Positions 1 through 64,000 of a stretch of DNA of 64,000 nt are shown here, in pieces (the stretch's first letter is position 1; the number at the start of each line of letters is the position of its first letter). Below the pieces are notes generated by a model. It ran no database searches and had not been told where the DNA came from. It saw only the letters and a program-made list of their open reading frames with translations. The DNA is from an uncultured Actinomycetota bacterium. GTDB lineage: Bacteria; Actinomycetota; Actinomycetes; Actinomycetales; Kineosporiaceae. The stretch is taken from positions 798,734 through 862,733 of the forward strand of contig CAWGFD010000002.1 in the NCBI GenBank assembly GCA_963821825.1, written 5' to 3'. The position numbers and the translations under genes are program-made.

Positions 1-176
1 AGCGCAGGCGTGTCCGCCGACACGTCCGACCAGGTCAGGCCCGGGGTGCCGACCAGCACCACGGGGCCGGCCAGGGCGGTCGGGGTGCTGGCCGCGGCGG
101 CACCGGACGGCCCGGCGACCAGCAGCAGGGTCAGCACCAGCAGCAGCGCAGCCGACCGGCCTCGGGTCGTGCCCAC
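1..176 (-). CDS. 5' end (about 58 codons) of a secreted or membrane-anchored protein that runs off the left edge
   Basis: Reverse strand from GTG at 176 reads VGTTRGRSAALLLVLTLLLVAGPSGAAAASTPTALAGPVVLVGTPGLTWSDV. This is a basic N-terminus, a hydrophobic core and an Ala-rich region, i.e. a signal peptide. Third positions are G/C-rich. It is absent from the ORF track because no stop lies inside the window. Confidence 0.4.
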   Translation of the reverse strand, partial: MGTTRGRSAALLLVLTLLLVAGPSGAAAASTPTALAGPVVLVGTPGLTWSDVSADTPA

Positions 177-262
177 CCATCGGGCCGGCCAGCGCGGGCG
201 GCGGTGGCACGGCGGGCGCGGTCTCACGCCGATCAGGCTAACCGGCTCGGCACAATGGCCCG

Positions 263-1546
263 GTGCCCCAGCCCGCGACGTCCCCGCCCCCGACGTCACC
301 GAGCCCGACGTCGCCGGCGGCGACGGACGGCGCCCGACCGGCGCGCCGGTCGGCGACCGGGCTGGCGCTGGGCCTGCTGGTCTTCGCCCTGGCCGCGGTG
401 CCCGTCCTGGTCGTCTACCTGGTGCGCCAGCCCAGCGAGATCTGGCAGGTCGACCTGGAGGTCTACCGGGCCGGCGCGCAGGCGCTGCTGCGCGGGGAGT
501 CGTTGTACGCGATGCGTACCCCGGCCCCGCAGCTGCTGCCGTTCACCTACCCGCCGTTCGCCGCCCTGGTCGGCCTGCCGCTGGCCGTGGTGCCCTTCGG
601 GGCCGCCGGCTGGTTGTGGTCGGCCCTGCAGCTGGCGCTGCTGTGGGTCAGCGTCGGGATCGCCTTCGGCCCCGCCCTGCGCCGCGCCGGCCGGTGGGCG
701 GGGCTGGGCCAGGGTGTGCTCTGCGGCGGCGCGGTGTGGCTGATGCCGGTCACCGAGGGGTTCCGGTTCGGCCAGGTGAACGCCGTGATCGTCGTGCTCT
801 GCCTGGTCGACCTGGCCCGGCCGCCGCAGGCCCGCAGCCGGTGGTGGGCCCAGGGCTGGTCGATCGGCTGCGCGGCGGCGATCAAGCTGACGCCGGCCAC
901 GTTCTGGCTGCACCTGGCCCAGGCCCGGCGCTGGCGGCTGCTGGCCTCCTCGGTGGCTGCCGCCGCAGCGGTCACCCTCGGTGCGGCGCTGGTCGCGCCG
1001 GCAGCCAGCGCCGCCTACTGGGGCTCGGCCCTGCTGGACCCGGGCCGGCTCGGGCCGAACGCCGGCACCTCCAACCAGTCGCTGCGCGGCACCCTGCTCC
1101 GGCTCGGGCCGGACGGCGCGGCCGGGACGGCGATCTGGCTGCTCGCGGTGCTGATCGTGCTGGTGGCCGGGCTGCGCCTGGCGGGACGGCTGCACCGGGC
1201 CGGGGAGCAGGTGGCGGTGGTCGGCGCGGTCGGGCTGGTCGCCTTCCTGATCTCCCCGGTCTCCTGGGTGCACCACCTGCACTGGGCCGTGGTGGTGCTC
1301 GGCGCCGTCCTGGGTGACGGTCGTCGGCTGCGCCGGGTGCTCACCGCCCTGGCCGGGGCGGCCCTGCTGTGGATGCGGCTGCCGTGGTGGGGGGCGAGCA
1401 TGCTGGCCGGGGACTGGCCGCGGTGGTTCGCCCGGCTGGTGCAGAACGCGGACACTTGGTGGGCGCTGGCTGCTCTGGTGGCCCTGGCGCTGCTGGTACC
1501 CGGCGGCGACGGACGGGACGGGCGGGCGCCGGTCAGGGCACCTTGA
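263..1546 (+). CDS. Polytopic membrane glycosyltransferase, GT87/DUF2029 (PimE-like alpha-1,2-mannosyltransferase family)
   Basis: 427-aa ORF with many predicted TM helices. The LLPFTYPPFAALVG segment and overall layout are typical of GT87/DUF2029. GTG start at 263; the Pro/Ser/Thr-rich N-terminus leaves the start uncertain. Confidence 0.75.
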   Translation: MPQPATSPPPTSPSPTSPAATDGARPARRSATGLALGLLVFALAAVPVLVVYLVRQPSEIWQVDLEVYRAGAQALLRGESLYAMRTPAPQLLPFTYPPFAALVGLPLAVVPFGAAGWLWSALQLALLWVSVGIAFGPALRRAGRWAGLGQGVLCGGAVWLMPVTEGFRFGQVNAVIVVLCLVDLARPPQARSRWWAQGWSIGCAAAIKLTPATFWLHLAQARRWRLLASSVAAAAAVTLGAALVAPAASAAYWGSALLDPGRLGPNAGTSNQSLRGTLLRLGPDGAAGTAIWLLAVLIVLVAGLRLAGRLHRAGEQVAVVGAVGLVAFLISPVSWVHHLHWAVVVLGAVLGDGRRLRRVLTALAGAALLWMRLPWWGASMLAGDWPRWFARLVQNADTWWALAALVALALLVPGGDGRDGRAPVRAP

Positions 1547-2609
1547 CGGTGAGCGCGCCGGGCAGCACCTCGGCCCGCAACCCGCAGCCGGTGCCGGCCG
1601 GGTCGCCGTCCAGCTGGACCGGCCACGGCTCGTCCACCCAGACCTCGATCCGCCGGGCCCGGAAGTGCTGCACCGTGGGGTGGCCCTTGCGCCGCCGGGA
1701 CAGCACCGCCAGGGTCACCGCGGCCCAGCCGGTCAGGCCGCGCGGGGACACCACCACGACGTCCAGCCAGCCGTCGTCGACCAGCGCCGCGGGCAGCAGC
1801 CGGACCCCGCCGGTCAGCGCCCCGCAGTTGCCGATGATGACGCTGCGGGCCCGGCGGGTCAGCGGTGGCCCGTCGTCCAGCCGCAGCTGCACCCGGGCGC
1901 GCCGGCCGCGCAGCCGGACCGCACCGGCCACGACGTAGGCCCACCACCCCACCCTGGCCTTCAGCCGCGGCTCGACGGCGGCCATCACCTCGGCGTCGAA
2001 CCCGATCCCGGCCATCACCAGGAACGGCTCGGGCTCATCGCTGCCCTGCTCACCGCGGTCGATCGCCACCAGGGCCACGTCCACCCGGCGTTGCCTGCCG
2101 TTGAGCGCGACGCCGAGCGCGGAGTCCAGGTCGATCAGCGGCAGTCCCAGGTTGCGAGCCAGCAGGTTGCCGGTGCCGCACGGCACGATGGCCAGCGCGG
2201 CGTCGTGGCCGAGCAGCTCACCGGCCACCGTCCGGACGGTGCCGTCCCCGCCGTAGGCCACCACGGTGCGGACCTGCTGGGCCAGCGCCGACGCCGTCTG
2301 GCCGTGGCCCGGGTCCTCCTGGGTGGTCTCCAGCCACAGTGGCGGCGCCTGGCCCGGGCGGGTCAGCCGGGCCAGCGCGCGGGCCCGGGCGTGGTCCTGG
2401 CGGGTCAGCTTGGTCGGGTTCACCACCACCGCCATGGTCGGCGGCCGCACCGGGACCTCCGCGGCCGGCGGGCCGTGCTCCGCGGCGGGCCGCCGCAGCC
2501 GCCGGGTGCTGCCGGACAGCGAGCGGCGCAGCACCAGGAACAGGGCCACGGTCAGCGCCAGCACGACCACCAGGAGCAGCGTCTCCAGCTGCTCGGAGGT
2601 CCACGGCAT
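1533..2609 (-). CDS. Diacylglycerol/lipid kinase family protein with N-terminal membrane anchor
   Basis: VVAYGGDGTVRTVAGEL (GGDG nucleotide motif) and IVPCGTGNLLARNLG. N-terminal hydrophobic helix. ATG at 2609. Confidence 0.85.
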   Translation of the reverse strand: MPWTSEQLETLLLVVVLALTVALFLVLRRSLSGSTRRLRRPAAEHGPPAAEVPVRPPTMAVVVNPTKLTRQDHARARALARLTRPGQAPPLWLETTQEDPGHGQTASALAQQVRTVVAYGGDGTVRTVAGELLGHDAALAIVPCGTGNLLARNLGLPLIDLDSALGVALNGRQRRVDVALVAIDRGEQGSDEPEPFLVMAGIGFDAEVMAAVEPRLKARVGWWAYVVAGAVRLRGRRARVQLRLDDGPPLTRRARSVIIGNCGALTGGVRLLPAALVDDGWLDVVVVSPRGLTGWAAVTLAVLSRRRKGHPTVQHFRARRIEVWVDEPWPVQLDGDPAGTGCGLRAEVLPGALTVKVP

Positions 2610-2680
2610 GGGCGCACGGTACGCGATCGGCAGCCGGCGGCCCGCGCTGCCTCGGGCAGCCCGCCGACTAGGCTCGTGCG

Positions 2681-3970
2681 GTGATCGACCTGCGCCTCCT
2701 GCGGAGCAACCCCGACGCCGTCCGCGCCTCCCAGCGGGCGCGCGGAGCCGACCCGTCGCTGGTGGACCAGCTGTTGGCCGCCGACGAGGGCCGGCGGGCC
2801 GCGCTGACCGGGTTCGAGCGGGACCGCGCCGAGCAGAAGGCGCTGGGCCGTCAGGTGGCCAAGGCGCAGGGGCAGCAGAAGGCGATCCTGCTCGACCAGG
2901 CCAAGCAGCTGGCCGAGGCGGTGCGGGCCGGGCAGGCGGCGGCCGACGCCGCCGCGGCGGAGCTGGAGGACGTACTGCGCCGGGTGGACAACGTGGTCGA
3001 GGACGGCGCGCCGGCCGGCGGCGAGGACGACTACGTGGTGCTGCGGGAGGTCGGCACCCGGCGCGACTTCGCGGCCGAGGGCTTCGAGCCGCTGGACCAC
3101 GTGCAGCTCGGTGAGCGGCTCGGGGTGGACACCGACCGGGGTGCCAAGGTCTCCGGCGCCCGGTTCTACTTCCTCAAGGGCGCCGCGGCACGCCTGGAGC
3201 TGGCGCTGCTGAACGCCGCGGTCGACCAGGCCGCCGGGTACGGCTTCACCCCGGTGATCACCCCGACCCTGGTCCGGCCGGAGGTGATGGCCGGCACCGG
3301 GTTCCTCGGTGCGCACGCCGACGAGGTCTACCACCTGGACAAGGAGGACGACCTCTACCTGGTCGGCACCAGCGAGGTCGCGCTGGCCGGGATGCACTCC
3401 GGGGAGGTGCTCGACCTGTCCGCCGGACCGCTGCGCTACGCGGGCTGGTCGGCCTGCTACCGCCGGGAGGCCGGCTCCTACGGGAAGGACACCCGGGGGA
3501 TCATCCGTGTTCACCAGTTCCACAAGGTGGAGATGTTCAGCTGGTGCAGGGTGGAGGACGCGCACGCCGAGCACCTGCGGCTGCTGGCCTGGGAGGAGGA
3601 GATGCTCGCCCGGGCCGAGCTGCCCTACCGGGTGATCGACGTCGCCGCGGGCGACCTGGGCTCCTCGGCCGCCCGCAAGTACGACTGCGAGGCCTGGCTG
3701 CCGAGCCAGGGCCGCTACCGGGAGGTGACCTCGACATCGAACTGCACGACGTACCAGGCCCGCCGGCTCGACGTCCGAGAGGTGGACCCGACTGCCCAGC
3801 AGGCCGGCAACCGACCGGTCGCGACCCTGAACGGCACCCTGGCCACCACCCGGTGGATCGTCTCGATCCTGGAGAACCACCAGCTCAGCGACGGCACGGT
3901 CCGGGTGCCCGAGGGACTGCGGCCCTACCTGGGCGGGCAGAGCACGCTCGGGCCGGCGGGCCGCGGATGA
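2681..3970 (+). CDS. serS: Seryl-tRNA synthetase
   Basis: 429 aa with an N-terminal coiled-coil arm. Class II core segments [37 protein letters not shown] and [17 protein letters not shown]. Confidence 0.97.
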
Positions 3971-4917
3971 GGGTCGGCAGCTGGACCGGTGCGCTGGAGC
4001 GGTGCCCCCAGCTCGTCGCGCTCGACATCGACGGCACGATCCTGGACCACGACGAGCACCTGAGCGAACGGGTCCGGAGCAGCGTCCAGGCGGTCGCCGA
4101 CGCCGGACCGGAGGTGGTGCTGGCCACCGGGCGCTCGCTGCACGCCACCCTGCCGGTGCTGGATCGGCTGGGGCTGGTCTGCGGCTGGGCGGTGTGCAGC
4201 AACGGGGCCGTCACGCTCCGGCTGGACCCCTCGCTGCCGGCCGGCTACACCGTGCACGAATCGGTCACCTTCGATCCATCGTGGGCGCTGCGGCTGCTGC
4301 GCGAGGAGCTGCCGACCGCCCTCTACGCGGTCGAGGAGGTCGGGGTCGGGTACCGGTTGACGGCCCCGTTCCCGGACGGCGAGCTGACCGGGGACCAGAC
4401 GTTCGTGGCGTTCGAGGACCTGCTGCACACCCCGGCCACCCGGGTCATCGTGCGCAGCCCGGACCTCAGCTCCCAGGCGTTCCTGGACCTGGTGGAGCGG
4501 GTAGGGCTGCACGGGGTCAACTACGCGGTCGGCTGGACCGCCTGGCTCGACCTGGCGCCGGAGGGGGTCAGCAAGGCCTCGGCCCTGGAGCTGGTGCGTG
4601 GCCGGCTGGGCTGCCCGCCGCAGGCCACGCTGGCGGTGGGCGACGGCCGCAACGACCTGGAGATGTTCGCCTGGGCCGGCCACTCGGTGGCGATGGGCCA
4701 GGCGCCGCCGGAGGTGCTGCGCGCGGCCCGTTCGACGACCGGCCCGGTGGGCGCCGACGGGCTGGCCGACGTCCTGGACGTCGTCACCTCGCTGGCAGCC
4801 TCACCGTCCGGTTCGTCGTCCGGTTCGTCGTCGGGCTCGTCGTTTGGCTCTCCGGCGGGCCGACCGGAACGCGCGCAGACAGGTAGGCAGACCGAGGACC
4901 AGGAGGACCAGGGATGA
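3967..4917 (+). CDS. HAD-superfamily Cof-type phosphatase with Ser/Gly-rich acidic tail
   Basis: ATG at 3967 overlaps the serS stop (ATGA). Motif I is [10 protein letters not shown] and motif III is [11 protein letters not shown]. The longer track ORF from 3544 is a shadow of serS. Confidence 0.85.
4807..4854 (+). repeat. 12-bp in-frame tandem repeat (about 4 copies of tccggttcgtcg and variants) encoding [15 protein letters not shown]
   Basis: Read directly from the sequence at 4807-4854, inside the 3' end of the HAD gene. Confidence 0.8.
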
Positions 4918-5567
4918 GAGTCGTGATCGCCGGTGGCCACGGGCAGATCGCCCAGCAGTTGGAGCGCCTGCTCAGCGTGGCCGGGCACGAGCCGGTGGGG
5001 CTGGTCCGCGACCCGCAGCACGCCGCCGACCTGGCGGTGGTCGGCGCCACGGCCGAGGTGGTGGACCTGGAGTCCAGCTCGCCGCAGGAGCTGGCCGACG
5101 TGCTGGGCGGGGCGGACGCCGTCGTGTTCGCCGCCGGGGCTGGCCCGGGCAGTAACGCGGCCCGCAAGGACAGCGTGGACCGGGCCGGCGCGGTGCTCCT
5201 GGCGGACGCCGCCGAGCTGGCCGGTGTCCGGCGCTACCTGATGGTCTCGGCGATGGGCACGGAGCAGGCCGACCCGGGCTCGGAGGACGTCTTCCAGGTC
5301 TACCTGCGGGCCAAGGCGGCGGCTGACGCCGACCTGATGGCCCGGGACCTGGACTGGGTGGTGCTGCGCCCGGGCCGGCTGACCGACGACCCCGGGACCG
5401 GCCTGGTCCGACTAGCCCCGGGCCTGGAGCCGGGCAGCGTGCCGAGGGCCGACGTCGCCGCGGTGCTGGCCGAGCTGCTCGGGCAGCCGACGGTGACCAG
5501 GACCCGGGTCGACCTGGTGGCCGGGCCGGACCCGGTCAGCTCGGCCGTGGCGGCACTGGCCGGCTGA
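4914..5567 (+). CDS. NAD(P)H-binding SDR-like protein (NmrA/YwnB-type)
   Basis: ATGA overlap with the upstream HAD gene. N-terminal Rossmann motif VVIAGGHGQIAQQL. 217 aa. Confidence 0.8.
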   Translation: MRVVIAGGHGQIAQQLERLLSVAGHEPVGLVRDPQHAADLAVVGATAEVVDLESSSPQELADVLGGADAVVFAAGAGPGSNAARKDSVDRAGAVLLADAAELAGVRRYLMVSAMGTEQADPGSEDVFQVYLRAKAAADADLMARDLDWVVLRPGRLTDDPGTGLVRLAPGLEPGSVPRADVAAVLAELLGQPTVTRTRVDLVAGPDPVSSAVAALAG

Positions 5568-5573
5568 CCCGGC

Positions 5574-5996
5574 TCAGGCCTGCAGGTCCGGGCGCTGCGC
5601 GAGGACCTGCTCGATGGTGTCCAGCGTCCGGTCCAGACCGGCCCCGATCTGGTCGGAGTCGTGCTGGGTGTGCAGCTGCACCTCCAGCGCTGCCCCCTCA
5701 CCGTCCGGGGTGACCGACAGGGTCCCCTGGTAGTCGTGCGGCCCCTCGGCGCCCCAGCGCAGCGAGCGGGCGTCGGCGTCGATGCTGAACCACGCCTCGC
5801 CCTGCACGCTGCCGTTCTCGTCACCGGTCTGGGCCGGGTCCAGTCGGGCGGTGACCGAGACCTCGTCGCCGCGGGTGTGGTGGGCCTCGGTCATCCGGTT
5901 GAAGTAGCTGGGCAGGTTCTCGACCTTCGACAGGTACTCGAACACCTCGTCGGGGTCGGCCTGGATGGTCCGGGAACGCGTGAAGTCGGCCATCAC
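5574..5996 (-). CDS. SRPBCC (polyketide cyclase/dehydrase-like) family protein
   Basis: 140 aa. The N-terminus ...FTRSRTIQADPDEVFEYLSKVENLPSYF is typical of the SRPBCC fold. G/C-rich third positions. Confidence 0.65.
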   Translation of the reverse strand: MMADFTRSRTIQADPDEVFEYLSKVENLPSYFNRMTEAHHTRGDEVSVTARLDPAQTGDENGSVQGEAWFSIDADARSLRWGAEGPHDYQGTLSVTPDGEGAALEVQLHTQHDSDQIGAGLDRTLDTIEQVLAQRPDLQA

Positions 5997-6055
5997 CTGA
6001 GAGTGCCCTGTCCGTTGCGGATCGCATCTCGGACGCTCCCCCGTAGGGTGAGCCG

Positions 6056-6880
6056 ATGCCTGCTGACGGTGAGTCCCGGATCGGCCCGCGTGACCTGACC
6101 CGGTGGGACACCCCCGTGGGGCGCCGGGTCGCCCGGCTCGTCGTGCCGCTGGCGGCGCGGATGCAGCCGCACCGGGCGCTCCTGCTGGCCCTGCTGATCG
6201 GCGCCCTGGCCGCGGCCCTGATGGCCACCGGCGTGCACGAGCTCTACGAGGCGATCACCGGCTCGGAGGGCGTCGCCCGGCTGGACCGGCCGACCCTGGA
6301 CTGGGCGGTCGCCCACCGAAGCCCGGCCGAGGCGACCTGGGTCAGCCGGTTCACCGAGGTGGGCGGCCCGGTCGGGATGCCCATCCTGGCCACCGTCGTG
6401 ACCGCCGCCCTGGCCATCACCTGGCGCACCTGGCGACCGGTCGTGCTGATGGCAGTGGCGGCCGGCGGCTCGCTGCTGATGACGGTGGTCGGCAAGGCGT
6501 GGGTGGCCCGCAGCCGCCCGCCGCTGCTGGACGCCGTCCCGCCGTACGAGACGTCCTGGTCCTTCCCCAGCGGGCACTCGCTGAACGCGCTGGTGGTGGC
6601 GGGCGTGGTCTGCTACCTGCTGCTGACCCACGAGCACCGCCGACGGACCCGCACGCTCACCGTCGTGCTCGCCAGCGTGTTCGCGGCCGCGATGGGGCTG
6701 AGCCGGGTGTACCTGGGCCACCACTGGCTGACCGATGTGCTGGCCGCGTGGGTGCTGGGCGCCGGCTGGCTGGTCCTGGTGATCACCGGTCACCGGTTGT
6801 GGCTGACCACCCGCCAGCGCCCGGATCCGGCCGAGGCCGGGGACGCACCGCCCGACGGCTCGCGCACCGGGGCGAGCTGA
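6056..6880 (+). CDS. PAP2-family membrane phosphatase
   Basis: All three PAP2 motifs are present: KAWVARSRPP, FPSGHS and SRVYLGHHWLTD. Multiple TM helices. Confidence 0.9.
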   Translation: MPADGESRIGPRDLTRWDTPVGRRVARLVVPLAARMQPHRALLLALLIGALAAALMATGVHELYEAITGSEGVARLDRPTLDWAVAHRSPAEATWVSRFTEVGGPVGMPILATVVTAALAITWRTWRPVVLMAVAAGGSLLMTVVGKAWVARSRPPLLDAVPPYETSWSFPSGHSLNALVVAGVVCYLLLTHEHRRRTRTLTVVLASVFAAAMGLSRVYLGHHWLTDVLAAWVLGAGWLVLVITGHRLWLTTRQRPDPAEAGDAPPDGSRTGAS

Positions 6881-6892
6881 CCCGCAGGCGGC

Positions 6893-7198
6893 TCAGCTCT
6901 GGCTACCGGTGTCCTGCCCGGGCTCGCCCTGGTACTGGCCCGGCGAGCCGGGACGGGCGTCGGGGCTGCCGAGGAGCTCCTCGCCGGTCTGCGGCCTCGA
7001 CGGGTCACCGGGCACCTCCGCGGGGGCGCTGTCCGCGGACCCGCCGGAGCGCACGTCCTGGTCGCCGTCCGGCTGCCGGCCGGCGTCCGCCGAGCCCGCG
7101 TTGACGCCCTCCGGCTCGACCAGGCAGGGACGCCCGCTCTGGGGCTGCGGCGCGGGGGAGGCGGACGGCACGTGGTCGGGGTGGTCAGGATCGCTCAT
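6893..7198 (-). CDS. Small acidic Pro/Gly/Asp-rich hypothetical protein
   Basis: Reading from ATG at 7198 (8 nt after the MFS stop), nearly every codon ends in G/C, which argues for real coding. No family recognised. An alternative GTG start lies at 7219. Confidence 0.45.
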   Translation of the reverse strand: MSDPDHPDHVPSASPAPQPQSGRPCLVEPEGVNAGSADAGRQPDGDQDVRSGGSADSAPAEVPGDPSRPQTGEELLGSPDARPGSPGQYQGEPGQDTGSQS

Positions 7199-7205
7199 GG
7201 CTGTG

Positions 7206-8510
7206 TCAGTGCCCCGCACCGGCCCCGCTCAACCCTGCCGGGACCTCCTCCCGGCGCTCGGTAGCCTGCCCGCCGTCCACGGCCCGGAGCCGGCCGGTCA
7301 CCGTGAAGATCGCTACCGCGACCAGCAGGCTGGCCACACACAGCAGGCCGAGCGGCAGCACCGAGCTGGTGCCGGCCGCCCCGACCAGCGGGGAGAGCAG
7401 CCCACCGACGGAGAACTGGAACAGGCCGAGCAGGGCGGAGGCCGCGCCGGCCCGCTCGGGGTGCAGCATCATCGCCTGGCTGGAGGCCATCGGCATCGCC
7501 ATCCCGACACCGAAGACCATCAGCCACAGCGGGCCCGCCACGCCGAAGAAGCCGACGCCGGGCAGCAGCGCGTCGCCCAGGAGGACGGCGGCGGCCAGGG
7601 TCGCCACGCCGAGGCCGATGCCGAGCAGCCGGCGCTGGCCGACCCGCCCGGACAGCCCACCGGTCAGCTGGGTGCCGCAGACCAGGGCGACCGAGTTCGC
7701 CCCGAAGACCAGGCCGAACGCGCTCGGGCTGAGCCCGAACACGTCGCGGAAGATGAACGAGCTGGCCGACACGTAGCTGAACAGGGCGGCGAAGGTGAAG
7801 GCCACCACCAGCGCGCTGCCCATGAAGGCGCGGTCGCGCAGCAGGGAGCGGTAGCTGCGCAGGCTCTCCGGCAGCCCGGCGGTCCGCCGGCGCTCCGCCG
7901 GCAACGACTCCTGCAGCACCAGGCTGACCACCAGGGTCATCACCAGGCCGACCGACCCCAGCACGATGAACAGCCCTCGCCAGCCGGTGGTGCGCAGCAG
8001 CAGGCCACCCAGGGTGGGCGCCAGGATCGGCACCACGCCGACCACGAGCATCAGCCGCGCGAAGGCCCGGGCCAGCTGGTCGCCCTCGGCCAGGTCGCGG
8101 ACGACGGCCCGGGCGACGACCAGGCCGGCCGAGCCGGCCAGCCCCTGCGCGAAGCGCAGACCGGTCAGGGTGACGATCGAGGGCGCGAAGGCGCAGGCCA
8201 AGGAGATCAGGGCCCAGCCGCCCAGGCCCAGGATGATCGGCCGGCGCCGGCCGACCGCGTCGGAGATCGGCCCGGCGATCAGCTGGCCGATCGCCAGCCC
8301 GATGACGGTGGCGGTCAGGGTGAGCTGGACCGCCGACTCGCTGGCGTGCATGTCCCTGGCCAGGTCCGGGAAGGACGGCAGGTACATGTCGATCGACAGC
8401 GCGCCCAGCGCGGTGATCGTGCCGAGCACGATCAGCCGGGCAGCGGTCAGCCCGGACGTCGGGGCGGCAGCGGCCGGCCCGGTCGGGCGGCGGGCAGAAG
8501 TGATGGACAT
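7206..8510 (-). CDS. MFS drug/H+ antiporter, Bcr/CflA-like
   Basis: 434 aa with 12 predicted TM helices. MFS motif A GPISDAVGRRRPI. The N-terminal region SIDMYLPSFPDLA is typical of Bcr/CflA. Confidence 0.85.
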   Translation of the reverse strand: MSITSARRPTGPAAAAPTSGLTAARLIVLGTITALGALSIDMYLPSFPDLARDMHASESAVQLTLTATVIGLAIGQLIAGPISDAVGRRRPIILGLGGWALISLACAFAPSIVTLTGLRFAQGLAGSAGLVVARAVVRDLAEGDQLARAFARLMLVVGVVPILAPTLGGLLLRTTGWRGLFIVLGSVGLVMTLVVSLVLQESLPAERRRTAGLPESLRSYRSLLRDRAFMGSALVVAFTFAALFSYVSASSFIFRDVFGLSPSAFGLVFGANSVALVCGTQLTGGLSGRVGQRRLLGIGLGVATLAAAVLLGDALLPGVGFFGVAGPLWLMVFGVGMAMPMASSQAMMLHPERAGAASALLGLFQFSVGGLLSPLVGAAGTSSVLPLGLLCVASLLVAVAIFTVTGRLRAVDGGQATERREEVPAGLSGAGAGH

Positions 8511-8783
8511 CAGGGGGAGTCACGCTCCGCGTCGTGGTGGCTGACGCTGCCGGGGGCTGCGTCGAGGTCGTTCGCGGGGCCGACTGCTGTGGCGGCTCGA
8601 CGAGGGGGGCCGAGGTTCCGGCCCGGTCGGGTCCGCACGTCCCGTGCCGGGCACGGGGATCGCACGTGATGCTTTCGTTACTTACGATAGGCGAACAAGA
8701 GGGTTGACGCCCGTGCTATTCCCTCGACCCGCCGCTGACGGTCCTGGAGCGGGGCGCCTGAGCAGGCGGGGTCGGCAGCCCGG

Positions 8784-11408
8784 TCAGCAGCCCGGTAAGC
8801 AGCCCGCGGTGCCGCCGACGACGCGCAGGGGTCCCTTCCCCGGCAGGCGCCGGGCCCTGGTCGACAGCAGGGTCGACAGGCCGTCGGGGGTGGCGGGGCG
8901 GCTGATGAAGTAGCCCTGCACGGTGTGGCAGCCGAGCTGCTCCAGGGCGGTCAGCGTGCGCTGGTCCTCGATCCCCTCAGCGACGACCTCCAGACCCAGG
9001 CCGGAGGCCAGGTCGATGATCGCCCGGACCAGCAGCTCGGCTCGGCCCCGGCCGTCGGCGGCGTCCCGGACGCCCGGCAGGTGGGGCACCCCGGCGCCAG
9101 TCATGCCCTGCACGAACGAGCGGTCGATCTTGACCTCCTGGACCGGCAGCGCCTGCAGGTAGGACAACGAGGAGTAGCCGGTACCGAAGTCGTCCAGGGA
9201 CAGCCGGACGCCCAGGCCGACCAGCGCCTTGAGCACCGGCAGCGTCGCGTCCGGGTCGCCCATCACGCTGCTCTCGGTGATCTCCAGCACCAGCACCTCG
9301 GCCGGAAGCCCGACGTCGTTGAGCGCCTGGGAGACCATGGCCAGCAGGCTGTCGTCGTTAAGGTTCCGGGCCGAGAGGTTCACCGACACGCTGAGGTCGT
9401 AGCCCTCGTCCCGCCAGGCGCGGCACTGCCGCAGCGCGGTGCCGAGCACGGTGCGTAGCAGGTCACCGATCAGCCCGGTCGACTCGGCCAGCGGGACGAA
9501 CACGTCCGGCGGTACCCAGCCGTGCTGGGGGTGCCGCCAGCGCACCAGCGCCTCGACCCCGCGGATCTGCCGGTCGGCCAGGCCGAGCAGCGGCTGGTAG
9601 TCCACGCTGAGCTGGTCGGCGGCCATCGCCGTCTGGAGGTCGGCGACCAGGGCCAGCCGCTCCGCCCGGCCCTTGTCCAGCTCGGGGCTGAACAGCGCCC
9701 AGGGCTGCCCGCCGCTCTTGGCCGCGTACATGGCCAGGTCGGCCTGGCGCAGCAGGTCGGCGCAGTCGCTGGCGCCGCGCCGGCTGACCGAGACCCCGAT
9801 GCAGGCGTCGGCGGTGACCACGTGGTCATCGAGCGCGACCGGCACCCGCAGTGCGGCGGCCGCCTGGGTGGCCACCGAGGTGGCGGACGCTTCGGCGGCG
9901 CGCCGGTCCGGGCCGAGCTGGGGCAACAGGATGGCGAACTCGTCCCCGCCGAGCCGGGCCACCAGCGCGCCGGGCGGTGCGAGCTGGGCGAGCCGCTGGC
10001 CCACCACGACCAGCAGCTTGTCGCCGGTGGAGTGACCGAGGGTGTCGTTGACGTCCTTGAAGCGGTTCAGGTCCAGCAGCAGCATGGCCACCCGGGCCGG
10101 CTCGCCGTCGAGCAGGGACGGCGGGACGGCGCTCAGCGCGGTGAGCTGGTCGTCGAGCATCGCCCGGTTGGCCAGCTGGGTCAGGGCGTCGTGGTTGGCG
10201 TCGTGCCGCAGCTGCTCGACCAGTCCGGCGCTGCGCAGCGCCACGGCCAGGTGGGCCGAGAGGGTCTGGGCCAGCTCCAGGTCGGTGGTGGTGAAGGTGA
10301 CCGAGTCGCCGAGCCGGTCGGCGACGGTCAGGACGCCGAGCGTGGACTCCCCGTCCAGGACCGGGACGACGATCGCGTCGCGGACCTCGTGCAGGTCGGC
10401 CCATCGGCGCAGCGCCTTGTCCCTGCTGCGCCGGGGCACCAGGACGGCCGCCCCGTCGACCATCGCCCTGGTCGCCACCCAGTCCGGGGTGCTGTCCGTG
10501 CGGGTGAGCATGTGGGGGAGGGGACCGTCGTCCGTGACGCGCATCGACGGGCCGCCGTACCCCGGAGCTGGCACCAGTTCGATCCACGACGCACGTAACA
10601 ACGTGCGCATCTGATCCAGTAGTCGCCCCGCAAGCTCACTTTGGCTGAGCGCCCCCCGGCCTTCGGCCACGAAGGCGTGCACCAACTCTAAAGACTGGTG
10701 CCGCCGGTGAAGGACCACGAATGCTCGACGTACCAGCAGGATGGCCGGTGCGGTGAGGGCGACGATCGTGATGCCCAGAGGGCCACTCGACACCAGCAGG
10801 ATCAAGGTCAGGGCCGCGATGCCGGCGGCGGCACTCGCGAGTGCTGCCGCTCCCGCGACCCCCGTGGCAGCATGAATGGGCACGGGGGATCCGTGCAGTT
10901 TGAGCACGGCCATGAGGCAGGCAGCCGTGACGAGTTCGGAGATCACGTCAGCGAGAAGCACCGCAATACCGATGGCCGTGGTCAGATGGTCGCTGGCCTG
11001 CGCCATCAGTTGGAGCGCGAAGACAGCTGTAACCGCCTTGGTGGCGGCCAAGCACAGGTTCACGGCTGCCTTGATGTGCTTCGGGTGCTGCAGGGCAGCC
11101 ACAAACCCGGCACCCGTCATCGCGACGGCGACAGCGCCGACCGGAGGAAGCAGCAGGATGGCGAGAACCACTGAGACGCCGGACAGGTGGATGCCCAGTG
11201 CGGACCCGCGGACCTCGACCTGTAGGACGGTCAGCTCTCCCGCTGCATACATCAGGACCAAACCCACGCCGAGCAGGGCGAGCACAGGAGTCGCCTGGCC
11301 GCCGACCATGGGCTGTGGCTGGGCGCGAAGCAGGACGAGGCCGACGATCGCCGTCAACACGAACAGCAGGGCCGCGATCGGCTTCACTCCGGCTCGTTCG
11401 CGAACCAC
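8784..11408 (-). CDS. Polytopic membrane GAF-GGDEF-EAL protein (c-di-GMP synthase/phosphodiesterase)
   Basis: About 260 aa of N-terminal TM helices followed by a GAF-like segment. GGDEF motif ARLGGDEFAILL. EAL motifs VEALVRWRHP and LDDFGTGYSSLSYL. GTG start at 11408. Confidence 0.9.
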   Translation of the reverse strand: MVRERAGVKPIAALLFVLTAIVGLVLLRAQPQPMVGGQATPVLALLGVGLVLMYAAGELTVLQVEVRGSALGIHLSGVSVVLAILLLPPVGAVAVAMTGAGFVAALQHPKHIKAAVNLCLAATKAVTAVFALQLMAQASDHLTTAIGIAVLLADVISELVTAACLMAVLKLHGSPVPIHAATGVAGAAALASAAAGIAALTLILLVSSGPLGITIVALTAPAILLVRRAFVVLHRRHQSLELVHAFVAEGRGALSQSELAGRLLDQMRTLLRASWIELVPAPGYGGPSMRVTDDGPLPHMLTRTDSTPDWVATRAMVDGAAVLVPRRSRDKALRRWADLHEVRDAIVVPVLDGESTLGVLTVADRLGDSVTFTTTDLELAQTLSAHLAVALRSAGLVEQLRHDANHDALTQLANRAMLDDQLTALSAVPPSLLDGEPARVAMLLLDLNRFKDVNDTLGHSTGDKLLVVVGQRLAQLAPPGALVARLGGDEFAILLPQLGPDRRAAEASATSVATQAAAALRVPVALDDHVVTADACIGVSVSRRGASDCADLLRQADLAMYAAKSGGQPWALFSPELDKGRAERLALVADLQTAMAADQLSVDYQPLLGLADRQIRGVEALVRWRHPQHGWVPPDVFVPLAESTGLIGDLLRTVLGTALRQCRAWRDEGYDLSVSVNLSARNLNDDSLLAMVSQALNDVGLPAEVLVLEITESSVMGDPDATLPVLKALVGLGVRLSLDDFGTGYSSLSYLQALPVQEVKIDRSFVQGMTGAGVPHLPGVRDAADGRGRAELLVRAIIDLASGLGLEVVAEGIEDQRTLTALEQLGCHTVQGYFISRPATPDGLSTLLSTRARRLPGKGPLRVVGGTAGCLPGC

Positions 11409-11480
11409 GCGTCACCCCCTACTCTCGACTGATCCGCGGTGCTTCTATGAAGCGATTCGAATGTGCGGGACCGGTGCCGC

Positions 11481-11942
11481 TCAATCCCACTTGATCCCGT
11501 TGACGGACGCGCCACCCTGGATGGTAGTAGGAGCGCTCGCGGTGGCGACGCCGTCCCACTTGATGCCGGTGGGGTTGGCGTCCCACTTGATGCCCAGGGG
11601 GGTGAGAGCGGTGGCGACGCCGTCCCACTTGATGCCGAGCGGGTTGGAGTCCCACTTGATGCCGGTGGGGTTGGCGTCCCACTTGATGCCCAGGGGGGTG
11701 AGAGCGGTGGCAACGCCGTCCCACTTGATGCCGAGTGGGTTGGAGTCCCACTTGATGCCGGTGGGGTTGGCGTCCCACTTGATGCCCAGGGGGGTGAGAG
11801 CGGTGGCAACGCCGTCCCACTTGATGCCGGTGGGGTTGGCGTCCCACTTGAGGCCGGCGGGTCCGGCGACAGCCAGGCCTCCGGCGGCGAGCAGGCCGGT
11901 CAGAGCAAGAGCAGCGGCGCGGTAGGCCTTCCGTGGCGACAT
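11481..11942 (-). CDS. Secreted repeat protein made of 11 GIKWD-type nonapeptide modules (no family recognised)
   Basis: ATG at 11942 is preceded by GGAGG 7 nt upstream. Signal peptide MSPRKAYRAAALALTGLLAAGGLAVA. The rest reads GLKWD-ANPTGIKWD-GVATALTPLGIKWD-ANPTGIKWD-SNPLGIKWD... and ends exactly on ...NGIKWD-stop. The first 39 codons of the track ORF (11481..12059) are dropped. Confidence 0.8.
   Translation of the reverse strand: MSPRKAYRAAALALTGLLAAGGLAVAGPAGLKWDANPTGIKWDGVATALTPLGIKWDANPTGIKWDSNPLGIKWDGVATALTPLGIKWDANPTGIKWDSNPLGIKWDGVATALTPLGIKWDANPTGIKWDGVATASAPTTIQGGASVNGIKWD
11538..11850. repeat. Tandem repeat, 96-bp unit, about 3.3 near-identical copies (unit starts at 11601, 11697 and 11793, plus a partial copy from about 11538)
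   Basis: Direct comparison of ggtgagagcggtggc[g/a]acgccgtcccacttgatgccgag... units. Contiguous, without spacers. Codes for the GIKWD modules on the minus strand. Confidence 0.9.
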
Positions 11943-12113
11943 CGTGTACCTCCAGTTGATCCGGGTGGGCTTTCCCCCGGTAACAGCCAGTGTCGGGCTG
12001 GTAACGGAGGCTCTTGAGTCAAGTTGGTCACCCATCACCGTGTCGCACCAGTGGAACAATCACTATTGATGTATGGGTTGCCAGTCTCTGAGGGTCGGTC
12101 TTACAGTCTGCGC

Positions 12114-13118
12114 ATGACACCTCCGGCTCTGGACGACGTATTGCGACGGGTCGCGGCCGGCCAGCTGACGCCCGAGGCGGCCCTGGCGACCCTTGATGAT
12201 CTCAGGCGGACGACCCCCTCGGAGACTGGCGAGGGGGGTGAGGGCCTGGACACCCAGCAGGGCCCCGACGACGCGGACCTGCCCACGCCGCCTGCCGGCG
12301 CTGCGACCTCCTTGGTCGGCGGCCCGGACAGCATCGAGGACGAGGAGCTCGGCGTGGCGGAGCCCGAGTCGGCTGGCGGGCCGTGGGTGGAGCCGGCTCC
12401 GGTCGGGTCGGCCAGGCGCTCCCGCGAGGAGGGCGCGTCCGGCGGCGGCACCGCGGTCGACCCGTTCGCCCGTGCGGTCAAGGTCGTCGTCAGCTACTGC
12501 AGCGCGCACATCATCGCCGATCCCACCGTCCGCGACGTCTCGGTCTCCGGGTCTCACACGATCACCCGCCAGGGCGATCTGATCGTCGTGCAGAGCCCGG
12601 ATGTTCCCCCGCTGTTCACCCAGGACGCCGCCGGCGCGGCCCGGTTCGCCATGACGACCATGCCTCAGACCATGGCCTGGGCCAAGGCATGGAAGGACCA
12701 CCACATGCTGGTCCGGTTCAACCCGCACCGGCCGCTGGTGGTGGAGCTGTCCGGCGGCAGCGCCCGGATCGGCGGCGGGGAGGCCGGGGTGCGGATCAGT
12801 GCCCGGGCGGGTTCGGTCCGGCTCGAGCAAGTCCGCGGCCCGCTCGAGATCGACGCCGCCTCCTCCTCGGTGCGCGGCACGGTCCAGCCGGAGGGCAGCT
12901 GCTCGCTGAAGGCGGACAGCGCGGCGGTGCGGCTGGGTCTGCTGCCGGGCACCGACCTGCTCGTGCACGCCACCTACCGGATGGGCAAGGTGGTGCTACC
13001 CGGCCCGCAGACGCGGATCGACCCGGACACCGTGGAGACGGTGCTCGGCGCCGGCCGGGGGCGCTGGGACATCGACGCCGTGATGAGCAGCGTGGTCCTG
13101 GCGGAGGTCCGGCGATGA
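12114..13118 (+). CDS. Beta-strand-repeat protein (DUF4097/LiaG-YvlB-like C-terminal half) with SHOCT-like N-terminal helix and acidic linker
   Basis: ATG at 12114 gives MTPPALDDVLRRVAAGQLTPEAALATLDDL. The C-terminal half has reiterated short strands (VSVSGSHTITRQGDLIVV, VELSGGSARIGG, VRISARAGSVRLE, LEIDAASSSVRGTV, LKADSAAVRLGL). Translationally coupled to the following DUF2089 gene. Confidence 0.55.
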   Translation: MTPPALDDVLRRVAAGQLTPEAALATLDDLRRTTPSETGEGGEGLDTQQGPDDADLPTPPAGAATSLVGGPDSIEDEELGVAEPESAGGPWVEPAPVGSARRSREEGASGGGTAVDPFARAVKVVVSYCSAHIIADPTVRDVSVSGSHTITRQGDLIVVQSPDVPPLFTQDAAGAARFAMTTMPQTMAWAKAWKDHHMLVRFNPHRPLVVELSGGSARIGGGEAGVRISARAGSVRLEQVRGPLEIDAASSSVRGTVQPEGSCSLKADSAAVRLGLLPGTDLLVHATYRMGKVVLPGPQTRIDPDTVETVLGAGRGRWDIDAVMSSVVLAEVRR

Positions 13119-13480
13119 GCCACCCGGCGCACCGTCCGCCGCAGGACTGCCCGGTCTGCGGAGACCACCTGCTGATCAGCCAGCTCGGCTGCGACCGGTG
13201 CGGTACCGCGCTGTCCGGCCGGTTCACGACGTGTGCCTTCTGCGGACTGGGTGAGGCCCAGCGCGAGCTGCTGCGCGTCTTCCTGGTCTCCCGCGGCAAC
13301 CTCAAGGAGGTCGAACGGCACCTGGGCGTGAGCTACCCGACGGCCCGCGCCCGGTACGAGGAGCTGCTCACCGCCCTGGGCCTGTCCGAACCGCCGGAGG
13401 TGGACCCCCGGCTGGCCACCCTCCGGGCGCTGGCCTCTGGCGAGATCACCCCTGACCAGGCGCGCGCGAACCTGGACTGA
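13115..13480 (+). CDS. DUF2089-family zinc-ribbon plus HTH protein (putative transcription factor)
   Basis: ATGA overlap with the upstream gene. Zinc ribbon CPVCGDHLLISQLGCDRCGTAL...CAFCG. HTH-like RELLRVFLVSRGNLKEVERHLGVSYPTARARYEELL. C-terminal SHOCT-like LASGEITPDQARANLD. Confidence 0.7.
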   Translation: MSHPAHRPPQDCPVCGDHLLISQLGCDRCGTALSGRFTTCAFCGLGEAQRELLRVFLVSRGNLKEVERHLGVSYPTARARYEELLTALGLSEPPEVDPRLATLRALASGEITPDQARANLD

Positions 13481-13495
13481 ACCCTCCCTCCGGCT

Positions 13496-13523
13496 GAGCC
13501 GCCCGGGCGGCCGCCGGCGGCTC
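13496..13523. terminator. GC-rich stem-loop between convergent genes (possible bidirectional terminator)
   Basis: 8-bp arms gagccgcc / ggcggctc around a 12-nt loop. Lies between the DUF2089 stop (13480) and the ferredoxin stop (13575). No U-tract. Confidence 0.35.
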
Positions 13524-13574
13524 AAGCATTCATGACGATCTGTCCATGCGTAGGTAGGCGCACGCCGGGAGAGC

Positions 13575-13871
13575 TCAGCGGGGGTTCTTGGTGAAGTCAG
13601 TGCCTTCCAGCCGCAGGGCCAGCCGGGGACACACCTGCACCGCCTTCTCGGCGTGCGGCAGCAGCCGGACCGGCACCTCCACCCCGTCCCCGCGCCGCCG
13701 GCTCCGGTCGCGGGCCACCGGGTAGCCCCAGGGGTCGGTGTCCAGCACCTCGGGCAGCAGCTCGGCGCACAGGCCCCGGCCGTCGCACGCCGTCCAGTCG
13801 ATCCGCAACCGGGCGGTGGTCCGCACTGTGCGGGCCGCCGGCGCGGAGCCGGAGGTGGTCGGTCCGCTCAT
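13575..13871 (-). CDS. Small ferredoxin-like iron-sulfur protein
   Basis: 98 aa. Cys pattern CDGRGLC ... VCP resembles single-cluster actinobacterial ferredoxins. ATGA overlap with the upstream NuoF-like gene. Confidence 0.6.
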   Translation of the reverse strand: MSGPTTSGSAPAARTVRTTARLRIDWTACDGRGLCAELLPEVLDTDPWGYPVARDRSRRRGDGVEVPVRLLPHAEKAVQVCPRLALRLEGTDFTKNPR

Positions 13872-15184
13872 CGCTCGCTCCTGCTGTCGCGCTGGTCGTC
13901 CTGAGCCGCCTCGTCGGCGAGGCAGCGGCCGGACCGGTGCGCCACCACGTCCGCGGCGAAGACCTGCAGCGCGCTACGCACCAGCCGGACCGTGCCGTCG
14001 GGGTGGTGGCAGGCGCCGCGGCCCTCGACCAGGCCGGCCAGTGCCGTGGTGTCGCGGACGGCGTGGTTGACGGTGCCGGCGATCGTGTCGGTGTAGCCCA
14101 GCCGGTCCGGCCGGGCGAGCTGGGCCAGGGACTCGGCCAGCGCCGGCAGCCCGAACATGCAGGGCCCGCACTGCCGGGCGGACTGGCCGGCCAGATAGGC
14201 GGTGATGTCGGCGGTGGCGCGCAGGCCGCAGCTGCCGGAGTCCAGCGCGATCAGCACCCCAGCCCCGGGGCTGGCGCCGTGCGGGCCGAGCCCGGACCGG
14301 GACATGGTGGTCTGCTCCAGCCGCTGGGCCGGCACCCAGGCGCCGTGGTACCCGCCGACCAGCACGGCGAGAAGCTCGTGCGCCGGCCCACCGGCCCGGG
14401 TCAGCAGCTGGGCCAACGTCTCGCCGTAGGCCGCCTCCACCACGCCGGGCTGGTGCACGGAGCCACTGACCGTGGCCAGGAAGGTGCCCGGGTCCTCGGC
14501 CGTGCCCACGCTGCGGAACCACTGCGGCCCGAACCGCCCGATCAGGGCCACCTGGGCGAGGGTCTCCGCGTTCTGCACGACGGTCGGCAGGCCGAAGGCG
14601 CCGCGGACCGCGGGGATGTGCCGCTTGAAGGAGGGGACGGCGCTCCGTCCGGTCACCGCGGCGATCACCGCGGACTCCTCACCGGAGACGAACGTGTCGG
14701 GGGCGAGGACGACCTGCACCGGCAGCCGGTCGCGCCGGGCCGCGAGGCGCTCGGCCAGCGCGGGAGCCACGGCGCGGGCGCCGACCCGTCCGGTGTAGAG
14801 GTAGGCCCGGGTGGCACCCACCGCGTGCGCCATGGCCGCCAGGCCGTCCAGCACCAGGTGCGGGGCCCTGGTCAGCAGGGCGGCGTCCTTGCTGCTGGCC
14901 GGTTCACCCTCTGCGGCATTGGCGATCACCACGGCGCCACCCGCGGCCTGGCTCCGGGCCGCGGCCGTGCCGGCCTTGCGGAAGGTGGGGAAGGCGGCGC
15001 CGCCACGGCCGCGCAGGCCGCTGGCCTCCAGGGCGGCCAGCACGGCGCCGCGGTCCGCGGGTAGCTGCAGTGCGCCGAAGCGCCGCTCGTGGGTGGCCAG
15101 GTCGGCGGCCGTCGAGGTGATCCGGCGGGTACCGCGCGGGGCGGCGGCGCCGCGGTCGAGGTCAGGGTCCATGGTGGTGCTCAT
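13868..15184 (-). CDS. NuoF-like NAD(P)H-binding FMN/iron-sulfur protein (respiratory complex I 51-kDa subunit family)
   Basis: Start MSTTMDPD at 15184 (ATGA overlap with the upstream gene). LRGRGGAAFPTFRK matches the NuoF GRGGAGFPTG motif. QCGPCMFGLPAL and the ACHHPDG Cys region match the 4Fe-4S module. The 186 extra N-terminal codons of the track ORF overlap the next gene and are rejected. Confidence 0.8.
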   Translation of the reverse strand: MSTTMDPDLDRGAAAPRGTRRITSTAADLATHERRFGALQLPADRGAVLAALEASGLRGRGGAAFPTFRKAGTAAARSQAAGGAVVIANAAEGEPASSKDAALLTRAPHLVLDGLAAMAHAVGATRAYLYTGRVGARAVAPALAERLAARRDRLPVQVVLAPDTFVSGEESAVIAAVTGRSAVPSFKRHIPAVRGAFGLPTVVQNAETLAQVALIGRFGPQWFRSVGTAEDPGTFLATVSGSVHQPGVVEAAYGETLAQLLTRAGGPAHELLAVLVGGYHGAWVPAQRLEQTTMSRSGLGPHGASPGAGVLIALDSGSCGLRATADITAYLAGQSARQCGPCMFGLPALAESLAQLARPDRLGYTDTIAGTVNHAVRDTTALAGLVEGRGACHHPDGTVRLVRSALQVFAADVVAHRSGRCLADEAAQDDQRDSRSER

Positions 15185-15804
15185 CGCGAGACTCTCTGTC
15201 GGGACCGGCCGATGGCCGGGGCGGGCAGGGGGAGCGGGACGGCGGAGGTGTCGCGGACGGCGGACCGGTCGCTGAAGCGGTCGCTCGCCCGCCAGACCAG
15301 CGCGGTCCCGACGGCGAGCACGCAGCCGGCGGTCACCGCCCACAGCCAGGCCGTGCCCGAGTCGGTGCCGGTGCCCAGGCCGTGCGCGACCGCCACCGGC
15401 CAGGACACGTAGGCCAGCCAGTGCACCGCACGCCAGGGACGTCGACCCAGGCGGTGCCGGAGCAGGCTGGTCACCACCAGGGCGGCGACCAGGTCGCTGG
15501 CCAGCGTGCCCAGGCCCAGCCACATCGGGCGGTAGGTGGCCGTGAACGGCAGCACCACATCGGCCAGCTTCAGCTGGGCGTACGGGTCGATCAGCAGTGT
15601 GCTGATGTGTACGCCCAGCAGCAGCACGACCAGCAGGCTGATCGTGCGGTGCAGCTCGGCGACGGCGAACCGCGGCAGGCCCGGCAGCGGCCGCGACGAG
15701 CGGGTGGTGATGCCCATCATGACGGTCAGCGTGAGCAGGCACAGGGTGGTCACCCCGGTGCCACGTGCCACGTACCAGGCAGCGTTGGTCAGCTCGGCGC
15801 TCAT
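15181..15804 (-). CDS. Ferric-reductase-like (MsrQ/FRD-type) six-TM di-heme b membrane protein
   Basis: Start MSAELTNAAWYVARG at 15804. Six hydrophobic helices with four conserved-position His residues (ELHRT, GVHIS, AVHWLAY, VAHGLG). ATGA overlaps on both sides. Confidence 0.75.
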   Translation of the reverse strand: MSAELTNAAWYVARGTGVTTLCLLTLTVMMGITTRSSRPLPGLPRFAVAELHRTISLLVVLLLGVHISTLLIDPYAQLKLADVVLPFTATYRPMWLGLGTLASDLVAALVVTSLLRHRLGRRPWRAVHWLAYVSWPVAVAHGLGTGTDSGTAWLWAVTAGCVLAVGTALVWRASDRFSDRSAVRDTSAVPLPLPAPAIGRSRQRVSR

Positions 15805-16778
15805 GCGGCCACCTCCACGGTGATCGGTCGGTCGGAGTGCTCGACGGCGTCCTTCGGCCAGGCGGCGGTGCGCAGCACCCGGCCGTCGTGGGTGACCAGC
15901 CGGGCCTTGGCGCCCAGCCCGGCCAGCCACGAAGGCGCGCTCGCGCCGCGGACCAGCGCGGCGGTGGTCAGGGTGTTCGCGGCGACGCAGTCGCCGGCCA
16001 CCACGGTGACGCTGGCCCAGGGGCTGTCGGCCGGCATGCCGGTCCGGGGGTCGAGCACGTGGTGCAGCCGCTCACCGGCTCGCCACCAGGTGCGGCGCTG
16101 GGTCGAGGAGGTGGCGATCGCGCTGCCGGCGCCGAGCGTAAGCCGGGTCGCCGGGTCGCGCGGCAGGTCCTGGACATCGACGGTCCATCCCCGTGACGGC
16201 GCGGGCCCGGCGGTGGCGATGTCGCCGCCCAGCTCGACCAGCACACCGGTGCCGAGGCCCTCGGCGACCAGGGCCGCAGCCCGGTCCGCGGCGTAGGCCT
16301 TGGCGGTGGCGCCGAGGTCGACCAGGGTGCCGGCCGGGACGCGGACGCTGCCCTCGCCCAGCTCCACGTCGGTCCAGCGCACCCGCCGGTCCAGGCAGAC
16401 CCGGTCGAAGCCGCCGAGCCGGTCCGTGGAGCGGCCCAGGCTGTGCTCGTCGTGGTAGCCCAGCTCGACCAGGACGGCGCCCACGGTCGGGTCGACGTCC
16501 CCGTCGGTGCGCTCGGCGGCGAGCAGCGCGGTGGCCAGCAGGTCGGCCAGCAGCGGTGAGATCCGGGCGGTGCCCGGGCCGCCCGCCAGCAGGCTGACCT
16601 CCGAGTCGGGCCGGAACCGGCTGGCCGCCCGATCGACCTCGGCCAGCAACCGCTGGGTGATCTCCACGGCCGCGGCCAGCGCCGACGGGTCGGTCACCAC
16701 GACCCGCGCCGTCGTCGACCACACCGGCCAGCTGCTGCTCACCGCGGGGGTCTCGGGGGTCGCGGCGGTCATCGTCAT
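15801..16778 (-). CDS. apbE: FAD:protein FMN transferase (ApbE family)
   Basis: Start MTMTAATPE at 16778 (ATGA overlap). RFRPDSEVSLL and LVDLGATAKAYAADRAA correspond to ApbE core motifs. No obvious signal peptide or lipobox. Confidence 0.85.
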   Translation of the reverse strand: MTMTAATPETPAVSSSWPVWSTTARVVVTDPSALAAAVEITQRLLAEVDRAASRFRPDSEVSLLAGGPGTARISPLLADLLATALLAAERTDGDVDPTVGAVLVELGYHDEHSLGRSTDRLGGFDRVCLDRRVRWTDVELGEGSVRVPAGTLVDLGATAKAYAADRAAALVAEGLGTGVLVELGGDIATAGPAPSRGWTVDVQDLPRDPATRLTLGAGSAIATSSTQRRTWWRAGERLHHVLDPRTGMPADSPWASVTVVAGDCVAANTLTTAALVRGASAPSWLAGLGAKARLVTHDGRVLRTAAWPKDAVEHSDRPITVEVAA

Positions 16779-17140
16779 GACCCGCTCGAGGAACCCTGCG
16801 CGGCGCCCCCGCCGGACCCGTTGGCGCTGCCGCCGCCGGCCCATCCCGGGACGATCCCGGAGGAGCTGCTGGAGGAGCCGCTCGACCCGGTGCCGGCGGT
16901 GCTGCCCGAACTGGTGGTGCCTGAGCCGGTGGTGCCTGAGCCGGTGGTGCCGGCGCCGGTGGTGCCTGAGCCGGTGGTGCCTGAGCCGGTGGTGCCTGAG
17001 CCGCTGGTGCCGTTCGTGCTGGACGCGCCGGTGCTTGCGGCGGCCTCGTGCACGACCACCGCGGTGCCGATGGCGGAGAGCGCGAGGACCCCCGTGGTGA
17101 TCGAGGCGATCCGCCTCAGGCCGGTCTCCCTGCTGGTCAT
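16775..17140 (-). CDS. Membrane-anchored Ser/Gly/Thr low-complexity protein with (GSGTT)n repeat
   Basis: ATG at 17140 is preceded by GAGGAGAGGA. N-terminus MTSRETGLRRIASITTGVLALSAIGTAVVV (N-in anchor), then about 90 aa of only S/G/T/A. First gene of the ATGA-coupled operon. Confidence 0.65.
   Translation of the reverse strand: MTSRETGLRRIASITTGVLALSAIGTAVVVHEAAASTGASSTNGTSGSGTTGSGTTGSGTTGAGTTGSGTTGSGTTSSGSTAGTGSSGSSSSSSGIVPGWAGGGSANGSGGGAAQGSSSGS
16913..17017. repeat. 15-bp in-frame tandem repeat (ggtggtgcctgagcc, about 7 copies) encoding GSGTT pentapeptides on the minus strand
   Basis: Units at 16913, 16928, 16943 (variant), 16958, 16973 and 16988, plus a degenerate copy. Confidence 0.9.
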
Positions 17141-17361
17141 GATGGTCCTCTCCTCGGTCTGCCCCGGTGCGGCCGGGGTTGCCGCCATGCGGCTGGCCTG
17201 CTCACCATCGTGGGTCCAGGGTGCCGGGCCCCGATGAGGGCGGGCTGTGTGCTCCCTGTGCACCTGAGAGATGGTTCAGCAGCGATCCGTGGTTGACCAC
17301 TCGCGCGTTGGTCGCCAGGGTGGGGGCGCCGGAGTGCAGAGTCGCGCGGAAGGACACGGAC

Positions 17362-18792
17362 ATGAGCCGACAGGTTGGCGACCAGGTGGAGACGACCGGG
17401 ATCTTCCGCCGCAAACCGATCGAGGCCGATGCCGAGCCCGACGGCCTCGAACGCAGCATCGGGCTCTGGCAGCTCACGGCGATCGGCCTCGGTGCGATCA
17501 TCGGGGCCGGCATCTTCGCCCTGGCCGGCCCGGTCGCCAAGACCACGGCCGGACCCGCGGTGTCCGTCTCGTTCATCATCGCCGGGATCGCCAGCGCCTG
17601 CGCCGCACTGTCCTACGCTGAGTTCGGCGGCCTCATCCCCAAGGCCGGGTCGGCCTACACCTACGGCTACGCCACCCTGGGGGAGTCCGTCGGCTGGTTC
17701 ATCGGCTGGGACCTGCTGCTGGAGTACACCGCCATCGTCGCCGTCGTGGCGATCGGGGTCTCCCAGTACATCGACTTCCTGTTCATCTCCTTCGGGGTGA
17801 ACCTGCCGCACTGGATGCTGGGTGCGCCGGGGACGGGTGACGGCCACCGGGTCGACCTGTCCGCGATGATCCTTTGCCTGGGGGTGGCCTGGCTGCTCAA
17901 CCAGGGGATCAAGACCAGCGCCCGGGTCGAGACCTACCTGGTCTTCGTCAAGATCGCGATCGTGCTGGCGGTGATCGTGGTCGGCGCCTTCTACGTCAAG
18001 GCCGACAACCTCTCGCCGTACTTCCCCTACGGGATCAGCGGCGCGGCCACCGGGGCGGCCACCGTCTTCTTCGCCGTCTTCGGCTACGACGCGATGAGCA
18101 CCGCGGCCGAGGAGTCCAAGGACGCCGAGCGCAACCTGCCGAAGGCGATCGTGATGTCGCTGGCGATCGCGATGGTGCTGTACCTGCTGGCGGCCACCGT
18201 GCTGACCGGCATGCAGAACTACAAGGACCTGTCCGCCTCGGCCGCCTTCGCCGTGGCCTTCGACTTCGTCGGCCAGCCGGCCTTCGCCAAGATCGTCGCC
18301 TTCGGCGCGATCATCGGCATCATCACGGTGCTGTTCTCCTTCTCCCTCGGCGCCTCACGGGTGTGGTTCGCGATCAGCCGGGACGGCCTGCTGCCGGGCT
18401 GGTTCGCCCGGACCAACCCCAAGGGCTCCCCGCACCGCCCGGTCTGGATCGTGGGCATCATCTCGGCCGGCATCGCCGGGCTGGTGCCGATCGGGGCGGC
18501 CGCCGAGCTGACCAACATCGGCATCCTGCTCGCCTTCGTGGTGGTCTCGGTCGCGGTGATCGTGCTGCGCTACCGCTCGCCGGAGCTGCCCCGCACCTTC
18601 CGGGCCCCGTTCATGCCCGTGACCCCGCTGCTGGGCATCGCCTTCTCGCTGTGGCTGGTGACCCAGCTGCAGTGGCAGACCTGGGCCCGGTTCCTCGGCT
18701 GGTTCCTGATCGGCATCGTGATCTATGGGCTGTACGGGTACCGGCACAGCAAGCTCGGCCACGGGGTCGTGGTGCAGACCGACGACGCCTGA
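17362..18792 (+). CDS. APC-superfamily amino acid permease (cationic amino acid transporter-like)
   Basis: Start MSRQVGDQ at 17362. LWQLTAIGLGAIIGAGIFALAG and 12-14 TM helices are typical of APC/CAT permeases. The upstream part of the track ORF (17167-) is discarded. Confidence 0.9.
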   Translation: MSRQVGDQVETTGIFRRKPIEADAEPDGLERSIGLWQLTAIGLGAIIGAGIFALAGPVAKTTAGPAVSVSFIIAGIASACAALSYAEFGGLIPKAGSAYTYGYATLGESVGWFIGWDLLLEYTAIVAVVAIGVSQYIDFLFISFGVNLPHWMLGAPGTGDGHRVDLSAMILCLGVAWLLNQGIKTSARVETYLVFVKIAIVLAVIVVGAFYVKADNLSPYFPYGISGAATGAATVFFAVFGYDAMSTAAEESKDAERNLPKAIVMSLAIAMVLYLLAATVLTGMQNYKDLSASAAFAVAFDFVGQPAFAKIVAFGAIIGIITVLFSFSLGASRVWFAISRDGLLPGWFARTNPKGSPHRPVWIVGIISAGIAGLVPIGAAAELTNIGILLAFVVVSVAVIVLRYRSPELPRTFRAPFMPVTPLLGIAFSLWLVTQLQWQTWARFLGWFLIGIVIYGLYGYRHSKLGHGVVVQTDDA

Positions 18793-18909
18793 GCCGGCGG
18801 CCCGCCACTGAGGCTCCAGCCGTGCCTCTCGGTGAAGTGTGACCACCTGTGGGTCACCTTGCGCCTATCCTGGTCACGCCGGAGCGTGGCGGGGGCGCCC
18901 CGGCGGGTC

Positions 18910-18947
18910 AGGGTGCGGGGCGGTCGGCGGCGACCGCCCCGCACCCT
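18910..18947. other. Perfect 16-bp-stem hairpin (agggtgcggggcggtc-ggcggc-gaccgccccgcaccct)
   Basis: Seen directly. Lies 118 nt after the permease stop and 38 nt before the HAD GTG start. Could be a terminator or an attenuator-type element. No U-tract. Confidence 0.4.
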
Positions 18948-18984
18948 GCGCCGGTCGGCGGCCGTTGCCTGCCAGGATGAGCGG

Positions 18985-19767
18985 GTGCAGCTGGTGGCCT
19001 CGGACCTGGACGGGACGCTCGTCCGTCCGGACGGGTCGATCTCCGAGCGCACCCTGCGCGTGCTGCGCCGCTGCGAGAACCGCTCGGTGGACGTCCTGTT
19101 CGTCACCGGCCGCCCACCACGCTGGCTGGCGCCGGTGGCGCACGCCTGCGGTCACCACGGGCTGGTGGTCTGCGCCAACGGTGCCGCGGTCTACGACCTG
19201 CAGAACGAGCGGCTGCGCTCGGTCCGGGCGCTGACCGAGCAGGCGGTGCTGGAGGTCGCCGACCGTCTGCACGAGGTGATGCCCGGGGCGGTGTTCGCGG
19301 TGGAGACCACCGCGGGTCACCGTCGTCAGCCCGGCCGTGAGGGCGGGCCGACCGGGGACCGGTCTTCGCTGCCCGCCCTGCTGGACGGCACGCCGGTGCT
19401 GAAGCTGCTCTGCCGGGTGCCGGAGGGCTCGGCGGACGAGCTGCTGGCCCTGGCCCGGGTCGAGCTGGCCGGCCTGGCCGAACCCGTGCACTCCAACCCG
19501 AGGGACAACCTGATCGAGATCGCCGCGCCCGGGGTCAGCAAGGCGTCCACCCTGGCCGTGGTGGCGGCCGAGCGGGGCGTGCCGCCGGCGGAGGTGGTGG
19601 CCTTCGGGGACATGCCGAACGACGTACCGATGCTGCGCTGGGCGGGGGTGGGGTACGCGATGGCCGACGGTCACCCGGAAGCGATCGCCGCCGCCGACCG
19701 GACGGCGCCACCGTGCGCTCAGGACGGCGTCGCGCAGGTGCTGGAGAGGCTGCTCGCCGAAGCCTGA
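18985..19767 (+). CDS. HAD-superfamily Cof-type phosphatase
   Basis: GTG at 18985 gives VQLVASDLDGTLV (motif I). FGDMPNDVPML is motif III. Paralogous in architecture to the gene at 3967-4917. Confidence 0.8.
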   Translation: MQLVASDLDGTLVRPDGSISERTLRVLRRCENRSVDVLFVTGRPPRWLAPVAHACGHHGLVVCANGAAVYDLQNERLRSVRALTEQAVLEVADRLHEVMPGAVFAVETTAGHRRQPGREGGPTGDRSSLPALLDGTPVLKLLCRVPEGSADELLALARVELAGLAEPVHSNPRDNLIEIAAPGVSKASTLAVVAAERGVPPAEVVAFGDMPNDVPMLRWAGVGYAMADGHPEAIAAADRTAPPCAQDGVAQVLERLLAEA

Positions 19768-19780
19768 GCCGGCCCCGGTT

Positions 19781-19817
19781 GTGGTCAGCCCTGCGTGGTC
19801 AGCCCCGCGTGGTCAGC
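19781..19817. repeat. 14-bp tandem repeat (gtggtcagccc[t/c]gc x 2.6) spanning the stop codon of the 19799-20293 gene
   Basis: Direct reading. Each copy carries tca (TGA on the minus strand), so the stop-codon region is duplicated. Confidence 0.7.
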
Positions 19818-20293
19818 TCGGCCAGCACCGTCTCGGCCAGCCGGACCTGGTCCCGGGCCCGGCCGGCGGCCCGCTCGGCGGCGGCGACCGCGGCACCGCG
19901 CTCGGCCGGCATGGTCCGGGCCATGAACGCGGCCTGCGCGCTCTGCGCGGCGAGCTGACCGGCCCGGGACAGGGCGCGGTGCACGTCCAGCCACCGGCCG
20001 CCGTCGCCGCCCGGGACGTCCATGGTGTCGGTGGGCCTGGCCAGCTGCACGCCCTCGGCCACCACCTGGGCGCTCTCGGTCGTCCGGGCCAGCACGTCCA
20101 GGACAGCGGCCAGCTCCGCCCGCAGCGGCGGCGGGCTGCCGGCCACGACGTCGTGCGCCCGGTCGACCGCTCGGCGCAGGGTGTCGTGGTCGCGCCGCCA
20201 GACGCCCAGGCCCAGCGCGCGGTCCGGCCCGGTACGGACGGCGCCGGGACGGCGGGCCAGCACCCGCTGGACGCGCCGGCGCAGCGAGGTCAC
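19799..20293 (-). CDS. Hypothetical all-helical Ala/Arg-rich protein, 20 nt downstream of bpa on the same strand
   Basis: 164-aa ORF with G/C-rich third positions. No motif recognised. Confidence 0.5.
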   Translation of the reverse strand: MTSLRRRVQRVLARRPGAVRTGPDRALGLGVWRRDHDTLRRAVDRAHDVVAGSPPPLRAELAAVLDVLARTTESAQVVAEGVQLARPTDTMDVPGGDGGRWLDVHRALSRAGQLAAQSAQAAFMARTMPAERGAAVAAAERAAGRARDQVRLAETVLAELTTRG

Positions 20294-20312
20294 CCGAGCG
20301 TGAGCCGACAGG

Positions 20313-20888
20313 TCACAGGTACTGGCCGGTGCTGCGTGGCCCGTCGGGCTCCCCGCCCGGGTGGGCGCCCGGACCCATCGGGCCGGGCAGCGCCCGGCGC
20401 ATCTGCTCCAGCTGCGAGCGGGCCGCGACCTGCTGGGCGAACAGCGCGGTCTGGATGCCGTGGAAGAGTCCCTCCAGCCAGCCGACCAGCTGGGCCTGGG
20501 CGATCCGCAGCTCTGCGTCGCTGGGGGCCTGGCTGCCGGTGAACGGCAGCGTGATCCGCTCCAGCTCCTCGACCAGCTCGGGGGCCAGGCCGTCCTCCAG
20601 CTCCTTGATCGAGCGGGTGTGGATCTCGGCGAGCCGGGTCCGGCCGGCCTCGTCCAGCGGGGCGCTGCGCACCTCCTCCAGGAGCTGCTTGATCATGCTG
20701 CCGATCCGCATCACCTTGGCGGGCTGCTCGACCTGGTGCGCCGGGTTCTGGCCGGGCTCGGCGTCCGGGCCGGTCACGGCCATCCCGTCGGGGGTGACGA
20801 CCAGGACCCGGTCGGTGCCCCGCGTGGTCTCGGCTGCGGGTCCGGGCTCGTCCGGGGTCGGCTGAGGCTGCGAAGGCTGAGAGGTCAT
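20313..20888 (-). CDS. bpa: Bacterial proteasome activator (Bpa/PafE, DUF2587)
   Basis: C-terminus ...PDGPRSTGQYL-stop carries the GQYL 20S-docking motif. The helical core VMRIGSMIKQLLEEVR...LRIAQAQLVGWLEGLFHGIQTALFAQQ matches the Bpa four-helix bundle. ATG at 20888. Confidence 0.85.
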   Translation of the reverse strand: MTSQPSQPQPTPDEPGPAAETTRGTDRVLVVTPDGMAVTGPDAEPGQNPAHQVEQPAKVMRIGSMIKQLLEEVRSAPLDEAGRTRLAEIHTRSIKELEDGLAPELVEELERITLPFTGSQAPSDAELRIAQAQLVGWLEGLFHGIQTALFAQQVAARSQLEQMRRALPGPMGPGAHPGGEPDGPRSTGQYL

Positions 20889-20964
20889 CCCCCCATTTTG
20901 ACCCCCGTGGGGTGGGCGCGCAGATCCCGCCCGGTCCTCGCCCACCGGTCCCATCCCCGCACCG

Positions 20965-21318
20965 TCAGGGCGCCAGGACGTGCAGGATCGCCGAGGTGAC
21001 CCGGATGGTGACCTCCCCGCGCGGCTTGCGGTCCGTCTCGGTGGGGTGACCGGGCCGGGTGGCGGTGACCTCGCCGTCCACGAGCAGCGCGAACCGCTCC
21101 CCGGGCGGGGCCGGCCACAGCAGGCTGACCAGCGGTCGCTCCCCGGCGTTGGCCACCGACCGGTGGCCGGCCCGCACCTGCGCCGTGCCCGGCTGCCAGG
21201 CGACCTGCACCGCGGCCGCGCGGGGCCGTCCGGTGGCGTCCACGGTGAGCAGCATCGGCACGGTGCCGAACCGGTCGGCCACCTCCAGCAGCCGGTCGAG
21301 CTCCACCTTCTCGGTCAT
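20965..21318 (-). CDS. Pyridoxamine 5'-phosphate oxidase-like FMN-binding split-barrel protein
   Basis: ATG at 21318 is preceded by AGGAGG. 117 aa: MTEKVELDRLLEVADRFGTVPMLLTVDATGRPRAAAV... ATGA overlap with the upstream AraC gene. Confidence 0.6.
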   Translation of the reverse strand: MTEKVELDRLLEVADRFGTVPMLLTVDATGRPRAAAVQVAWQPGTAQVRAGHRSVANAGERPLVSLLWPAPPGERFALLVDGEVTATRPGHPTETDRKPRGEVTIRVTSAILHVLAP

Positions 21319-22103
21319 CGCCCCTCCTGGGTCGTGGTCGTCGTGCTGGTCCGGTTCGTCGTGCTGGTCCGGTCCGGCCGCCGGCCGCCGGAGCGGGTCC
21401 GGTACTGTCCCGGGCTCATCCCGGTCACCTTGGTGAACCGCCGAGTGAGCGCCGCCTGGTCGTAGAAGCCGCACCGGCCGGCGATCTGCGCGATCGGCTG
21501 CTCGGTGCCGGACAGCAGCCGCGCCGCCTCGTCGATCCGCACCCGCAGCACGTACTGCTTGACGGTGATGCCCAGCGCCCGGCGCATCCGGCGTTCCAGC
21601 TGCGCGGCCGACAGGCCGGCCACGGCGGCCAGCTCCTCGACCCGCAGCGGCTCGGCGAAGCGGGCGCGGACCAGCTCCAGCGCGGCGTTCAGCCCGGTCA
21701 GACCTGGTCGGGGGCCTGCGGGTCCGTCCTCCAGCCCCGTCCGCAGGTCCACCGAGATGGCCACCACCGCGCTGACCCGCCCGTCGCCGTCGCGCAGCGG
21801 GGACTTGGTGGTCACGTACCAGCCGATACCGCCGTCCGGCCTGGTGATCATCTCCAGCCGACCCTGCACGGCGCGCCCGGACCCGATCACCTGACGGTCC
21901 TGCTCCTCGTAGGAGTGGGCCAGCTCGGCCGGGAACAGCTCGGCCGCGGTGCGACCGAGGACCTCGGCCGGCGCGCGGCAGCCGGCCCGGTCGGCGAAGG
22001 CCTGGTTCACGGCCGTGTAGCGGCCGTCCAGGTCCTTGACGCTGAACATCACGTGCGGCAGGCCGACGTACAGCTCGGCGAGCGCGCCCGGGTCCACCTC
22101 CAC
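21315..22103 (-). CDS. PAS-domain AraC/XylS-family transcriptional regulator
   Basis: C-terminal double HTH (LRVEELAAVAGLSAAQLERRMRR..., IAQIAGRCGFYDQAALTRRFTKVTGMSPGQYR). N-terminal PAS-like segment (MFSVKDLDGRYTAVNQAFADRAG). Start taken as GTG at 22103; the upstream part of the track ORF is a shadow of argA. Confidence 0.8.
   Translation of the reverse strand: MEVDPGALAELYVGLPHVMFSVKDLDGRYTAVNQAFADRAGCRAPAEVLGRTAAELFPAELAHSYEEQDRQVIGSGRAVQGRLEMITRPDGGIGWYVTTKSPLRDGDGRVSAVVAISVDLRTGLEDGPAGPRPGLTGLNAALELVRARFAEPLRVEELAAVAGLSAAQLERRMRRALGITVKQYVLRVRIDEAARLLSGTEQPIAQIAGRCGFYDQAALTRRFTKVTGMSPGQYRTRSGGRRPDRTSTTNRTSTTTTTQEGR
21340..21375. repeat. 18-bp in-frame direct duplication encoding RTSTTN-RTSTTT at the AraC C-terminus
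   Basis: gtcgtgctggtccggttc followed by gtcgtgctggtccggtcc. Confidence 0.7.
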
Positions 22104-22181
22104 CCGCCCATCCTGGCCCGCGCGGCGGCCGGCAGCGCCCCGCGGCCGGCCGGCCCGGCGCGCCGGGCTACTGTCCCGCGG

Positions 22182-23540
22182 ATGGGGACCGGTCCGCAGC
22201 CGCGCGTCGAGGTTGGCGCTGAACAGTTCGTGGCCACGCTGCGGGCGGCGGCCCCGTACGTGCACGCTCACCACGGCCGGACGTTCGTGATCGCGTTCCC
22301 GGGGGAGATCTGCGCCCGGGCGGACGTCGACCGGCTGCTGGCCGACGTGGCGCTGCTGTCCAGCCTCGGCGTGCGCCTGGTGCTCGTGCACGGCGCCCGC
22401 CCCCAGATCGAGGCCGAGCTGGAGGTCCGGGGGCTGCCCTCGGTGTTCAGCGGCGATCTGAGGGTCACCGATGAGGCGACGATGACGGCCGTGAAGGCGG
22501 CGGTCGGGGTGCTCCGGATGGACATCGAGGCCCGCCTGTCCTCCAGCCTCAGCAACACCCCGATGGCCGGCGCGCGACTGCGGGTGGTCGGGGGCACCTG
22601 GGTGACCGCGCGGCCGGTCGGTGTCCGGGGTGGCATCGACCACCTGCTCACCGGTCTGGTCCGCAAGGTCGACATCGCCGAGATCCGGCAGGCGATCACC
22701 ACCGAGCGGATCGTGCTGCTGTCCCCGGTCGGCTACTCACCCACCGGGGAGGCGTTCAACCTGCGCAACGCCGACATCGCCGAGGCGGTGGCGACCGGGC
22801 TCGGGGCGGACAAGCTGATCTTCGTGATGGAGTCCGAGCCCGGCACCTGGCGGCTGGCCGGTTCGGCCGGGGACGCCGGGCAGCTGCCGCTGTCCACCGC
22901 CGAACGGCTGCTCGGCGGCGACCTGGCCGAGGGGCTGTCCATCGAGGACCGCAACTGTGTCCGGGCCGGGCTGTCCGCCGGCCGCTCGGGCGTGCGCCGG
23001 GTGCACCTGATCGGCGCCGAGGGCCCCAGCCCGTTGCTGCGCGAGCTCTACACCCGGGACGGCGCCGGCCTGATGTTCTCCTCCGCCCAGGACTACGAGT
23101 CCACCCGGGACGCCACGGTGGACGACGTCGCGGGGATCATGCAGCTGATCGGCCCGATGGAGCGGGCCGGCATCCTGGTGCCGCGCAGCCGTGAGCAGCT
23201 GGAGCTGGACGTGCACACCTTCTCGGTGATGGTCCGCGACGGCATGGTGATCGCCTGCTACTCCCTGGTGGAGTACCCGGAGGACGCCGCGGCCGAGTTC
23301 GCGTGCGTCGCCGTGCACCCGGACTACCGGGGCCGCGACCTGGCCGCCTCGCTGCTGCGCCGGGCCCGGGCCACCGCCCGGGAGCGGGGCCTGACCCGGC
23401 TGTTCGCGCTGACCACCCGCACGCCGCACTGGTTCCTCGAGCACGGCTTCGTGCACGGTGCGAGGGCCGACCTGCCGGGCCGCCGGCGGGCCGGTTACGA
23501 CGCCGGGCGCAACTCCCTGGTGCTGATCGACGAGCTGTGA
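22182..23540 (+). CDS. argA: Amino-acid N-acetyltransferase, two-domain N-acetylglutamate synthase type (kinase-like domain plus GNAT)
   Basis: ATG at 22182. FVATLRAAAPYVHAHHGRTFVIAFPGE aligns with the E. coli ArgA N-terminus ([23 protein letters not shown]). C-terminal GNAT domain (FACVAVHPDYRGRDLAASLL). Confidence 0.85.
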   Translation: MGTGPQPRVEVGAEQFVATLRAAAPYVHAHHGRTFVIAFPGEICARADVDRLLADVALLSSLGVRLVLVHGARPQIEAELEVRGLPSVFSGDLRVTDEATMTAVKAAVGVLRMDIEARLSSSLSNTPMAGARLRVVGGTWVTARPVGVRGGIDHLLTGLVRKVDIAEIRQAITTERIVLLSPVGYSPTGEAFNLRNADIAEAVATGLGADKLIFVMESEPGTWRLAGSAGDAGQLPLSTAERLLGGDLAEGLSIEDRNCVRAGLSAGRSGVRRVHLIGAEGPSPLLRELYTRDGAGLMFSSAQDYESTRDATVDDVAGIMQLIGPMERAGILVPRSREQLELDVHTFSVMVRDGMVIACYSLVEYPEDAAAEFACVAVHPDYRGRDLAASLLRRARATARERGLTRLFALTTRTPHWFLEHGFVHGARADLPGRRRAGYDAGRNSLVLIDEL

Positions 23541-23556
23541 GCCGCGCCGCCGGCGG

Positions 23557-23799
23557 CTAGTGCTGACCGGGCGGGCCGTTCGGGTCCAGGTTGCGCGCTC
23601 GCCACCACAGCAGCACCCCGAGCACGACCAGGGCGTAGCAGATCAGCTGGAGGAAGCCGGCGCCGATGTTCGGGCCGCCCCAGAAGTCGGGGAAGGCGCG
23701 GGCCGCCAGGTGGTTGGCCAGCGCACCCACAACCCCGACCAGGGCGACCAGCAGCCCGGTCAGCGGTCGGATCAGCAGGGGACGACGGCTCGGGCTCAC
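23557..23799 (-). CDS. Small two-TM membrane protein (hypothetical)
   Basis: GTG at 23799 is preceded by GGAGAG. 80 aa with two hydrophobic helices. The longer track ORF runs through the microsatellite into the PLA2 gene and is rejected. Confidence 0.45.
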   Translation of the reverse strand: MSPSRRPLLIRPLTGLLVALVGVVGALANHLAARAFPDFWGGPNIGAGFLQLICYALVVLGVLLWWRARNLDPNGPPGQH

Positions 23800-23815
23800 A
23801 GCTCTCCGATCGTGG

Positions 23816-23857
23816 GTGCTGGTGCTGGTGCTGGTGCTGGTGCTGGTGCTGGTGCTG
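23816..23857. repeat. Hexanucleotide microsatellite (GTGCTG)7
   Basis: Seven perfect copies, followed by degenerate ggtgctgggtggg. Lies in the 71-bp spacer between the PLA2 stop (23871) and the small membrane gene start (23799). Confidence 0.95.
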
Positions 23858-23870
23858 GGTGCTGGGTGGG

Positions 23871-24518
23871 CTAGGGGGCGACCACCACCGCCACCCAGTA
23901 CACGTTGGCGACCTTGAGGCATTCGTACCGCAGCGGGTCCCACCAGCGGTAGGTGTAGTCGCAGTTGGTCACCATGTCGCTCCACAGCCGGTTGTCGCAG
24001 GTGAACTTGCTGGTGCTGCCGGCGTAGCACTGGTCGTGCCGGGCGCACGGGCCGCGGAAGTCGGCGTCCGGGCCGGGCACGTAGAACCAGTCCGGGGCGT
24101 AGCTGCAGTAGTCGTGCAGGGTGCCCAGGCGGGGGTCGTAGACGTAGTTCGCCGGGATGCTCACGAACTCGCCGGCGCCGCCCAGCGGCCGGACGCCCGG
24201 CCCGGTGCCGTGCCGCGGCACGGCGAGCGGAGCCCTGGTGCCGGGGACGGCGTCCACCGGGGCGCCGGGTGGGGCGTCGGCCAGCTCCTGCGCGAGCAGC
24301 CGGGCGGCCCGGCCCCGCGCCGCGGCCAGCCGGGCCGGTGACGCGGCCGGCCGGGCCGGTGACGCGGCGGGCCGCACGCCGTCCGGCGCCGGGACGGACG
24401 CCGCGGCCGGGGCAGCCTGCGCACCGAGGCCGAGGGCCAGGGTCAGCGCCGCAGCGAGCCCGACGCCGGCCGCCAGGAGCGAGCCGGGCCTGGCCCGGAG
24501 TGGACGACGGGTGCTCAT
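23871..24518 (-). CDS. Secreted prokaryotic-type phospholipase A2
   Basis: Signal peptide MSTRRPLRARPGSLLAAGVGLAAALTLALGLGAQA. Catalytic block DYCSYAPDWF...GPCARHDQCY resembles the Streptomyces PLA2 CxxAPD...CARHDFGY His-Asp motif. Multiple Cys pairs. Confidence 0.75.
   Translation of the reverse strand: MSTRRPLRARPGSLLAAGVGLAAALTLALGLGAQAAPAAASVPAPDGVRPAASPARPAASPARLAAARGRAARLLAQELADAPPGAPVDAVPGTRAPLAVPRHGTGPGVRPLGGAGEFVSIPANYVYDPRLGTLHDYCSYAPDWFYVPGPDADFRGPCARHDQCYAGSTSKFTCDNRLWSDMVTNCDYTYRWWDPLRYECLKVANVYWVAVVVAP
24331..24372. repeat. 21-bp in-frame direct duplication encoding RPAASPA-RPAASPA in the PLA2 pro-region
   Basis: cgggccggtgacgcggccggc followed by cgggccggtgacgcggcgggc. Confidence 0.8.
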
Positions 24519-24575
24519 CTGGTCCTCCGCGGACGGTGCCCGCGTCCTCGCCGGCGACTGACCGCAGGTAACCGG

Positions 24576-24609
24576 GTCGGCACCCGCCGTGTCAACGGCG
24601 GGTGCCGAC
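24576..24609 (-). terminator. Perfect 14-bp-stem hairpin 12 nt downstream of the MFS stop (likely terminator of the marR-MFS operon)
   Basis: gtcggcacccgccg-tgtcaa-cggcgggtgccgac. Only a weak U-tract follows, as is common in high-GC actinobacteria. Confidence 0.5.
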
Positions 24610-24620
24610 CACGAGCAGTC

Positions 24621-26021
24621 TCAGCTCCGGGTGCCTGCGGGGTCGAACACCTCGTCCGGGTCTGTGGTGTCCCCGCCGCCGAAGGACTCCATGCCCTCGG
24701 CCGCCTCCAGCTCCTCCCGCCGGCGCTCGGCCGCCGCGGTCCGGGCCGCCGGGGTGTCGCTCCCGGCCGGGGCGGCCGGCTCGCCGTGACCGTGTCCAGC
24801 CATCCGGGCGTCCGCGTCGGCCAGGATCCGGTGCCCGGTGGCGAACACGACCAGGGCGAGCAGCACCGCGCCCGCCCCCGCGTAGAACGGGATGGCGTCG
24901 TTGAACCGCTCGGCGAGCTTGCCGGCCACCCAGGGGGCCAGGCCGCCGCCGATGAACCGGACGAACCCGTAGGTGGCCGAGGCGGTCGGCCGTTCCACCG
25001 GCGAGACCATCATCACCGCCTGGGTGACCAGGGTGTTGTTGATGCCCAGGAACGCCCCGGCGACGATCACGGCGACGATCACGGTGGTCGGGGAGGCGTG
25101 GCCGAAGCCGATCACGGCCAGGTCGAGGGCGAGCAGGACGAAGTTGACGTACAGGGTGCGTGAGGTGCCGAACCGGTTCTGCAGCCGGGGCGCGGCGAAC
25201 ACCGAGAACGCGGCGACCAGCAGGCCCCAGCCGAAGAAGACGAAGCCGAGGTGGATCGCGTCCAGCTCCATCAGGTACGGCGAGTAGGCCAGCAGGGTGA
25301 AGAAGCCCCAGTTGTAGAGCAGGCCGGTGATGCCCATGGTGGCCAGCCCGCGGTGCCGCAGCGCCTTGATCGGCGCGGAGATCGGGGTGTGCTGGGTGGG
25401 GCGCGGGGTGGCCGGCAGCAGGAACACGGTGGCCAGCAGCGCGATCGTCATCAGCGCCGAGACGCCGAAGAACGGCCCGCGCCAGCTCACGTTGCCGAGC
25501 AGGCCACCGACCAGCGGGCCGCTGGCGATACCCACGCCGAGCGCCGTCTCGTACAGGATGATCGCACCGCCGAACCCGCCGGAGGAGGAGGCCACGATCA
25601 CGGCCAGCGAGGTGGCGATGAACAGGGCGTTGCCCAGGCCCCAGCCGGCCCGGAAGCCGACGATCTGACCGATCGTGCCTGAGCTGCCGGCCAGCAGGGA
25701 GAACACCACGATGATGGCCAGGCCGGTGAGCAGGGTGCGCTTGGCGCCGAGCCGGCTGGAGACCCAGCCGGTGATCAGCATGGCCACGGCGGTCACCACG
25801 AGGTAGCTGGTGAACAGCAGGGAGACCTGGGCGCGGGTGGCCTGCAGCTGCTGGGCCAGCACCGGCAGGATCGGGTCGACCAGGCCGATGCCCATGAACG
25901 AGACCACGCAGGCGAAGGCGACCGCCCAGACGGCACGCGGCTGGCGGAAGGGGCTGGGGCCCTTCTCGACGACGGCCCGGTGGGCGGGCGCGCGTCCGGC
26001 CCGGTGGGTTGCTGCGGACAT
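24621..26021 (-). CDS. MFS transporter (drug-efflux type, 12 TM) with charged C-terminal tail
   Basis: 466 aa. Motif A-like GWVSSRLGAKRTLL. 22 nt downstream of a MarR gene on the same strand. Confidence 0.85.
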   Translation of the reverse strand: MSAATHRAGRAPAHRAVVEKGPSPFRQPRAVWAVAFACVVSFMGIGLVDPILPVLAQQLQATRAQVSLLFTSYLVVTAVAMLITGWVSSRLGAKRTLLTGLAIIVVFSLLAGSSGTIGQIVGFRAGWGLGNALFIATSLAVIVASSSGGFGGAIILYETALGVGIASGPLVGGLLGNVSWRGPFFGVSALMTIALLATVFLLPATPRPTQHTPISAPIKALRHRGLATMGITGLLYNWGFFTLLAYSPYLMELDAIHLGFVFFGWGLLVAAFSVFAAPRLQNRFGTSRTLYVNFVLLALDLAVIGFGHASPTTVIVAVIVAGAFLGINNTLVTQAVMMVSPVERPTASATYGFVRFIGGGLAPWVAGKLAERFNDAIPFYAGAGAVLLALVVFATGHRILADADARMAGHGHGEPAAPAGSDTPAARTAAAERRREELEAAEGMESFGGGDTTDPDEVFDPAGTRS

Positions 26022-26043
26022 CCTCGGTGCTCTCCTCGTGGGG

Positions 26044-26523
26044 TCAGCGGGTGCTTGTGGTGCGGGAGGTGGGTAGCGGGGGCCGGGCCGGCGCGGTCAG
26101 CCGGTCCAGCGCGGGCAGGGCGGCGAGCAGGGCGGCCTGGTCGGCCGCCGGCAGCTCGCTGAGCTGGCCGGCCAGGGCGGTGGCGCGCTGGCGGCGGCGG
26201 CGGTCGATGAAGTCGTGACCGGTGGCGGTGATCACCGCCAGCGCCGCCCGCCCGTCGCTGGGGTCGGGCTGACGCTGGACCAGGCCCATCCCCTCCAGCC
26301 GGTTGACCAGCCCGGTCATCGCCGGCTGCGTCACGCCCTCGTGACGGGCCAGGTCGCTGATCCGGACCGGCCCGTCGACGGCCAGCCGGGCCAGCGTGGT
26401 GAGCGCGGTCATGCTCAGCTCCGAGGGCGGGCTCTGCCGCCGGACCCAGGACATCACCCGGTCCAGGGCGGTCGCCAGCTCCGTCAGCTCACTCGCCGCG
26501 GGGGCGAGGGGAGAAGCGCTCAC
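26044..26523 (-). CDS. MarR-family transcriptional regulator
   Basis: Winged-helix core LTTLARLAVDGPVRISDLARHEGVTQPAMTGLVNRLEGMGLVQRQPDPSDGRAALAVIT. Confidence 0.9.
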   Translation of the reverse strand: MSASPLAPAASELTELATALDRVMSWVRRQSPPSELSMTALTTLARLAVDGPVRISDLARHEGVTQPAMTGLVNRLEGMGLVQRQPDPSDGRAALAVITATGHDFIDRRRRQRATALAGQLSELPAADQAALLAALPALDRLTAPARPPLPTSRTTSTR

Positions 26524-26530
26524 CCGGCAG

Positions 26531-26551
26531 TTATATCAACCATCTATATAA
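26531..26551. promoter_or_regulatory. AT-rich palindrome TTATAT-N9-ATATAA, candidate MarR operator or promoter element
   Basis: The only AT-rich patch in the 132-bp divergent marR/putA intergenic region. Begins 8 nt upstream of the marR start. Confidence 0.4.
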
Positions 26552-26655
26552 GTCGCCAATGCATCTCAGTGGCTTCCCCCCTGGTCGGCCGAATTGGCGT
26601 TTTCGATCGCCCGTCTGGGGTCGATTCGGCAAGACGGCGGCGGTTCACTGGGGGG

Positions 26656-29600
26656 GTGAGCACCCACACCGCCCGACCCGGCAACGAACCCGTGCGAACC
26701 GGCCGCCCCACCGACGGTGACCCGGTGGAGGTGCTCAGCCTGGACCCCGGCAGCCAGGACGCCGCCCGCCGGGCCTGCGCCCTGGCGGAGCGGATGCTGG
26801 CCCGCAGCAAGGAGCTGGAGAAGCGGCGCGACCAGAAGCTGCACGAGCGGCTGGGCAGCATGCTCGAGGACGAGTCGGGCAAGGCCTCCATGCTGGTGCT
26901 GATCGACGAGGTGCTGCGCATCCACGACCCGGCCCGCGCTGCCCGGCGGCTGCGCGAGCTGCTCGCGGAGCAGGGCGCGCCGTCCTTCCTCGGCACCGTG
27001 GACCGGGCGGCCTTCTCGGTGGGTGCCCGCAGCGCCACCCGGGCCCCCAAGCTGGTCCTGCCGCTGGTCCTGGAGCGGGTCCGGCGCGAGGCCGGCGGGT
27101 CGATCCTGCCGGCGGAGGACCCGGCGTTCGGCCGGCTGCTGCGGCGCCGGGCCGCCCAGGGCGTGCGGATGAACGTCAACGTGCTCGGTGAGGCGGTGCT
27201 CGGCGACGAGGAGGCGGCCCACCGGGTGGAGCAGGTGCTGGCCCGGGTCCGCCGCCCGGACGTGGACTACATCTCGGTCAAGGCGTCGGCGATCTGCGCC
27301 CACCTGACCTCGATCGCCTTCGAGACGTCCGTGCAGCGGGTGGCCAAGCCGCTGCGCCGGATCTACCGGGAGGCGATGGCCGCCCGGCCGGCGGTCTTCG
27401 TCAACCTCGACATGGAGGAGTACGACGACCTCGAGCTGACCACCGCGGTGTTCATGCGGGTGCTGTCCGAACCGGAGTTCACCGGCCTGGACGCCGGCAT
27501 CGTGCTCCAGGCCTACCTGCCCGACTCCTCGGCGGCGCTGCTGCGTCTGTGCGAGTGGGCCCGGGAGCGCCGGGACGGTGGGGGCGGCAGCATCAAGGTC
27601 CGGATCGTCAAGGGTGCCAACCTGGCCATGGAGGCCGTCGAGGCCGAGGTGGCGGGCTGGCCGCAGGCGCCGTTCGGCACCAAGACCGAGGTCGACGCGC
27701 ACTACAAGCACATGCTGGACCTGGCCCTGGACGAGCGCTGGAGCGGGGCGGTCCGGCTCGGGGTGGCCAGCCACAACCTGTTCGACATCGCCTGGGCGCT
27801 GACCGTGGCCGCCGACCGCCGGATGAGCGAGCGGATCGAGATCGAGATGCTGGAGGGGATGGCCCCGGCCCAGGCCCAGGCCGTCAAGGAGGAGGCCGGC
27901 GGGCTGCTGCTCTACGCCCCGATCGCCGCCCGCGACGACTTCGAGTCCGCGATCGCCTACCTGGTCCGCCGGCTGGACGAGAACACCCAGCCGGACAACT
28001 TCCTGCGCTCGCTGTTCTCCCTCGAGCCGGGCTCACCGACCTTCGAGGCCGAGCGCGCCCGCTTCCTGCAGGCGGTCGCGGCGCGCTCGGAGCTGGACAC
28101 CCACCCGCGGCGCGACCAGGACCGCAGCCGGCCGCAGCCGGCCGGCGACCCCGACGCCGCCTTCGTCAACGAGCCGGACACCGACTTCTCCTCCGCCGCC
28201 AACCGGCGCTGGCTGGCCGATGCGATCGAGAGCTATCGATCTCACCCGGCCACGGTGGTGGAGGCGACGGTGGCCGGGCAGGAGCTGGCCGAGCCGTTGA
28301 CCGGCTCCGGGATCGACCCGAACCACCCCGAACGGGAGGCCTACCGGTACGTGCGTGCCGACCGCGAGCTGGTCGAGCGCGCGGTCGGGGCCGCTCGTAC
28401 CGCCCAGCAGGAGTGGGCGGCCCGACCGATGCAGGAACGTCGATCGATCCTGAACCGGGTCGCCGACGTGATGGCCGCCCACCGCGGGGAGACCATCGCC
28501 GTGATGATGCACGACGCCGGCAAGGTCGTCGGGCAGGCCGACCCAGAGGTCTCCGAGGCGATCGACTTCGCCCGGTACTACGCCGCCGGCACCCGGACCC
28601 TGGAGACGCTCCTCGGGCAGGACCTGGACTTCGAGCCGCTCGGCGTCGTCGTGGTCGCCTCGCCGTGGAACTTCCCGTACGCCATCCCGGCCGGCGGGGT
28701 TCTGGCCTCGCTGGCCGCCGGCAACTCGGTGATCCTCAAGCCGGCGCCGGAGACGGTGCTGACCGCCTCGCTGATCGCGCGCTACTGCTACGAGGCGGGC
28801 GTGCCGCGGGACGTCCTGCAGTTCCTGCCCACCCCCGACGACGAGGTCGGCCAGCGGCTGATCACCCACGAGGACGTCGGTGGCGTGATCCTGACCGGTG
28901 CGTTCGAGACCGCTGAGCTGTTCACCGGGTGGAAGCCCGAGCTCCGGCTGCACGCCGAGACCAGCGGCAAGAACGCGCTGGTCGTCACCGCCACCGCGGA
29001 CATGGACCTGGCCATCGCCGACCTGGTCTCCTCGGCCTTCGGGCACGGCGGGCAGAAGTGCTCGGCCGCGAGCCTGGGCATCCTGGAGGCCTCGGTGTAC
29101 GACGACCCCGCCTTCCGGCGCCGGCTCGCCGACGCCGTCACCACCCTGCGGGTCGGGGTGACCACCGACCTGGCCACCGACGTCGGCCCGCTGATCAACC
29201 CGCCGTCCGGCCCGCTGGCCGACGCCCTGACCCGGCTGCAGCCCGGCGAGCAGTGGCTGGTCGAGCCCCAGCAGGTGGGCGACAATCCCCACCTGTGGTC
29301 ACCCGGGGTGAAGCTGGGTGTGCGGCCCGGCAGCCCGTTCCACCTCACCGAGTGCTTCGGCCCGGTCCTGGGGCTGATGCGGGCGGAGTCCCTGGACCAG
29401 GCGCTGAACTGGCAGAACGCCGTCGCCTACGGCCTGACCGGGGGCATCCACGCCCTCGACCCGGCCGAGATCCGGCACTGGAGCGAGCGGGTCGAGGTGG
29501 GCAACGCCTACATCAACCGGCACACCACGGGGGCGGTCGTGCAGCGCCAGCCGTTCGGCGGCTGGAAGCGCTCGTCGGTGGGCCCGACGGTCAAGGCCGG

Positions 29601-30135
29601 TGGCCCCAACTACGTGCTGTCCCTGGGCCGCTGGACCGACCGCGGGATGGTCGACGTCTCCCACCTGCACGCCTCGCTGAGCCGGGCCTGGGCGCAGGAG
29701 TTCGGGGTGGAGCACGACCCGACCGGGCTGGCGGCCGAGCGCAACCTGTTCCGCTACCGGCCGCTGCCGGCCGCGCTGCTGCGGGTCGGTGAGCTGGTGC
29801 CCGGCGAGGCGGTGGCCAACGCCCTGGCCGCCGCGGACCGGGCGGGCGTGGCCGTCCAGGTGTCCACCCCGGTGCACCGGGATGACCTGCCGGCCACCCG
29901 GCTGGTGGTGGAGACCGACGCCGCGCTGGCCGGTCGGCTGGCCCGCAGCCGGGCGGCCCGGATCCGGGTGCTCGGCGCGGTCGACCCGCAGCTGCGGACC
30001 GCCGCCATGGCGGTCGGCATGCCGCTGGACGACTCCCCGGTGGTCAGCCACGGCCGGGTCGAGGGCCTGCGCTGGCTGCGCGAGCAGGCGGTCAGCATCA
30101 CCAACCACCGGCACGGGACGATCATGACGGCGTGA
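26656..30135 (+). CDS. putA: Bifunctional proline dehydrogenase / L-glutamate-gamma-semialdehyde dehydrogenase
   Basis: About 1159 aa from GTG at 26656. PRODH barrel segments (VNVLGEAV, IVLQAYLPDS, VRIVKGAN). ALDH domain (AETSGKNALVV, catalytic GHGGQKCSAAS, FGGWKRSSVG). The track ORF start at 26215 is antisense to marR and is rejected. Confidence 0.9.
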   Translation: MSTHTARPGNEPVRTGRPTDGDPVEVLSLDPGSQDAARRACALAERMLARSKELEKRRDQKLHERLGSMLEDESGKASMLVLIDEVLRIHDPARAARRLRELLAEQGAPSFLGTVDRAAFSVGARSATRAPKLVLPLVLERVRREAGGSILPAEDPAFGRLLRRRAAQGVRMNVNVLGEAVLGDEEAAHRVEQVLARVRRPDVDYISVKASAICAHLTSIAFETSVQRVAKPLRRIYREAMAARPAVFVNLDMEEYDDLELTTAVFMRVLSEPEFTGLDAGIVLQAYLPDSSAALLRLCEWARERRDGGGGSIKVRIVKGANLAMEAVEAEVAGWPQAPFGTKTEVDAHYKHMLDLALDERWSGAVRLGVASHNLFDIAWALTVAADRRMSERIEIEMLEGMAPAQAQAVKEEAGGLLLYAPIAARDDFESAIAYLVRRLDENTQPDNFLRSLFSLEPGSPTFEAERARFLQAVAARSELDTHPRRDQDRSRPQPAGDPDAAFVNEPDTDFSSAANRRWLADAIESYRSHPATVVEATVAGQELAEPLTGSGIDPNHPEREAYRYVRADRELVERAVGAARTAQQEWAARPMQERRSILNRVADVMAAHRGETIAVMMHDAGKVVGQADPEVSEAIDFARYYAAGTRTLETLLGQDLDFEPLGVVVVASPWNFPYAIPAGGVLASLAAGNSVILKPAPETVLTASLIARYCYEAGVPRDVLQFLPTPDDEVGQRLITHEDVGGVILTGAFETAELFTGWKPELRLHAETSGKNALVVTATADMDLAIADLVSSAFGHGGQKCSAASLGILEASVYDDPAFRRRLADAVTTLRVGVTTDLATDVGPLINPPSGPLADALTRLQPGEQWLVEPQQVGDNPHLWSPGVKLGVRPGSPFHLTECFGPVLGLMRAESLDQALNWQNAVAYGLTGGIHALDPAEIRHWSERVEVGNAYINRHTTGAVVQRQPFGGWKRSSVGPTVKAGGPNYVLSLGRWTDRGMVDVSHLHASLSRAWAQEFGVEHDPTGLAAERNLFRYRPLPAALLRVGELVPGEAVANALAAADRAGVAVQVSTPVHRDDLPATRLVVETDAALAGRLARSRAARIRVLGAVDPQLRTAAMAVGMPLDDSPVVSHGRVEGLRWLREQAVSITNHRHGTIMTA

Positions 30136-30455
30136 CCCGCCGAACCGGAAGGCCGGGCAGGTCGCCGGCGATGGCCCGCAGCGCGCCGAGGTGCCGGTGG
30201 TAGGCACGCTCGCCCCCCGGGTCAGCTGCAACCAGGTCCGGGGACGGCGGCCGACCTTTCCCTTGTGCACCTCGACGTAGCCGGCCGCCTCGAGCAGGGC
30301 CACCTGCTTGGACAGCCCGAGTCGCTGACCTCGACACTGTCCCGGACCAGGCCGAACTCGGCGCGCTCGACCCCCGACAGCGCGGCGACCACGGAGAACC
30401 GGACGGCGAGCGCGAGCAGGTCGTCCAGCTCGTGCCGGGGATGGCGCCCGTTCAC
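30122..30455 (-). pseudogene. Frameshifted winged-helix (HTH_34/MarR-like) transcriptional regulator
   Basis: One protein is readable across three frames: VNGRHPRHELDDLLALAVRFSVVAALSGVERAEFGLVRDSVEVSDSG / LSKQVALLEAAGYVEVHKGKVGRRPRTWLQLT / PGGERAYHRHLGALRAIAGDLPGL. The frame changes lie near 30316-30322 and in the CCCCCCGGG run at 30213-30221. Each is consistent with a 1-nt deletion. Confidence 0.7.
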
Positions 30456-30658
30456 CGTCGGGTGCGGACGGCACCGACCGCCAGCGGGGCAGCCACCAGC
30501 AGGGCTCCCGGCAGCCAGTAGCCGAGGTCCCCGCTCCGGCCGGGCGTGCCCACCGCCAGGACCACGACGTACAGGGCGCAGGTGCCGAACCACCATGGCA
30601 GCAGCTCCCGGGTGGCACGTTTGGCGTTGGCCGGGCGTCGCTGCGACCAGATCACCAT
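30452..30658 (-). CDS. Small two-TM membrane protein (hypothetical), GTGA-coupled to the frameshifted regulator
   Basis: MVIWSQRRPANAKRATRELLPWWFGTCALYVVVLAVG...LPGALLVAAPLAVGAV. Its stop overlaps the GTG at 30455. Confidence 0.35.
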   Translation of the reverse strand: MVIWSQRRPANAKRATRELLPWWFGTCALYVVVLAVGTPGRSGDLGYWLPGALLVAAPLAVGAVRTRR

Positions 30659-30763
30659 CGTGGGCAGGTGCTGAGCCAACGGGCCTGGCGGTGAGGTTGT
30701 CGTCCATGCCCAAACGGATGGCCCCAACTTTCCCATTCGGGAAGTACCTTCCAGAACCCGTTC

Positions 30764-31192
30764 TCAGGGGTCGAAGCGGCCCTGGCGGCCGCGCTTGGTG
30801 TCCGAGCGGCGCTTCTTCTGCGCCAGCCGGCGCTCGGTGGACCCCCGGGTGGGGCGGGTCGCCCGTCGTCGGGGCGCAGGAGGGGCGGTCGCCGCGCGCA
30901 GCAGGTCGGCCATCCGTTCCCGGGCGGCGCGGCGGTTGGCCAGCTGGGTGCGGTGCTCGCTGGCGGCCACCGTCAGCACCCCGTCGACCAGACGGGTGGC
31001 CAGCCGCTGGAGCACGCGAGCGCGCGCGCTGTCGGTCAGGACGGCCGAGCCCCGGACGTCGAAGGACAGCTCCACCCGGCTGTCCGCGGTGTTCACGCCC
31101 TGCCCGCCGGGGCCGGAGGAGCGGGAGAACCGCTCGGTCAGCTCGGCCGCTGGGATCACCAGCGACCGGCTCACCTGCAGGTCCTCGGCCAC
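30764..31192 (-). CDS. arfB: Alternative ribosome-rescue factor ArfB (class I release-factor-like peptidyl-tRNA hydrolase)
   Basis: GGQ motif SSGPGGQGVNT. Basic C-terminal tail RRATRPTRGSTERRLAQKKRRSDTKRGRQ, as in E. coli ArfB/YaeJ. Start GTG at 31192 (142 aa); alternative GTG at 31240. Confidence 0.85.
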   Translation of the reverse strand: MAEDLQVSRSLVIPAAELTERFSRSSGPGGQGVNTADSRVELSFDVRGSAVLTDSARARVLQRLATRLVDGVLTVAASEHRTQLANRRAARERMADLLRAATAPPAPRRRATRPTRGSTERRLAQKKRRSDTKRGRQGRFDP

Positions 31193-31320
31193 CGCACCAG
31201 TGTCCCCGCGCCGTGCGATGGCGCGCACGGAGCGGACCACGAGGTATCAGAGCGGCCGCCCCCGTGCTCCGGGTGAGTGCCGCCGCATCCGGGGGCGACC
31301 GACCACCGTGGGAAAGCGTC

Positions 31321-31947
31321 ATGCCAGCGCACGAGAGCCTGCTGCTCCTGGGGGTGCTCACGTTCGGCATGCTCGTGGTGCCGGGACCGTCGGTGGTCTT
31401 CGCCGCCAGCCGGGCCTACCAGCACGGGGCGCGGGTCGGGCTGGTCGCCGTCCTGGGGCTGGAGACCGGGCTGGCGCTGCATGTGCTGGCCGCAGCGGCC
31501 GGGGTCTCCCAGCTGTTGGTCGCGGTGCCCGCCGGTCTGCGTCTGCTCCAGCTGGCCGGCGCGGGATACCTGGTCTGGCTCGGGCTGGTCCAGCTGCGGC
31601 GGGCGGCACCGGCCCGACCGTTCACCCAGGCCGGGGTGGCGACCGCCCCGCCGTTGCGCAAGGTGTTCCTCGACGGACTCATGGTCGACCTGCTGAACCC
31701 CAAGACTGTGCTGTTCGTCCTGGCTCTGCTGCCCCAGTTCGTGCGGCCCGACGGGGGCACGGTGGCGGTCCAGATGCTGCTGCTCGGCCTCGGGGTCGTC
31801 CTCCTGGCCTTCGCCTGCGACGGCGCGTACGCCCTGCTGGCCGGCCGGCTCGGTGGCCGCACCCTCCCGGCAGGGTGCTCGCTCCTGGCCTCGCGGGGGA
31901 CCGGCGTCGCATTCCTGCTGCTGGCCGTGATGGTGGGCCTGGGCTGA
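31321..31947 (+). CDS. LysE/RhtB-family amino acid exporter
   Basis: ATG at 31321. LLLLGVLTFGMLVVPGPSVVF and LNPKTVLFVLALLPQF are hallmark LysE segments. 208 aa. Confidence 0.85.
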   Translation: MPAHESLLLLGVLTFGMLVVPGPSVVFAASRAYQHGARVGLVAVLGLETGLALHVLAAAAGVSQLLVAVPAGLRLLQLAGAGYLVWLGLVQLRRAAPARPFTQAGVATAPPLRKVFLDGLMVDLLNPKTVLFVLALLPQFVRPDGGTVAVQMLLLGLGVVLLAFACDGAYALLAGRLGGRTLPAGCSLLASRGTGVAFLLLAVMVGLG

Positions 31948-31974
31948 GCTCGGCAGCCCGATTACGGTCAGCCC

Positions 31975-33168
31975 ATGACCTCGAACTTCGGTGACCTGCA
32001 GACCGAGATCTACCTGGCCGGGCTGTCCGGGGTGCAGCCTGCGCTGCCGATGTCCTTCTCCGAGCTGGAACGCCGGGCCGAGCTGGCGATGCCGCCCGGG
32101 GTCTGGTCCTATGTCGCCGGCGGGGCCGGGGACGAGCACACCCAGCGCAGCAACCGGTCGGCCTTCGACCACTGGGGCCTGGTGCCGAGGATGCTGCGGG
32201 CCAGCGCCCAGCGCGACCTTTCCGTCGAGCTGTTCGGGGTGCACCTGCCCAGCCCGCTGTTCCTGGCCCCGATCGGGGTGATCGGGATCTGCACCCAGGA
32301 CGGTCACGGCGACCTGGCGACCGCCCGGGCCTGCGCCGCGACCGGCGCGCCGATGGTGGCCTCCACCCTGGCCGAGGACCCGCTGGAGGACGTCGCCGCA
32401 GAGCTGGGCGCCACCCCGGGCCTGTTCCAGCTGTACTGCCCGACCGACCCCGAGCTGGCGGCCAGCCTGGTCGCGCGCGCCGAGGCGGCCGGCTACCGGG
32501 GGATCGTCGTGACCCTGGACACCTGGGTCACCGGCTGGCGGCCGCGGGACCTGGCCACCGCCAACTTCCCGCAGCTGCGCGGCCGCTGCCTGCGCAACTA
32601 CCTGTCCGACCCGGTCTTCCGCAGCCGGCTGGCCGCGCCGCCCGAGCAGGACCCGCGGGCCGCCGTGCTGACCTGGGCGCGGCTGTTCGGCCGGCCGCTG
32701 GTCTGGGCCGACCTGGCCTGGCTGCGCTCGCTGACCACGCTGCCGATCGTGCTGAAGGGCATCTGCCACCCCGACGACGCCCGCCGGGCCGTGGACGAGG
32801 GGATGGACGGGGTCTACGTCTCCACCCACGGCGGCCGGCAGGCCAACGGCGGCCTGGCCGCGATCGACTGCCTCCCCGAGGTGGCCGCGGCCGTGCCGGG
32901 CGTGCCGGTGCTGTTCGACTCCGGCGTGCGGTCCGGCTCCGACGTGGTCAAGGCGCTCGCGCTGGGCGCCACCGCGGTCGGGATCGGCCGGCCCTACGCC
33001 TACGGCGCGGCGCTCGGCGGGACCGCGGGCATCGTGCACGTGCTGCGCACCGTCCTGGCCGAGGCCGACCTGCTGATGGCCGTCGACGGCTACCCCACGA
33101 TCGCCGACCTGGACCGCCAGGCCGTCCGGGCGACCTGCGAGCACGCCGGTCGTCCGGTCCCGGGCTGA
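31975..33168 (+). CDS. FMN-dependent alpha-hydroxy-acid oxidase family, lactate 2-monooxygenase-like
   Basis: Collinear with Mycobacterium smegmatis lactate monooxygenase as I recall it. Shared segments include [51 protein letters not shown] and [14 protein letters not shown]. Confidence 0.85.
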
Positions 33169-33297
33169 GCGCCACCTGAGGCCTCGGTGGACAGCGGGTG
33201 ACGAGCAGGCAGCGGTTCGCCCACGCCACATGAACTGTCGTCGTTCGCCCCCGGAAGGGTTTGGCCCAGAGGCGATCTGCAGGTCAGGGTGGGATTC

Positions 33298-34443
33298 ATG
33301 CGCCGACCTTCCCTGCTGGCCGCGGCCCTCGCGGCACCTGCCGTCCTCGCCCTCAGCGCCTGCTCCTCACCCTCCTCCGGGGCAACACCCGCGGCGAGCA
33401 GCGCGAGCAGCACGATCACGGTCGCCGCGAGCGGTGACACCAACGTTCAGGAGCTGTGGCAGCAGCTCCTGATCCCCGACTTCGAGAAGGCGCACCCCGG
33501 CTCGACGGTCAAGCTGACCTTCGACCTGCACGGCGCCAACGACCAGCAGAACTTCGCCCGGCTGGCCGCCGCCACTCAGCAGGGCAAGGACCCCGGCATG
33601 GACCTGGTGGCCAGCTTCACCGGCAAGGCCTCCAGCGCAGGCCTTCTCGCCCCGGTCGGTTCGAAGGTGCCCAACCTGTCGACGGTCGACCCGAAGGTCG
33701 TGGCGGCCGGCGGCCCGGGAGCGATCCCGTACCGCGCCTCCTCGGTCCTGCTGGCCTACAACCCCGACAAGGTCGCCCAGCCGCCCGCCACGCTGGATGA
33801 GCTGCTCACCTGGATCAAGGCCCACCCCGGGCGGTTCACCTACAACTCCCCGAAGAGCGGCGGTTCCGGGCAGGCCTTCGTGGTGTCCGTGCTGGACCGG
33901 AGCACCCCGGCCGCTGACCGGGAGGCGATGACGACCGGCTACCACCAGGACCTGGAGAAGGACTGGGCGCCGGGCTGGAAGACCCTGGCCGGCCTGAACC
34001 CCTATGTCTATCAGAAGGGGGTGTACCCCAACGGGAACAACCAGGTCCTGCAGCTGCTCTCCTCGGGGCAGATCGACATGGCCCCGGTGTGGTCCGACCA
34101 GTTCATCTCCGGCCAGGCGGCAGGAACGATCCCGGCCGCGATCAAGGCCCGGCAGCTCTCCAACCCCCCGTTCACCGGTGGTGCCGCCTACGTGGGCGTG
34201 CCCAAGGCGTCCAAGCACCAGGACCTCGCCTTCCAGCTCGCCAACTTCATGCTGACTCCGGACGAGCAGGCCAAGATCGCCGACAAGATCGCCGGTTACC
34301 CGGCCATCTCGATGAGCAAGATGAGCGCCGACATCCAGCAGAAGTTCGCTGCGGCGGACGCCAACACCCTGCGGCCGGGCTACAGCCCCGACCACAACGC
34401 CGACATCAACAACCTGTGGGACCAGAAGGTCCCTGGCCAGTGA
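33298..34443 (+). CDS. ABC-transporter substrate-binding lipoprotein (PotD/Fe3+-type family 1 solute-binding protein)
   Basis: MRRPSLLAAALAAPAVLALSAC lipobox. About 380 aa periplasmic-binding fold. First gene of a six-gene plus-strand operon. Confidence 0.8.
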   Translation: MRRPSLLAAALAAPAVLALSACSSPSSGATPAASSASSTITVAASGDTNVQELWQQLLIPDFEKAHPGSTVKLTFDLHGANDQQNFARLAAATQQGKDPGMDLVASFTGKASSAGLLAPVGSKVPNLSTVDPKVVAAGGPGAIPYRASSVLLAYNPDKVAQPPATLDELLTWIKAHPGRFTYNSPKSGGSGQAFVVSVLDRSTPAADREAMTTGYHQDLEKDWAPGWKTLAGLNPYVYQKGVYPNGNNQVLQLLSSGQIDMAPVWSDQFISGQAAGTIPAAIKARQLSNPPFTGGAAYVGVPKASKHQDLAFQLANFMLTPDEQAKIADKIAGYPAISMSKMSADIQQKFAAADANTLRPGYSPDHNADINNLWDQKVPGQ

Positions 34444-34465
34444 CGGCGACCAGGGGCGGTCAGGC

Positions 34466-35398
34466 GTGGCCGGCCGCGAACGGCCGAGGCCGCCGGTGAA
34501 GCCCTCCGTGGGTCATCGACTGGCCGGTCTGGCCCTGGCCAGCCCACCCCTGCTCCTGGTGGCGCTGTTCGTGGGGTTCCCGATCGCCACCGCGCTCGCC
34601 TACAGCCTGGGGCACACCGGCGGTCCCAACGCGACGGTGGGTCTGATCGCCAAGGACCAGGTCACGGTGGACGCCTGGTGGAAGCAGAGCCTGGGGGCCT
34701 ACACCCAGCTGTTCGCCGACGAACGCTTCCGCCGCGACCTGGTCCTGACCGTTGTCGTCTCGCTGGTCACGACGGCGGTGGTCCTGGTGCTCGCCTGGGT
34801 GATCGCCCTGTACGTCCGGCTCTCGGACACCCCGATGTCACGCATCCTGTCCGCACTGGCGGTCGTGCCCATGTTCATCCCGGTGGTCATCGCCTCGTGG
34901 GCGATCCTCACCTTCTACTCCGCCGACGGCTTCCTGCGCACGCTCGCCGCCCAGGCCCATCTCACGGCCCCAGTCTGGGGCTACACCACGACGGCGGTGG
35001 TGATCGGCCTGGTGTGGACCAACCTGCCGTTCGCCACCCTGATGGTGGTCTCGGGCGTGCAAGGCGTCCCGGACGCGCTGATCGAGGCCGGCCGGGACGC
35101 CGGTGCCTCGATGCCGCGGGTGGTCTGGAGCGTGGTGGCCCCGCTGGCGCTGGTCCCGACCGTGATCGCCGGCACCTTCACGGCCATCGGGACACTCGGC
35201 TCCTTCACGGTGCCCTACTTCACCGGGCCCAACGCACCGAAGATGCTCGGTGTCGACATGTCCGACTACTTCACCTCCTACAATCTTCCGCAGTCCTCGG
35301 TGGTGATGGCCGTCGTGGTGTTCGCGGTGGCCGCCGGCTTCGGAGCGGTCTACGTGTGGGCGAACTACCGCAGTGCAGCCGGATCGGGGCGGGCCTGA
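34466..35398 (+). CDS. ABC-transporter permease
   Basis: Six TM helices. EAA loop LIEAGRDAGAS. Start is GTG at 34466 or GTG at 34496. Confidence 0.85.
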   Translation: MAGRERPRPPVKPSVGHRLAGLALASPPLLLVALFVGFPIATALAYSLGHTGGPNATVGLIAKDQVTVDAWWKQSLGAYTQLFADERFRRDLVLTVVVSLVTTAVVLVLAWVIALYVRLSDTPMSRILSALAVVPMFIPVVIASWAILTFYSADGFLRTLAAQAHLTAPVWGYTTTAVVIGLVWTNLPFATLMVVSGVQGVPDALIEAGRDAGASMPRVVWSVVAPLALVPTVIAGTFTAIGTLGSFTVPYFTGPNAPKMLGVDMSDYFTSYNLPQSSVVMAVVVFAVAAGFGAVYVWANYRSAAGSGRA

Positions 35399-35399
35399 A

Positions 35400-36305
35400 A
35401 TGAGCGTGGGCATCCGTCGTGACGCAGTTACGCTGTCCCCCAGGCCCTCCGCCGCCGAGGCGGAACCGGTGCCGGCGACCACCCTGCGCCCCGGCGCCCG
35501 GGCCTGGGCGGCCCGGGGCGCGACCGCCGCGCTCGTCGTCCTGCTGGCCGTCTTCGTCCTCGGACCGCTGCTCTGGCTCGGCGTCCGGGCCTTCGCCACG
35601 AGCTGGACCTACCCCTCGCTGACCCCGGACGGGTGGACCCTCAGCTGGTGGCGGGCGGTGTTCGCCGATCCCAACCTCAAGGGGTCGGTCGCCCTGTCCT
35701 TCGAGTTCGCCGTGGTCACCATGACCATCTCGGCCCTGGTCTGCCTGCCCGCGGCGTACGCGTTCGCCCGGTTCGACTTCCCGGGTCGGCGGGTCTTCCT
35801 GATCGGCCTGTTCGCCACCAACGCCTTCCCCAAGATGGGGCTGTTCGTCGCCCTGGCCTCGCTGTTCTACACCCTGGGCCTGATGTCGACCTTCACCGGC
35901 GTGGTCATCATCCATCTGCTGGGCACCGTCGTGTTCATGACCTGGATCCCCGCGGCGGCGTTCGCGGCCGTGCCCCGGGCCTATGAGGAGGCGGCCCGGG
36001 ATGCCGGGGCGGGGCGGGTCAGGGTGCTGCGCACGATCACCCTGCCGCTGGCCCTGCCCGGGATCGTGGTCGCGCTGATCATGAGCTTCCTCGCCTCCTT
36101 CGACGAGGCGCAGGGCACCTACCTGGTCGGTAACCCCGACTACGTGACGATGCCGACCCAGATGTACTCCCTCGTCCTGAACTACCCGCCGCAGGTGGCT
36201 GCGGTGTTCTCCATCCTCATGGCCATCCCCTCCGCCGCCCTGCTCCTGCTCGTCCGCAAGCACGTCATGGGTGGCCAGCTCGCCGAAGGGTTCCAGATCA
36301 GATGA
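35400..36305 (+). CDS. ABC-transporter permease
   Basis: ATG at 35400, 1 nt after the previous stop. EAA loop YEEAARDAGAG. Six TM helices. Confidence 0.85.
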   Translation: MSVGIRRDAVTLSPRPSAAEAEPVPATTLRPGARAWAARGATAALVVLLAVFVLGPLLWLGVRAFATSWTYPSLTPDGWTLSWWRAVFADPNLKGSVALSFEFAVVTMTISALVCLPAAYAFARFDFPGRRVFLIGLFATNAFPKMGLFVALASLFYTLGLMSTFTGVVIIHLLGTVVFMTWIPAAAFAAVPRAYEEAARDAGAGRVRVLRTITLPLALPGIVVALIMSFLASFDEAQGTYLVGNPDYVTMPTQMYSLVLNYPPQVAAVFSILMAIPSAALLLLVRKHVMGGQLAEGFQIR

Positions 36306-37384
36306 ACGACACCGAGAGCAGCGAGCAGCGCGGCCTGGCGATGCGTGGTGTGCACAAGGTTCTCGGCGGCCGCACCATCGTGGACGACCTCGACCTGGTC
36401 GTGGCCAAGGGCGAGCTGGTCTGCCTGCTCGGCCCCTCGGGCTGCGGCAAGACGACGACGCTGCGCATGGTCGCCGGCTTCCTGCAGCCGGAGGCGGGTC
36501 GCGTGGTGATCGGGGGCCGGGACGTCACCGGCGTGCCGCCGGAGCGCCGACCCACCGCGATGGTGTTCCAGAACTACGCGCTCTGGCCCCACATGTCGGT
36601 GTTCGACAACGTCGCCTTCCCGCTGAGGCTGCGCCGCACGCCGAAGGCGCAGCTGCGCAGGCAGGTCGAGGAGACCCTCGAGCTCGTCGGCCTGGGCCAC
36701 CACCAGCGCTCGCGTCCGGCCCGGATCTCCGGTGGTGAGCAGCAGCGGGTGGCCCTGGCCCGGGCGCTGGTGCAGCGGCCAGAGGTGCTGCTGCTGGACG
36801 AGCCGCTGTCCAACCTGGACGCCAAGCTGCGGGTGCGGGTGCGCGAGGACATCCGCGAGATCCAGCAGCGGCTCGGGATCACCACCGTCGTGGTCACCCA
36901 CGACCAGGACGAGGCGCTGTCGATCTCCGACCGGGTGGCGGTGATGAACCAGGGACGGATCGAGCAGTACGCCACCCCCGGTGAGCTGTACCGCACGCCG
37001 GCCACCACGTTCGTCGGCGGTTTCGTGGGGGCGACGAACGCCGTCGCCGGCCAGGTCGATCCAGGCGGCGGCTCGGCCGCCGTCGTGCTCGGGGGCCGGC
37101 GGGTGCCGGTGGCCAGCACGAACCTGGAACCCGGTACGGCGACCACGGCGGCCGACACGCTCGCCGTCCGCCCTGAGGACGTGGTGGTCGGGCGGGACGG
37201 CGCGCCCGCCACCGTCGACCGGGTGATCCCCCGGGGCCACTTCACCGAGGTGGTGCTGCAGCTCGGCGGGCAGACGCTGAGGGCCTACGTGGACGCGGAC
37301 GCCGCCGCCCTCGCGCACCCGGGGGCCGAGGTGGCGGTGCGGTTCCGGCGGGCCCTGGTCTACCGCGAGGGGGTCCTGGCGTGA
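36302..37384 (+). CDS. ABC-transporter ATP-binding protein (PotA/FbpC/MalK-like, with C-terminal regulatory domain)
   Basis: Walker A LLGPSGCGKTT. Signature ISGGEQQRVALARAL. Walker B LLLDEPLSNLD. ATGA overlap with the permease. Confidence 0.95.
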   Translation: MNDTESSEQRGLAMRGVHKVLGGRTIVDDLDLVVAKGELVCLLGPSGCGKTTTLRMVAGFLQPEAGRVVIGGRDVTGVPPERRPTAMVFQNYALWPHMSVFDNVAFPLRLRRTPKAQLRRQVEETLELVGLGHHQRSRPARISGGEQQRVALARALVQRPEVLLLDEPLSNLDAKLRVRVREDIREIQQRLGITTVVVTHDQDEALSISDRVAVMNQGRIEQYATPGELYRTPATTFVGGFVGATNAVAGQVDPGGGSAAVVLGGRRVPVASTNLEPGTATTAADTLAVRPEDVVVGRDGAPATVDRVIPRGHFTEVVLQLGGQTLRAYVDADAAALAHPGAEVAVRFRRALVYREGVLA

Positions 37385-38220
37385 GGCCCGGGCCGGCCGA
37401 CGGCGAGACGGCGGGCGAGCCGCCGCGGTGGCCGCGCCCGCGCGCGGGAGGGCAGCGGGTGCTGGCCGTCGCGCACCGCGGGGACCCGGTCGGTCACCGG
37501 GAGAACACCCTGCCGGCGGTTCGCGCGGCGGTGGCCGCCGGGGCCGACCTGGTCGAGGTGGACGTCAAGACGACCGCCGACGGGGTCAGCGTGGTGCTGC
37601 ACGACGACAGTCTGGCGCGGCTGTGGGAGGTCGACCGCGACGTCCGGACGATGACCGCACAGGAGGTCGCGGACGCCGTCGCGGTGGCCGCCCGCCGAGC
37701 CGGGGTGGTGCCGGTGGGGGCCTGCGAGCCACGCGTCCCGCTCCTGGAGGAGACCCTGCACGCCGTCGCCGGCACCCCCAGCGGGCTCCTGATCGACCTG
37801 AACTCGGTCGGCGCGGCGGCCACCGCCCAGGCCACCGTGGAGCGGGTGGTGGCCTCCGGGGTGGTCGGCGGCGACCAGGTGGCCTGGTGTGGGCACCCCG
37901 AGGCGCTGCGCACCGTCCGGGCCGCCGACCCGCAGGCGCGGGTCTTCCTGTCCTGGGGGGAGGAGATCCTCGGCGGGCTGCCGCCCGAGGGTCTGCTCGC
38001 CGAGCTGCGGCCGGAGGCGTTCAACCCGCACTGGGGCCTGGTCGGCCCCGACGTGCGCAGCTGGGCCGACGAGCGCGGCCTCGCGCTGTCGTGCTGGACC
38101 GTCGACGACGCCGCCGCCCTGCGGGCCGTGCTGGAGCAAGGAGTGGACGCCGTGATCAGCAACCGGGTGGAGCTGGTCGTCGGGGCGGTCCGGGCCTGGA
38201 ACGCAAAGGGGCGGTCATGA
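37381..38220 (+). CDS. Glycerophosphodiester phosphodiesterase (GDPD, UgpQ/GlpQ family)
   Basis: LAVAHRGDPVGHRENT and LVEVDVKTTADGVSVVLHD are the GDPD catalytic motifs. Start is either GTG at 37381 (GTGA overlap) or GTG at 37459 (preceded by GGGAGGG). Confidence 0.8.
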   Translation: MRPGPADGETAGEPPRWPRPRAGGQRVLAVAHRGDPVGHRENTLPAVRAAVAAGADLVEVDVKTTADGVSVVLHDDSLARLWEVDRDVRTMTAQEVADAVAVAARRAGVVPVGACEPRVPLLEETLHAVAGTPSGLLIDLNSVGAAATAQATVERVVASGVVGGDQVAWCGHPEALRTVRAADPQARVFLSWGEEILGGLPPEGLLAELRPEAFNPHWGLVGPDVRSWADERGLALSCWTVDDAAALRAVLEQGVDAVISNRVELVVGAVRAWNAKGRS

Positions 38221-39017
38221 GCCCCGCCCCGGTGGACCTCGAGGCTGCGCTGGCCGTGGCCGTCGAGTGCGCGGACCTGGCCGCGCACGTGCTGGCGACC
38301 ACCGCGCTGGGTGCGGTGCGGACGAAGGCGCACGTGGCCGACGTGGTCACCGACGTCGACGTCGCGACGGAGCGCGCGGTGCGCAGCCACCTGGCCGCGG
38401 CCTTCCCCGAGCACGTGGTGGTCGGTGAGGAGCTCGGCGGCACGCCGGGCGCGGGGCCGACGTGGTGGTGCGATCCGGTGGACGGCACCACGAACCTGGC
38501 CGCCGGCCTGCCGTGGACCTCGTTCTCGCTGGCCCTGTCCACCGGCCGCCAGCCGCTGGTCGGCGTGGTCGCCGACCCCTGGCGCGGTGAGGTGCTGTCC
38601 GCCGCGGCCGGTCGGGGGGCGTGGCGCCGCCGGGCCGACGGCTCGACGCTGCCCCTGGCGGCCAGCGGCGCGAGGACCCTGGCCGGGGCGGTGGTGCTCA
38701 CCGAGTGGGCCGCCCACCTGCCCTGGCCGGGGATGCTGGAGCTGGTCGACGCCCTCGGCCGACGGGGCTGCACCAGCCGGATCATGGGCTCGGGGACGCT
38801 GTCGGTGGCCTCGGTGGGCGCGGGCCGCTGCGCCGGGGCGGTGATCGGGGAGTTCCACCCCGAGGATCATCTCGCGGCCGTGCTGATCGCCACCGAGGCC
38901 GGCGCGCTGGTCGGGGACAGGAACGGCGAGCAGGTGGTGTGGCCGGCAGGCGGGCCGTTCACGGTGTCCGCGCCGGGGGTCCACCGGGAGCTGCACCAGC
39001 TGGTCCAGAGCAGCTGA
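38217..39017 (+). CDS. Inositol-monophosphatase-family phosphatase
   Basis: ATGA overlap with the GDPD gene. Metal-binding motifs VVGEELGG and WWCDPVDGTTN. 266 aa. Confidence 0.85.
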   Translation: MSPAPVDLEAALAVAVECADLAAHVLATTALGAVRTKAHVADVVTDVDVATERAVRSHLAAAFPEHVVVGEELGGTPGAGPTWWCDPVDGTTNLAAGLPWTSFSLALSTGRQPLVGVVADPWRGEVLSAAAGRGAWRRRADGSTLPLAASGARTLAGAVVLTEWAAHLPWPGMLELVDALGRRGCTSRIMGSGTLSVASVGAGRCAGAVIGEFHPEDHLAAVLIATEAGALVGDRNGEQVVWPAGGPFTVSAPGVHRELHQLVQSS

Positions 39018-39041
39018 CCCCGGCTCCCCGGGCGGGGGACC

Positions 39042-39067
39042 GAATCGTATTAGCGCTGTTACGATTC
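39042..39067. promoter_or_regulatory. Palindrome GAATCGTA-N10-TACGATTC, candidate MarR autoregulatory operator
   Basis: Perfect 8-bp arms ending 5 nt before the GTG start of the MarR gene at 39072. Locally AT-richer than its surroundings. Confidence 0.45.
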
Positions 39068-39071
39068 TCCG

Positions 39072-39629
39072 GTGCCCTCGCCCGGAGTCGACGACCTGGA
39101 CCCCGGCCCGGGGCTGTGGGCGCCGCTGTTCGCCCTGCTGGCCGACATGGACGGCCAGATCGCCGCGCTGTACGCCGAGTGCGGTCTGTCGGAGGTGCGG
39201 CCGCGCTTCGCCCGGCCGCTGATGCTGGTCGCCGGCTCCCCGGACGGCGCGAGTGGCACCAGCGGCCCGGGGCTGACCATCCGTGCCCTGGCCGGCAGCT
39301 GCGCGGTCACCCACTCGGCGATGAGCCAGACGGTGGCTGCGATGCGGCGGTCGGGGCTGGTGCAGACCAACGCCGGAGCCGACGCCCGCACCCGGGTCGT
39401 CCGGCTCACCGACCGCGGCCGGCAGGTGCTGCCGTTCGTGAAGGCCGAGTGGGCGGCCACCGAGGCGGCGCTGGCCGAGCTGGAGCAGGACCTGCCGCAC
39501 CCGGTCACCGAGGTGGTGGCCCAGGTGGCTCAGGCCCTGGCTGCCCGCCCGTTCGCCGAGCGGATCCGCACTCACCTGACCGCCGGGCCGGACGGCGCGG
39601 CAGGCCGGGAACGGTGGGCCGGCCGATGA
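39072..39629 (+). CDS. MarR-family transcriptional regulator
   Basis: LTIRALAGSCAVTHSAMSQTVAAMRRSGLVQTNAGADARTRVVRLTDRG winged-helix core. ATGA-coupled to the downstream MFS gene. Confidence 0.8.
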   Translation: MPSPGVDDLDPGPGLWAPLFALLADMDGQIAALYAECGLSEVRPRFARPLMLVAGSPDGASGTSGPGLTIRALAGSCAVTHSAMSQTVAAMRRSGLVQTNAGADARTRVVRLTDRGRQVLPFVKAEWAATEAALAELEQDLPHPVTEVVAQVAQALAARPFAERIRTHLTAGPDGAAGRERWAGR

Positions 39630-40879
39630 TCGCCGGGCACCTGGTCGACCTGTCCCCGCTGCGGGCCAGCCGGCCCTTCCGGGTGCTGTGGGTGAGCAGC
39701 GCCGTCTCGGTGCTGGGCAGCCAGATCGGCTCCTTCGCCGTCCTGCTCTACGTCTGGCAGCTGACCCACGACCCGTTCTGGACCGGCGGTGCCGCGCTGG
39801 TCCGCGCCGTGCCCACCGTGGTCTTCGCGCTGGCGGGGGGCAGCCTGGCCGACGCCACCGACCGCCGTCGGCTGGTGCTGGTCACCGCCGTCGGCCAGCT
39901 CATCACCGCGACCCTGATGGCCGCCCTGGTGCTGGCCGACCTGGGGCGGCTCTGGCCGGTGCTGGGGCTGCTGGCCGTGCAGTCCGCGTTCGCGGCCGCC
40001 GGCGCCCCGGCCCGGCGCAGCTTCGTCGTCCGGCTGCTGCCGGCCCACCAGGTCGGGGCCGGCGTCGCGCTGACCATGGGCGCCTGGCAGGTGGCCGGGC
40101 TGGTCGGCCCGGCCCTGGGTGGTGTGCTGGCCGGGCTCGCCGGCCTGCGGGTGTGCTTCGCCGTGGACGCCGCCACCTACCTGGTCGCTATGTGGGGCAT
40201 CTGGTCGCTGCCGGCGATGCCGCCGCAGTCCCGGGAGCACCCGCCCGGGCTCGCCTCGGTGCTGGCCGGGTTCGCCTTCGTCACGGCCCGCCCGGTGCTG
40301 GCCGGCGCCTTCCTGTCCGACGTCGCCGCGATGGTGCTGGCCATGCCGATCGCCCTGTTCCCGGCGGTCAGTGCGCAGCGGTACGGAGGCCAGCCGCAGG
40401 TCGTCGGCGCCTTCATGAGTGCGGTGGCGGCCGGCGGCCTGCTGGCCACCGGGTTCTCCGGGCGCTTCTCCGCCGCCCGCCGGCCCGGCGCGGCGATGCT
40501 GGCCGCCGCCACCACCTGGGGTCTGGCCCTGACCGTCTTCGGGCTGACCTCCCGGCTGTGGCTGGCGCTGACCGCGCTGGCCGTGGCCGGCGTCGCCGAC
40601 TCGCTGGCCGTGCTCAGCCGGACCACGATCGTGCAGCTGGCCACGCCCGACGCCTACCGCGGAAGGGTCGGCGCCATCGACCACGTGGTCGGCCTGGGCG
40701 GCCCCGAGCTGGGTAACTTCCGGGGCGGACTGGTGGCCTCGTTGACCTCCACCGGGCTCGCGCTGGTCTCCGGTGGCCTGCTGTCGGTGGTCGGCATCCT
40801 CGCCGTGAGCGCGCTGTTCCCCGCGCTACGCCGGTTCGGTGGCCAGGACGCCGCCGAGCCCGCCGTCCCGGCTGGTTGA
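39626..40879 (+). CDS. MFS transporter (EntS/YbdA-like exporter type)
   Basis: Start MIAGHLVDLSPLRASRPFRVLWVSSAVSVLGSQIG at 39626. 12 TM helices. GGSLADATDRRRL motif A. Its stop lies inside the first copy of the 15-bp repeat. Confidence 0.85.
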   Translation: MIAGHLVDLSPLRASRPFRVLWVSSAVSVLGSQIGSFAVLLYVWQLTHDPFWTGGAALVRAVPTVVFALAGGSLADATDRRRLVLVTAVGQLITATLMAALVLADLGRLWPVLGLLAVQSAFAAAGAPARRSFVVRLLPAHQVGAGVALTMGAWQVAGLVGPALGGVLAGLAGLRVCFAVDAATYLVAMWGIWSLPAMPPQSREHPPGLASVLAGFAFVTARPVLAGAFLSDVAAMVLAMPIALFPAVSAQRYGGQPQVVGAFMSAVAAGGLLATGFSGRFSAARRPGAAMLAAATTWGLALTVFGLTSRLWLALTALAVAGVADSLAVLSRTTIVQLATPDAYRGRVGAIDHVVGLGGPELGNFRGGLVASLTSTGLALVSGGLLSVVGILAVSALFPALRRFGGQDAAEPAVPAG

Positions 40880-42526
40880 GTCCCGGCTGGTTGAGTCCCG
40901 GCTGGTTGAGTCCCGGCCGGTTGAGTCCCCGACGGGGTTGTAGAAGCACTTCTCCGCCCGGCCGCTGGCCACCTCACCGGCGAAGGTGACCAGGTGGTGG
41001 CTCACGGTGGCGATGTGGATGACCTTCTCGATCCGGCCCTGGCGCAGCAGCGGGAGGGCCATCGACCAGAACTGCCGCCGGTAGCCGCCCCGGACGCCGA
41101 GGTGCCAGAACGTGCGGCCAAGCACCGGCAGCCCTCGGCGCAGCTGGCCCGCGGTCGGCCGGCGGGCCCGGCGCGGCAGCCGGTTCGGGTAGGTGTGGCG
41201 CAGCTGGTGGGTGAAGCGCGCGTACAGCGCGGCCGGCGTGAACGCCTGGGTGACCGTCTCCCGCCAGCTCGCCACCACGTCGTCGTAGGGGCGCAAGAAG
41301 GCCACGTTGGACTCCCGGTCCCCAGGAGCAGTGAGCAGCCGGCCCTCGGCGCTCAGCCTGTCCCACAGCGGGGTGCGGGGCAGGGCGTGCAGCAGGTTGA
41401 TGGTCAGCATCGGCACCTGCGAGGCCTCGATGAAGTCCAGCACGCGCCTGCCGCTGTGCTCGTCGTCGGTGTCCAGGCCCATGATGATGCCGGCCACCGC
41501 CTCGATCCCGAAGGAGTTGATCCGCTCGATCGACTCCAGCAGCGGCAGCCGGGTGTTCTGGCGCTTGCCGATCAACCGCAGGCCGCTCAGCTCCGGCGAC
41601 TCCACCCCCAGGAACACCTCGACGAAGGACGCCTCGCGCATCAGCTCCAGGACGTTGCGGCGCTGGGCCAGGTTCATCGTCGCCTCGCAGGCGAAGGACA
41701 CCGGGTAGTCGCGCTCGCGCTGCCAGGTGACCAGCGCGCGCAGCAGGGCCAGGGCCGCGTGCGGGTTGCCGATGAAGTTGTCGTCGACGAAGTAGACCGT
41801 GCCCGGGTTGCCGCGGGCCAGCATGGCGTCGAGCTCGCGGGTGACCTGCTCGGGCGACTTCAGCCGCGGGTTGCGCCCGTACAACCCGGGGATGTCGCAG
41901 AACTCGCAGCTGAACGGGCAGCCGCTGGAGAACTGGACGCTGGCCACCAGGTACCGTCCGACGTCGATCAGGTGGTAGGCCGGGGTCGGGAACTCCTGCA
42001 TCGGCAGCCGGTCCTGGGTCCGGTACACCTCCTGGGTCGCCGGCCGTGCCTGGCCCCGGGAGAGCCGCTCCAGCAGAGCGTCGGTGGCGTCGCCGAGCTC
42101 GCCCACGTGCAGCAGGTCCACGTCCGGGTACAGCTCGGGGCTGGCGGAGACCGAGGGCCCGCCCAGCACGGTCAGGACGTCGCGGGCGTGCGCCCGGCGG
42201 TTGAGCTCCTCCACCCGCCCGCGCTGCACGTGCATCGCGGTCAGCAGGACGACGTCGGCCCAGTCCAGGTCCTGGTCCCCGACCTCGGCCAGGTTCTCGT
42301 CCACCACCCGCACCGACCAGGACCGCGGCAGGTAGGCCGCGATCGTCAGCAGGCCCTGCGGGGGCATGAAGGCGTCCACCCCGACCAGGGGGAAGACGTG
42401 GTCGAAGGTGCCGAACGAGCGGGCGTACCGCGGGAAGACGCACAGCACCCGAAGCCCGCCCCGCCGCTGCCCGCGGGGGGACCGGGCCACCGTTCCTCGG
42501 CCCGGCCCCCGCAGCGGGTTGCTCAC
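40826..42526 (-). CDS. B12-binding-domain radical SAM protein with DUF4070-like C-terminal region
   Basis: GTG at 42526. N-terminal cobalamin-binding-type region (RVLCVFPRYA...LLTIAAYLP...VVLLTAMH). Radical SAM cluster SSGCPFSCEFCDI (CX3CX2C). The C-terminal tail is the DSTSR repeat. The 3' end overlaps the convergent MFS gene by 54 nt. Confidence 0.85.
   Translation of the reverse strand: MSNPLRGPGRGTVARSPRGQRRGGLRVLCVFPRYARSFGTFDHVFPLVGVDAFMPPQGLLTIAAYLPRSWSVRVVDENLAEVGDQDLDWADVVLLTAMHVQRGRVEELNRRAHARDVLTVLGGPSVSASPELYPDVDLLHVGELGDATDALLERLSRGQARPATQEVYRTQDRLPMQEFPTPAYHLIDVGRYLVASVQFSSGCPFSCEFCDIPGLYGRNPRLKSPEQVTRELDAMLARGNPGTVYFVDDNFIGNPHAALALLRALVTWQRERDYPVSFACEATMNLAQRRNVLELMREASFVEVFLGVESPELSGLRLIGKRQNTRLPLLESIERINSFGIEAVAGIIMGLDTDDEHSGRRVLDFIEASQVPMLTINLLHALPRTPLWDRLSAEGRLLTAPGDRESNVAFLRPYDDVVASWRETVTQAFTPAALYARFTHQLRHTYPNRLPRRARRPTAGQLRRGLPVLGRTFWHLGVRGGYRRQFWSMALPLLRQGRIEKVIHIATVSHHLVTFAGEVASGRAEKCFYNPVGDSTGRDSTSRDSTSRDSTSRDGGLGGVLATEPA
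40865..40930. repeat. 15-bp tandem repeat (gtcccggctggttga, about 4.4 copies)
   Basis: Units at 40865, 40880, 40895 and 40910 (1 mismatch), plus a partial copy. The plus strand supplies the MFS stop. The minus strand encodes DSTGR-DSTSR-DSTSR-DSTSR at the radical SAM C-terminus. Confidence 0.95.
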
Positions 42527-42627
42527 CGGCTGGACTTGCCGAGCTCCTTGAGCATGAAGTCGATCATCACAGAGACCAGGCTGGCCGACGCCAGTCCGAG
42601 CAGGGCCACCCGTGCACTCTTACCCAT
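42523..42627 (-). CDS. 34-aa hydrophobic micro-protein, translationally coupled to the radical SAM gene
   Basis: ATG at 42627 is preceded by AAGGAGG with a 6-nt spacer. Sequence MGKSARVALLGLASASLVSVMIDFMLKELGKSSR. 29 of 34 codons end in G/C. TGA overlaps the GTG of the radical SAM gene (GTGA). Confidence 0.6.
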   Translation of the reverse strand: MGKSARVALLGLASASLVSVMIDFMLKELGKSSR

Positions 42628-42727
42628 CTCAACCTCCTTGTCCCGCCGCGCCGCCAGTCGGCGCACCACCAGGTCACTACCCGCGCCCCCAGGTCTTATT
42701 CGCCGCCGGGTGGGTAGTGCTAGAGCT

Positions 42728-44032
42728 GTGCCCCAGATCCCCCCGCTCCGCGTCGCCGTCCTGGTCGAGCTGGAGCGCAGCCCGGATGCGGGCGGCCACG
42801 TCAAGTGCTGGGAGCAGTTCGCGCGCGCCGCGACCGAGGTGCCCGAGATCGACCTGACGGTCTACGTCCTCGGCCGCCGGGCGGCGGTGGCGCAGCTGGC
42901 GCCGAACGTCCGGTTCGAGACGCTGCCGCCGGTGCTCAGCACCGGGCCCGTGCAGCGCTGGGTCGGCGGGGTCGACCGCTCCGATCTCGCGCCCTACCAC
43001 CGGGCGCTGGCGGACCGGTTGCCCGGACACCACGTCTGGCACCTGACCCACGCCCTCGCCTTCACCGGGACGGCGCTGCGGCTGGCCGCGCGCCGTCCGC
43101 ACCCGCTGGTGGCCTCGGTGCACACCGACGTGCCCACCCTGACCTCGATCTACACCGAGCAGGTGGTCGACCGCCTGCCCCGGCCGCTGGGACGGGCACT
43201 GCGCGGCACCGGGCTGCCGGCGCTGCCGGCGGCCCTGGCCCGCCGCCGGCGGCGGCGGATGCTCGGGGCCTGCGACCGGGTGCTGGTCTCCAGCGGCATC
43301 GACGAGGACGCGATCGCCGCGGAGCTGCCTGACGCCCGCCTCTCCCGGCTGCGTCGTGGGGTCGACCGCGCCCTGTTCCGGCCCCGGCCCGAGGCCGCCG
43401 GCCTGCTCCAGCGCCGTCACGGCGTCCCGGCCGACGTGCCGGTGGTGCTCTTCGCCGGACGGGTGGACGCCACCAAGGGTGCGCTGCTGCTCGCCCAGGC
43501 GGTCCACCAAGTGGCCGCGCGGGGCGTGCCGGTACACCTGCTGCTGGCCGGGGACGGCGCGCAGACCAAGGCCATCACCGAGCTGCTGGGGGCCGGCGTC
43601 AGCACCCTCGGGCGGCTGAGCCAGGCCGAGCTGGCGGCCGTGTACTCCGCCTGCGACGTGTTCGCCTTCCCCTCCCGCAGCGAGACGATCGGCAACGTGG
43701 TGGCCGAGGCGATGGCCAGCGGCCTGCCCGTCGTGCTGCCCCGCGGCGCCCAGACCGAGCAGTGGCTGCGCCGGCCGGGCGTGGACGGGCTGCTGGTAGA
43801 GCGGGACGACCCGCCGGCCTGGGCGGACGCGCTGACCTCGCTGCTGACCCGTCCCGACCAGCGGCGCGCGGTCGGGGCGAACGCGCTGAGCACCAGCCTG
43901 GCCGCACACCCGTCCTGGCTCGAGGTGGTCCAGCAGGACCTGGTGCCGGTCTGGCAGGAGGTGGCCGGCCGCCGTCCGTCCGGGGTCGCCCGGCAGCCGG
44001 ACGCCCGGGCCGCCTCGCTCAGTCGGCCGTGA
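42728..44032 (+). CDS. GT4-family (GT-B fold) glycosyltransferase
   Basis: GTG at 42728 gives VPQIPPLRVAVLVELE. C-terminal FPSRSETIGNVVAEAMASGLPVV carries the E-x7-E motif. The 5' 1.7 kb of the track ORF (40994-) is antisense to the radical SAM gene and is rejected. Confidence 0.85.
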   Translation: MPQIPPLRVAVLVELERSPDAGGHVKCWEQFARAATEVPEIDLTVYVLGRRAAVAQLAPNVRFETLPPVLSTGPVQRWVGGVDRSDLAPYHRALADRLPGHHVWHLTHALAFTGTALRLAARRPHPLVASVHTDVPTLTSIYTEQVVDRLPRPLGRALRGTGLPALPAALARRRRRRMLGACDRVLVSSGIDEDAIAAELPDARLSRLRRGVDRALFRPRPEAAGLLQRRHGVPADVPVVLFAGRVDATKGALLLAQAVHQVAARGVPVHLLLAGDGAQTKAITELLGAGVSTLGRLSQAELAAVYSACDVFAFPSRSETIGNVVAEAMASGLPVVLPRGAQTEQWLRRPGVDGLLVERDDPPAWADALTSLLTRPDQRRAVGANALSTSLAAHPSWLEVVQQDLVPVWQEVAGRRPSGVARQPDARAASLSRP

Positions 44033-44948
44033 GGCTGGTCTGCTCGTCCGGATCCGTCTGCGACTCCTCCTTCTCCTCCTGCTGGTGCAGCCGGGCGATC
44101 ACCGGTGAGGTGTCCAGCAGCACGATGCCGCCGATCACGCACAGCATGCCGATCACCGCACCGGCGTGCCGGAGGGCCCCGCCGGCCAGGGTCTCCCCGA
44201 ACAGGGCCAGCCCGACGGCGATCGAGACCGCCGGCTCGACGGCGTCGATCACCGGCATGCTGGCCGCCAGCGGGCCGGCCTGGTAGGCGCTCTGGATGAG
44301 CAGCAGGCCGCCGATGCTGGCGACCACCAGCAGGTAGGTCTGCCAGGCGGTGAACAGGGGGACGAAGCCCGCCCGCAGGTGCTTGATCGTCACCGCCAGC
44401 AGAGCGGACTGCGACCCCATCACCACCGCGCCGGCGAAAGCGAGCAGCGATGCCCGGGGCGTGCCGGACAGTCGCCGGCCGGCCAGCACCGCCAGGGCCG
44501 CGACGGCGGCGACCGCGGCGACGGTGAGCCACCAGCCCCTCGGGGTCGCCGACGGGTCGCCCTGGCTCGGGGAGGCCGAGACCACGGCGATGGCCAGACC
44601 GCCACCGACGGCCAGCGCTCCCAGCCAGTCCCGCCCTCCCAGCGACAGGTGGTGCAGCCGGGCGGACAGCGGCAGGGCGAAGATGAGCTCGGTCACGATC
44701 AGCGGCTGGACCAGCGACAGGGGCCCGAAGGCCAGCGCCACGGACTGGAAGCCGTAGGACAGCACGGCGAGCGAGATCCCGGCCACCCACAGCTTCTGCC
44801 GGGCCAGGTCGCGTAGCAACGACGGCGACATCGACTCACCCTCCGGCCGGGTGCTGGCCACCCGTTGCTGGAGGATCCCCGCCGAGGCGAAGCACAGGCC
44901 CGCGACGATTGCCGCCAGCACCGAAACGATCGTCACGCTGGACCACAC
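44019..44948 (-). CDS. DMT-superfamily (EamA/NIPA-like) 10-TM transporter
   Basis: 309 aa, polytopic. Paralogous to the divergent gene (LFALPLSARLHHLSLGGRDWLGALAVGGGL versus LFALPVSAAWMRQRLRGRDWLGALATAGGL). Confidence 0.7.
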   Translation of the reverse strand: MWSSVTIVSVLAAIVAGLCFASAGILQQRVASTRPEGESMSPSLLRDLARQKLWVAGISLAVLSYGFQSVALAFGPLSLVQPLIVTELIFALPLSARLHHLSLGGRDWLGALAVGGGLAIAVVSASPSQGDPSATPRGWWLTVAAVAAVAALAVLAGRRLSGTPRASLLAFAGAVVMGSQSALLAVTIKHLRAGFVPLFTAWQTYLLVVASIGGLLLIQSAYQAGPLAASMPVIDAVEPAVSIAVGLALFGETLAGGALRHAGAVIGMLCVIGGIVLLDTSPVIARLHQQEEKEESQTDPDEQTSLTAD

Positions 44949-45004
44949 CTTTCAGATCTGCGCTCGCCCGCATGGCGTGCGCCGCACCGGGTAGTACCCG
45001 TTCC

Positions 45005-46246
45005 GTGGCGGTCTATCTGCTGGCGTTGGGTGCTGCGCTGCTGTTCGGCCTCGGTTCGGTCGTGCAGCAGAGAGTCGCCTTTGAGGCCCCGCCCGGCAAG
45101 TCGCTGCGGCCCTCCCTGCTGCTCTGGCTGGTCCGCCAGCCGCTGTGGCTGGCCGGGGTGGGCACCGCGGTGGTCGGCAACGTGCTGAGCGGGACGGCGT
45201 TGGGGCTGGGCAGCGTCGCCCTGGTGCAGCCGCTGCTGGTCAGCCGGCTGCTGTTCGCCCTGCCGGTGTCGGCGGCCTGGATGCGGCAGCGGCTGCGGGG
45301 CCGGGACTGGCTGGGGGCGCTGGCCACGGCCGGTGGCCTGGGCCTGTTCATCGCCATCGGCCACCCGCACCAGCCGGACACCACCAGTCCCGGTCTGCGC
45401 AGCTGGCTGATCGCGCTCGGCGCGATCGCCGTCCTGGTCGCGCTGCTGGTGCTGGGCTCACGCAAGCTGTCCGCGGTGCGCCGGGCGCCGATGCTGGGCG
45501 CCGGCGCCGGGATCCTGTTCGGGCTGCAGGCCGGCCTCACCCACACCGCCGTCCGGCACTTCATCGACTCCGGCGTGCTGGCGCTGCTGACGAGCTGGAG
45601 CACGTACGCGGTGGCCGCGGCAGCGGTGCTGGGCACCCTGCTGAACCAGAGCGCCTTCGAGATGGCACCGCTGACCGCCTCCTACCCGACGCTGGCGGCG
45701 GTCGAGCCGTTGGCCGGGATCGGTCTGGGCATCGGGCTGCTCGGCGGCAACCTGGCGGCCGGGCCGCTGCCGCTGACTGGGGAGGCCCTCGGCCTGGCGG
45801 TGATGACCGGCGGGATCTACCTGCTGGCCACCTCGCCGCTGGTCACCGGCCAGGCGAGCTCGATCCGCCGGCGCGAGGAGGAGGAGGAGGCCTACCGGAT
45901 CGAGGACCGGCTGCAGCAGGAGCTGAGCAGGCTCAGCCGGATGCTGGAGGAGGGGCCACGCCGTGAGCTGCCCGAAGGGGCCGGCGCCCGGGGCAAGGCC
46001 GCGCGGGAGCTGGACCGGGTGGACGACCTGCTGCGGCGGCTGGACGAGCTCGACCGCGACCTGCAGGAGCAGCACGCGACCCATCAGCCGGACAGCACGC
46101 CCCAGACCGGGCCGCTGGCCGAGCACCAGCGCAAGGTCGAGGCCTGGGCCGAGCAGATCGACGCCCGGCGACGGGAGCTGCGGGAGTGGGCCGGCCGGCT
46201 GCACGAGGTCGCGCAGGCGGGTGGCGGCGGGACGCCGCCCCGGTGA
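45005..46246 (+). CDS. DMT-superfamily transporter paralog with about 130-aa charged, coiled-coil-like C-terminal extension
   Basis: GTG at 45005 (alternative ATG at 44972). The membrane domain is collinear with the divergent paralog. The tail RREEEEEAYRIEDRLQQELSRLSRMLEE...RRLDELDRDLQEQ...RRRELREWAGRLHE is strongly heptad-like. Confidence 0.7.
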   Translation: MAVYLLALGAALLFGLGSVVQQRVAFEAPPGKSLRPSLLLWLVRQPLWLAGVGTAVVGNVLSGTALGLGSVALVQPLLVSRLLFALPVSAAWMRQRLRGRDWLGALATAGGLGLFIAIGHPHQPDTTSPGLRSWLIALGAIAVLVALLVLGSRKLSAVRRAPMLGAGAGILFGLQAGLTHTAVRHFIDSGVLALLTSWSTYAVAAAAVLGTLLNQSAFEMAPLTASYPTLAAVEPLAGIGLGIGLLGGNLAAGPLPLTGEALGLAVMTGGIYLLATSPLVTGQASSIRRREEEEEAYRIEDRLQQELSRLSRMLEEGPRRELPEGAGARGKAARELDRVDDLLRRLDELDRDLQEQHATHQPDSTPQTGPLAEHQRKVEAWAEQIDARRRELREWAGRLHEVAQAGGGGTPPR

Positions 46247-46270
46247 GGCCGCGCCTGGCAGGATCGGCCG

Positions 46271-47473
46271 ATGGCCCCGGTCGTCAGCAGCCGGCAGCGG
46301 CGCGCCCTTCTGGCCGCCCGGCACCGGCTGCTGCCCGCGACCCGGACCGACGACGTCGCCCAGATCGCCGAGGACCTGCTCGCGCTGCACTCCTCCGACC
46401 CGGTCAGCGTCTACCTGTCGGCGCTGGTCCGGATGCGTACGCCTTCGGTGCAGGCGGTCGAGCACGCCCTGTACGAGAGCCGGTCCCTGCTGCGCCACCA
46501 CGCGATGCGCCGGACCCTGTGGGTGGCCACGCCGGGCACCACCCGGGTGCTGCACGCCGCCGCGACGCGAAGGCTGGCCGCCGTCGAGCAGGCCCGGACG
46601 GTCACGCTGCTGCGCGACAGCGGGCTGCCCCAGCCGGAGCGCTGGCTGGCCGGGGCCGAGCAGCAGGCGATGTCGGCGCTGGCCGAGCACGGCCCGATGA
46701 CCACCCGCAGGCTGGGGGAGCTGGTCCCCCTCCTGCGCCACCCCATCGTGCTGGCCGCGGGAAGTCGCAACGAGGCCACGGTCGCGGCGCACACCCGCGT
46801 GCTGATGCTGCTGGGCTTGCGTGGGCTCCTGGTCCGCACCCGGCCGGCCGGTACCTGGATCAACGGCCAGTACACGTGGGCGCTGGCCGGGCAGTGGGCG
46901 CCGCCGGGCATCGAGGACCCGGCACTGGACACCCGCACCGCGGCCGCCGAGCTCGCGCACCGGTGGCTGAGCCGGTTCGGTCCCGGGACCACCGCCGACC
47001 TGCAGTGGTGGGCGGGGTGGACGCTCGGTACCACCCGGACGGCGCTGGCGGACTGTCGGGCGGTGCCGGTCCAGCTGGCCGAGGGCTCCTCGGGCTGGCT
47101 GGCCCCCGACGACCCGGAGCTGGTCAGGGATCCGCCGGAGGCGACCGGGGACCATCCGTGGGTCGCGCTGCTCCCGGGGCTGGACCCCACCTCGATGGGG
47201 TGGAAGGAGCGCGCCTGGTACCTGCCCGCGTCGGCGTCGGACGCCTGGGACGGCAACGGCAACGCCGGTCCGACGATCTGGGTGGACGGGCGGGTGGTCG
47301 GCGCCTGGGGGCAGCGCAAGGACGGGGAGATCCGGCTGCACTGGTTCGAGGACGTGCCTGCGGCCCGGCGCCGGCAGGTCGAGCGGCGCGCCGAGGAGCT
47401 GGCCGGCTGGCTGGGCGAGGTCCGCTTCTCGGTGCGCTTCCCGGGCCGGGTCAACCCGGTGCTGCTGGGCTGA
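46271..47473 (+). CDS. Winged-helix HTH_42/DUF1006 protein (YcaQ/AlkZ-like DNA glycosylase family)
   Basis: 400 aa. Family recognised from overall pattern (N-terminal LLALHSSDPVSVYLSALVR, RHHAMRRTLW, central WAL..., C-terminal tandem winged helices). No search was run. Confidence 0.6.
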   Translation: MAPVVSSRQRRALLAARHRLLPATRTDDVAQIAEDLLALHSSDPVSVYLSALVRMRTPSVQAVEHALYESRSLLRHHAMRRTLWVATPGTTRVLHAAATRRLAAVEQARTVTLLRDSGLPQPERWLAGAEQQAMSALAEHGPMTTRRLGELVPLLRHPIVLAAGSRNEATVAAHTRVLMLLGLRGLLVRTRPAGTWINGQYTWALAGQWAPPGIEDPALDTRTAAAELAHRWLSRFGPGTTADLQWWAGWTLGTTRTALADCRAVPVQLAEGSSGWLAPDDPELVRDPPEATGDHPWVALLPGLDPTSMGWKERAWYLPASASDAWDGNGNAGPTIWVDGRVVGAWGQRKDGEIRLHWFEDVPAARRRQVERRAEELAGWLGEVRFSVRFPGRVNPVLLG

Positions 47474-47486
47474 CCCGGCCCGAGGA

Positions 47487-50189
47487 TCACTGCGCCAGCC
47501 GGCGGACCATCACCACCCTGGACCGGGTGAGCAGCATCGAGGCCGCGGCGGCGACCGTCGGCACGACCAGCACGGTGGCCGCGAGGGTGAGCCAGGGGAT
47601 GGCGATGATCGGCCCGTGCGCGCTGGTCGCGGTCAGCGGCCAGGTGACCGCGATCCCGGGCACCAGCCCGACGATCACCCCGAGCACGGCCCCGCTGATC
47701 GCGATCACCAGCGCCTGTCCGCCGGCCACCAGCCGCCGCATCCTCGCGCTGGCCCCGACGGCGGCCAGGGTGGCGAAGTCCGGCTCGGCGTCGCTGAGTG
47801 CCAGCCCGGTCGCGGTCAGGGTGCCGATCAGGACGGCGATCAGGGCCACCACCGCCAGCACCAGCAGGATGGTGGACAGCGAGCTGCGGTAGCCCCGTTC
47901 GACGTAGACCCGCCCGCTGTCTCCCAGCAGCGGGCTGGTGGCCTTGTTCAGCGCAGCCTCCTGCGCGGCGGTGACCGGGGGGCCCTGGCTGAGGACCACG
48001 CCCTGCTGCCCCCACCGGACGCCGAGCCGGTCCGCCGTCTGCGGCGTCATCGCCAGGGCGGAGACCGAGCCCGTCGACCCGGGGCCGGAGGGGTCGACCG
48101 CCACGGCCGGGACCGGGTCGCTGAGCGTGCGAGAGGTCGTGCTCGTCCCGTTGCGGTAGCGGTTGGAGATGGTCTCCAGCCGCACCGTGCCGTCGGGGCG
48201 CAGCAACCGCGGGTTGGTGACCAGCACCTCGCCTGCCTCCAGCGCCGACCGGGCCGAGGCGCTGACCTGGTAGCCCAGCGGGGTCAGGGCGGCGGGCTCG
48301 GCGACGACAGCCTCGTTCGACGTCACGCCGCCCTGGGGTGCGGTCGGGTACGACGACCAGGCCCAGCAGTCCTGCTGCGCTGCGGGCACCTCACCCTCCG
48401 GCTGGGTGGTCGTGCACCCCGGCGGCAGGACCGCGACGCTCACGGACTCGTCCGAGGCCGACTCGGCGTAGCCGGGTGAGCCGAAGAGGTAGGCGGTCCG
48501 GTCGGGCAGCACGGACCTGACCGCCTCCACCACCGCCGGCCACACGGTCGGCAGGGCGCCGTAGGCGACCACCTGGGCCTGGCCCGCAGCCAGCTGGGGG
48601 GAGTACTCGTGGCGCGCCTGCGCGTCGTCGCTGGTTCCCCCGATCGACAGCGCGGTCAGACCCGCGACGGTGGCCATGATCGCCGCGATGGCCGGGGCCG
48701 TCCGGCCCCGGTGCCGGGCGGCGTCCCGGGTGGCCAGCCGCAACGGCAGCGGCAGCCGGCCGCCGAGCCGCCCGACGAGACCGACCAGGGTCGGGATGAT
48801 CGCCAGCACCCCGAGGACCAGCGCGATGGTGCCCCAGGCCACGCGGATCTCCCCGCCCTGCCCCCGGACGGCGGTGAACGTGATCGCCGCCCCCAGGCCG
48901 GCCACGACCAGCCCGACCACCGGCCAGCCACGGCGGAACCGGCTCGGGCCGCGTCGCCCGGTCAGGGCCAGCACGATGTCCTCACGGGAGACCTGGCGGG
49001 CCGGTACCCAGGCCGCGATCACCGCGGCGCAGGCGCCCAGCGCGACGGCCAGCAGCAGGTGCAGGGCGCGCACGTCCAGCGGCGCGCCGGGAACGACCAG
49101 CGGGGTGCTCGTCCCCCAGCGGTACAGGCCCAGGGCCACACCCAGGCCCAGTCCCGCCCCGAGCACGGCGCTGGCGCCGCCGAGCACCACGGCCTGGACC
49201 AGGATCACCCGCGCCACCTGGCGGCGGGTGCCGCCGCCGGCGGCGACCAGAGCCAGCTGTCGGCGCTGCCGGCGGACGCCGACCGCGAAGGCCGGGCCGG
49301 CCAGCAGCACGACCTCGATCACGATCGAGGTGACCGCGATCACCGCGACCTGGGCCGAATCGCTGCTGCCCGAGCTGAGCGAGTCGGCCACCTGGGGGGC
49401 CAGCCGGTCACGCGAGGGGGGATCCAGCACCACCTGGCGGCTCAGTGCTGAGACCCCGCTGCGGTTCAGCTGCAGCACCTGGGTCCAGGTCAGCGGCGTG
49501 GCCCGGTCCAGCAGGTAGGAGGCAGGGACGTCGGCCAGCAGGGTGCCCGGGGTGGCCACCACGTCGTAGCCGCGCGGCGCCGGGGTGAGGATGCCCACCA
49601 CCGTGACGGTGTCGTGCGAGCCGCTCAGCCGGGGCCGGGCGCCCAGGGTGAAGCCCTGCGAGACCAGCTCGGGGGAGACCGCGATCTCCCCGGCCGCGGT
49701 GGGCCGCCTGCCGCGCTGGATGGTGGCCATCCCCCCCGTCACCGGGTCCGTGCTGTCGAACTCGGCGACGGTGGGGCCGCGCCGGTGGTCGCCGACCACG
49801 AGGTCCGCCGGGCCGGTCCGGAACGGCACCAGGCGCCCACCGGTCTGGGCTGCCAGCTGCTGCTGGCTCGGTGGCTGGGCCGCCGGGTCGGCGGCCGAGC
49901 AGCTGTCCGGGTCGGCCGGCCAGACGTTCTGGGCGACCGTGTCCTGCACGACCGCGCAGCTCCCGTTGGTGGCGACCAGCGCCTGCGCCTGGCCCAGCCT
50001 CCAGGGCAGCGACTCCGCCGTGCTGACGTCGTTGGTGGTGGTGGTCACGGACGTGAACACGGCCAGCAGCACCGGGACCCCGACCATCAGGGCCACGATC
50101 AGGCTGCGTCGTCGGGCGTCCTTGGTGCGTAAGGCGTCCCGGCGCGCCATCCGCAGCGCGGCCCGCCACGGCCCGGCCCAGCCCGGCAT
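47487..50189 (-). CDS. Large FtsX/MacB-type ABC-transporter permease with two FtsX modules and large extracytoplasmic domains
   Basis: ATG at 50189. N-terminus WRAALRMARRDALRTKDARRRSLIVALMVGVPVLLAVF. Two 4-TM FtsX-like blocks. About 900 aa. Confidence 0.8.
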   Translation of the reverse strand: MPGWAGPWRAALRMARRDALRTKDARRRSLIVALMVGVPVLLAVFTSVTTTTNDVSTAESLPWRLGQAQALVATNGSCAVVQDTVAQNVWPADPDSCSAADPAAQPPSQQQLAAQTGGRLVPFRTGPADLVVGDHRRGPTVAEFDSTDPVTGGMATIQRGRRPTAAGEIAVSPELVSQGFTLGARPRLSGSHDTVTVVGILTPAPRGYDVVATPGTLLADVPASYLLDRATPLTWTQVLQLNRSGVSALSRQVVLDPPSRDRLAPQVADSLSSGSSDSAQVAVIAVTSIVIEVVLLAGPAFAVGVRRQRRQLALVAAGGGTRRQVARVILVQAVVLGGASAVLGAGLGLGVALGLYRWGTSTPLVVPGAPLDVRALHLLLAVALGACAAVIAAWVPARQVSREDIVLALTGRRGPSRFRRGWPVVGLVVAGLGAAITFTAVRGQGGEIRVAWGTIALVLGVLAIIPTLVGLVGRLGGRLPLPLRLATRDAARHRGRTAPAIAAIMATVAGLTALSIGGTSDDAQARHEYSPQLAAGQAQVVAYGALPTVWPAVVEAVRSVLPDRTAYLFGSPGYAESASDESVSVAVLPPGCTTTQPEGEVPAAQQDCWAWSSYPTAPQGGVTSNEAVVAEPAALTPLGYQVSASARSALEAGEVLVTNPRLLRPDGTVRLETISNRYRNGTSTTSRTLSDPVPAVAVDPSGPGSTGSVSALAMTPQTADRLGVRWGQQGVVLSQGPPVTAAQEAALNKATSPLLGDSGRVYVERGYRSSLSTILLVLAVVALIAVLIGTLTATGLALSDAEPDFATLAAVGASARMRRLVAGGQALVIAISGAVLGVIVGLVPGIAVTWPLTATSAHGPIIAIPWLTLAATVLVVPTVAAAASMLLTRSRVVMVRRLAQ

Positions 50190-50971
50190 CAGCGGCCACC
50201 ACCCTCCGGTGCTCCCGGAGCGCCGGCGAGCAGGGCCTCGGCCGGTGGCAGCGGCGCGGTGGAGTCCACCACCATCCCGTCGCGCAGGAACACCACCCGG
50301 TCGGCCCAGGCCGCGAACCGGGCCTCGTGGGTGACCAGCAGCGCGGCGGCGCCGTCGTCCACCCGGGTGCGCAGCACCCGCATCACCTGCTCCCCGGTGG
50401 CCGAGTCCAGGGCTCCGGTCGGTTCGTCGGCCAGCACCAGACGGCGGGGGCCGACCAGGGCGCGGGCGATGGCCACCCGCTGCTGCTGGCCCCCGGACAG
50501 CTCGTCCGGGAAGCGTTCGGCCAGCTCCCGGACGCCGACCTCGGCCAGCGCCTCCCACGCCTCCCGGCGCGCCTGCCGGGTACTCACCCCGTCCAGCTCG
50601 CGCGGCAGCATGACGTTCTCCACGGCGGACAGGGCCGGGATCAGGTTCAGGTCCTGGAAGACGTAGCCCACGCTCCTGCGCCGCAGCGCGGCGCGCGAGG
50701 CCGCGGACAGTGCGCTGACCCGCACGCCCTCGATCACCACCTCGCCCGATGTCGGGGTGTCCAACCCGCCGGCCAGGTGCAGCAGGGTGGACTTGCCCGA
50801 GCCGGACGGCCCCATCACGGCGACCAGCTCGCCGGGGCGGACCTGCAGGCTCACCCCACGCAGCGCGTGCACCGCCACCGCGCCCTCGCCGTGCACCCGG
50901 CCGGCGTCCTCGATCGAGAGCAGCACCGGTAGCTCGCTGGTCTGACTCGTCCGACGTCTCGGCTCGCTCAT
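50189..50971 (-). CDS. ABC-transporter ATP-binding protein (MacB/LolD type)
   Basis: Walker A MGPSGSGKSTLL. Signature LSGGQQQRVAIARAL. Walker B VLADEPTGALD. ATGA overlap with padR upstream and a 1-nt overlap with the permease downstream. Confidence 0.95.
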   Translation of the reverse strand: MSEPRRRTSQTSELPVLLSIEDAGRVHGEGAVAVHALRGVSLQVRPGELVAVMGPSGSGKSTLLHLAGGLDTPTSGEVVIEGVRVSALSAASRAALRRRSVGYVFQDLNLIPALSAVENVMLPRELDGVSTRQARREAWEALAEVGVRELAERFPDELSGGQQQRVAIARALVGPRRLVLADEPTGALDSATGEQVMRVLRTRVDDGAAALLVTHEARFAAWADRVVFLRDGMVVDSTAPLPPAEALLAGAPGAPEGGGR

Positions 50972-51615
50972 CGCCGCGATCCCCCTCCTGAGGTCGTGCT
51001 GGTCACCGGCAGGCTGCCGCGCGCCGCAGTCTGCGGTCGGGTCGACGGCCCCGGGCTCCCCTCCGGGCCCGGGGCCGCAGACCGCGTCCTGTGCACCCGC
51101 TGCTCGACCTGGTCCAGCCAGCGCACCTCCGCCTCCGCGGCGAAGACCATCCGGTCCAGGACCAGCAGCCAGGTCAGGTCGGTCGGGTGGGCGGCGCCGC
51201 CGTCCCGGCTGGTCACCCGCGCCGTCAGCCGGGTGTACTCCTGCAGCGAGCGCAGGCTCTCCACACGCTGCCGCTGCACGACGGCGGCGACGTCCACCCC
51301 TGCCGTCGAGCAGGCCAGCGCCACCTTGATCGCCAGCTCGTCGCGGTCGGGGTTGACCCGGGGGACCGGGGTGGACCACCAGGCGGTGACCTCCGACCGG
51401 CCCTGCTCGGTCAACCGGTAGACGACCGAGCCGTCCTCGCGGCGGTCCGCCTCGGCGACCAGACCGTCGCGCTGCAGGCGGTTCAACGTCGTGTACACCT
51501 GGCCGATGTTCAGCGGCCAGGTCTCGCCGGTGCGTTCCTGGAACACCTGCCGCAGCTGGTAGCCGTACATCGGCTGCTCGGCCAGCAGCGCGAGCATGGC
51601 TTGTCTGACGGACAT
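50968..51615 (-). CDS. PadR-family transcriptional regulator (long form with C-terminal helical domain)
   Basis: ATG at 51615. MLALLAEQPMYGYQLRQVFQERTGETWPLNIGQVYTTLNRLQRDGLV is the PadR winged helix. Confidence 0.9.
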   Translation of the reverse strand: MSVRQAMLALLAEQPMYGYQLRQVFQERTGETWPLNIGQVYTTLNRLQRDGLVAEADRREDGSVVYRLTEQGRSEVTAWWSTPVPRVNPDRDELAIKVALACSTAGVDVAAVVQRQRVESLRSLQEYTRLTARVTSRDGGAAHPTDLTWLLVLDRMVFAAEAEVRWLDQVEQRVHRTRSAAPGPEGSPGPSTRPQTAARGSLPVTSTTSGGGSRR

Positions 51616-51643
51616 CGTGAGACCCCCCCTACCGAGTATGCAG

Positions 51644-51668
51644 GGGTATAGGTATACCGGGTATACCC
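51644..51668. promoter_or_regulatory. Reiterated GGTATA / GGTATACC / GGGTATACCC palindromes, candidate PadR operator
   Basis: gggtataggtataccgggtataccc lies 29-53 nt upstream of the padR start. It is the only AT-containing palindromic cluster in the 94-bp intergenic region. Confidence 0.45.
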
Positions 51669-51709
51669 ACCTCGGGCAAGCGGCTCCTGCCGAAACGCGG
51701 GCCGATCGG

Positions 51710-52690
51710 TCAGGAGAGGGTGAGCAGCACCTTGCCGATGTGCCCGGACTCGGCCAGCACCTGGTGGGCCTGCGAGGCCCGTTCCATCGGCAGACGTGCA
51801 TGGATGATCGGCCGGACCTGGCGATCGATGATCAGCGGCCAGACGTGCTCGCGGACCGCGGCCACGATCGCCGACTTCTCGGCCACCGGCCGCGCCCGCA
51901 GGCTCGTGGCCAGGACGGCGGCCCGCTTGCTGAGCAGCAGGCCCAGGTCCAGCTCGGCCTTCGTCCCGCCCTGCATCCCGATCACCACCAGCCGTCCGTT
52001 CACGGCCAGGGCCTGCACGTTCCGGTCCAGGTAGGCCGCGCCCATGTTGTCCAGGATGACGTCGGCGCCGCGCCCGTCGGTGGCCTGCCGGACCTGCTCG
52101 ACGAAGTCCTGCTCCTTGTAGTTGATCAGGATCTGCGCCCCCAGCTCGCGGCAGGCCTCCAGCTTGGCCGCGCTACCCGCGGTGACCGCGACCCTCGCGC
52201 CGACCGCGGTGCCGAGCTGGATGGCCATCGTGCCGATCCCGCTGGAGCCACCGTGCACCAGCAGCGTCTCCGAGGGCCGCAGGCCGGCGGACATGAAGAC
52301 GTTGCTCCACACCGTGCAGGTCACCTCGGGCAGGGCGGCGGCGTCCACCAGGTCGATCCCGACCGGAGCGGGCAGCAGCTGCCCGACCGGCACCAGCACC
52401 TTCTCGGCGTACCCGCCGCCGGCCAGCAGGGCGCACACCTCGTCCCCGGGGGAGAAGTCCTCGACGCCCGGGCCGAGCTCGGCCACCCGTCCGCTGACCT
52501 CCAGGCCGGGCCAGTCCACGGTGCCCGGGGGCGGCGGGTAGTGGCCCTGACGCTGCATCAGGTCGGCCCGGTTCACCCCGGCGGCCACCACCTCGACGAC
52601 GACCTCGCCCGGCCCGGGCCGGGGGTCGGCCACCTCGGCCATCTGCAGGACCTCGGGTCCGCCGTACTCGCTGATCACGACTGCCTTCAT
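51710..52690 (-). CDS. NAD(P)H:quinone oxidoreductase (zeta-crystallin/PIG3-type medium-chain reductase)
   Basis: ATG at 52690. MKAVVISEYGGPEVL, GVNRADLMQRQGHYPPPPG, and nucleotide motif VHGGSSGIGTMAIQL. Confidence 0.9.
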   Translation of the reverse strand: MKAVVISEYGGPEVLQMAEVADPRPGPGEVVVEVVAAGVNRADLMQRQGHYPPPPGTVDWPGLEVSGRVAELGPGVEDFSPGDEVCALLAGGGYAEKVLVPVGQLLPAPVGIDLVDAAALPEVTCTVWSNVFMSAGLRPSETLLVHGGSSGIGTMAIQLGTAVGARVAVTAGSAAKLEACRELGAQILINYKEQDFVEQVRQATDGRGADVILDNMGAAYLDRNVQALAVNGRLVVIGMQGGTKAELDLGLLLSKRAAVLATSLRARPVAEKSAIVAAVREHVWPLIIDRQVRPIIHARLPMERASQAHQVLAESGHIGKVLLTLS

Positions 52691-52787
52691 GCCCGGAAGG
52701 CTAGGCCTCCCCGGCGGGCGGCACTTCCCGGGCGGCGCCGTCGCCGGCCGGGGTGCCCGACGCGAGGCGGTGGCTAGCCTCGGAGCG

Positions 52788-53657
52788 GTGAGCAGCACGC
52801 AGACCTTCGCCGACCACCTCGCTCGGGCGCTCGGCGTCGCGATCGGTGAGCTGAGCCCGGTCGGCGGTGGCGACGTCGCCCAGTCCTACCGGGTGCGCAC
52901 CGACGACGGCCGCACCCTGTTCGCCAAGACGCATGCCGACCCGCCGCCGCGGTTCTTCACCAGCGAGGGCGAGGGCCTGCGCTGGCTGGCCCAGGCCAAG
53001 GCCCTGCCGGTGCCCGAGGTGGTGGCGATGGCCGACGAGCCGGTGGGCTACCTGGTCCTGGAGTGGGTCGCTCAGGGCCGCCGCGGCTCGGCCCGGGCCG
53101 AGGCCGACTTCGGCCGGGGGCTGGCCCGGCTGCACCGGGCCGGGGCACCCTGCTTCGGTCGCACCGACGGCACCGGGCACGGCAGCCTGGGTCTGCCCAA
53201 CGACCCCTTCGAGCGGTGGGCGGACTTCTACGCCCAGGACCGGCTGCTGCCGTTGGCGGCCATCGCCCGCCGGCGTGGTTCGTTGCCCGAGCGCGACTGC
53301 GCGGCGCTCGAACGGCTGGCCGGTGAGCTGGGGGGCCTGGGGGTGCCGGACGAGCCGCCGGCCCGGCTGCACGGGGACCTGTGGGCCGGCAACCGGCTGG
53401 TGGACAGCGACGGGGCCTCCTGGCTGATCGACCCCTCCGCGCACGGCGGTCACCGGGAGTACGACCTGGCCATGATGGCGCTGTTCGGTGGTTTCGGTGA
53501 GGAGGCGTTCGCGGCCTACGACGCCGAGCACCCGCTGGGCCGCGGCTGGCCGGAGCGGGTCGCCCTGCACCAGGTCGCCCCGCTGGTGGTGCACGCGATC
53601 AAGTTCGGCGGCGGGTACGCCGGGTCCGCGGCCCGGGCCATCCACAGCTACCTGTGA
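52788..53657 (+). CDS. Fructosamine/ketosamine-3-kinase family protein
   Basis: GTG at 52788. Catalytic loop RLHGDLWAGN. LIDPSAHGGHREYDLAMM is typical of the family. Confidence 0.85.
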   Translation: MSSTQTFADHLARALGVAIGELSPVGGGDVAQSYRVRTDDGRTLFAKTHADPPPRFFTSEGEGLRWLAQAKALPVPEVVAMADEPVGYLVLEWVAQGRRGSARAEADFGRGLARLHRAGAPCFGRTDGTGHGSLGLPNDPFERWADFYAQDRLLPLAAIARRRGSLPERDCAALERLAGELGGLGVPDEPPARLHGDLWAGNRLVDSDGASWLIDPSAHGGHREYDLAMMALFGGFGEEAFAAYDAEHPLGRGWPERVALHQVAPLVVHAIKFGGGYAGSAARAIHSYL

Positions 53658-53696
53658 GCCCTGCCTGACCGGGGCCGACTCGGCGGAGCCGGCGGC

Positions 53697-54308
53697 TCAG
53701 GCGGCGGTCCGCCGCCGGTCGCCACCGCCCAGGGGCTGCGAGCCCGGCTCGGTCCAGCACAGCAGGTCGCGCTGGCGCGGGCTGAGCGCGCTGGGCCGGC
53801 TGCGCGCCGGCCCGTGCAGGGCCAGCCTGGCCACCGCGCCGTTCAGCGCGCCCAGGCCGAGGCCGACTCCGTTCAGCAGCACGTCGTCGATGTCGCTGGT
53901 CCGGCCCAGGTGGTGCTGGGCCAGCTCGATGCCCACCGACAGGGCCATCCCGGCCCAGAACACCCGGCCCAGCCGCCAGCCCAGCGCCGGGCCGGCCAGC
54001 AGACCCAGCGGGAACAGCAGGACCAGGTTGCCGACCAGGTTCGCCACCCCCAGCCAGCCGTTGTCGAGCTGGATCGCGATCCCGTCGCCGGGAACGAGGT
54101 TGACCCCGCTCAGGCCCGGCGCGCCGGGGGTCAGGGTGAGGGCCAGGACGAGGAGCAGCCAGGCCACCAGCAGCACCCGGCTCACCACGACCAGGGCGGC
54201 GCGCGGGCCCCGGTGACGCAGGGCGAGGCGGCCCTCGAACCAGGCCAGGACGGCGACCGCCGCCGTGGCGCCGAGGACGGCGGCCAGGTCGGACCACGGG
54301 AAGCTCAT
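53697..54308 (-). CDS. VanZ-like membrane protein
   Basis: 203 aa with four TM helices. GNLVLLFPLGLL and GIELAQHHLGRTSDIDDVLLN resemble the VanZ core. Confidence 0.6.
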   Translation of the reverse strand: MSFPWSDLAAVLGATAAVAVLAWFEGRLALRHRGPRAALVVVSRVLLVAWLLLVLALTLTPGAPGLSGVNLVPGDGIAIQLDNGWLGVANLVGNLVLLFPLGLLAGPALGWRLGRVFWAGMALSVGIELAQHHLGRTSDIDDVLLNGVGLGLGALNGAVARLALHGPARSRPSALSPRQRDLLCWTEPGSQPLGGGDRRRTAA

Positions 54309-54469
54309 GAGACCAGGATCGGCGCCGTCCCTGGGCGGATCAGGCCCTGATGCTGGGAGCGGGCTGTGCGTGCGCCCAGCACCTGAGACGCCTGTCAGCG
54401 CGGGCCCGCTACCGGGCGATGGTCAGGGCGGGCGCGGGAACGCCGTCGAGGGGTCGGGCTGGCGAGGGG

Positions 54470-55654
54470 TCAGGCGAGGGCGATGGTCAGCTCGAGGACG
54501 GCCCGCGGGTCGTTCAGCGCGTCGCCGAACACCTCGCGCAGCTGCTGCACCCGGTAGCGGACGGTCTGCGGGTGCACGAACAGCTCCGCGGCGACGGCGT
54601 CCCGGCGGCCGTGGTTGAGCAGCCACGAACGCAGCGTCTCGGCCAGCTTGTCGGCCTTGGCCGGGCCGAGCCCGGCCAGCGGTGCCAGCACCCGGCTCCG
54701 CAGGTCCGCCCGGGCCTCCGGATCGGCCCGCAGGACCAGGTCGACCAGGTGCTCCTCGGTGTCGCTGCCCGGCAGGCCCAGCTCCTGGGCCCGTACCGCG
54801 CGGGCGTAGGAGCCGGCCACCGCGGTCCACGGCCGGGCCGGTCCGACGACCCCTGCGGCCTCCGCCACCGTCCCCACCAGAGCGGTCCGCGCCCGGCCGT
54901 GCGCGTCGGGCACCAGCACGACCACCCAGCCCTCACGCCCCGGGGTCTCCTCGGTGAACCGCAGCGCGGCGTCGTCCACCGCCATCAGCACCGGCCGGGC
55001 CCGAGCCTCCGGCACCAGCGCGGCGGTCAGCGTCTCCGGCTCCACCCAGCCCGCCTGCTCGGCGGACTGCCGCACCGTCTCCGCTGGCTCGCCCACCAGC
55101 AGGGCCCGGCCCAGCCGTTCCAGGATCCGCTGCCGAACCCGGCCGGTGGTGGCCAGCTCGTCGGTGTGCCCGGCGGCGCTGGCCGCCGACAGCTCGTCGA
55201 TGTAGGCGAACACCAGCTCGGCGAACCGGGCCACCGTCGCGGCGTCCGTGCCGCCCTCGACGGCGCTGGCCGACATCTCCCGCCAGGAGACCCGGGCGCC
55301 GATCCGGTAGGCGGCCAGCAACGCCTCCATCGACCGCCCGCTGCGCGCCTCCCCGCGGCCGAGCTGGTAGGCGCCCTGCAGGGCCGGGGCCGCCGGGGTC
55401 AGTGGGTCCGGCCCGCCGCGACCGGAGGCCAGCACGATGAACCCGCCCAGCGCCAGCTGGACGGCGTTCTGGATGTTCTGCCCGATGGGCCCGCTCAGCG
55501 CCCCGGCGTAGCTGGGCACCTCCGCCATGATCGCCGCGACGGTCTGGGCGGCCACCGACGGCAGCCGGGAGCGCATCCGCTCCAGGGTCTGCCCGGTCAG
55601 GTCCAGCCCGGGTTCGACGGTCGGCCGCAGCCCGGACGGCGTCTGGTCCGTCAT
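54470..55654 (-). CDS. PucR-family transcriptional regulator
   Basis: C-terminal PucR HTH LAETLRSWLLNHGRRDAVAAELFVHPQTVRYRVQQLREVFG. ATG at 55654 (alternative GTG at 55690). Divergent from the reductase/desaturase pair. Confidence 0.8.
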   Translation of the reverse strand: MTDQTPSGLRPTVEPGLDLTGQTLERMRSRLPSVAAQTVAAIMAEVPSYAGALSGPIGQNIQNAVQLALGGFIVLASGRGGPDPLTPAAPALQGAYQLGRGEARSGRSMEALLAAYRIGARVSWREMSASAVEGGTDAATVARFAELVFAYIDELSAASAAGHTDELATTGRVRQRILERLGRALLVGEPAETVRQSAEQAGWVEPETLTAALVPEARARPVLMAVDDAALRFTEETPGREGWVVVLVPDAHGRARTALVGTVAEAAGVVGPARPWTAVAGSYARAVRAQELGLPGSDTEEHLVDLVLRADPEARADLRSRVLAPLAGLGPAKADKLAETLRSWLLNHGRRDAVAAELFVHPQTVRYRVQQLREVFGDALNDPRAVLELTIALA

Positions 55655-55736
55655 CTGTTCGCTCCGAACAATCTGTGGATCCCGGTTCACGCCCTCAGGT
55701 CATGACTTTACCCTCCTGTGCGGGCACTGTAGAGAC

Positions 55737-56840
55737 ATGAGCAGACCAGCACCGATCCGCGCCCGGGTCCCCGACCCGCTCCGCCTGTTCGGCCGCGGTC
55801 TGCGGCGGGTGGCCGAGTACGCCGTCACCCCGCTGGTGCCCAGCGACTACCTGGACATCTTCGACCCGCTGCGGTCGGGTGCCGACCTGCGCGGGCGGAT
55901 CGTGGCGATCGTGCCCGAGACCGCCGAGTCGGCCACCGTGGTGATCCGGCCGGGCGCCGGCTGGCGCCCGCACCGTCCCGGCCAGTACATCCGGCTCGGG
56001 GTCGACGTCGACGGCGTCCGGCAGTGGCGTGCCTACTCGCTCACCTCGGACCTGTCCCGGCAGGACGGCTGCATCGCCGTCACCGTCAAGGCGATCCCGG
56101 ACGGCAAGGTCAGCAACCACCTCGTGCACCGCGCCCGGCCCGGCACCCTCGTCCAGCTCGACCAGGCCGCCGGGGAGTTCGTCCTGCCTGCGGCGCCCCC
56201 GGCCAAGGTGCTGTTCGTGACCGCGGGCTCGGGCATCACCCCGGTGATGGGCATCCTGCGCAACCACCGCGCCGACCTCACCGACGTCGTCCTGCTGCAC
56301 TCCGCGCCGACCGCGGAGCAGGTCGTCTTCGGCCGCGAGCTGCGGGCGCTGGCCGCGGCCGGTGCGATCCGGCTGGTCGAACGGCACACCGACGCCGACG
56401 GCCCGCTGGACGCCGCCGCGATCGCCGAGCTGGTCCCCGACCTGGCCGAGCGCACCACCTGGGCGTGCGGCCCGGTCGGTCTGCTGGAGATGCTCGAGAA
56501 GCACTGGGCCGACATCGGGCTCGGCGACCAGCTGGTCACCGAACGGTTCCGGCCCACCGTCCTGGTCACCGGGCAGGGCGGCACGCTCACCTTCACCCGC
56601 TCCGGCACCGTGCTGGAGGCCGACGGTGCCACCCCGATCCTGGACGCCGCCGAGCAGGCCGGCGTCCTGATGCCGAGCGGCTGCCGGATGGGCATCTGCT
56701 ACGGCTGTGTGCTGCCGCTGCGCGAGGGCGCCGTCCGCGACCTGCGCAACGGCGAGATCACCACCGCCGTCCCGGGGGACGGCGTCCGGATCCAGACCTG
56801 CATCAACGCCGCCGCCGGCGCCTGCGACATCGAGCACTGA
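55737..56840 (+). CDS. Ferredoxin-NADP reductase-type flavoprotein with C-terminal 2Fe-2S ferredoxin domain (desaturase electron donor, Rv3230c-like)
   Basis: FAD motif WRAYSLTS. NAD motif VTAGSGITPVMG. Plant-type 2Fe-2S SGCRMGICYGC...C. Confidence 0.85.
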   Translation: MSRPAPIRARVPDPLRLFGRGLRRVAEYAVTPLVPSDYLDIFDPLRSGADLRGRIVAIVPETAESATVVIRPGAGWRPHRPGQYIRLGVDVDGVRQWRAYSLTSDLSRQDGCIAVTVKAIPDGKVSNHLVHRARPGTLVQLDQAAGEFVLPAAPPAKVLFVTAGSGITPVMGILRNHRADLTDVVLLHSAPTAEQVVFGRELRALAAAGAIRLVERHTDADGPLDAAAIAELVPDLAERTTWACGPVGLLEMLEKHWADIGLGDQLVTERFRPTVLVTGQGGTLTFTRSGTVLEADGATPILDAAEQAGVLMPSGCRMGICYGCVLPLREGAVRDLRNGEITTAVPGDGVRIQTCINAAAGACDIEH

Positions 56841-56880
56841 CCCCGCCATCCCGCCCTCGACCCACCTCCCGGAGGCACCC

Positions 56881-58083
56881 ATGACCGTTGTGCAGAACAA
56901 GCCGACCAGCCCGATCTCCCACCTGTCCTTCGAGGACGTCGAGCAGCTCGGCAAGGAGCTGGACGCCATCCGGCAGCGGGTGCTGGACGAGCGCGGGGAG
57001 AGCGACGCCCGCTACATCCGCACCGTGATCGACGTTCAGCGCAAGCTGGAGCTGGGCAGCCGGGCGGTGCTGCTGTTCTCCCTGTTCCCGCCGGCCTGGG
57101 TGGTCGGCACGGCCGGGCTCAGCGTGGCCAAGATCCTGGAGAACATGGAGATCGGGCACAACGTGATGCACGGCCAGTGGGACTGGATGCGCGACCCGAA
57201 GATCCACTCCACCACCTGGGAGTGGGACAACGCCTCCCCGGCCGAGCAGTGGAAGCACTCCCACAACGAGCTGCACCACACGTACACGAACGTGATCGGC
57301 AAGGACAACGACCTCGGCTACGGCATCATGCGGGTCGACGAGGACCAGCGCTGGGTGCCGATGTACCTGGCCCAGCCGGTCTGGAACTTCATCAACGCCT
57401 GCTTCTTCGAGTACGGGATCGCGGCCTACGACCTGGAGCTGCTGAAGAACCTGCCCTCCAAGCGGCGGCGCTCGGCCCCGGTGTTCAAGGCCAAGGTGCG
57501 TCAGACGCTGCGCAAGATCGGCAAGCAGATGACCAAGGACTACGTGGTGCACCCGCTGCTGTCCGGGCCCTCCTTCGCCCAGACGATGGGGGCGAACTTC
57601 GTGGCCAACCTGGTGCGCAACCTGTGGACCAACTCGGTGATCATGTGCGGGCACTTCCCGGAGGGCGTCGAGACCTTCGAGCGCACCTCGATCGAGGGCG
57701 AGACCCGCGGTGAGTGGTACCTGCGCCAGATGCTCGGCTCGGCCAACATCTCCGGCGGCCGGGCGATGCACCTGATGACCGGCAACCTGTCCCACCAGAT
57801 CGAGCACCACCTGTTCCCGGACCTGCCCAGCAACCGGTACGCCGAGATCGCCCCCCAGGTGCGCGAGCTGTTCGAGAAGTACGGGCTGAACTACCACTCC
57901 GCGCCGCTGGTCAACCAGGTCGCCTCCGCCTGGCACAAGGTGGTCCGGCTGTCGCTGCCCAACGGCTGGGTCGAGGAGACGACGGTGCGCAACGCGCCGT
58001 CCCAGCTGGCCAGGCTCTACCGGATGACCACCGGCGGCAGCGCCGCGCGCCGTCGGCCGGCCGCCGCCGCCGCCGCCGCCTGA
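56881..58083 (+). CDS. Membrane acyl-CoA/fatty-acid desaturase (DesA3-like)
   Basis: GGAGG SD. Three His boxes: EIGHNVMHG, HSHNELHH and HQIEHHLFP. Confidence 0.9.
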   Translation: MTVVQNKPTSPISHLSFEDVEQLGKELDAIRQRVLDERGESDARYIRTVIDVQRKLELGSRAVLLFSLFPPAWVVGTAGLSVAKILENMEIGHNVMHGQWDWMRDPKIHSTTWEWDNASPAEQWKHSHNELHHTYTNVIGKDNDLGYGIMRVDEDQRWVPMYLAQPVWNFINACFFEYGIAAYDLELLKNLPSKRRRSAPVFKAKVRQTLRKIGKQMTKDYVVHPLLSGPSFAQTMGANFVANLVRNLWTNSVIMCGHFPEGVETFERTSIEGETRGEWYLRQMLGSANISGGRAMHLMTGNLSHQIEHHLFPDLPSNRYAEIAPQVRELFEKYGLNYHSAPLVNQVASAWHKVVRLSLPNGWVEETTVRNAPSQLARLYRMTTGGSAARRRPAAAAAAA

Positions 58084-58109
58084 GCCTGCAGTTCCGCCCG
58101 CCCCCTCAC

Positions 58110-58170
58110 GATCGCGCCGATTCGCACGGATCCAACGCTCGCGCACCGGATCCGTGCGAATCGGGCGATC
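58110..58170. terminator. Long imperfect inverted repeat (17 bp + 1-nt bulge + 6 bp stem, 14-nt loop) 27 nt after the desaturase stop
   Basis: gatcgcgccgattcgcacggatcc-aacgctcgcgcacc-ggatccgtgcgaatcgggcgatc. No U-tract. Could be a terminator or a protein-binding site. Confidence 0.4.
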
Positions 58171-58365
58171 ATGGGGCCAGGACGGTGACGGCGTCACCCC
58201 GGCCGAGTGCATCGAGGCCGGCGACGATCTGCCGGAGGCTGCGGTGCACGCCTGCGAGGCCTGGACGCCCTGCCAGCCTGCCTCAGGATGAGCAGGACCG
58301 GCATGAAGCCCGCTCACCCCGGCGGACGACCGGCATCCGCCTGCTCGCCCATGAGGGGGCCCAGC

Positions 58366-60165
58366 TCAGGCGCGGGGTCGCTGAAGCGCGTCCTGGGTGG
58401 CGTAGGCCAGGCTTCGTACTGCTCCCCGCAGTTCGCGCTGCACCTGGCGTCGGCGCCCGCCGGCGGGGTGCGACATCGACCGCACCAGCATCTGCGGCGA
58501 CGTCGCCCCGGTGACCTCAATCCTCGGGAGGGCGTACCGGCGTCCCTTCGCGACCGAGCCGGTCCGGTCACCGAGGGCGAAGCCCATCGAGTAGCCAGCC
58601 TTCTCGGTCAGCCGGCGGACACGAGCAGTGTGCTCGCCGTACGGGTAGGCCAGCGCCGACGCAGCCGGCAGGCCGAGCTCCTGCAGAGCGGTTCGAGCCT
58701 GTGCGAGGTCCTCACGCAGCCGTTGGGTGCGCATCATCGGCAGGTGGTCGTGGCGGCTGGTGTGCGAACCCACTTCCCAGCCCTGGTCGCTGAGCTGGAG
58801 GAGCTGGTCGCGGCTCATCAGAGGCAGGCGTCCCACCCCTGTGCCGTCGTCCCAGCGGTTCCACGTCCCGATCAGGTCGGTCACGACGAAGACCAACGCC
58901 GGGATCCCGAGGCGGTGCAGGATGGGCGCCGCGTTCTCCCAGGTGCTCAGGTACCCGTCGTCGAAGGTCAGCAGGACGCTGGGCCGCGTCGCCAGCCGAC
59001 CCCCGAGGAGGTCGCGGTACTCGGCGAGGGTGACGAACTCGAAGCCCGCCTGGCGCACCGCGACCAGCTGAGCCTCGAACGCCTCGGGGGTGACGCTGTA
59101 AGGGTTGGCCGCCACGCCTTCGCCGGCCGGGTCATCCACACCGTGGTAGGCCAGAACACGAACCGGCGCTGTCGTGCTGGGCAGCCCCCCGCCCTCCCGG
59201 ACTCCGAGCCAGTAGCTGAGGCTGCGCAGCTGGGTGAACGCCCACCGGGTCGGCAGGTCGCTGGCTCCGGACCCGGCTCGTTCCACCAGAAGACGGCTGA
59301 TGGCCGAGCCGACCCGGTGCAGCGGTGGGGAGCTGATGCCGGCGAGCGCGGTCCAGAAGCGCCCGCCACCATGGCTGGCGCGCAACCGGGCGCCGAGCAC
59401 CGGGTGTTTCGCAGCCAGCTGCGCGTCTGCCCGTCCGCCCTGACGCCACTGCCGCAGGTGCTGGGCGGGAGTCACCACGTACAGCTGGTGGGCGACAGCA
59501 TCGGGAGAGTATCTGACGTCTGCGCCGCTACGGATGAGACGGAATCCGAAGTCGCTGTCTTCGGCTCCGAAGGATCCGTCGGCGTTGAACGACGCGTCGA
59601 ATCCACCGAGAGCGTCGAAGACGCTGTGTCGGACCGACAGCTGGCCGGTGAGCAGATCGCCGATCTGCAGCTTGTGGTCGGTGCGGCTCAGTCGTTCTCG
59701 ACGTCTCCTGGTCCAGCGTTCGACGCCGGCGCTGACCAGGGTCGGCGGAGAGTCGGGATGGATCGGGATGTCGCCGATCACGGCGTCCGCTCCGGCCGCG
59801 TACACCTTCTCGTGCTCCAGCAGAAGGTCGGCCTCGACAATCATGTCGTCGTCCAGGAACAGGACGATCTCGCCCTGGGCTGCTCGTGCGCCGGCGTTCC
59901 TCGCCGCCGCGGCTCCTGCGTTCGGCTGGGAGATGACGCGTAGCGGGACCGATAGGGGCAAGGCGCTCAGTGCCTCGGCGCTGCCGTCAGTGGACCCGTC
60001 CACCACCACGATCACCTCGACCGGCCAGCTGAGCCGCAGCTCGCCCACGTGGCGCAGCGTGTTGAGGACCACCTCACGGCGGTTGTAGGTCGGGATGACG
60101 ATGCTGTACCGCGGTAGGCCCGTCGCGGGGCGACGGTGCGCCGGGTATTCCTTCTCGGCCAGCAT
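58366..60165 (-). CDS. Fusion protein: N-terminal GT2 glycosyltransferase plus C-terminal NodB-type polysaccharide deacetylase
   Basis: ATG at 60165 is preceded by GGGAGAG (alternative ATG at 60189). GT2 motifs YSIVIPTYNR and LFLDDDM. NodB motifs LLTFDDGY and GSHTSRHDHL. Noticeably more A/T-ending and rare codons (cta, aga, agg, cga, gga, gaa) than neighbouring genes. Confidence 0.8.
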   Translation of the reverse strand: MLAEKEYPAHRRPATGLPRYSIVIPTYNRREVVLNTLRHVGELRLSWPVEVIVVVDGSTDGSAEALSALPLSVPLRVISQPNAGAAAARNAGARAAQGEIVLFLDDDMIVEADLLLEHEKVYAAGADAVIGDIPIHPDSPPTLVSAGVERWTRRRRERLSRTDHKLQIGDLLTGQLSVRHSVFDALGGFDASFNADGSFGAEDSDFGFRLIRSGADVRYSPDAVAHQLYVVTPAQHLRQWRQGGRADAQLAAKHPVLGARLRASHGGGRFWTALAGISSPPLHRVGSAISRLLVERAGSGASDLPTRWAFTQLRSLSYWLGVREGGGLPSTTAPVRVLAYHGVDDPAGEGVAANPYSVTPEAFEAQLVAVRQAGFEFVTLAEYRDLLGGRLATRPSVLLTFDDGYLSTWENAAPILHRLGIPALVFVVTDLIGTWNRWDDGTGVGRLPLMSRDQLLQLSDQGWEVGSHTSRHDHLPMMRTQRLREDLAQARTALQELGLPAASALAYPYGEHTARVRRLTEKAGYSMGFALGDRTGSVAKGRRYALPRIEVTGATSPQMLVRSMSHPAGGRRRQVQRELRGAVRSLAYATQDALQRPRA

Positions 60166-60651
60166 GGCTCTCCCACCGCGAGGTCGCATCGCGTTGCTCT
60201 TGGTCGTCCACGACGACCGATCGACCTCTGGAGCGTAAGCCGGGCGGATGCACGGCGTCAGCAGGGGCGAGCAATCGACCCCCATCCGGCCGAACACCTG
60301 AGAGCGCGCAAGGCTCTGGTCGCCGGGGAGGGCGGCGCGCAGCGGCGGCAGATTGTCGGAAACCTCCGTGGCTGTGGGGGTCTGACTCGGTCTGAGCCGG
60401 TTCGGAGCCTCGCATCACGCGCGTCAAGTCGGTACCGGCGGTCATTCGGGGCGGCGGTGGCGCTCGCCGGCGACGGGCGTGGGCGCGCTCGTCTCGTCGG
60501 AGCCGGCTGAGGACGGCGGTGTGCCGTGCCCGGTTGGCTGGCCGTCCCCAGAGCGGTTGAGCCGGTCAGCGCGGTGAGGACAGCAGGAGGCACGCCTACC
60601 GCTGCCGGCCGTCAGCCCATCACCGATGAACCGACCTGGCCAGCCTCACCG

Positions 60652-61872
60652 TCAGAGCATGCCGGTCTGGCGCCGGATCTCGGCCCGGGCCAGGGCGTTC
60701 TTGTGCACCTCGTCCGGCCCGTCGGCGAACCGCAGCGTGCGGATCCCGGCGAACGCGGCCGCCAGCGGGAAGTCCTGGCTCAGCCCGGCGCCGCCGTGCA
60801 CCTGGATCGCCTTGTCCAGGATCCACTCCACCGTCTGCGGGGTGGCGATCTTGATCGCCTGGATCTCGGTGTGGGCGCCCTTGTTGCCGACCGTGTCCAT
60901 CAGCCAGGCAGTCTTGAGCACCAGCAGCCGCAGCTGCTCGACCTGGACCCGGGCCTGCGCGATCCAGTCCCGGATCACGCCCTGATCGGCGAGCGGCCGG
61001 CCGAACGCGGTGCGCGAGGCCGCCCGACGGCACATCAGCTCGATGGCCAGCTCGGCCAGCCCGATCGAGCGCATGCAGTGATGGATCCGCCCCGGTCCCA
61101 GCCGCGCCTGGGCGATCGCGAAGCCCTCGCCCTCGCCCCCGATCAGGTTCTCGGCCGGCACCCGGACGTCGTCGAGGACCAGCTCGGCGTGCCCGCCGTG
61201 CTCGTGGTCGTCGTAGCCGAAGACCTGCATCCCGCGCAGCACGTGCACCCCGGGGGTGTCCCGCGGAACCAGGATCATGCTCTGCCGGCGGTGCCGGTCG
61301 GCGGCGGGGTCGGTCTGGCCCATCACGATGAAGACCCGGCACTGCGGGTTCATCGCCCCGGTGATCCACCACTTCCGGCCCTGGATCACGTACTCCTCGC
61401 CCTCACGCCGGATCGAGGTGGCGATGTTGGTCGCGTCGGAGGAGGCGACGTCGGGCTCGGTCATCGCGAACGCCGAGCGGATCTGCCCGTCCAGCAACGG
61501 GTCCAGCCAGCGGGCCTTCTGCTCGGGCGTCCCGAACGCGGCCAGCACCTCCATGTTGCCGGTGTCCGGCGCGGCGCAGTTGAACACGGCAGGGGCCAGC
61601 GGGCTGCGGCCCATCACCTCGGCCAGCGGCGCGTACTGCAGGTTGGTCAGCCCGGCCCCGTGCTCACCGGGCAGGAACAGGTTCCACAGCCCGCGCTCCC
61701 GGGCCCGGGACTGCAGGTCCTTCAGCACCGGGACGCTGGACCAGCCCCAGCGGTGCTCCTGCTGGTCCAGCTGTTCGGTGAAGATCGGCTCGGCCGGTGC
61801 CACGTGGTCGGCCAGGAAGGCCACGAGGCGCTCACGCAGGCCCTGCGTGGTGGCGTCGAGGGCGAAGTCCAT
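60652..61872 (-). CDS. Acyl-CoA dehydrogenase, ACAD10/11 (FadE2/LvaC-like) subgroup
   Basis: ATG at 61872 is preceded by GAAGGAGA. MTEPDVASSDATNI, GRKWWITGA and QVHGGAGLSQDFPLA are typical of this ACAD subgroup. Confidence 0.85.
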   Translation of the reverse strand: MDFALDATTQGLRERLVAFLADHVAPAEPIFTEQLDQQEHRWGWSSVPVLKDLQSRARERGLWNLFLPGEHGAGLTNLQYAPLAEVMGRSPLAPAVFNCAAPDTGNMEVLAAFGTPEQKARWLDPLLDGQIRSAFAMTEPDVASSDATNIATSIRREGEEYVIQGRKWWITGAMNPQCRVFIVMGQTDPAADRHRRQSMILVPRDTPGVHVLRGMQVFGYDDHEHGGHAELVLDDVRVPAENLIGGEGEGFAIAQARLGPGRIHHCMRSIGLAELAIELMCRRAASRTAFGRPLADQGVIRDWIAQARVQVEQLRLLVLKTAWLMDTVGNKGAHTEIQAIKIATPQTVEWILDKAIQVHGGAGLSQDFPLAAAFAGIRTLRFADGPDEVHKNALARAEIRRQTGML

Positions 61873-61942
61873 CGGTGGTCTCCTTCGTCGGGTGGCAGTG
61901 CGCTCGTGTGACCGGTGCGCGGCGTGCGCTACAGCGAGGAGG

Positions 61943-62980
61943 TCACGGATCGGCCAGCGCCTGCAGGCCCGCCGCCAGCAGCGGCTGCACCGCGTCGCCG
62001 ACCCGGTCGAAGCCCTCACCGAGGGTCTGGCCGTGGCTGTGCCGGTAGTGGATGCCCTCCAGGACGACGGCCAGCTTGAAGAACCCCAGACCGAGGTAGA
62101 AGCCCATCTGCGACAGGTCCCGTCCGGAGCGCTCGGCGTACCGCTCGAGGACGGCCGCCGCGCCAGGGTAGCCCGGCGCCCGGCTGGCATCGGCGACGAT
62201 CGCTGCCTCGCCCAGGTCCGGGAGTGCGTCATAGACCACCATCAGGGCGACGTCGGTCAATGGGTCGCCCAGGGTGGACATCTCCCAGTCGACCACCGCC
62301 CGGATCTCCTCCCGCTCGTCGACCAGCAGGTTGTCCAGGCGGTAGTCACCGTGCACGACCGAGGTGGCCTGCTGGGCCGGCACCCGGGCGGCCAGCCGTT
62401 CGTGCAGCTCCCGCGCGCCGGCCAGCTCCCGACTGCGTGAACCCTCCAGCTGCCGTCCCCACCGCCGGACCTGGCGCTCCAGGAAGCCCTCGGGCCGCCC
62501 GAAGCCCTGCAGCCCGACCGCCGCGGGGTCGAGGGCGTGCAGCGCCGCGAGCACGTCGACGACCCGTTCACCGAGCTGCGCGGTGCGCTCCGGGCCCAGC
62601 GGGGCGAGCTGGGCAGCGCGCCGGTAGGCCACGCCCGGCACCCGTTCCATCACGTAGAAGGGAGCGCCGATCACGTCGGGATCGGTGCACAGACCGAAGG
62701 TGGCGGGCACCGGGACGGCGGTCGGCGCCAGGGCGGTGATCACCGTGTGCTCGCGGACCATGTCGTGCGCGGTGGCCAGCACGTGGCCCAGCGGTGGCCG
62801 GCGCACCACCCACCAGTGCCGGCCGTCGCTCACCTCGTAGGTCAGGTTGGACTTGCCGCCGGCCAGCAGCCGGGCCCGGACCGGGCCGGCCAACGAGCCG
62901 GCCGCGACGCCCTCGAACCAGCGGGCCCAGGCCGCCAGGTCCAGCCCGGGGACGCCGTCAGTGGCCGGTTGCGCCATCAC
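61943..62980 (-). CDS. Phosphotransferase-family (APH/choline-kinase fold) protein, ACAD10/11 N-domain/LvaA-like
   Basis: Brenner/catalytic loop VVHGDYRLDNLL and DWEMSTLGDP. N-terminal GGKSNLTYEV. The start overlaps the SDR stop. Confidence 0.85.
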   Translation of the reverse strand: MMAQPATDGVPGLDLAAWARWFEGVAAGSLAGPVRARLLAGGKSNLTYEVSDGRHWWVVRRPPLGHVLATAHDMVREHTVITALAPTAVPVPATFGLCTDPDVIGAPFYVMERVPGVAYRRAAQLAPLGPERTAQLGERVVDVLAALHALDPAAVGLQGFGRPEGFLERQVRRWGRQLEGSRSRELAGARELHERLAARVPAQQATSVVHGDYRLDNLLVDEREEIRAVVDWEMSTLGDPLTDVALMVVYDALPDLGEAAIVADASRAPGYPGAAAVLERYAERSGRDLSQMGFYLGLGFFKLAVVLEGIHYRHSHGQTLGEGFDRVGDAVQPLLAAGLQALADP

Positions 62981-63747
62981 ACGCCGCCGGTCAGGGTCAC
63001 CCCGCCGTCCAGCACGACGGTCTGGCCGGTCAGCCAGGACGCGTCCGCGGACAGCAGGAAGGCGACCGCGCCGGCCACGTCCTGGGGCACCCCCAGCCGC
63101 TTCAGCGGGTAGCTGGCGGCGACCTGCTCCTCCCGGCCCTCGTACAGCGCGCTGGCGAAACGGGTCTTGACCACCGCCGGGGCCACCGCGTTCACCCGCA
63201 CGTCCGGCCCCAGCTCGACGGCCAGCTCGGCGGTCAGGTGGATCAGCATCGCTTTGCTGGCGCCGTAGAAGCCGATGCCGGGGGAGGGCTTGAGGCCGGC
63301 CACCGAGGCCACGTTGACCACCGCCCCGCCGTGCTGGCCCATCCAGGCCCGGTGCACGGCCTGGGTCCAGGCCAGCGCGGCCAGGCAGTTCACCTCGACG
63401 ATCTTGCGCGCGGCGTCCAGGTCGAGGTCGATCAACGGGCCGTAGGCGGGGTTGATGCCGGCGTTGTTGACCAGCAGGTCGAGCCGGCCGAACCGGGCCA
63501 TGGCCTGCTGCACGACGTCCGCCCGGTGCTGCGGGTCGTCAGCTCGGCCGGCCACCGCCAGCACGCGCCCCGGGCCGCCCAGGCCGGCCACCGCCTCGGC
63601 CAGCGCGTCGGGCTTGCGGGCGGTGAGCACCACCTCGGCGCCCTCGGCGCACAGCCGCTCGGCGATCCCCAGCCCGATCCCCCGGCTCGCGCCGGTGACC
63701 AGCGCCACCCTCCCCGCGAACCGGCCCTGCTCGCCCGACGCCGTCAT
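62977..63747 (-). CDS. Short-chain dehydrogenase/reductase (FabG-like)
   Basis: VTGASRGIGLG cofactor motif. Catalytic YGASKAM. NNAG motif present. Confidence 0.9.
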   Translation of the reverse strand: MTASGEQGRFAGRVALVTGASRGIGLGIAERLCAEGAEVVLTARKPDALAEAVAGLGGPGRVLAVAGRADDPQHRADVVQQAMARFGRLDLLVNNAGINPAYGPLIDLDLDAARKIVEVNCLAALAWTQAVHRAWMGQHGGAVVNVASVAGLKPSPGIGFYGASKAMLIHLTAELAVELGPDVRVNAVAPAVVKTRFASALYEGREEQVAASYPLKRLGVPQDVAGAVAFLLSADASWLTGQTVVLDGGVTLTGGV

Positions 63748-63849
63748 CGCGCTCCTCTCACCCTCACGTCCAGGTCTGCGCCGGGCCCACGCCCGGGTGG
63801 ACCCCTCCAGCTCGACCAGAGCTCAACCTCACCTACCCGGCCGGAGGCG

Positions 63850-64000
63850 TCAACTCCCGCCGGTGGCCAGCACCCCGGCGAGCACCAGGGCGACGGCGAC
63901 CAGCGTGAGCGGGAACGCGGCCCGCTCACCGAGCGCGGACCGCGGGCCAGGCCGGGCCCGGCCGCCCGGCCTCGCCCCGGTGCCGTCCAGCCCCGGTGCC
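63850..64000 (-). CDS. 3' end of a gene entering from the right edge; C-terminal hydrophobic anchor
   Basis: Minus-strand frame reads ...GARPGGRARPGPRSALGERAAFPLTLVAVALVLAGVLATGGS-stop (TGA at 63852-63850). Only 50 codons are visible. Confidence 0.3.
   Translation of the reverse strand, partial: APGLDGTGARPGGRARPGPRSALGERAAFPLTLVAVALVLAGVLATGGS

Follow-up and report, generated by a model that had tools for sequence, protein, structure and literature searches.

This locus raises the question of what a small secreted protein, carrying 11 copies of a tryptophan motif, does directly upstream of a gene for a membrane-bound c-di-GMP enzyme. The locus lies in a 64-kb stretch of DNA, referred to here as the window, and the gene concerned as the W-motif gene.

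The W-motif gene and its array

The W-motif gene is real, though unannotated. Its coding sequence (153 aa; 11481..11942 on the minus strand, stop codon included) starts with an ATG at 11942..11940 and ends exactly on NGIKWD and the stop codon, and a ribosome-binding site read from the sequence (GGAGG, 11949..11953 on the minus strand, running from 11953 to 11949) lies 6 nt before the start. GC3 comes to 0.87 for the whole gene and 0.91 within the repeats (0.90–0.96 in neighbouring genes). The good Shine–Dalgarno sequence and the G/C-rich third positions claimed in an earlier note on this DNA are both borne out. Sequence features likewise support its description of a secreted repeat protein with a clear Sec-type signal peptide (aa 1–26; 11865..11942, minus strand): in the N-terminus, MSPRKAYRAAALALTGLLAAGGLAVA followed by GP, a basic n-region leads into a hydrophobic core and this into the cleavage motif AVA (predicted cleavage between AVA and GP), and AlphaFold2 places a helix over residues 3–22. 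This N-terminus has no Cys and therefore no lipobox, and no twin-arginine motif was found on reading it. The mature region (127 aa; 11484..11864, minus strand) holds 11 G[I/L]KWD motifs joined by linkers of 4, 9 or 18 residues that are rich in Pro, Thr and Asn, and the protein is charge-neutral (11 K, 11 D). The exact 153-aa protein was not found in a public collection of 15 billion proteins, in which the adjacent sensor from the same 3.69-Mb contig is present, and a gene-position index lists neither of the two; the gene has probably never been called before. No regulatory RNA or terminator was found around the gene and there were no rRNA, tRNA or Rfam matches in the 64-kb window.

The motifs follow one another at spacings of 9, 14, 9, 9, 14, 9, 9, 14, 9 and 23 residues. 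Motif count and translation agree with the 11 GIKWD-type modules and the NGIKWD terminus described earlier; the accompanying list of modules stands as regards the 11 copies of G[I/L]KWD but not as regards the two ends, the first module being GPAGLKWD and the last a 23-residue unit, GVATASAPTTIQGGASVNGIKWD. At DNA level TRF detects a tandem array at 11553..11861 (minus strand; period 96 bp, 3.2 copies, 96% matches, score 562), each unit of which encodes 32 aa (GVATALTPLGIKWD-ANPTGIKWD-SNPLGIKWD). The 96-bp units, put at 3.3 copies in the earlier note, are almost identical as it said, and its proposal of a recent expansion also holds, units 1 and 2 being one synonymous base apart. The pair GxKWD-x4-GxKWD occurs six times in the protein against no occurrence in 100 shuffles of the window.

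Database searches fitted the view that this is no named repeat family. Pfam gave no match at E up to 10, NCBIfam only noise (14–18 bits against curated cutoffs of 452–481) and the PDB no match, and none of the Pfam or NCBIfam models for chaplin, LGFP, choline-binding, GW and SLH repeats (the families already set aside in the earlier note) or for WxL and LysM matched the protein. A word-indexed search of 5.8 billion proteins returned no homologue, and exhaustive phmmer against 1.84 billion representatives gave 34 weak matches, almost all unrelated eukaryotic or viral low-complexity repeats, among which P0137 alone looked related. When 185,579 species-representative genomes were scanned at DNA level for two GxKWD motifs 2–12 residues apart, 87 stretches were recovered. 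Nearly all were repeat elements outside coding sequence, such as one of MITE-like type in a Bacteroidota MAG, and only one (L024) was a true coding match. We found no paper containing GIKWD, ARWSSARWS or related strings.

The adjacent sensor and the related loci

The c-di-GMP gene that had been named as the immediate neighbour is indeed there and proved to be the key to identifying the W-motif gene. It is co-directional, 72 nt downstream (8784..11408, minus strand), and encodes a membrane sensor enzyme of 874 aa with about seven hydrophobic segments (aa 1–235) followed by GAF (aa 254–391), GGDEF (aa ~401–568) and EAL (aa ~588–850) domains, in which the motifs GGDEF, EAL and DDFGTG are intact. 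The 72-nt spacer (11409..11480, minus strand) carries the sensor's ribosome-binding site (AGGGGG) and no terminator-like hairpin (no terminators predicted; fold z-score −0.87), and from this arrangement the two genes are likely to be co-transcribed. The divergent neighbours are a 364-aa protein of unknown function without a Pfam match and a DUF2089 zinc-ribbon/HTH protein; that these form an envelope-stress-type pair, as had been suggested, was not established. A search of the 64-kb window for a W-tailed subtilase found none, and the sole tblastn match (16915..17025) was rejected as an out-of-frame artefact of another repeat gene.

Upstream of the sensor, the presence of a W-motif gene proved to be conserved. 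Loci were considered informative when they had an orthologue of the sensor (about 30–52% identity) and enough upstream DNA, and in 17 of 18 such actinobacterial loci the gene directly upstream on the same strand codes for a secreted protein whose C-terminal part carries [A/G/I]-[R/K]-W-x motifs, the only exception being L114, from Blastococcus. From these results the upstream genes could be divided into three forms. One is an S8 subtilase with a tail of about 16 (G/S/R)ARWS units (L091, L092, L093, L094, L095, L097, L100, L103, L104, L106, L113 and L116). Another is a small multi-motif protein (L096, L098 and L112), L098 having six copies of ATPASARWS and stopping on ARWS, and L112, from Kineococcus xinjiangensis, being WP_104433295.1 (hypothetical protein, 93 aa) with seven copies of ..ARWM.. 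The last is a secreted peptide with a single motif, ending on HPNGAKWT in L088 and on HHPDGARWS in L090 (the same as L101). A Sec-type signal peptide could be read in the window protein and in its positional equivalents, among which motif number and spacing vary (one copy, or periods of 5, 7–11 or 9 residues). The window protein ends in W-x-COOH (KWD), as do L088, L090, L095, L098 and L103, and its last unit, ending IQGGASVNGIKWD, resembles the terminus MAGGQARHPNGAKWT found upstream of the closest sensor orthologue (52% identity); the window gene thus appears to be orthologous to the single-copy forms, which we counted in favour of a partnership with the sensor. With WP_104433295.1, L098, L096, L088 and L090 it shares a signal peptide followed by W motifs (one to seven in those proteins) and a position upstream of an orthologous sensor, but their motifs are of the ARWM, ARWS or AKWT type, copy number and spacing differ and phmmer detects no similarity.

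The tails of the subtilases are highly regular. Across the 120 closest S8 homologues, 1679 of 1830 spacings from one W to the next are of five residues, and the stop codon falls at W-x in 99 and at W in nine of the 120. Mycosins are the nearest match of these enzymes, at a score under the NCBIfam cutoff, and annotation goes no further than 'S8 family serine peptidase' or 'AprX' (for example WP_146900753.1 of Cellulomonas aerilata); the W-motif tail is apparently a conserved and previously undescribed element. Window protein and tails have in common the core x-[R/K]-W-x, the stop at W-x, secretion and the position upstream of a membrane GGDEF-EAL gene. In one Chloroflexota S8 subtilase (MAG JAQBZW010000141.1) the tail is literally GIKWD, ending (GIRWD)3(GIKWD)4, and the gene lies 98 bp upstream of a multi-TM/PAS/GGDEF/EAL gene; the N-terminus of that sensor has no detectable similarity to the actinobacterial membrane-domain profile. 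The differences are that the tails, attached to a catalytic domain, keep a strict five-residue period through some 16 units, whereas the window protein has no protease domain, is spaced at 9/14/23 residues with Pro-rich linkers and has K/D where most tails have R/S. A quick neighbour-joining tree was built from the N-termini of the sensors (about 350 columns, no support values). In it the protease-free forms occupy four or more separate positions among the subtilase-tail lineages, which suggests at least four losses of the protease domain, with signal peptide and motif retained each time. By this comparison the window protein would be a protease-free, internally amplified form of the W-motif C-terminal tail of mycosin-like S8 subtilases. 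As the motif-bearing tail is found just before the same enzyme in relatives, the window protein is probably the extracellular partner of the adjacent c-di-GMP sensor. The kinship with subtilase tails and the tight link to one sensor family had escaped the earlier note, being visible by comparison only, and we found no paper linking subtilases with these membrane GGDEF-EAL sensors.

The membrane domain at the N-terminus of the sensor matches no Pfam model, MASE9 (PF20972) included; the N-terminus of a related histidine kinase (L089) scores 20.8 bits against the cutoff of 24.3 for the latter. P0137 is a secreted G[V/M]SWD-repeat protein encoded upstream of that kinase, and profile comparison matches the membrane domain of this kinase with that of the sensor (88% probability, E 2.9e-6), BLASTP between the two types of membrane domain being negative. 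The P0137 locus may therefore have the same membrane module with a different output, and it too was counted for a partnership of W-motif protein and sensor. The link of the window sensor to MASE9 is indirect. The paper defining MASE9 inferred ligand binding within the membrane but names no ligand (bioRxiv 10.1101/2021.11.05.467447).

Possible roles of the array

We tentatively favour, at somewhat short of an even chance, a role for the window protein as a Sec-exported, multivalent and probably non-globular extracellular ligand or co-factor of the adjacent sensor that sets its c-di-GMP balance, and here we infer both the contact and the direction of signalling. After cleavage of the signal peptide the array would remain outside, on the membrane or close to it, displaying 11 copies of a short linear motif with the core [I/A]-[K/R]-W-x and a C-terminus that is free at K-W-D. 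It would then engage the short-looped, MASE9-like transmembrane domain of the enzyme, as a multivalent ligand if intact or as motif peptides if cleaved, and this engagement would set the balance between synthesis and breakdown of c-di-GMP. For this reading speak the conserved pairing of the two genes, the recurrence of the motif in a second phylum, the regularity of the subtilase tails, the apparent repeated loss of the protease domain, the lack of a confident fold and the intramembrane ligand binding inferred for MASE9. The gene order is reminiscent of LapG–LapD of Pseudomonas, where the gene for a periplasmic protease lies directly upstream of that for a membrane GGDEF-EAL protein that holds the protease outside, and the related loci share this order of secreted protease and membrane GGDEF-EAL protein. 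The relatives' protease is of S8 type, however, not a LapG-type cysteine protease, and in the window protein a protease domain is missing altogether; LapD has degenerate GGDEF/EAL motifs, whereas those of the window sensor (128 bits against a cutoff of 1020 for NCBIfam LapD) are intact and accompanied by a GAF domain and a multi-pass short-loop domain, without the periplasmic domain and HAMP. Against the favoured reading are the charge neutrality of the window protein as compared with the Arg-rich tails, the membrane domain of the Chloroflexota sensor, which is unlike the actinobacterial one, and the failure of the window sensor's own domain to match a Pfam model. In addition the subtilase tails may fold into a domain instead of serving as a linear ligand, because of their strict five-residue period and a weak likeness to pentapeptide repeats (Pfam Pentapeptide_3, E 1.4e-4, below threshold; in the PDB, DotG at E 8e-5 and also designed solenoids). 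Adjacency could also reflect mere co-regulation, for example of a surface protease or matrix factor controlled by c-di-GMP.

The earlier note proposed a glycan or cell-wall binder, for which direct support was not obtained. A wider version of this idea, in which the W array is a non-covalent anchor or adhesive for wall polymers, membrane surface or matrix, tethering the subtilase to the surface in relatives and acting alone here, next to a c-di-GMP enzyme as regulator of surface behaviour, is possible but on balance doubtful. The motifs lie at the extreme C-terminus of secreted subtilases, the usual site of anchoring modules, and the closest relatives of these enzymes, the mycosins, carry a C-terminal membrane anchor. 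Trp together with Arg/Lys is typical of sites that bind carbohydrate or a membrane interface, a pentapeptide-like beta-helix is a possible fold of the tails, and an AlphaFold2 model of a subtilase shows the first W units packed against the catalytic domain. In the same model, however, built with an alignment of 78 sequences, pLDDT is below 50 over the last 44 residues of the tail, and no confident fold was predicted for the window protein, which matches no known wall-binding repeat. The single-motif peptides L088 and L090 have nothing to anchor and are nevertheless encoded in the same position, with a signal peptide and a stop at W-x, and the pairing with the sensor outlasts at least four apparent losses of the protease domain.

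These single-motif, motif-ended peptides and the subtilase–array fusions also bear on the multi-copy peptide precursor that had been mentioned as a less likely alternative; the idea itself stands, but 'less likely' under-rated it given what the related loci contain. Here the protein would be a polyprotein yielding up to 11 Trp peptides (e.g. ending NPTGIKW(D)), cut by a subtilase of the type that relatives have fused to the array, and read as a diffusible self-signal by the sensor's membrane domain. Yeast alpha-factor comes from a multi-copy precursor processed by the S8 protease Kex2, and the Phr peptides of Bacillus are cut by subtilisin-type proteases from the C-terminus of Sec-exported pro-peptides. 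A signal peptide and tandem short units, or one unit at the extreme C-terminus (L088, L090), are common to those systems and these loci, an S8 protease is fused to the array in most related loci and a candidate receptor gene is adjacent. In contrast to them, no rule for cleavage sites could be derived here, no protease gene was found in the 64-kb window, and the candidate receptor is a c-di-GMP enzyme and not a GPCR or RNPP regulator. The mature peptides would be hypothetical, and we regard this reading as unlikely. A RiPP was also considered and rejected, no modifying enzyme adjoining the gene here or in related loci.

A solenoid or beta-roll was the preference of the earlier note, and we would now give little weight to a folded beta-solenoid, whether structural or serving as a Ca2+- or ligand-binding scaffold. 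A 32-residue coil of three IKW strands with turns ANPT, SNPL and GVATALTPL would accommodate the regular 9-9-14 super-repeat (about 3.3 coils) and the invariant Gly, Trp and Asp of every unit, and the tails of the related subtilases are strictly periodic. AlphaFold2, however, gave no strands and no confident fold for the window protein (pLDDT 36, which is weak evidence because a single sequence was used), consistent with a mature protein that is probably non-globular; the linkers abound in Pro, Thr and Asn, the spacing over the whole protein is irregular (9/14/23), and the equivalents have one motif or periods of 5, 7–11 or 9 residues, the motif being conserved and not the coil length. No RTX or pentapeptide-repeat HMM matched. 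The RTX nonapeptide beta-roll (GGxGxDxUx) has in common with the protein a nine-residue spacing, many units and conserved Gly and Asp, but the window protein lacks its consensus, is irregularly spaced, has a Sec signal instead of a C-terminal type-1 signal and no Pfam match to HemolysinCabind. As for pentapeptide repeats (A[D/N]LXX beta-helix; PF00805, PF13576), the A-R-W-S-G units of the subtilase tails fall into the same register, but the window protein has no five-residue period and no Pfam or PDB match; that reading is tenable for the subtilase tails alone, at sub-threshold level, and AlphaFold2 with 78 sequences built no helix.

It is very improbable that the gene is evolutionary debris, an eroded remnant of a subtilase gene in which the tail underwent a recent neutral, minisatellite-like expansion and which has little or no function. 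The gene is absent from public protein collections, sequence searches found no homologues and, with repeat units so nearly identical, selection has had too little time to become visible. Against this, the gene still has an intact ribosome-binding site, ATG and signal peptide, GC3 reaches 0.87–0.91, all 11 motifs are perfect and in frame, the stop codon follows exactly after W-x as in most subtilase tails, and L096, L098 and L112 are independent parallels.

Implications for c-di-GMP signalling

Multi-pass, short-loop sensor domains of MASE type are found in many c-di-GMP enzymes and histidine kinases, and to our knowledge few of their natural signals have been identified. The secreted tryptophan motif described here, linked genetically to its sensor, is a concrete candidate partner, and its natural variants (protease-fused, multi-copy and single-copy) amount to a ready-made domain-deletion series. 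Should the array prove to be an envelope anchor, it would still be a new surface-anchoring repeat. If it is a polyprotein, its products would be a peptide quorum signal wired directly into c-di-GMP turnover and the first natural ligand for a MASE-type intramembrane sensor domain. If the link between W-motif protein and sensor is physical, it would provide a directly testable ligand–receptor pair by which Actinomycetota, and possibly also Chloroflexota, control c-di-GMP, explain the conserved but unremarked tail of a large subtilase subfamily and add a family of small proteins that gene callers have overlooked.

The gene at 11481–11942 and its product

The open reading frame at 11481–11942 (minus strand) is real and has the anatomy ascribed to it in the earlier note, with an ATG start, a GGAGG ribosome-binding site at 6-nt spacing, a signal peptide, repeats and G/C-rich third positions. 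GC3 is 0.87 overall and 0.91 in the repeats, similar to the neighbouring genes, which marks this frame as coding even though 'shadow' frames are open too. A basic stretch and then a hydrophobic one lead from the N-terminus to a predicted cleavage point between AVA and GP; as the signal region has neither Cys nor twin arginine it reads as a Sec/SPase-I signal, as had been proposed from the sequence. The mature protein (127 residues) carries 11 G(I/L)KWD motifs at spacings of 9, 14, 9, 9, 14, 9, 9, 14, 9 and 23, and KWD is its exact C-terminal end. Paired GxKWD motifs number six in the window, against none in 100 shuffles of it. The near-identity of the 96-bp units also held (3.2 copies with 96% matches, units 1 and 2 being one synonymous base apart).

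The suggestion that the repeat belongs to no named family agrees with database searches, as the protein matched nothing in Pfam or among PDB sequences and gave noise only in NCBIfam. Among 5.8 billion proteins searched by word index there was no match, and exhaustive phmmer gave 34 weak matches, nearly all spurious repeats. Defining features of the pentapeptide-repeat, RTX and named wall-binding families were tested and are absent from the protein. The exact sequence is missing from a 15-billion-protein collection in which the adjoining gene of the same 3.69-Mb contig is present, and gene callers have probably missed the gene so far.

Genes preceding the sensor and its orthologues

Adjacency to a c-di-GMP gene, also pointed out earlier, is close: 72 nt downstream and co-directional lies the gene (8784–11408, minus strand) for an 874-aa sensor with about seven hydrophobic segments, then GAF, GGDEF and EAL domains, with catalytic motifs intact. 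No terminator or structured RNA was found between the two genes. Loci with sensor orthologues were fetched from other genomes (L numbers) and their upstream genes read, counting only the 18 with enough upstream DNA. At 17 of these the preceding same-strand gene encodes a secreted protein with C-terminal tryptophan (W) motifs, (A/G/I)-(R/K)-W-x, the gap being from less than 10 to about 175 bp in the subset of loci measured; the sole locus without such a gene is that of Blastococcus (L114). The upstream proteins take three forms. An S8 subtilase with a (G/S/R)ARWS pentapeptide tail is found at L091–L095, L097, L100, L103, L104, L106, L116 and L113 (Cellulomonas aerilata, WP_146900753.1). A signal peptide followed by several motifs only is seen in the window protein, at L098 (six ATPASARWS, with ARWS at the stop), at L096 and at L112 (Kineococcus xinjiangensis, WP_104433295.1, seven ARWM-containing units). 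The third form, a small peptide whose signal sequence is followed by a single terminal motif, occurs at L090 (identical to L101), where it ends in HHPDGARWS, and at L088, where it ends in MAGGQARHPNGAKWT. L088 holds the closest sensor orthologue (52% identity) and the C-terminus of its peptide resembles the last unit of the window protein, IQGGASVNGIKWD; the window gene is therefore equivalent in position, and probably orthologous, to a single-motif gene that underwent internal amplification.

Other genes at these loci were also noted. Directly downstream of the sensor, the two closest loci share a 91-aa protein (L088, 6851–7126; L090, 6712–6987) with a borderline CBM48/AMPK-glycogen-binding-like Pfam match (22.2 bits, cutoff 22.4); downstream of the window sensor lies an MFS transporter gene (7206–8510) and no equivalent was seen. 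Divergent from the small W-peptide gene both loci encode a conserved protein of about 340 aa (L088, 2125–3150, minus strand; L090, 1988–2998, minus strand), with no Pfam match and a C-terminus of YGVQWRWA(A/Q...), which has no counterpart in the window by tblastn. In the window the divergent position is taken by another protein, of 364 aa, again with no Pfam match, followed by a DUF2089 zinc-ribbon/HTH gene (13115–13480). Downstream of this pair a redox run (13575–16844, minus strand) begins with a 4Fe-4S ferredoxin (Fer4_15) and continues, by eye from translations, with a NuoF-like flavoprotein, a ferric-reductase-like membrane protein and an ApbE-like flavin transferase (15801–16844); it looks ordinary and unconnected to the W-motif gene. 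Overlapping the start of the last frame by about 70 bp is another secreted low-complexity protein (16775–17263, minus strand; 162 aa, no Pfam match) with a signal peptide, (GSGTT)n repeats and a Ser/Gly-rich tail; a tblastn match of the subtilase tail within the window was spurious, arising from its antisense frame. In L107 (1–130) and L108 (1–90), where the sensor homologue is distant (28–29% identity over the GAF region), a 15-nt tandem repeat lies before it at the contig edge, reading RFAER or ASLNG by frame, with no Trp; this may be a non-coding repeat or a further variant of pentapeptide tail.

Subtilase tails and more distant relatives

The W tails of the subtilases are strongly conserved. 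Tails of the 120 nearest S8 homologues (56–91% identity) have about 16 Trp each, and 1679 of the 1830 spacings between successive Trp are five residues; the protein stops one residue past Trp in 99 and at Trp in nine, and the window protein follows the W-x stop rule. In a neighbour-joining tree of sensor N-termini, protease-free forms branch among the subtilase-tail lineages at four or more separate places. Read most simply, a tailed subtilase was ancestral and repeatedly lost its catalytic domain, with signal peptide, motif, stop position and sensor linkage retained, so that the constant partner of the sensor would be the motif and not the protease.

A DNA scan for two closely spaced GxKWD motifs, covering 185,579 species-representative genomes, yielded little but non-coding repeats and one true match, an S8 subtilase from a Chloroflexota MAG ending in (GIRWD)3(GIKWD)4. 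In the catalytic domain it shares 32% identity with the Cellulomonas enzyme, and a multi-TM/PAS/GGDEF/EAL gene lies 98 bp downstream, which fits the actinobacterial pattern of a W-tail gene before a membrane GGDEF-EAL gene; the two sensor membrane domains have no detectable relation. A short element dispersed in more than 40 copies in a Bacteroidota MAG (JBDKKX01; many loci of L002–L085), reading GIGIKWDFFGIKWD before a stop in one frame and frequently arranged as inverted pairs some 100 bp from each other, has the look of a non-coding repeat of MITE/REP type and is unrelated to W-motif proteins. A further secreted protein with G(V/M)SWD repeats (P0137) is encoded before a histidine kinase whose membrane domain matches that of the sensor (profile comparison, 88% probability, E 2.9e-6) and scores just below threshold against MASE9; the paper that introduced MASE9 inferred intramembrane ligand binding and named no ligand (bioRxiv 10.1101/2021.11.05.467447).

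Possible role of the motif array

Everything beyond gene anatomy and conserved linkage we infer. Tentatively, we favour an exported, non-globular motif array that would act on the adjoining sensor at its outer or intramembrane face, either whole, as a multivalent ligand, or once cleaved, and so shift c-di-GMP synthesis versus hydrolysis. That the protein is instead a surface or matrix anchor, merely co-regulated with the sensor, seems doubtful; that it is a polyprotein from which a diffusible peptide signal would be cut, for the c-di-GMP enzyme to sense, is unlikely. A solenoid with a 32-residue coil appears quite unlikely. The A-R-W-S-G tails share the register of pentapeptide repeats and match, below threshold, Pentapeptide_3 and, in PDB, DotG and designed solenoids. 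In an AlphaFold2 model of a tailed subtilase (78-sequence alignment; catalytic domain pLDDT >90) the first W units pack as strands; the last 44 residues of that model fall below pLDDT 50, and the window protein alone, modelled with no alignment and hence weak evidence, gave pLDDT 36 and no strands. That the gene is neutral debris left by the erosion of a subtilase gene is very improbable.

The pairing of exported array and sensor resembles secreted-ligand/membrane-receptor pairs in logic. The order of lapG-lapD (protease gene, then GGDEF-EAL gene) is like that of the window gene's relatives, but the defining features of LapG–LapD are absent from the window pair. Neither the W motifs nor the pairing is mentioned in the literature searched. 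We regard the window protein, assembled from motifs of an undescribed family, as a probable secreted partner of a membrane sensor. To our knowledge few inputs are known for that class of sensor domain, and the window protein offers a testable candidate signal for it.
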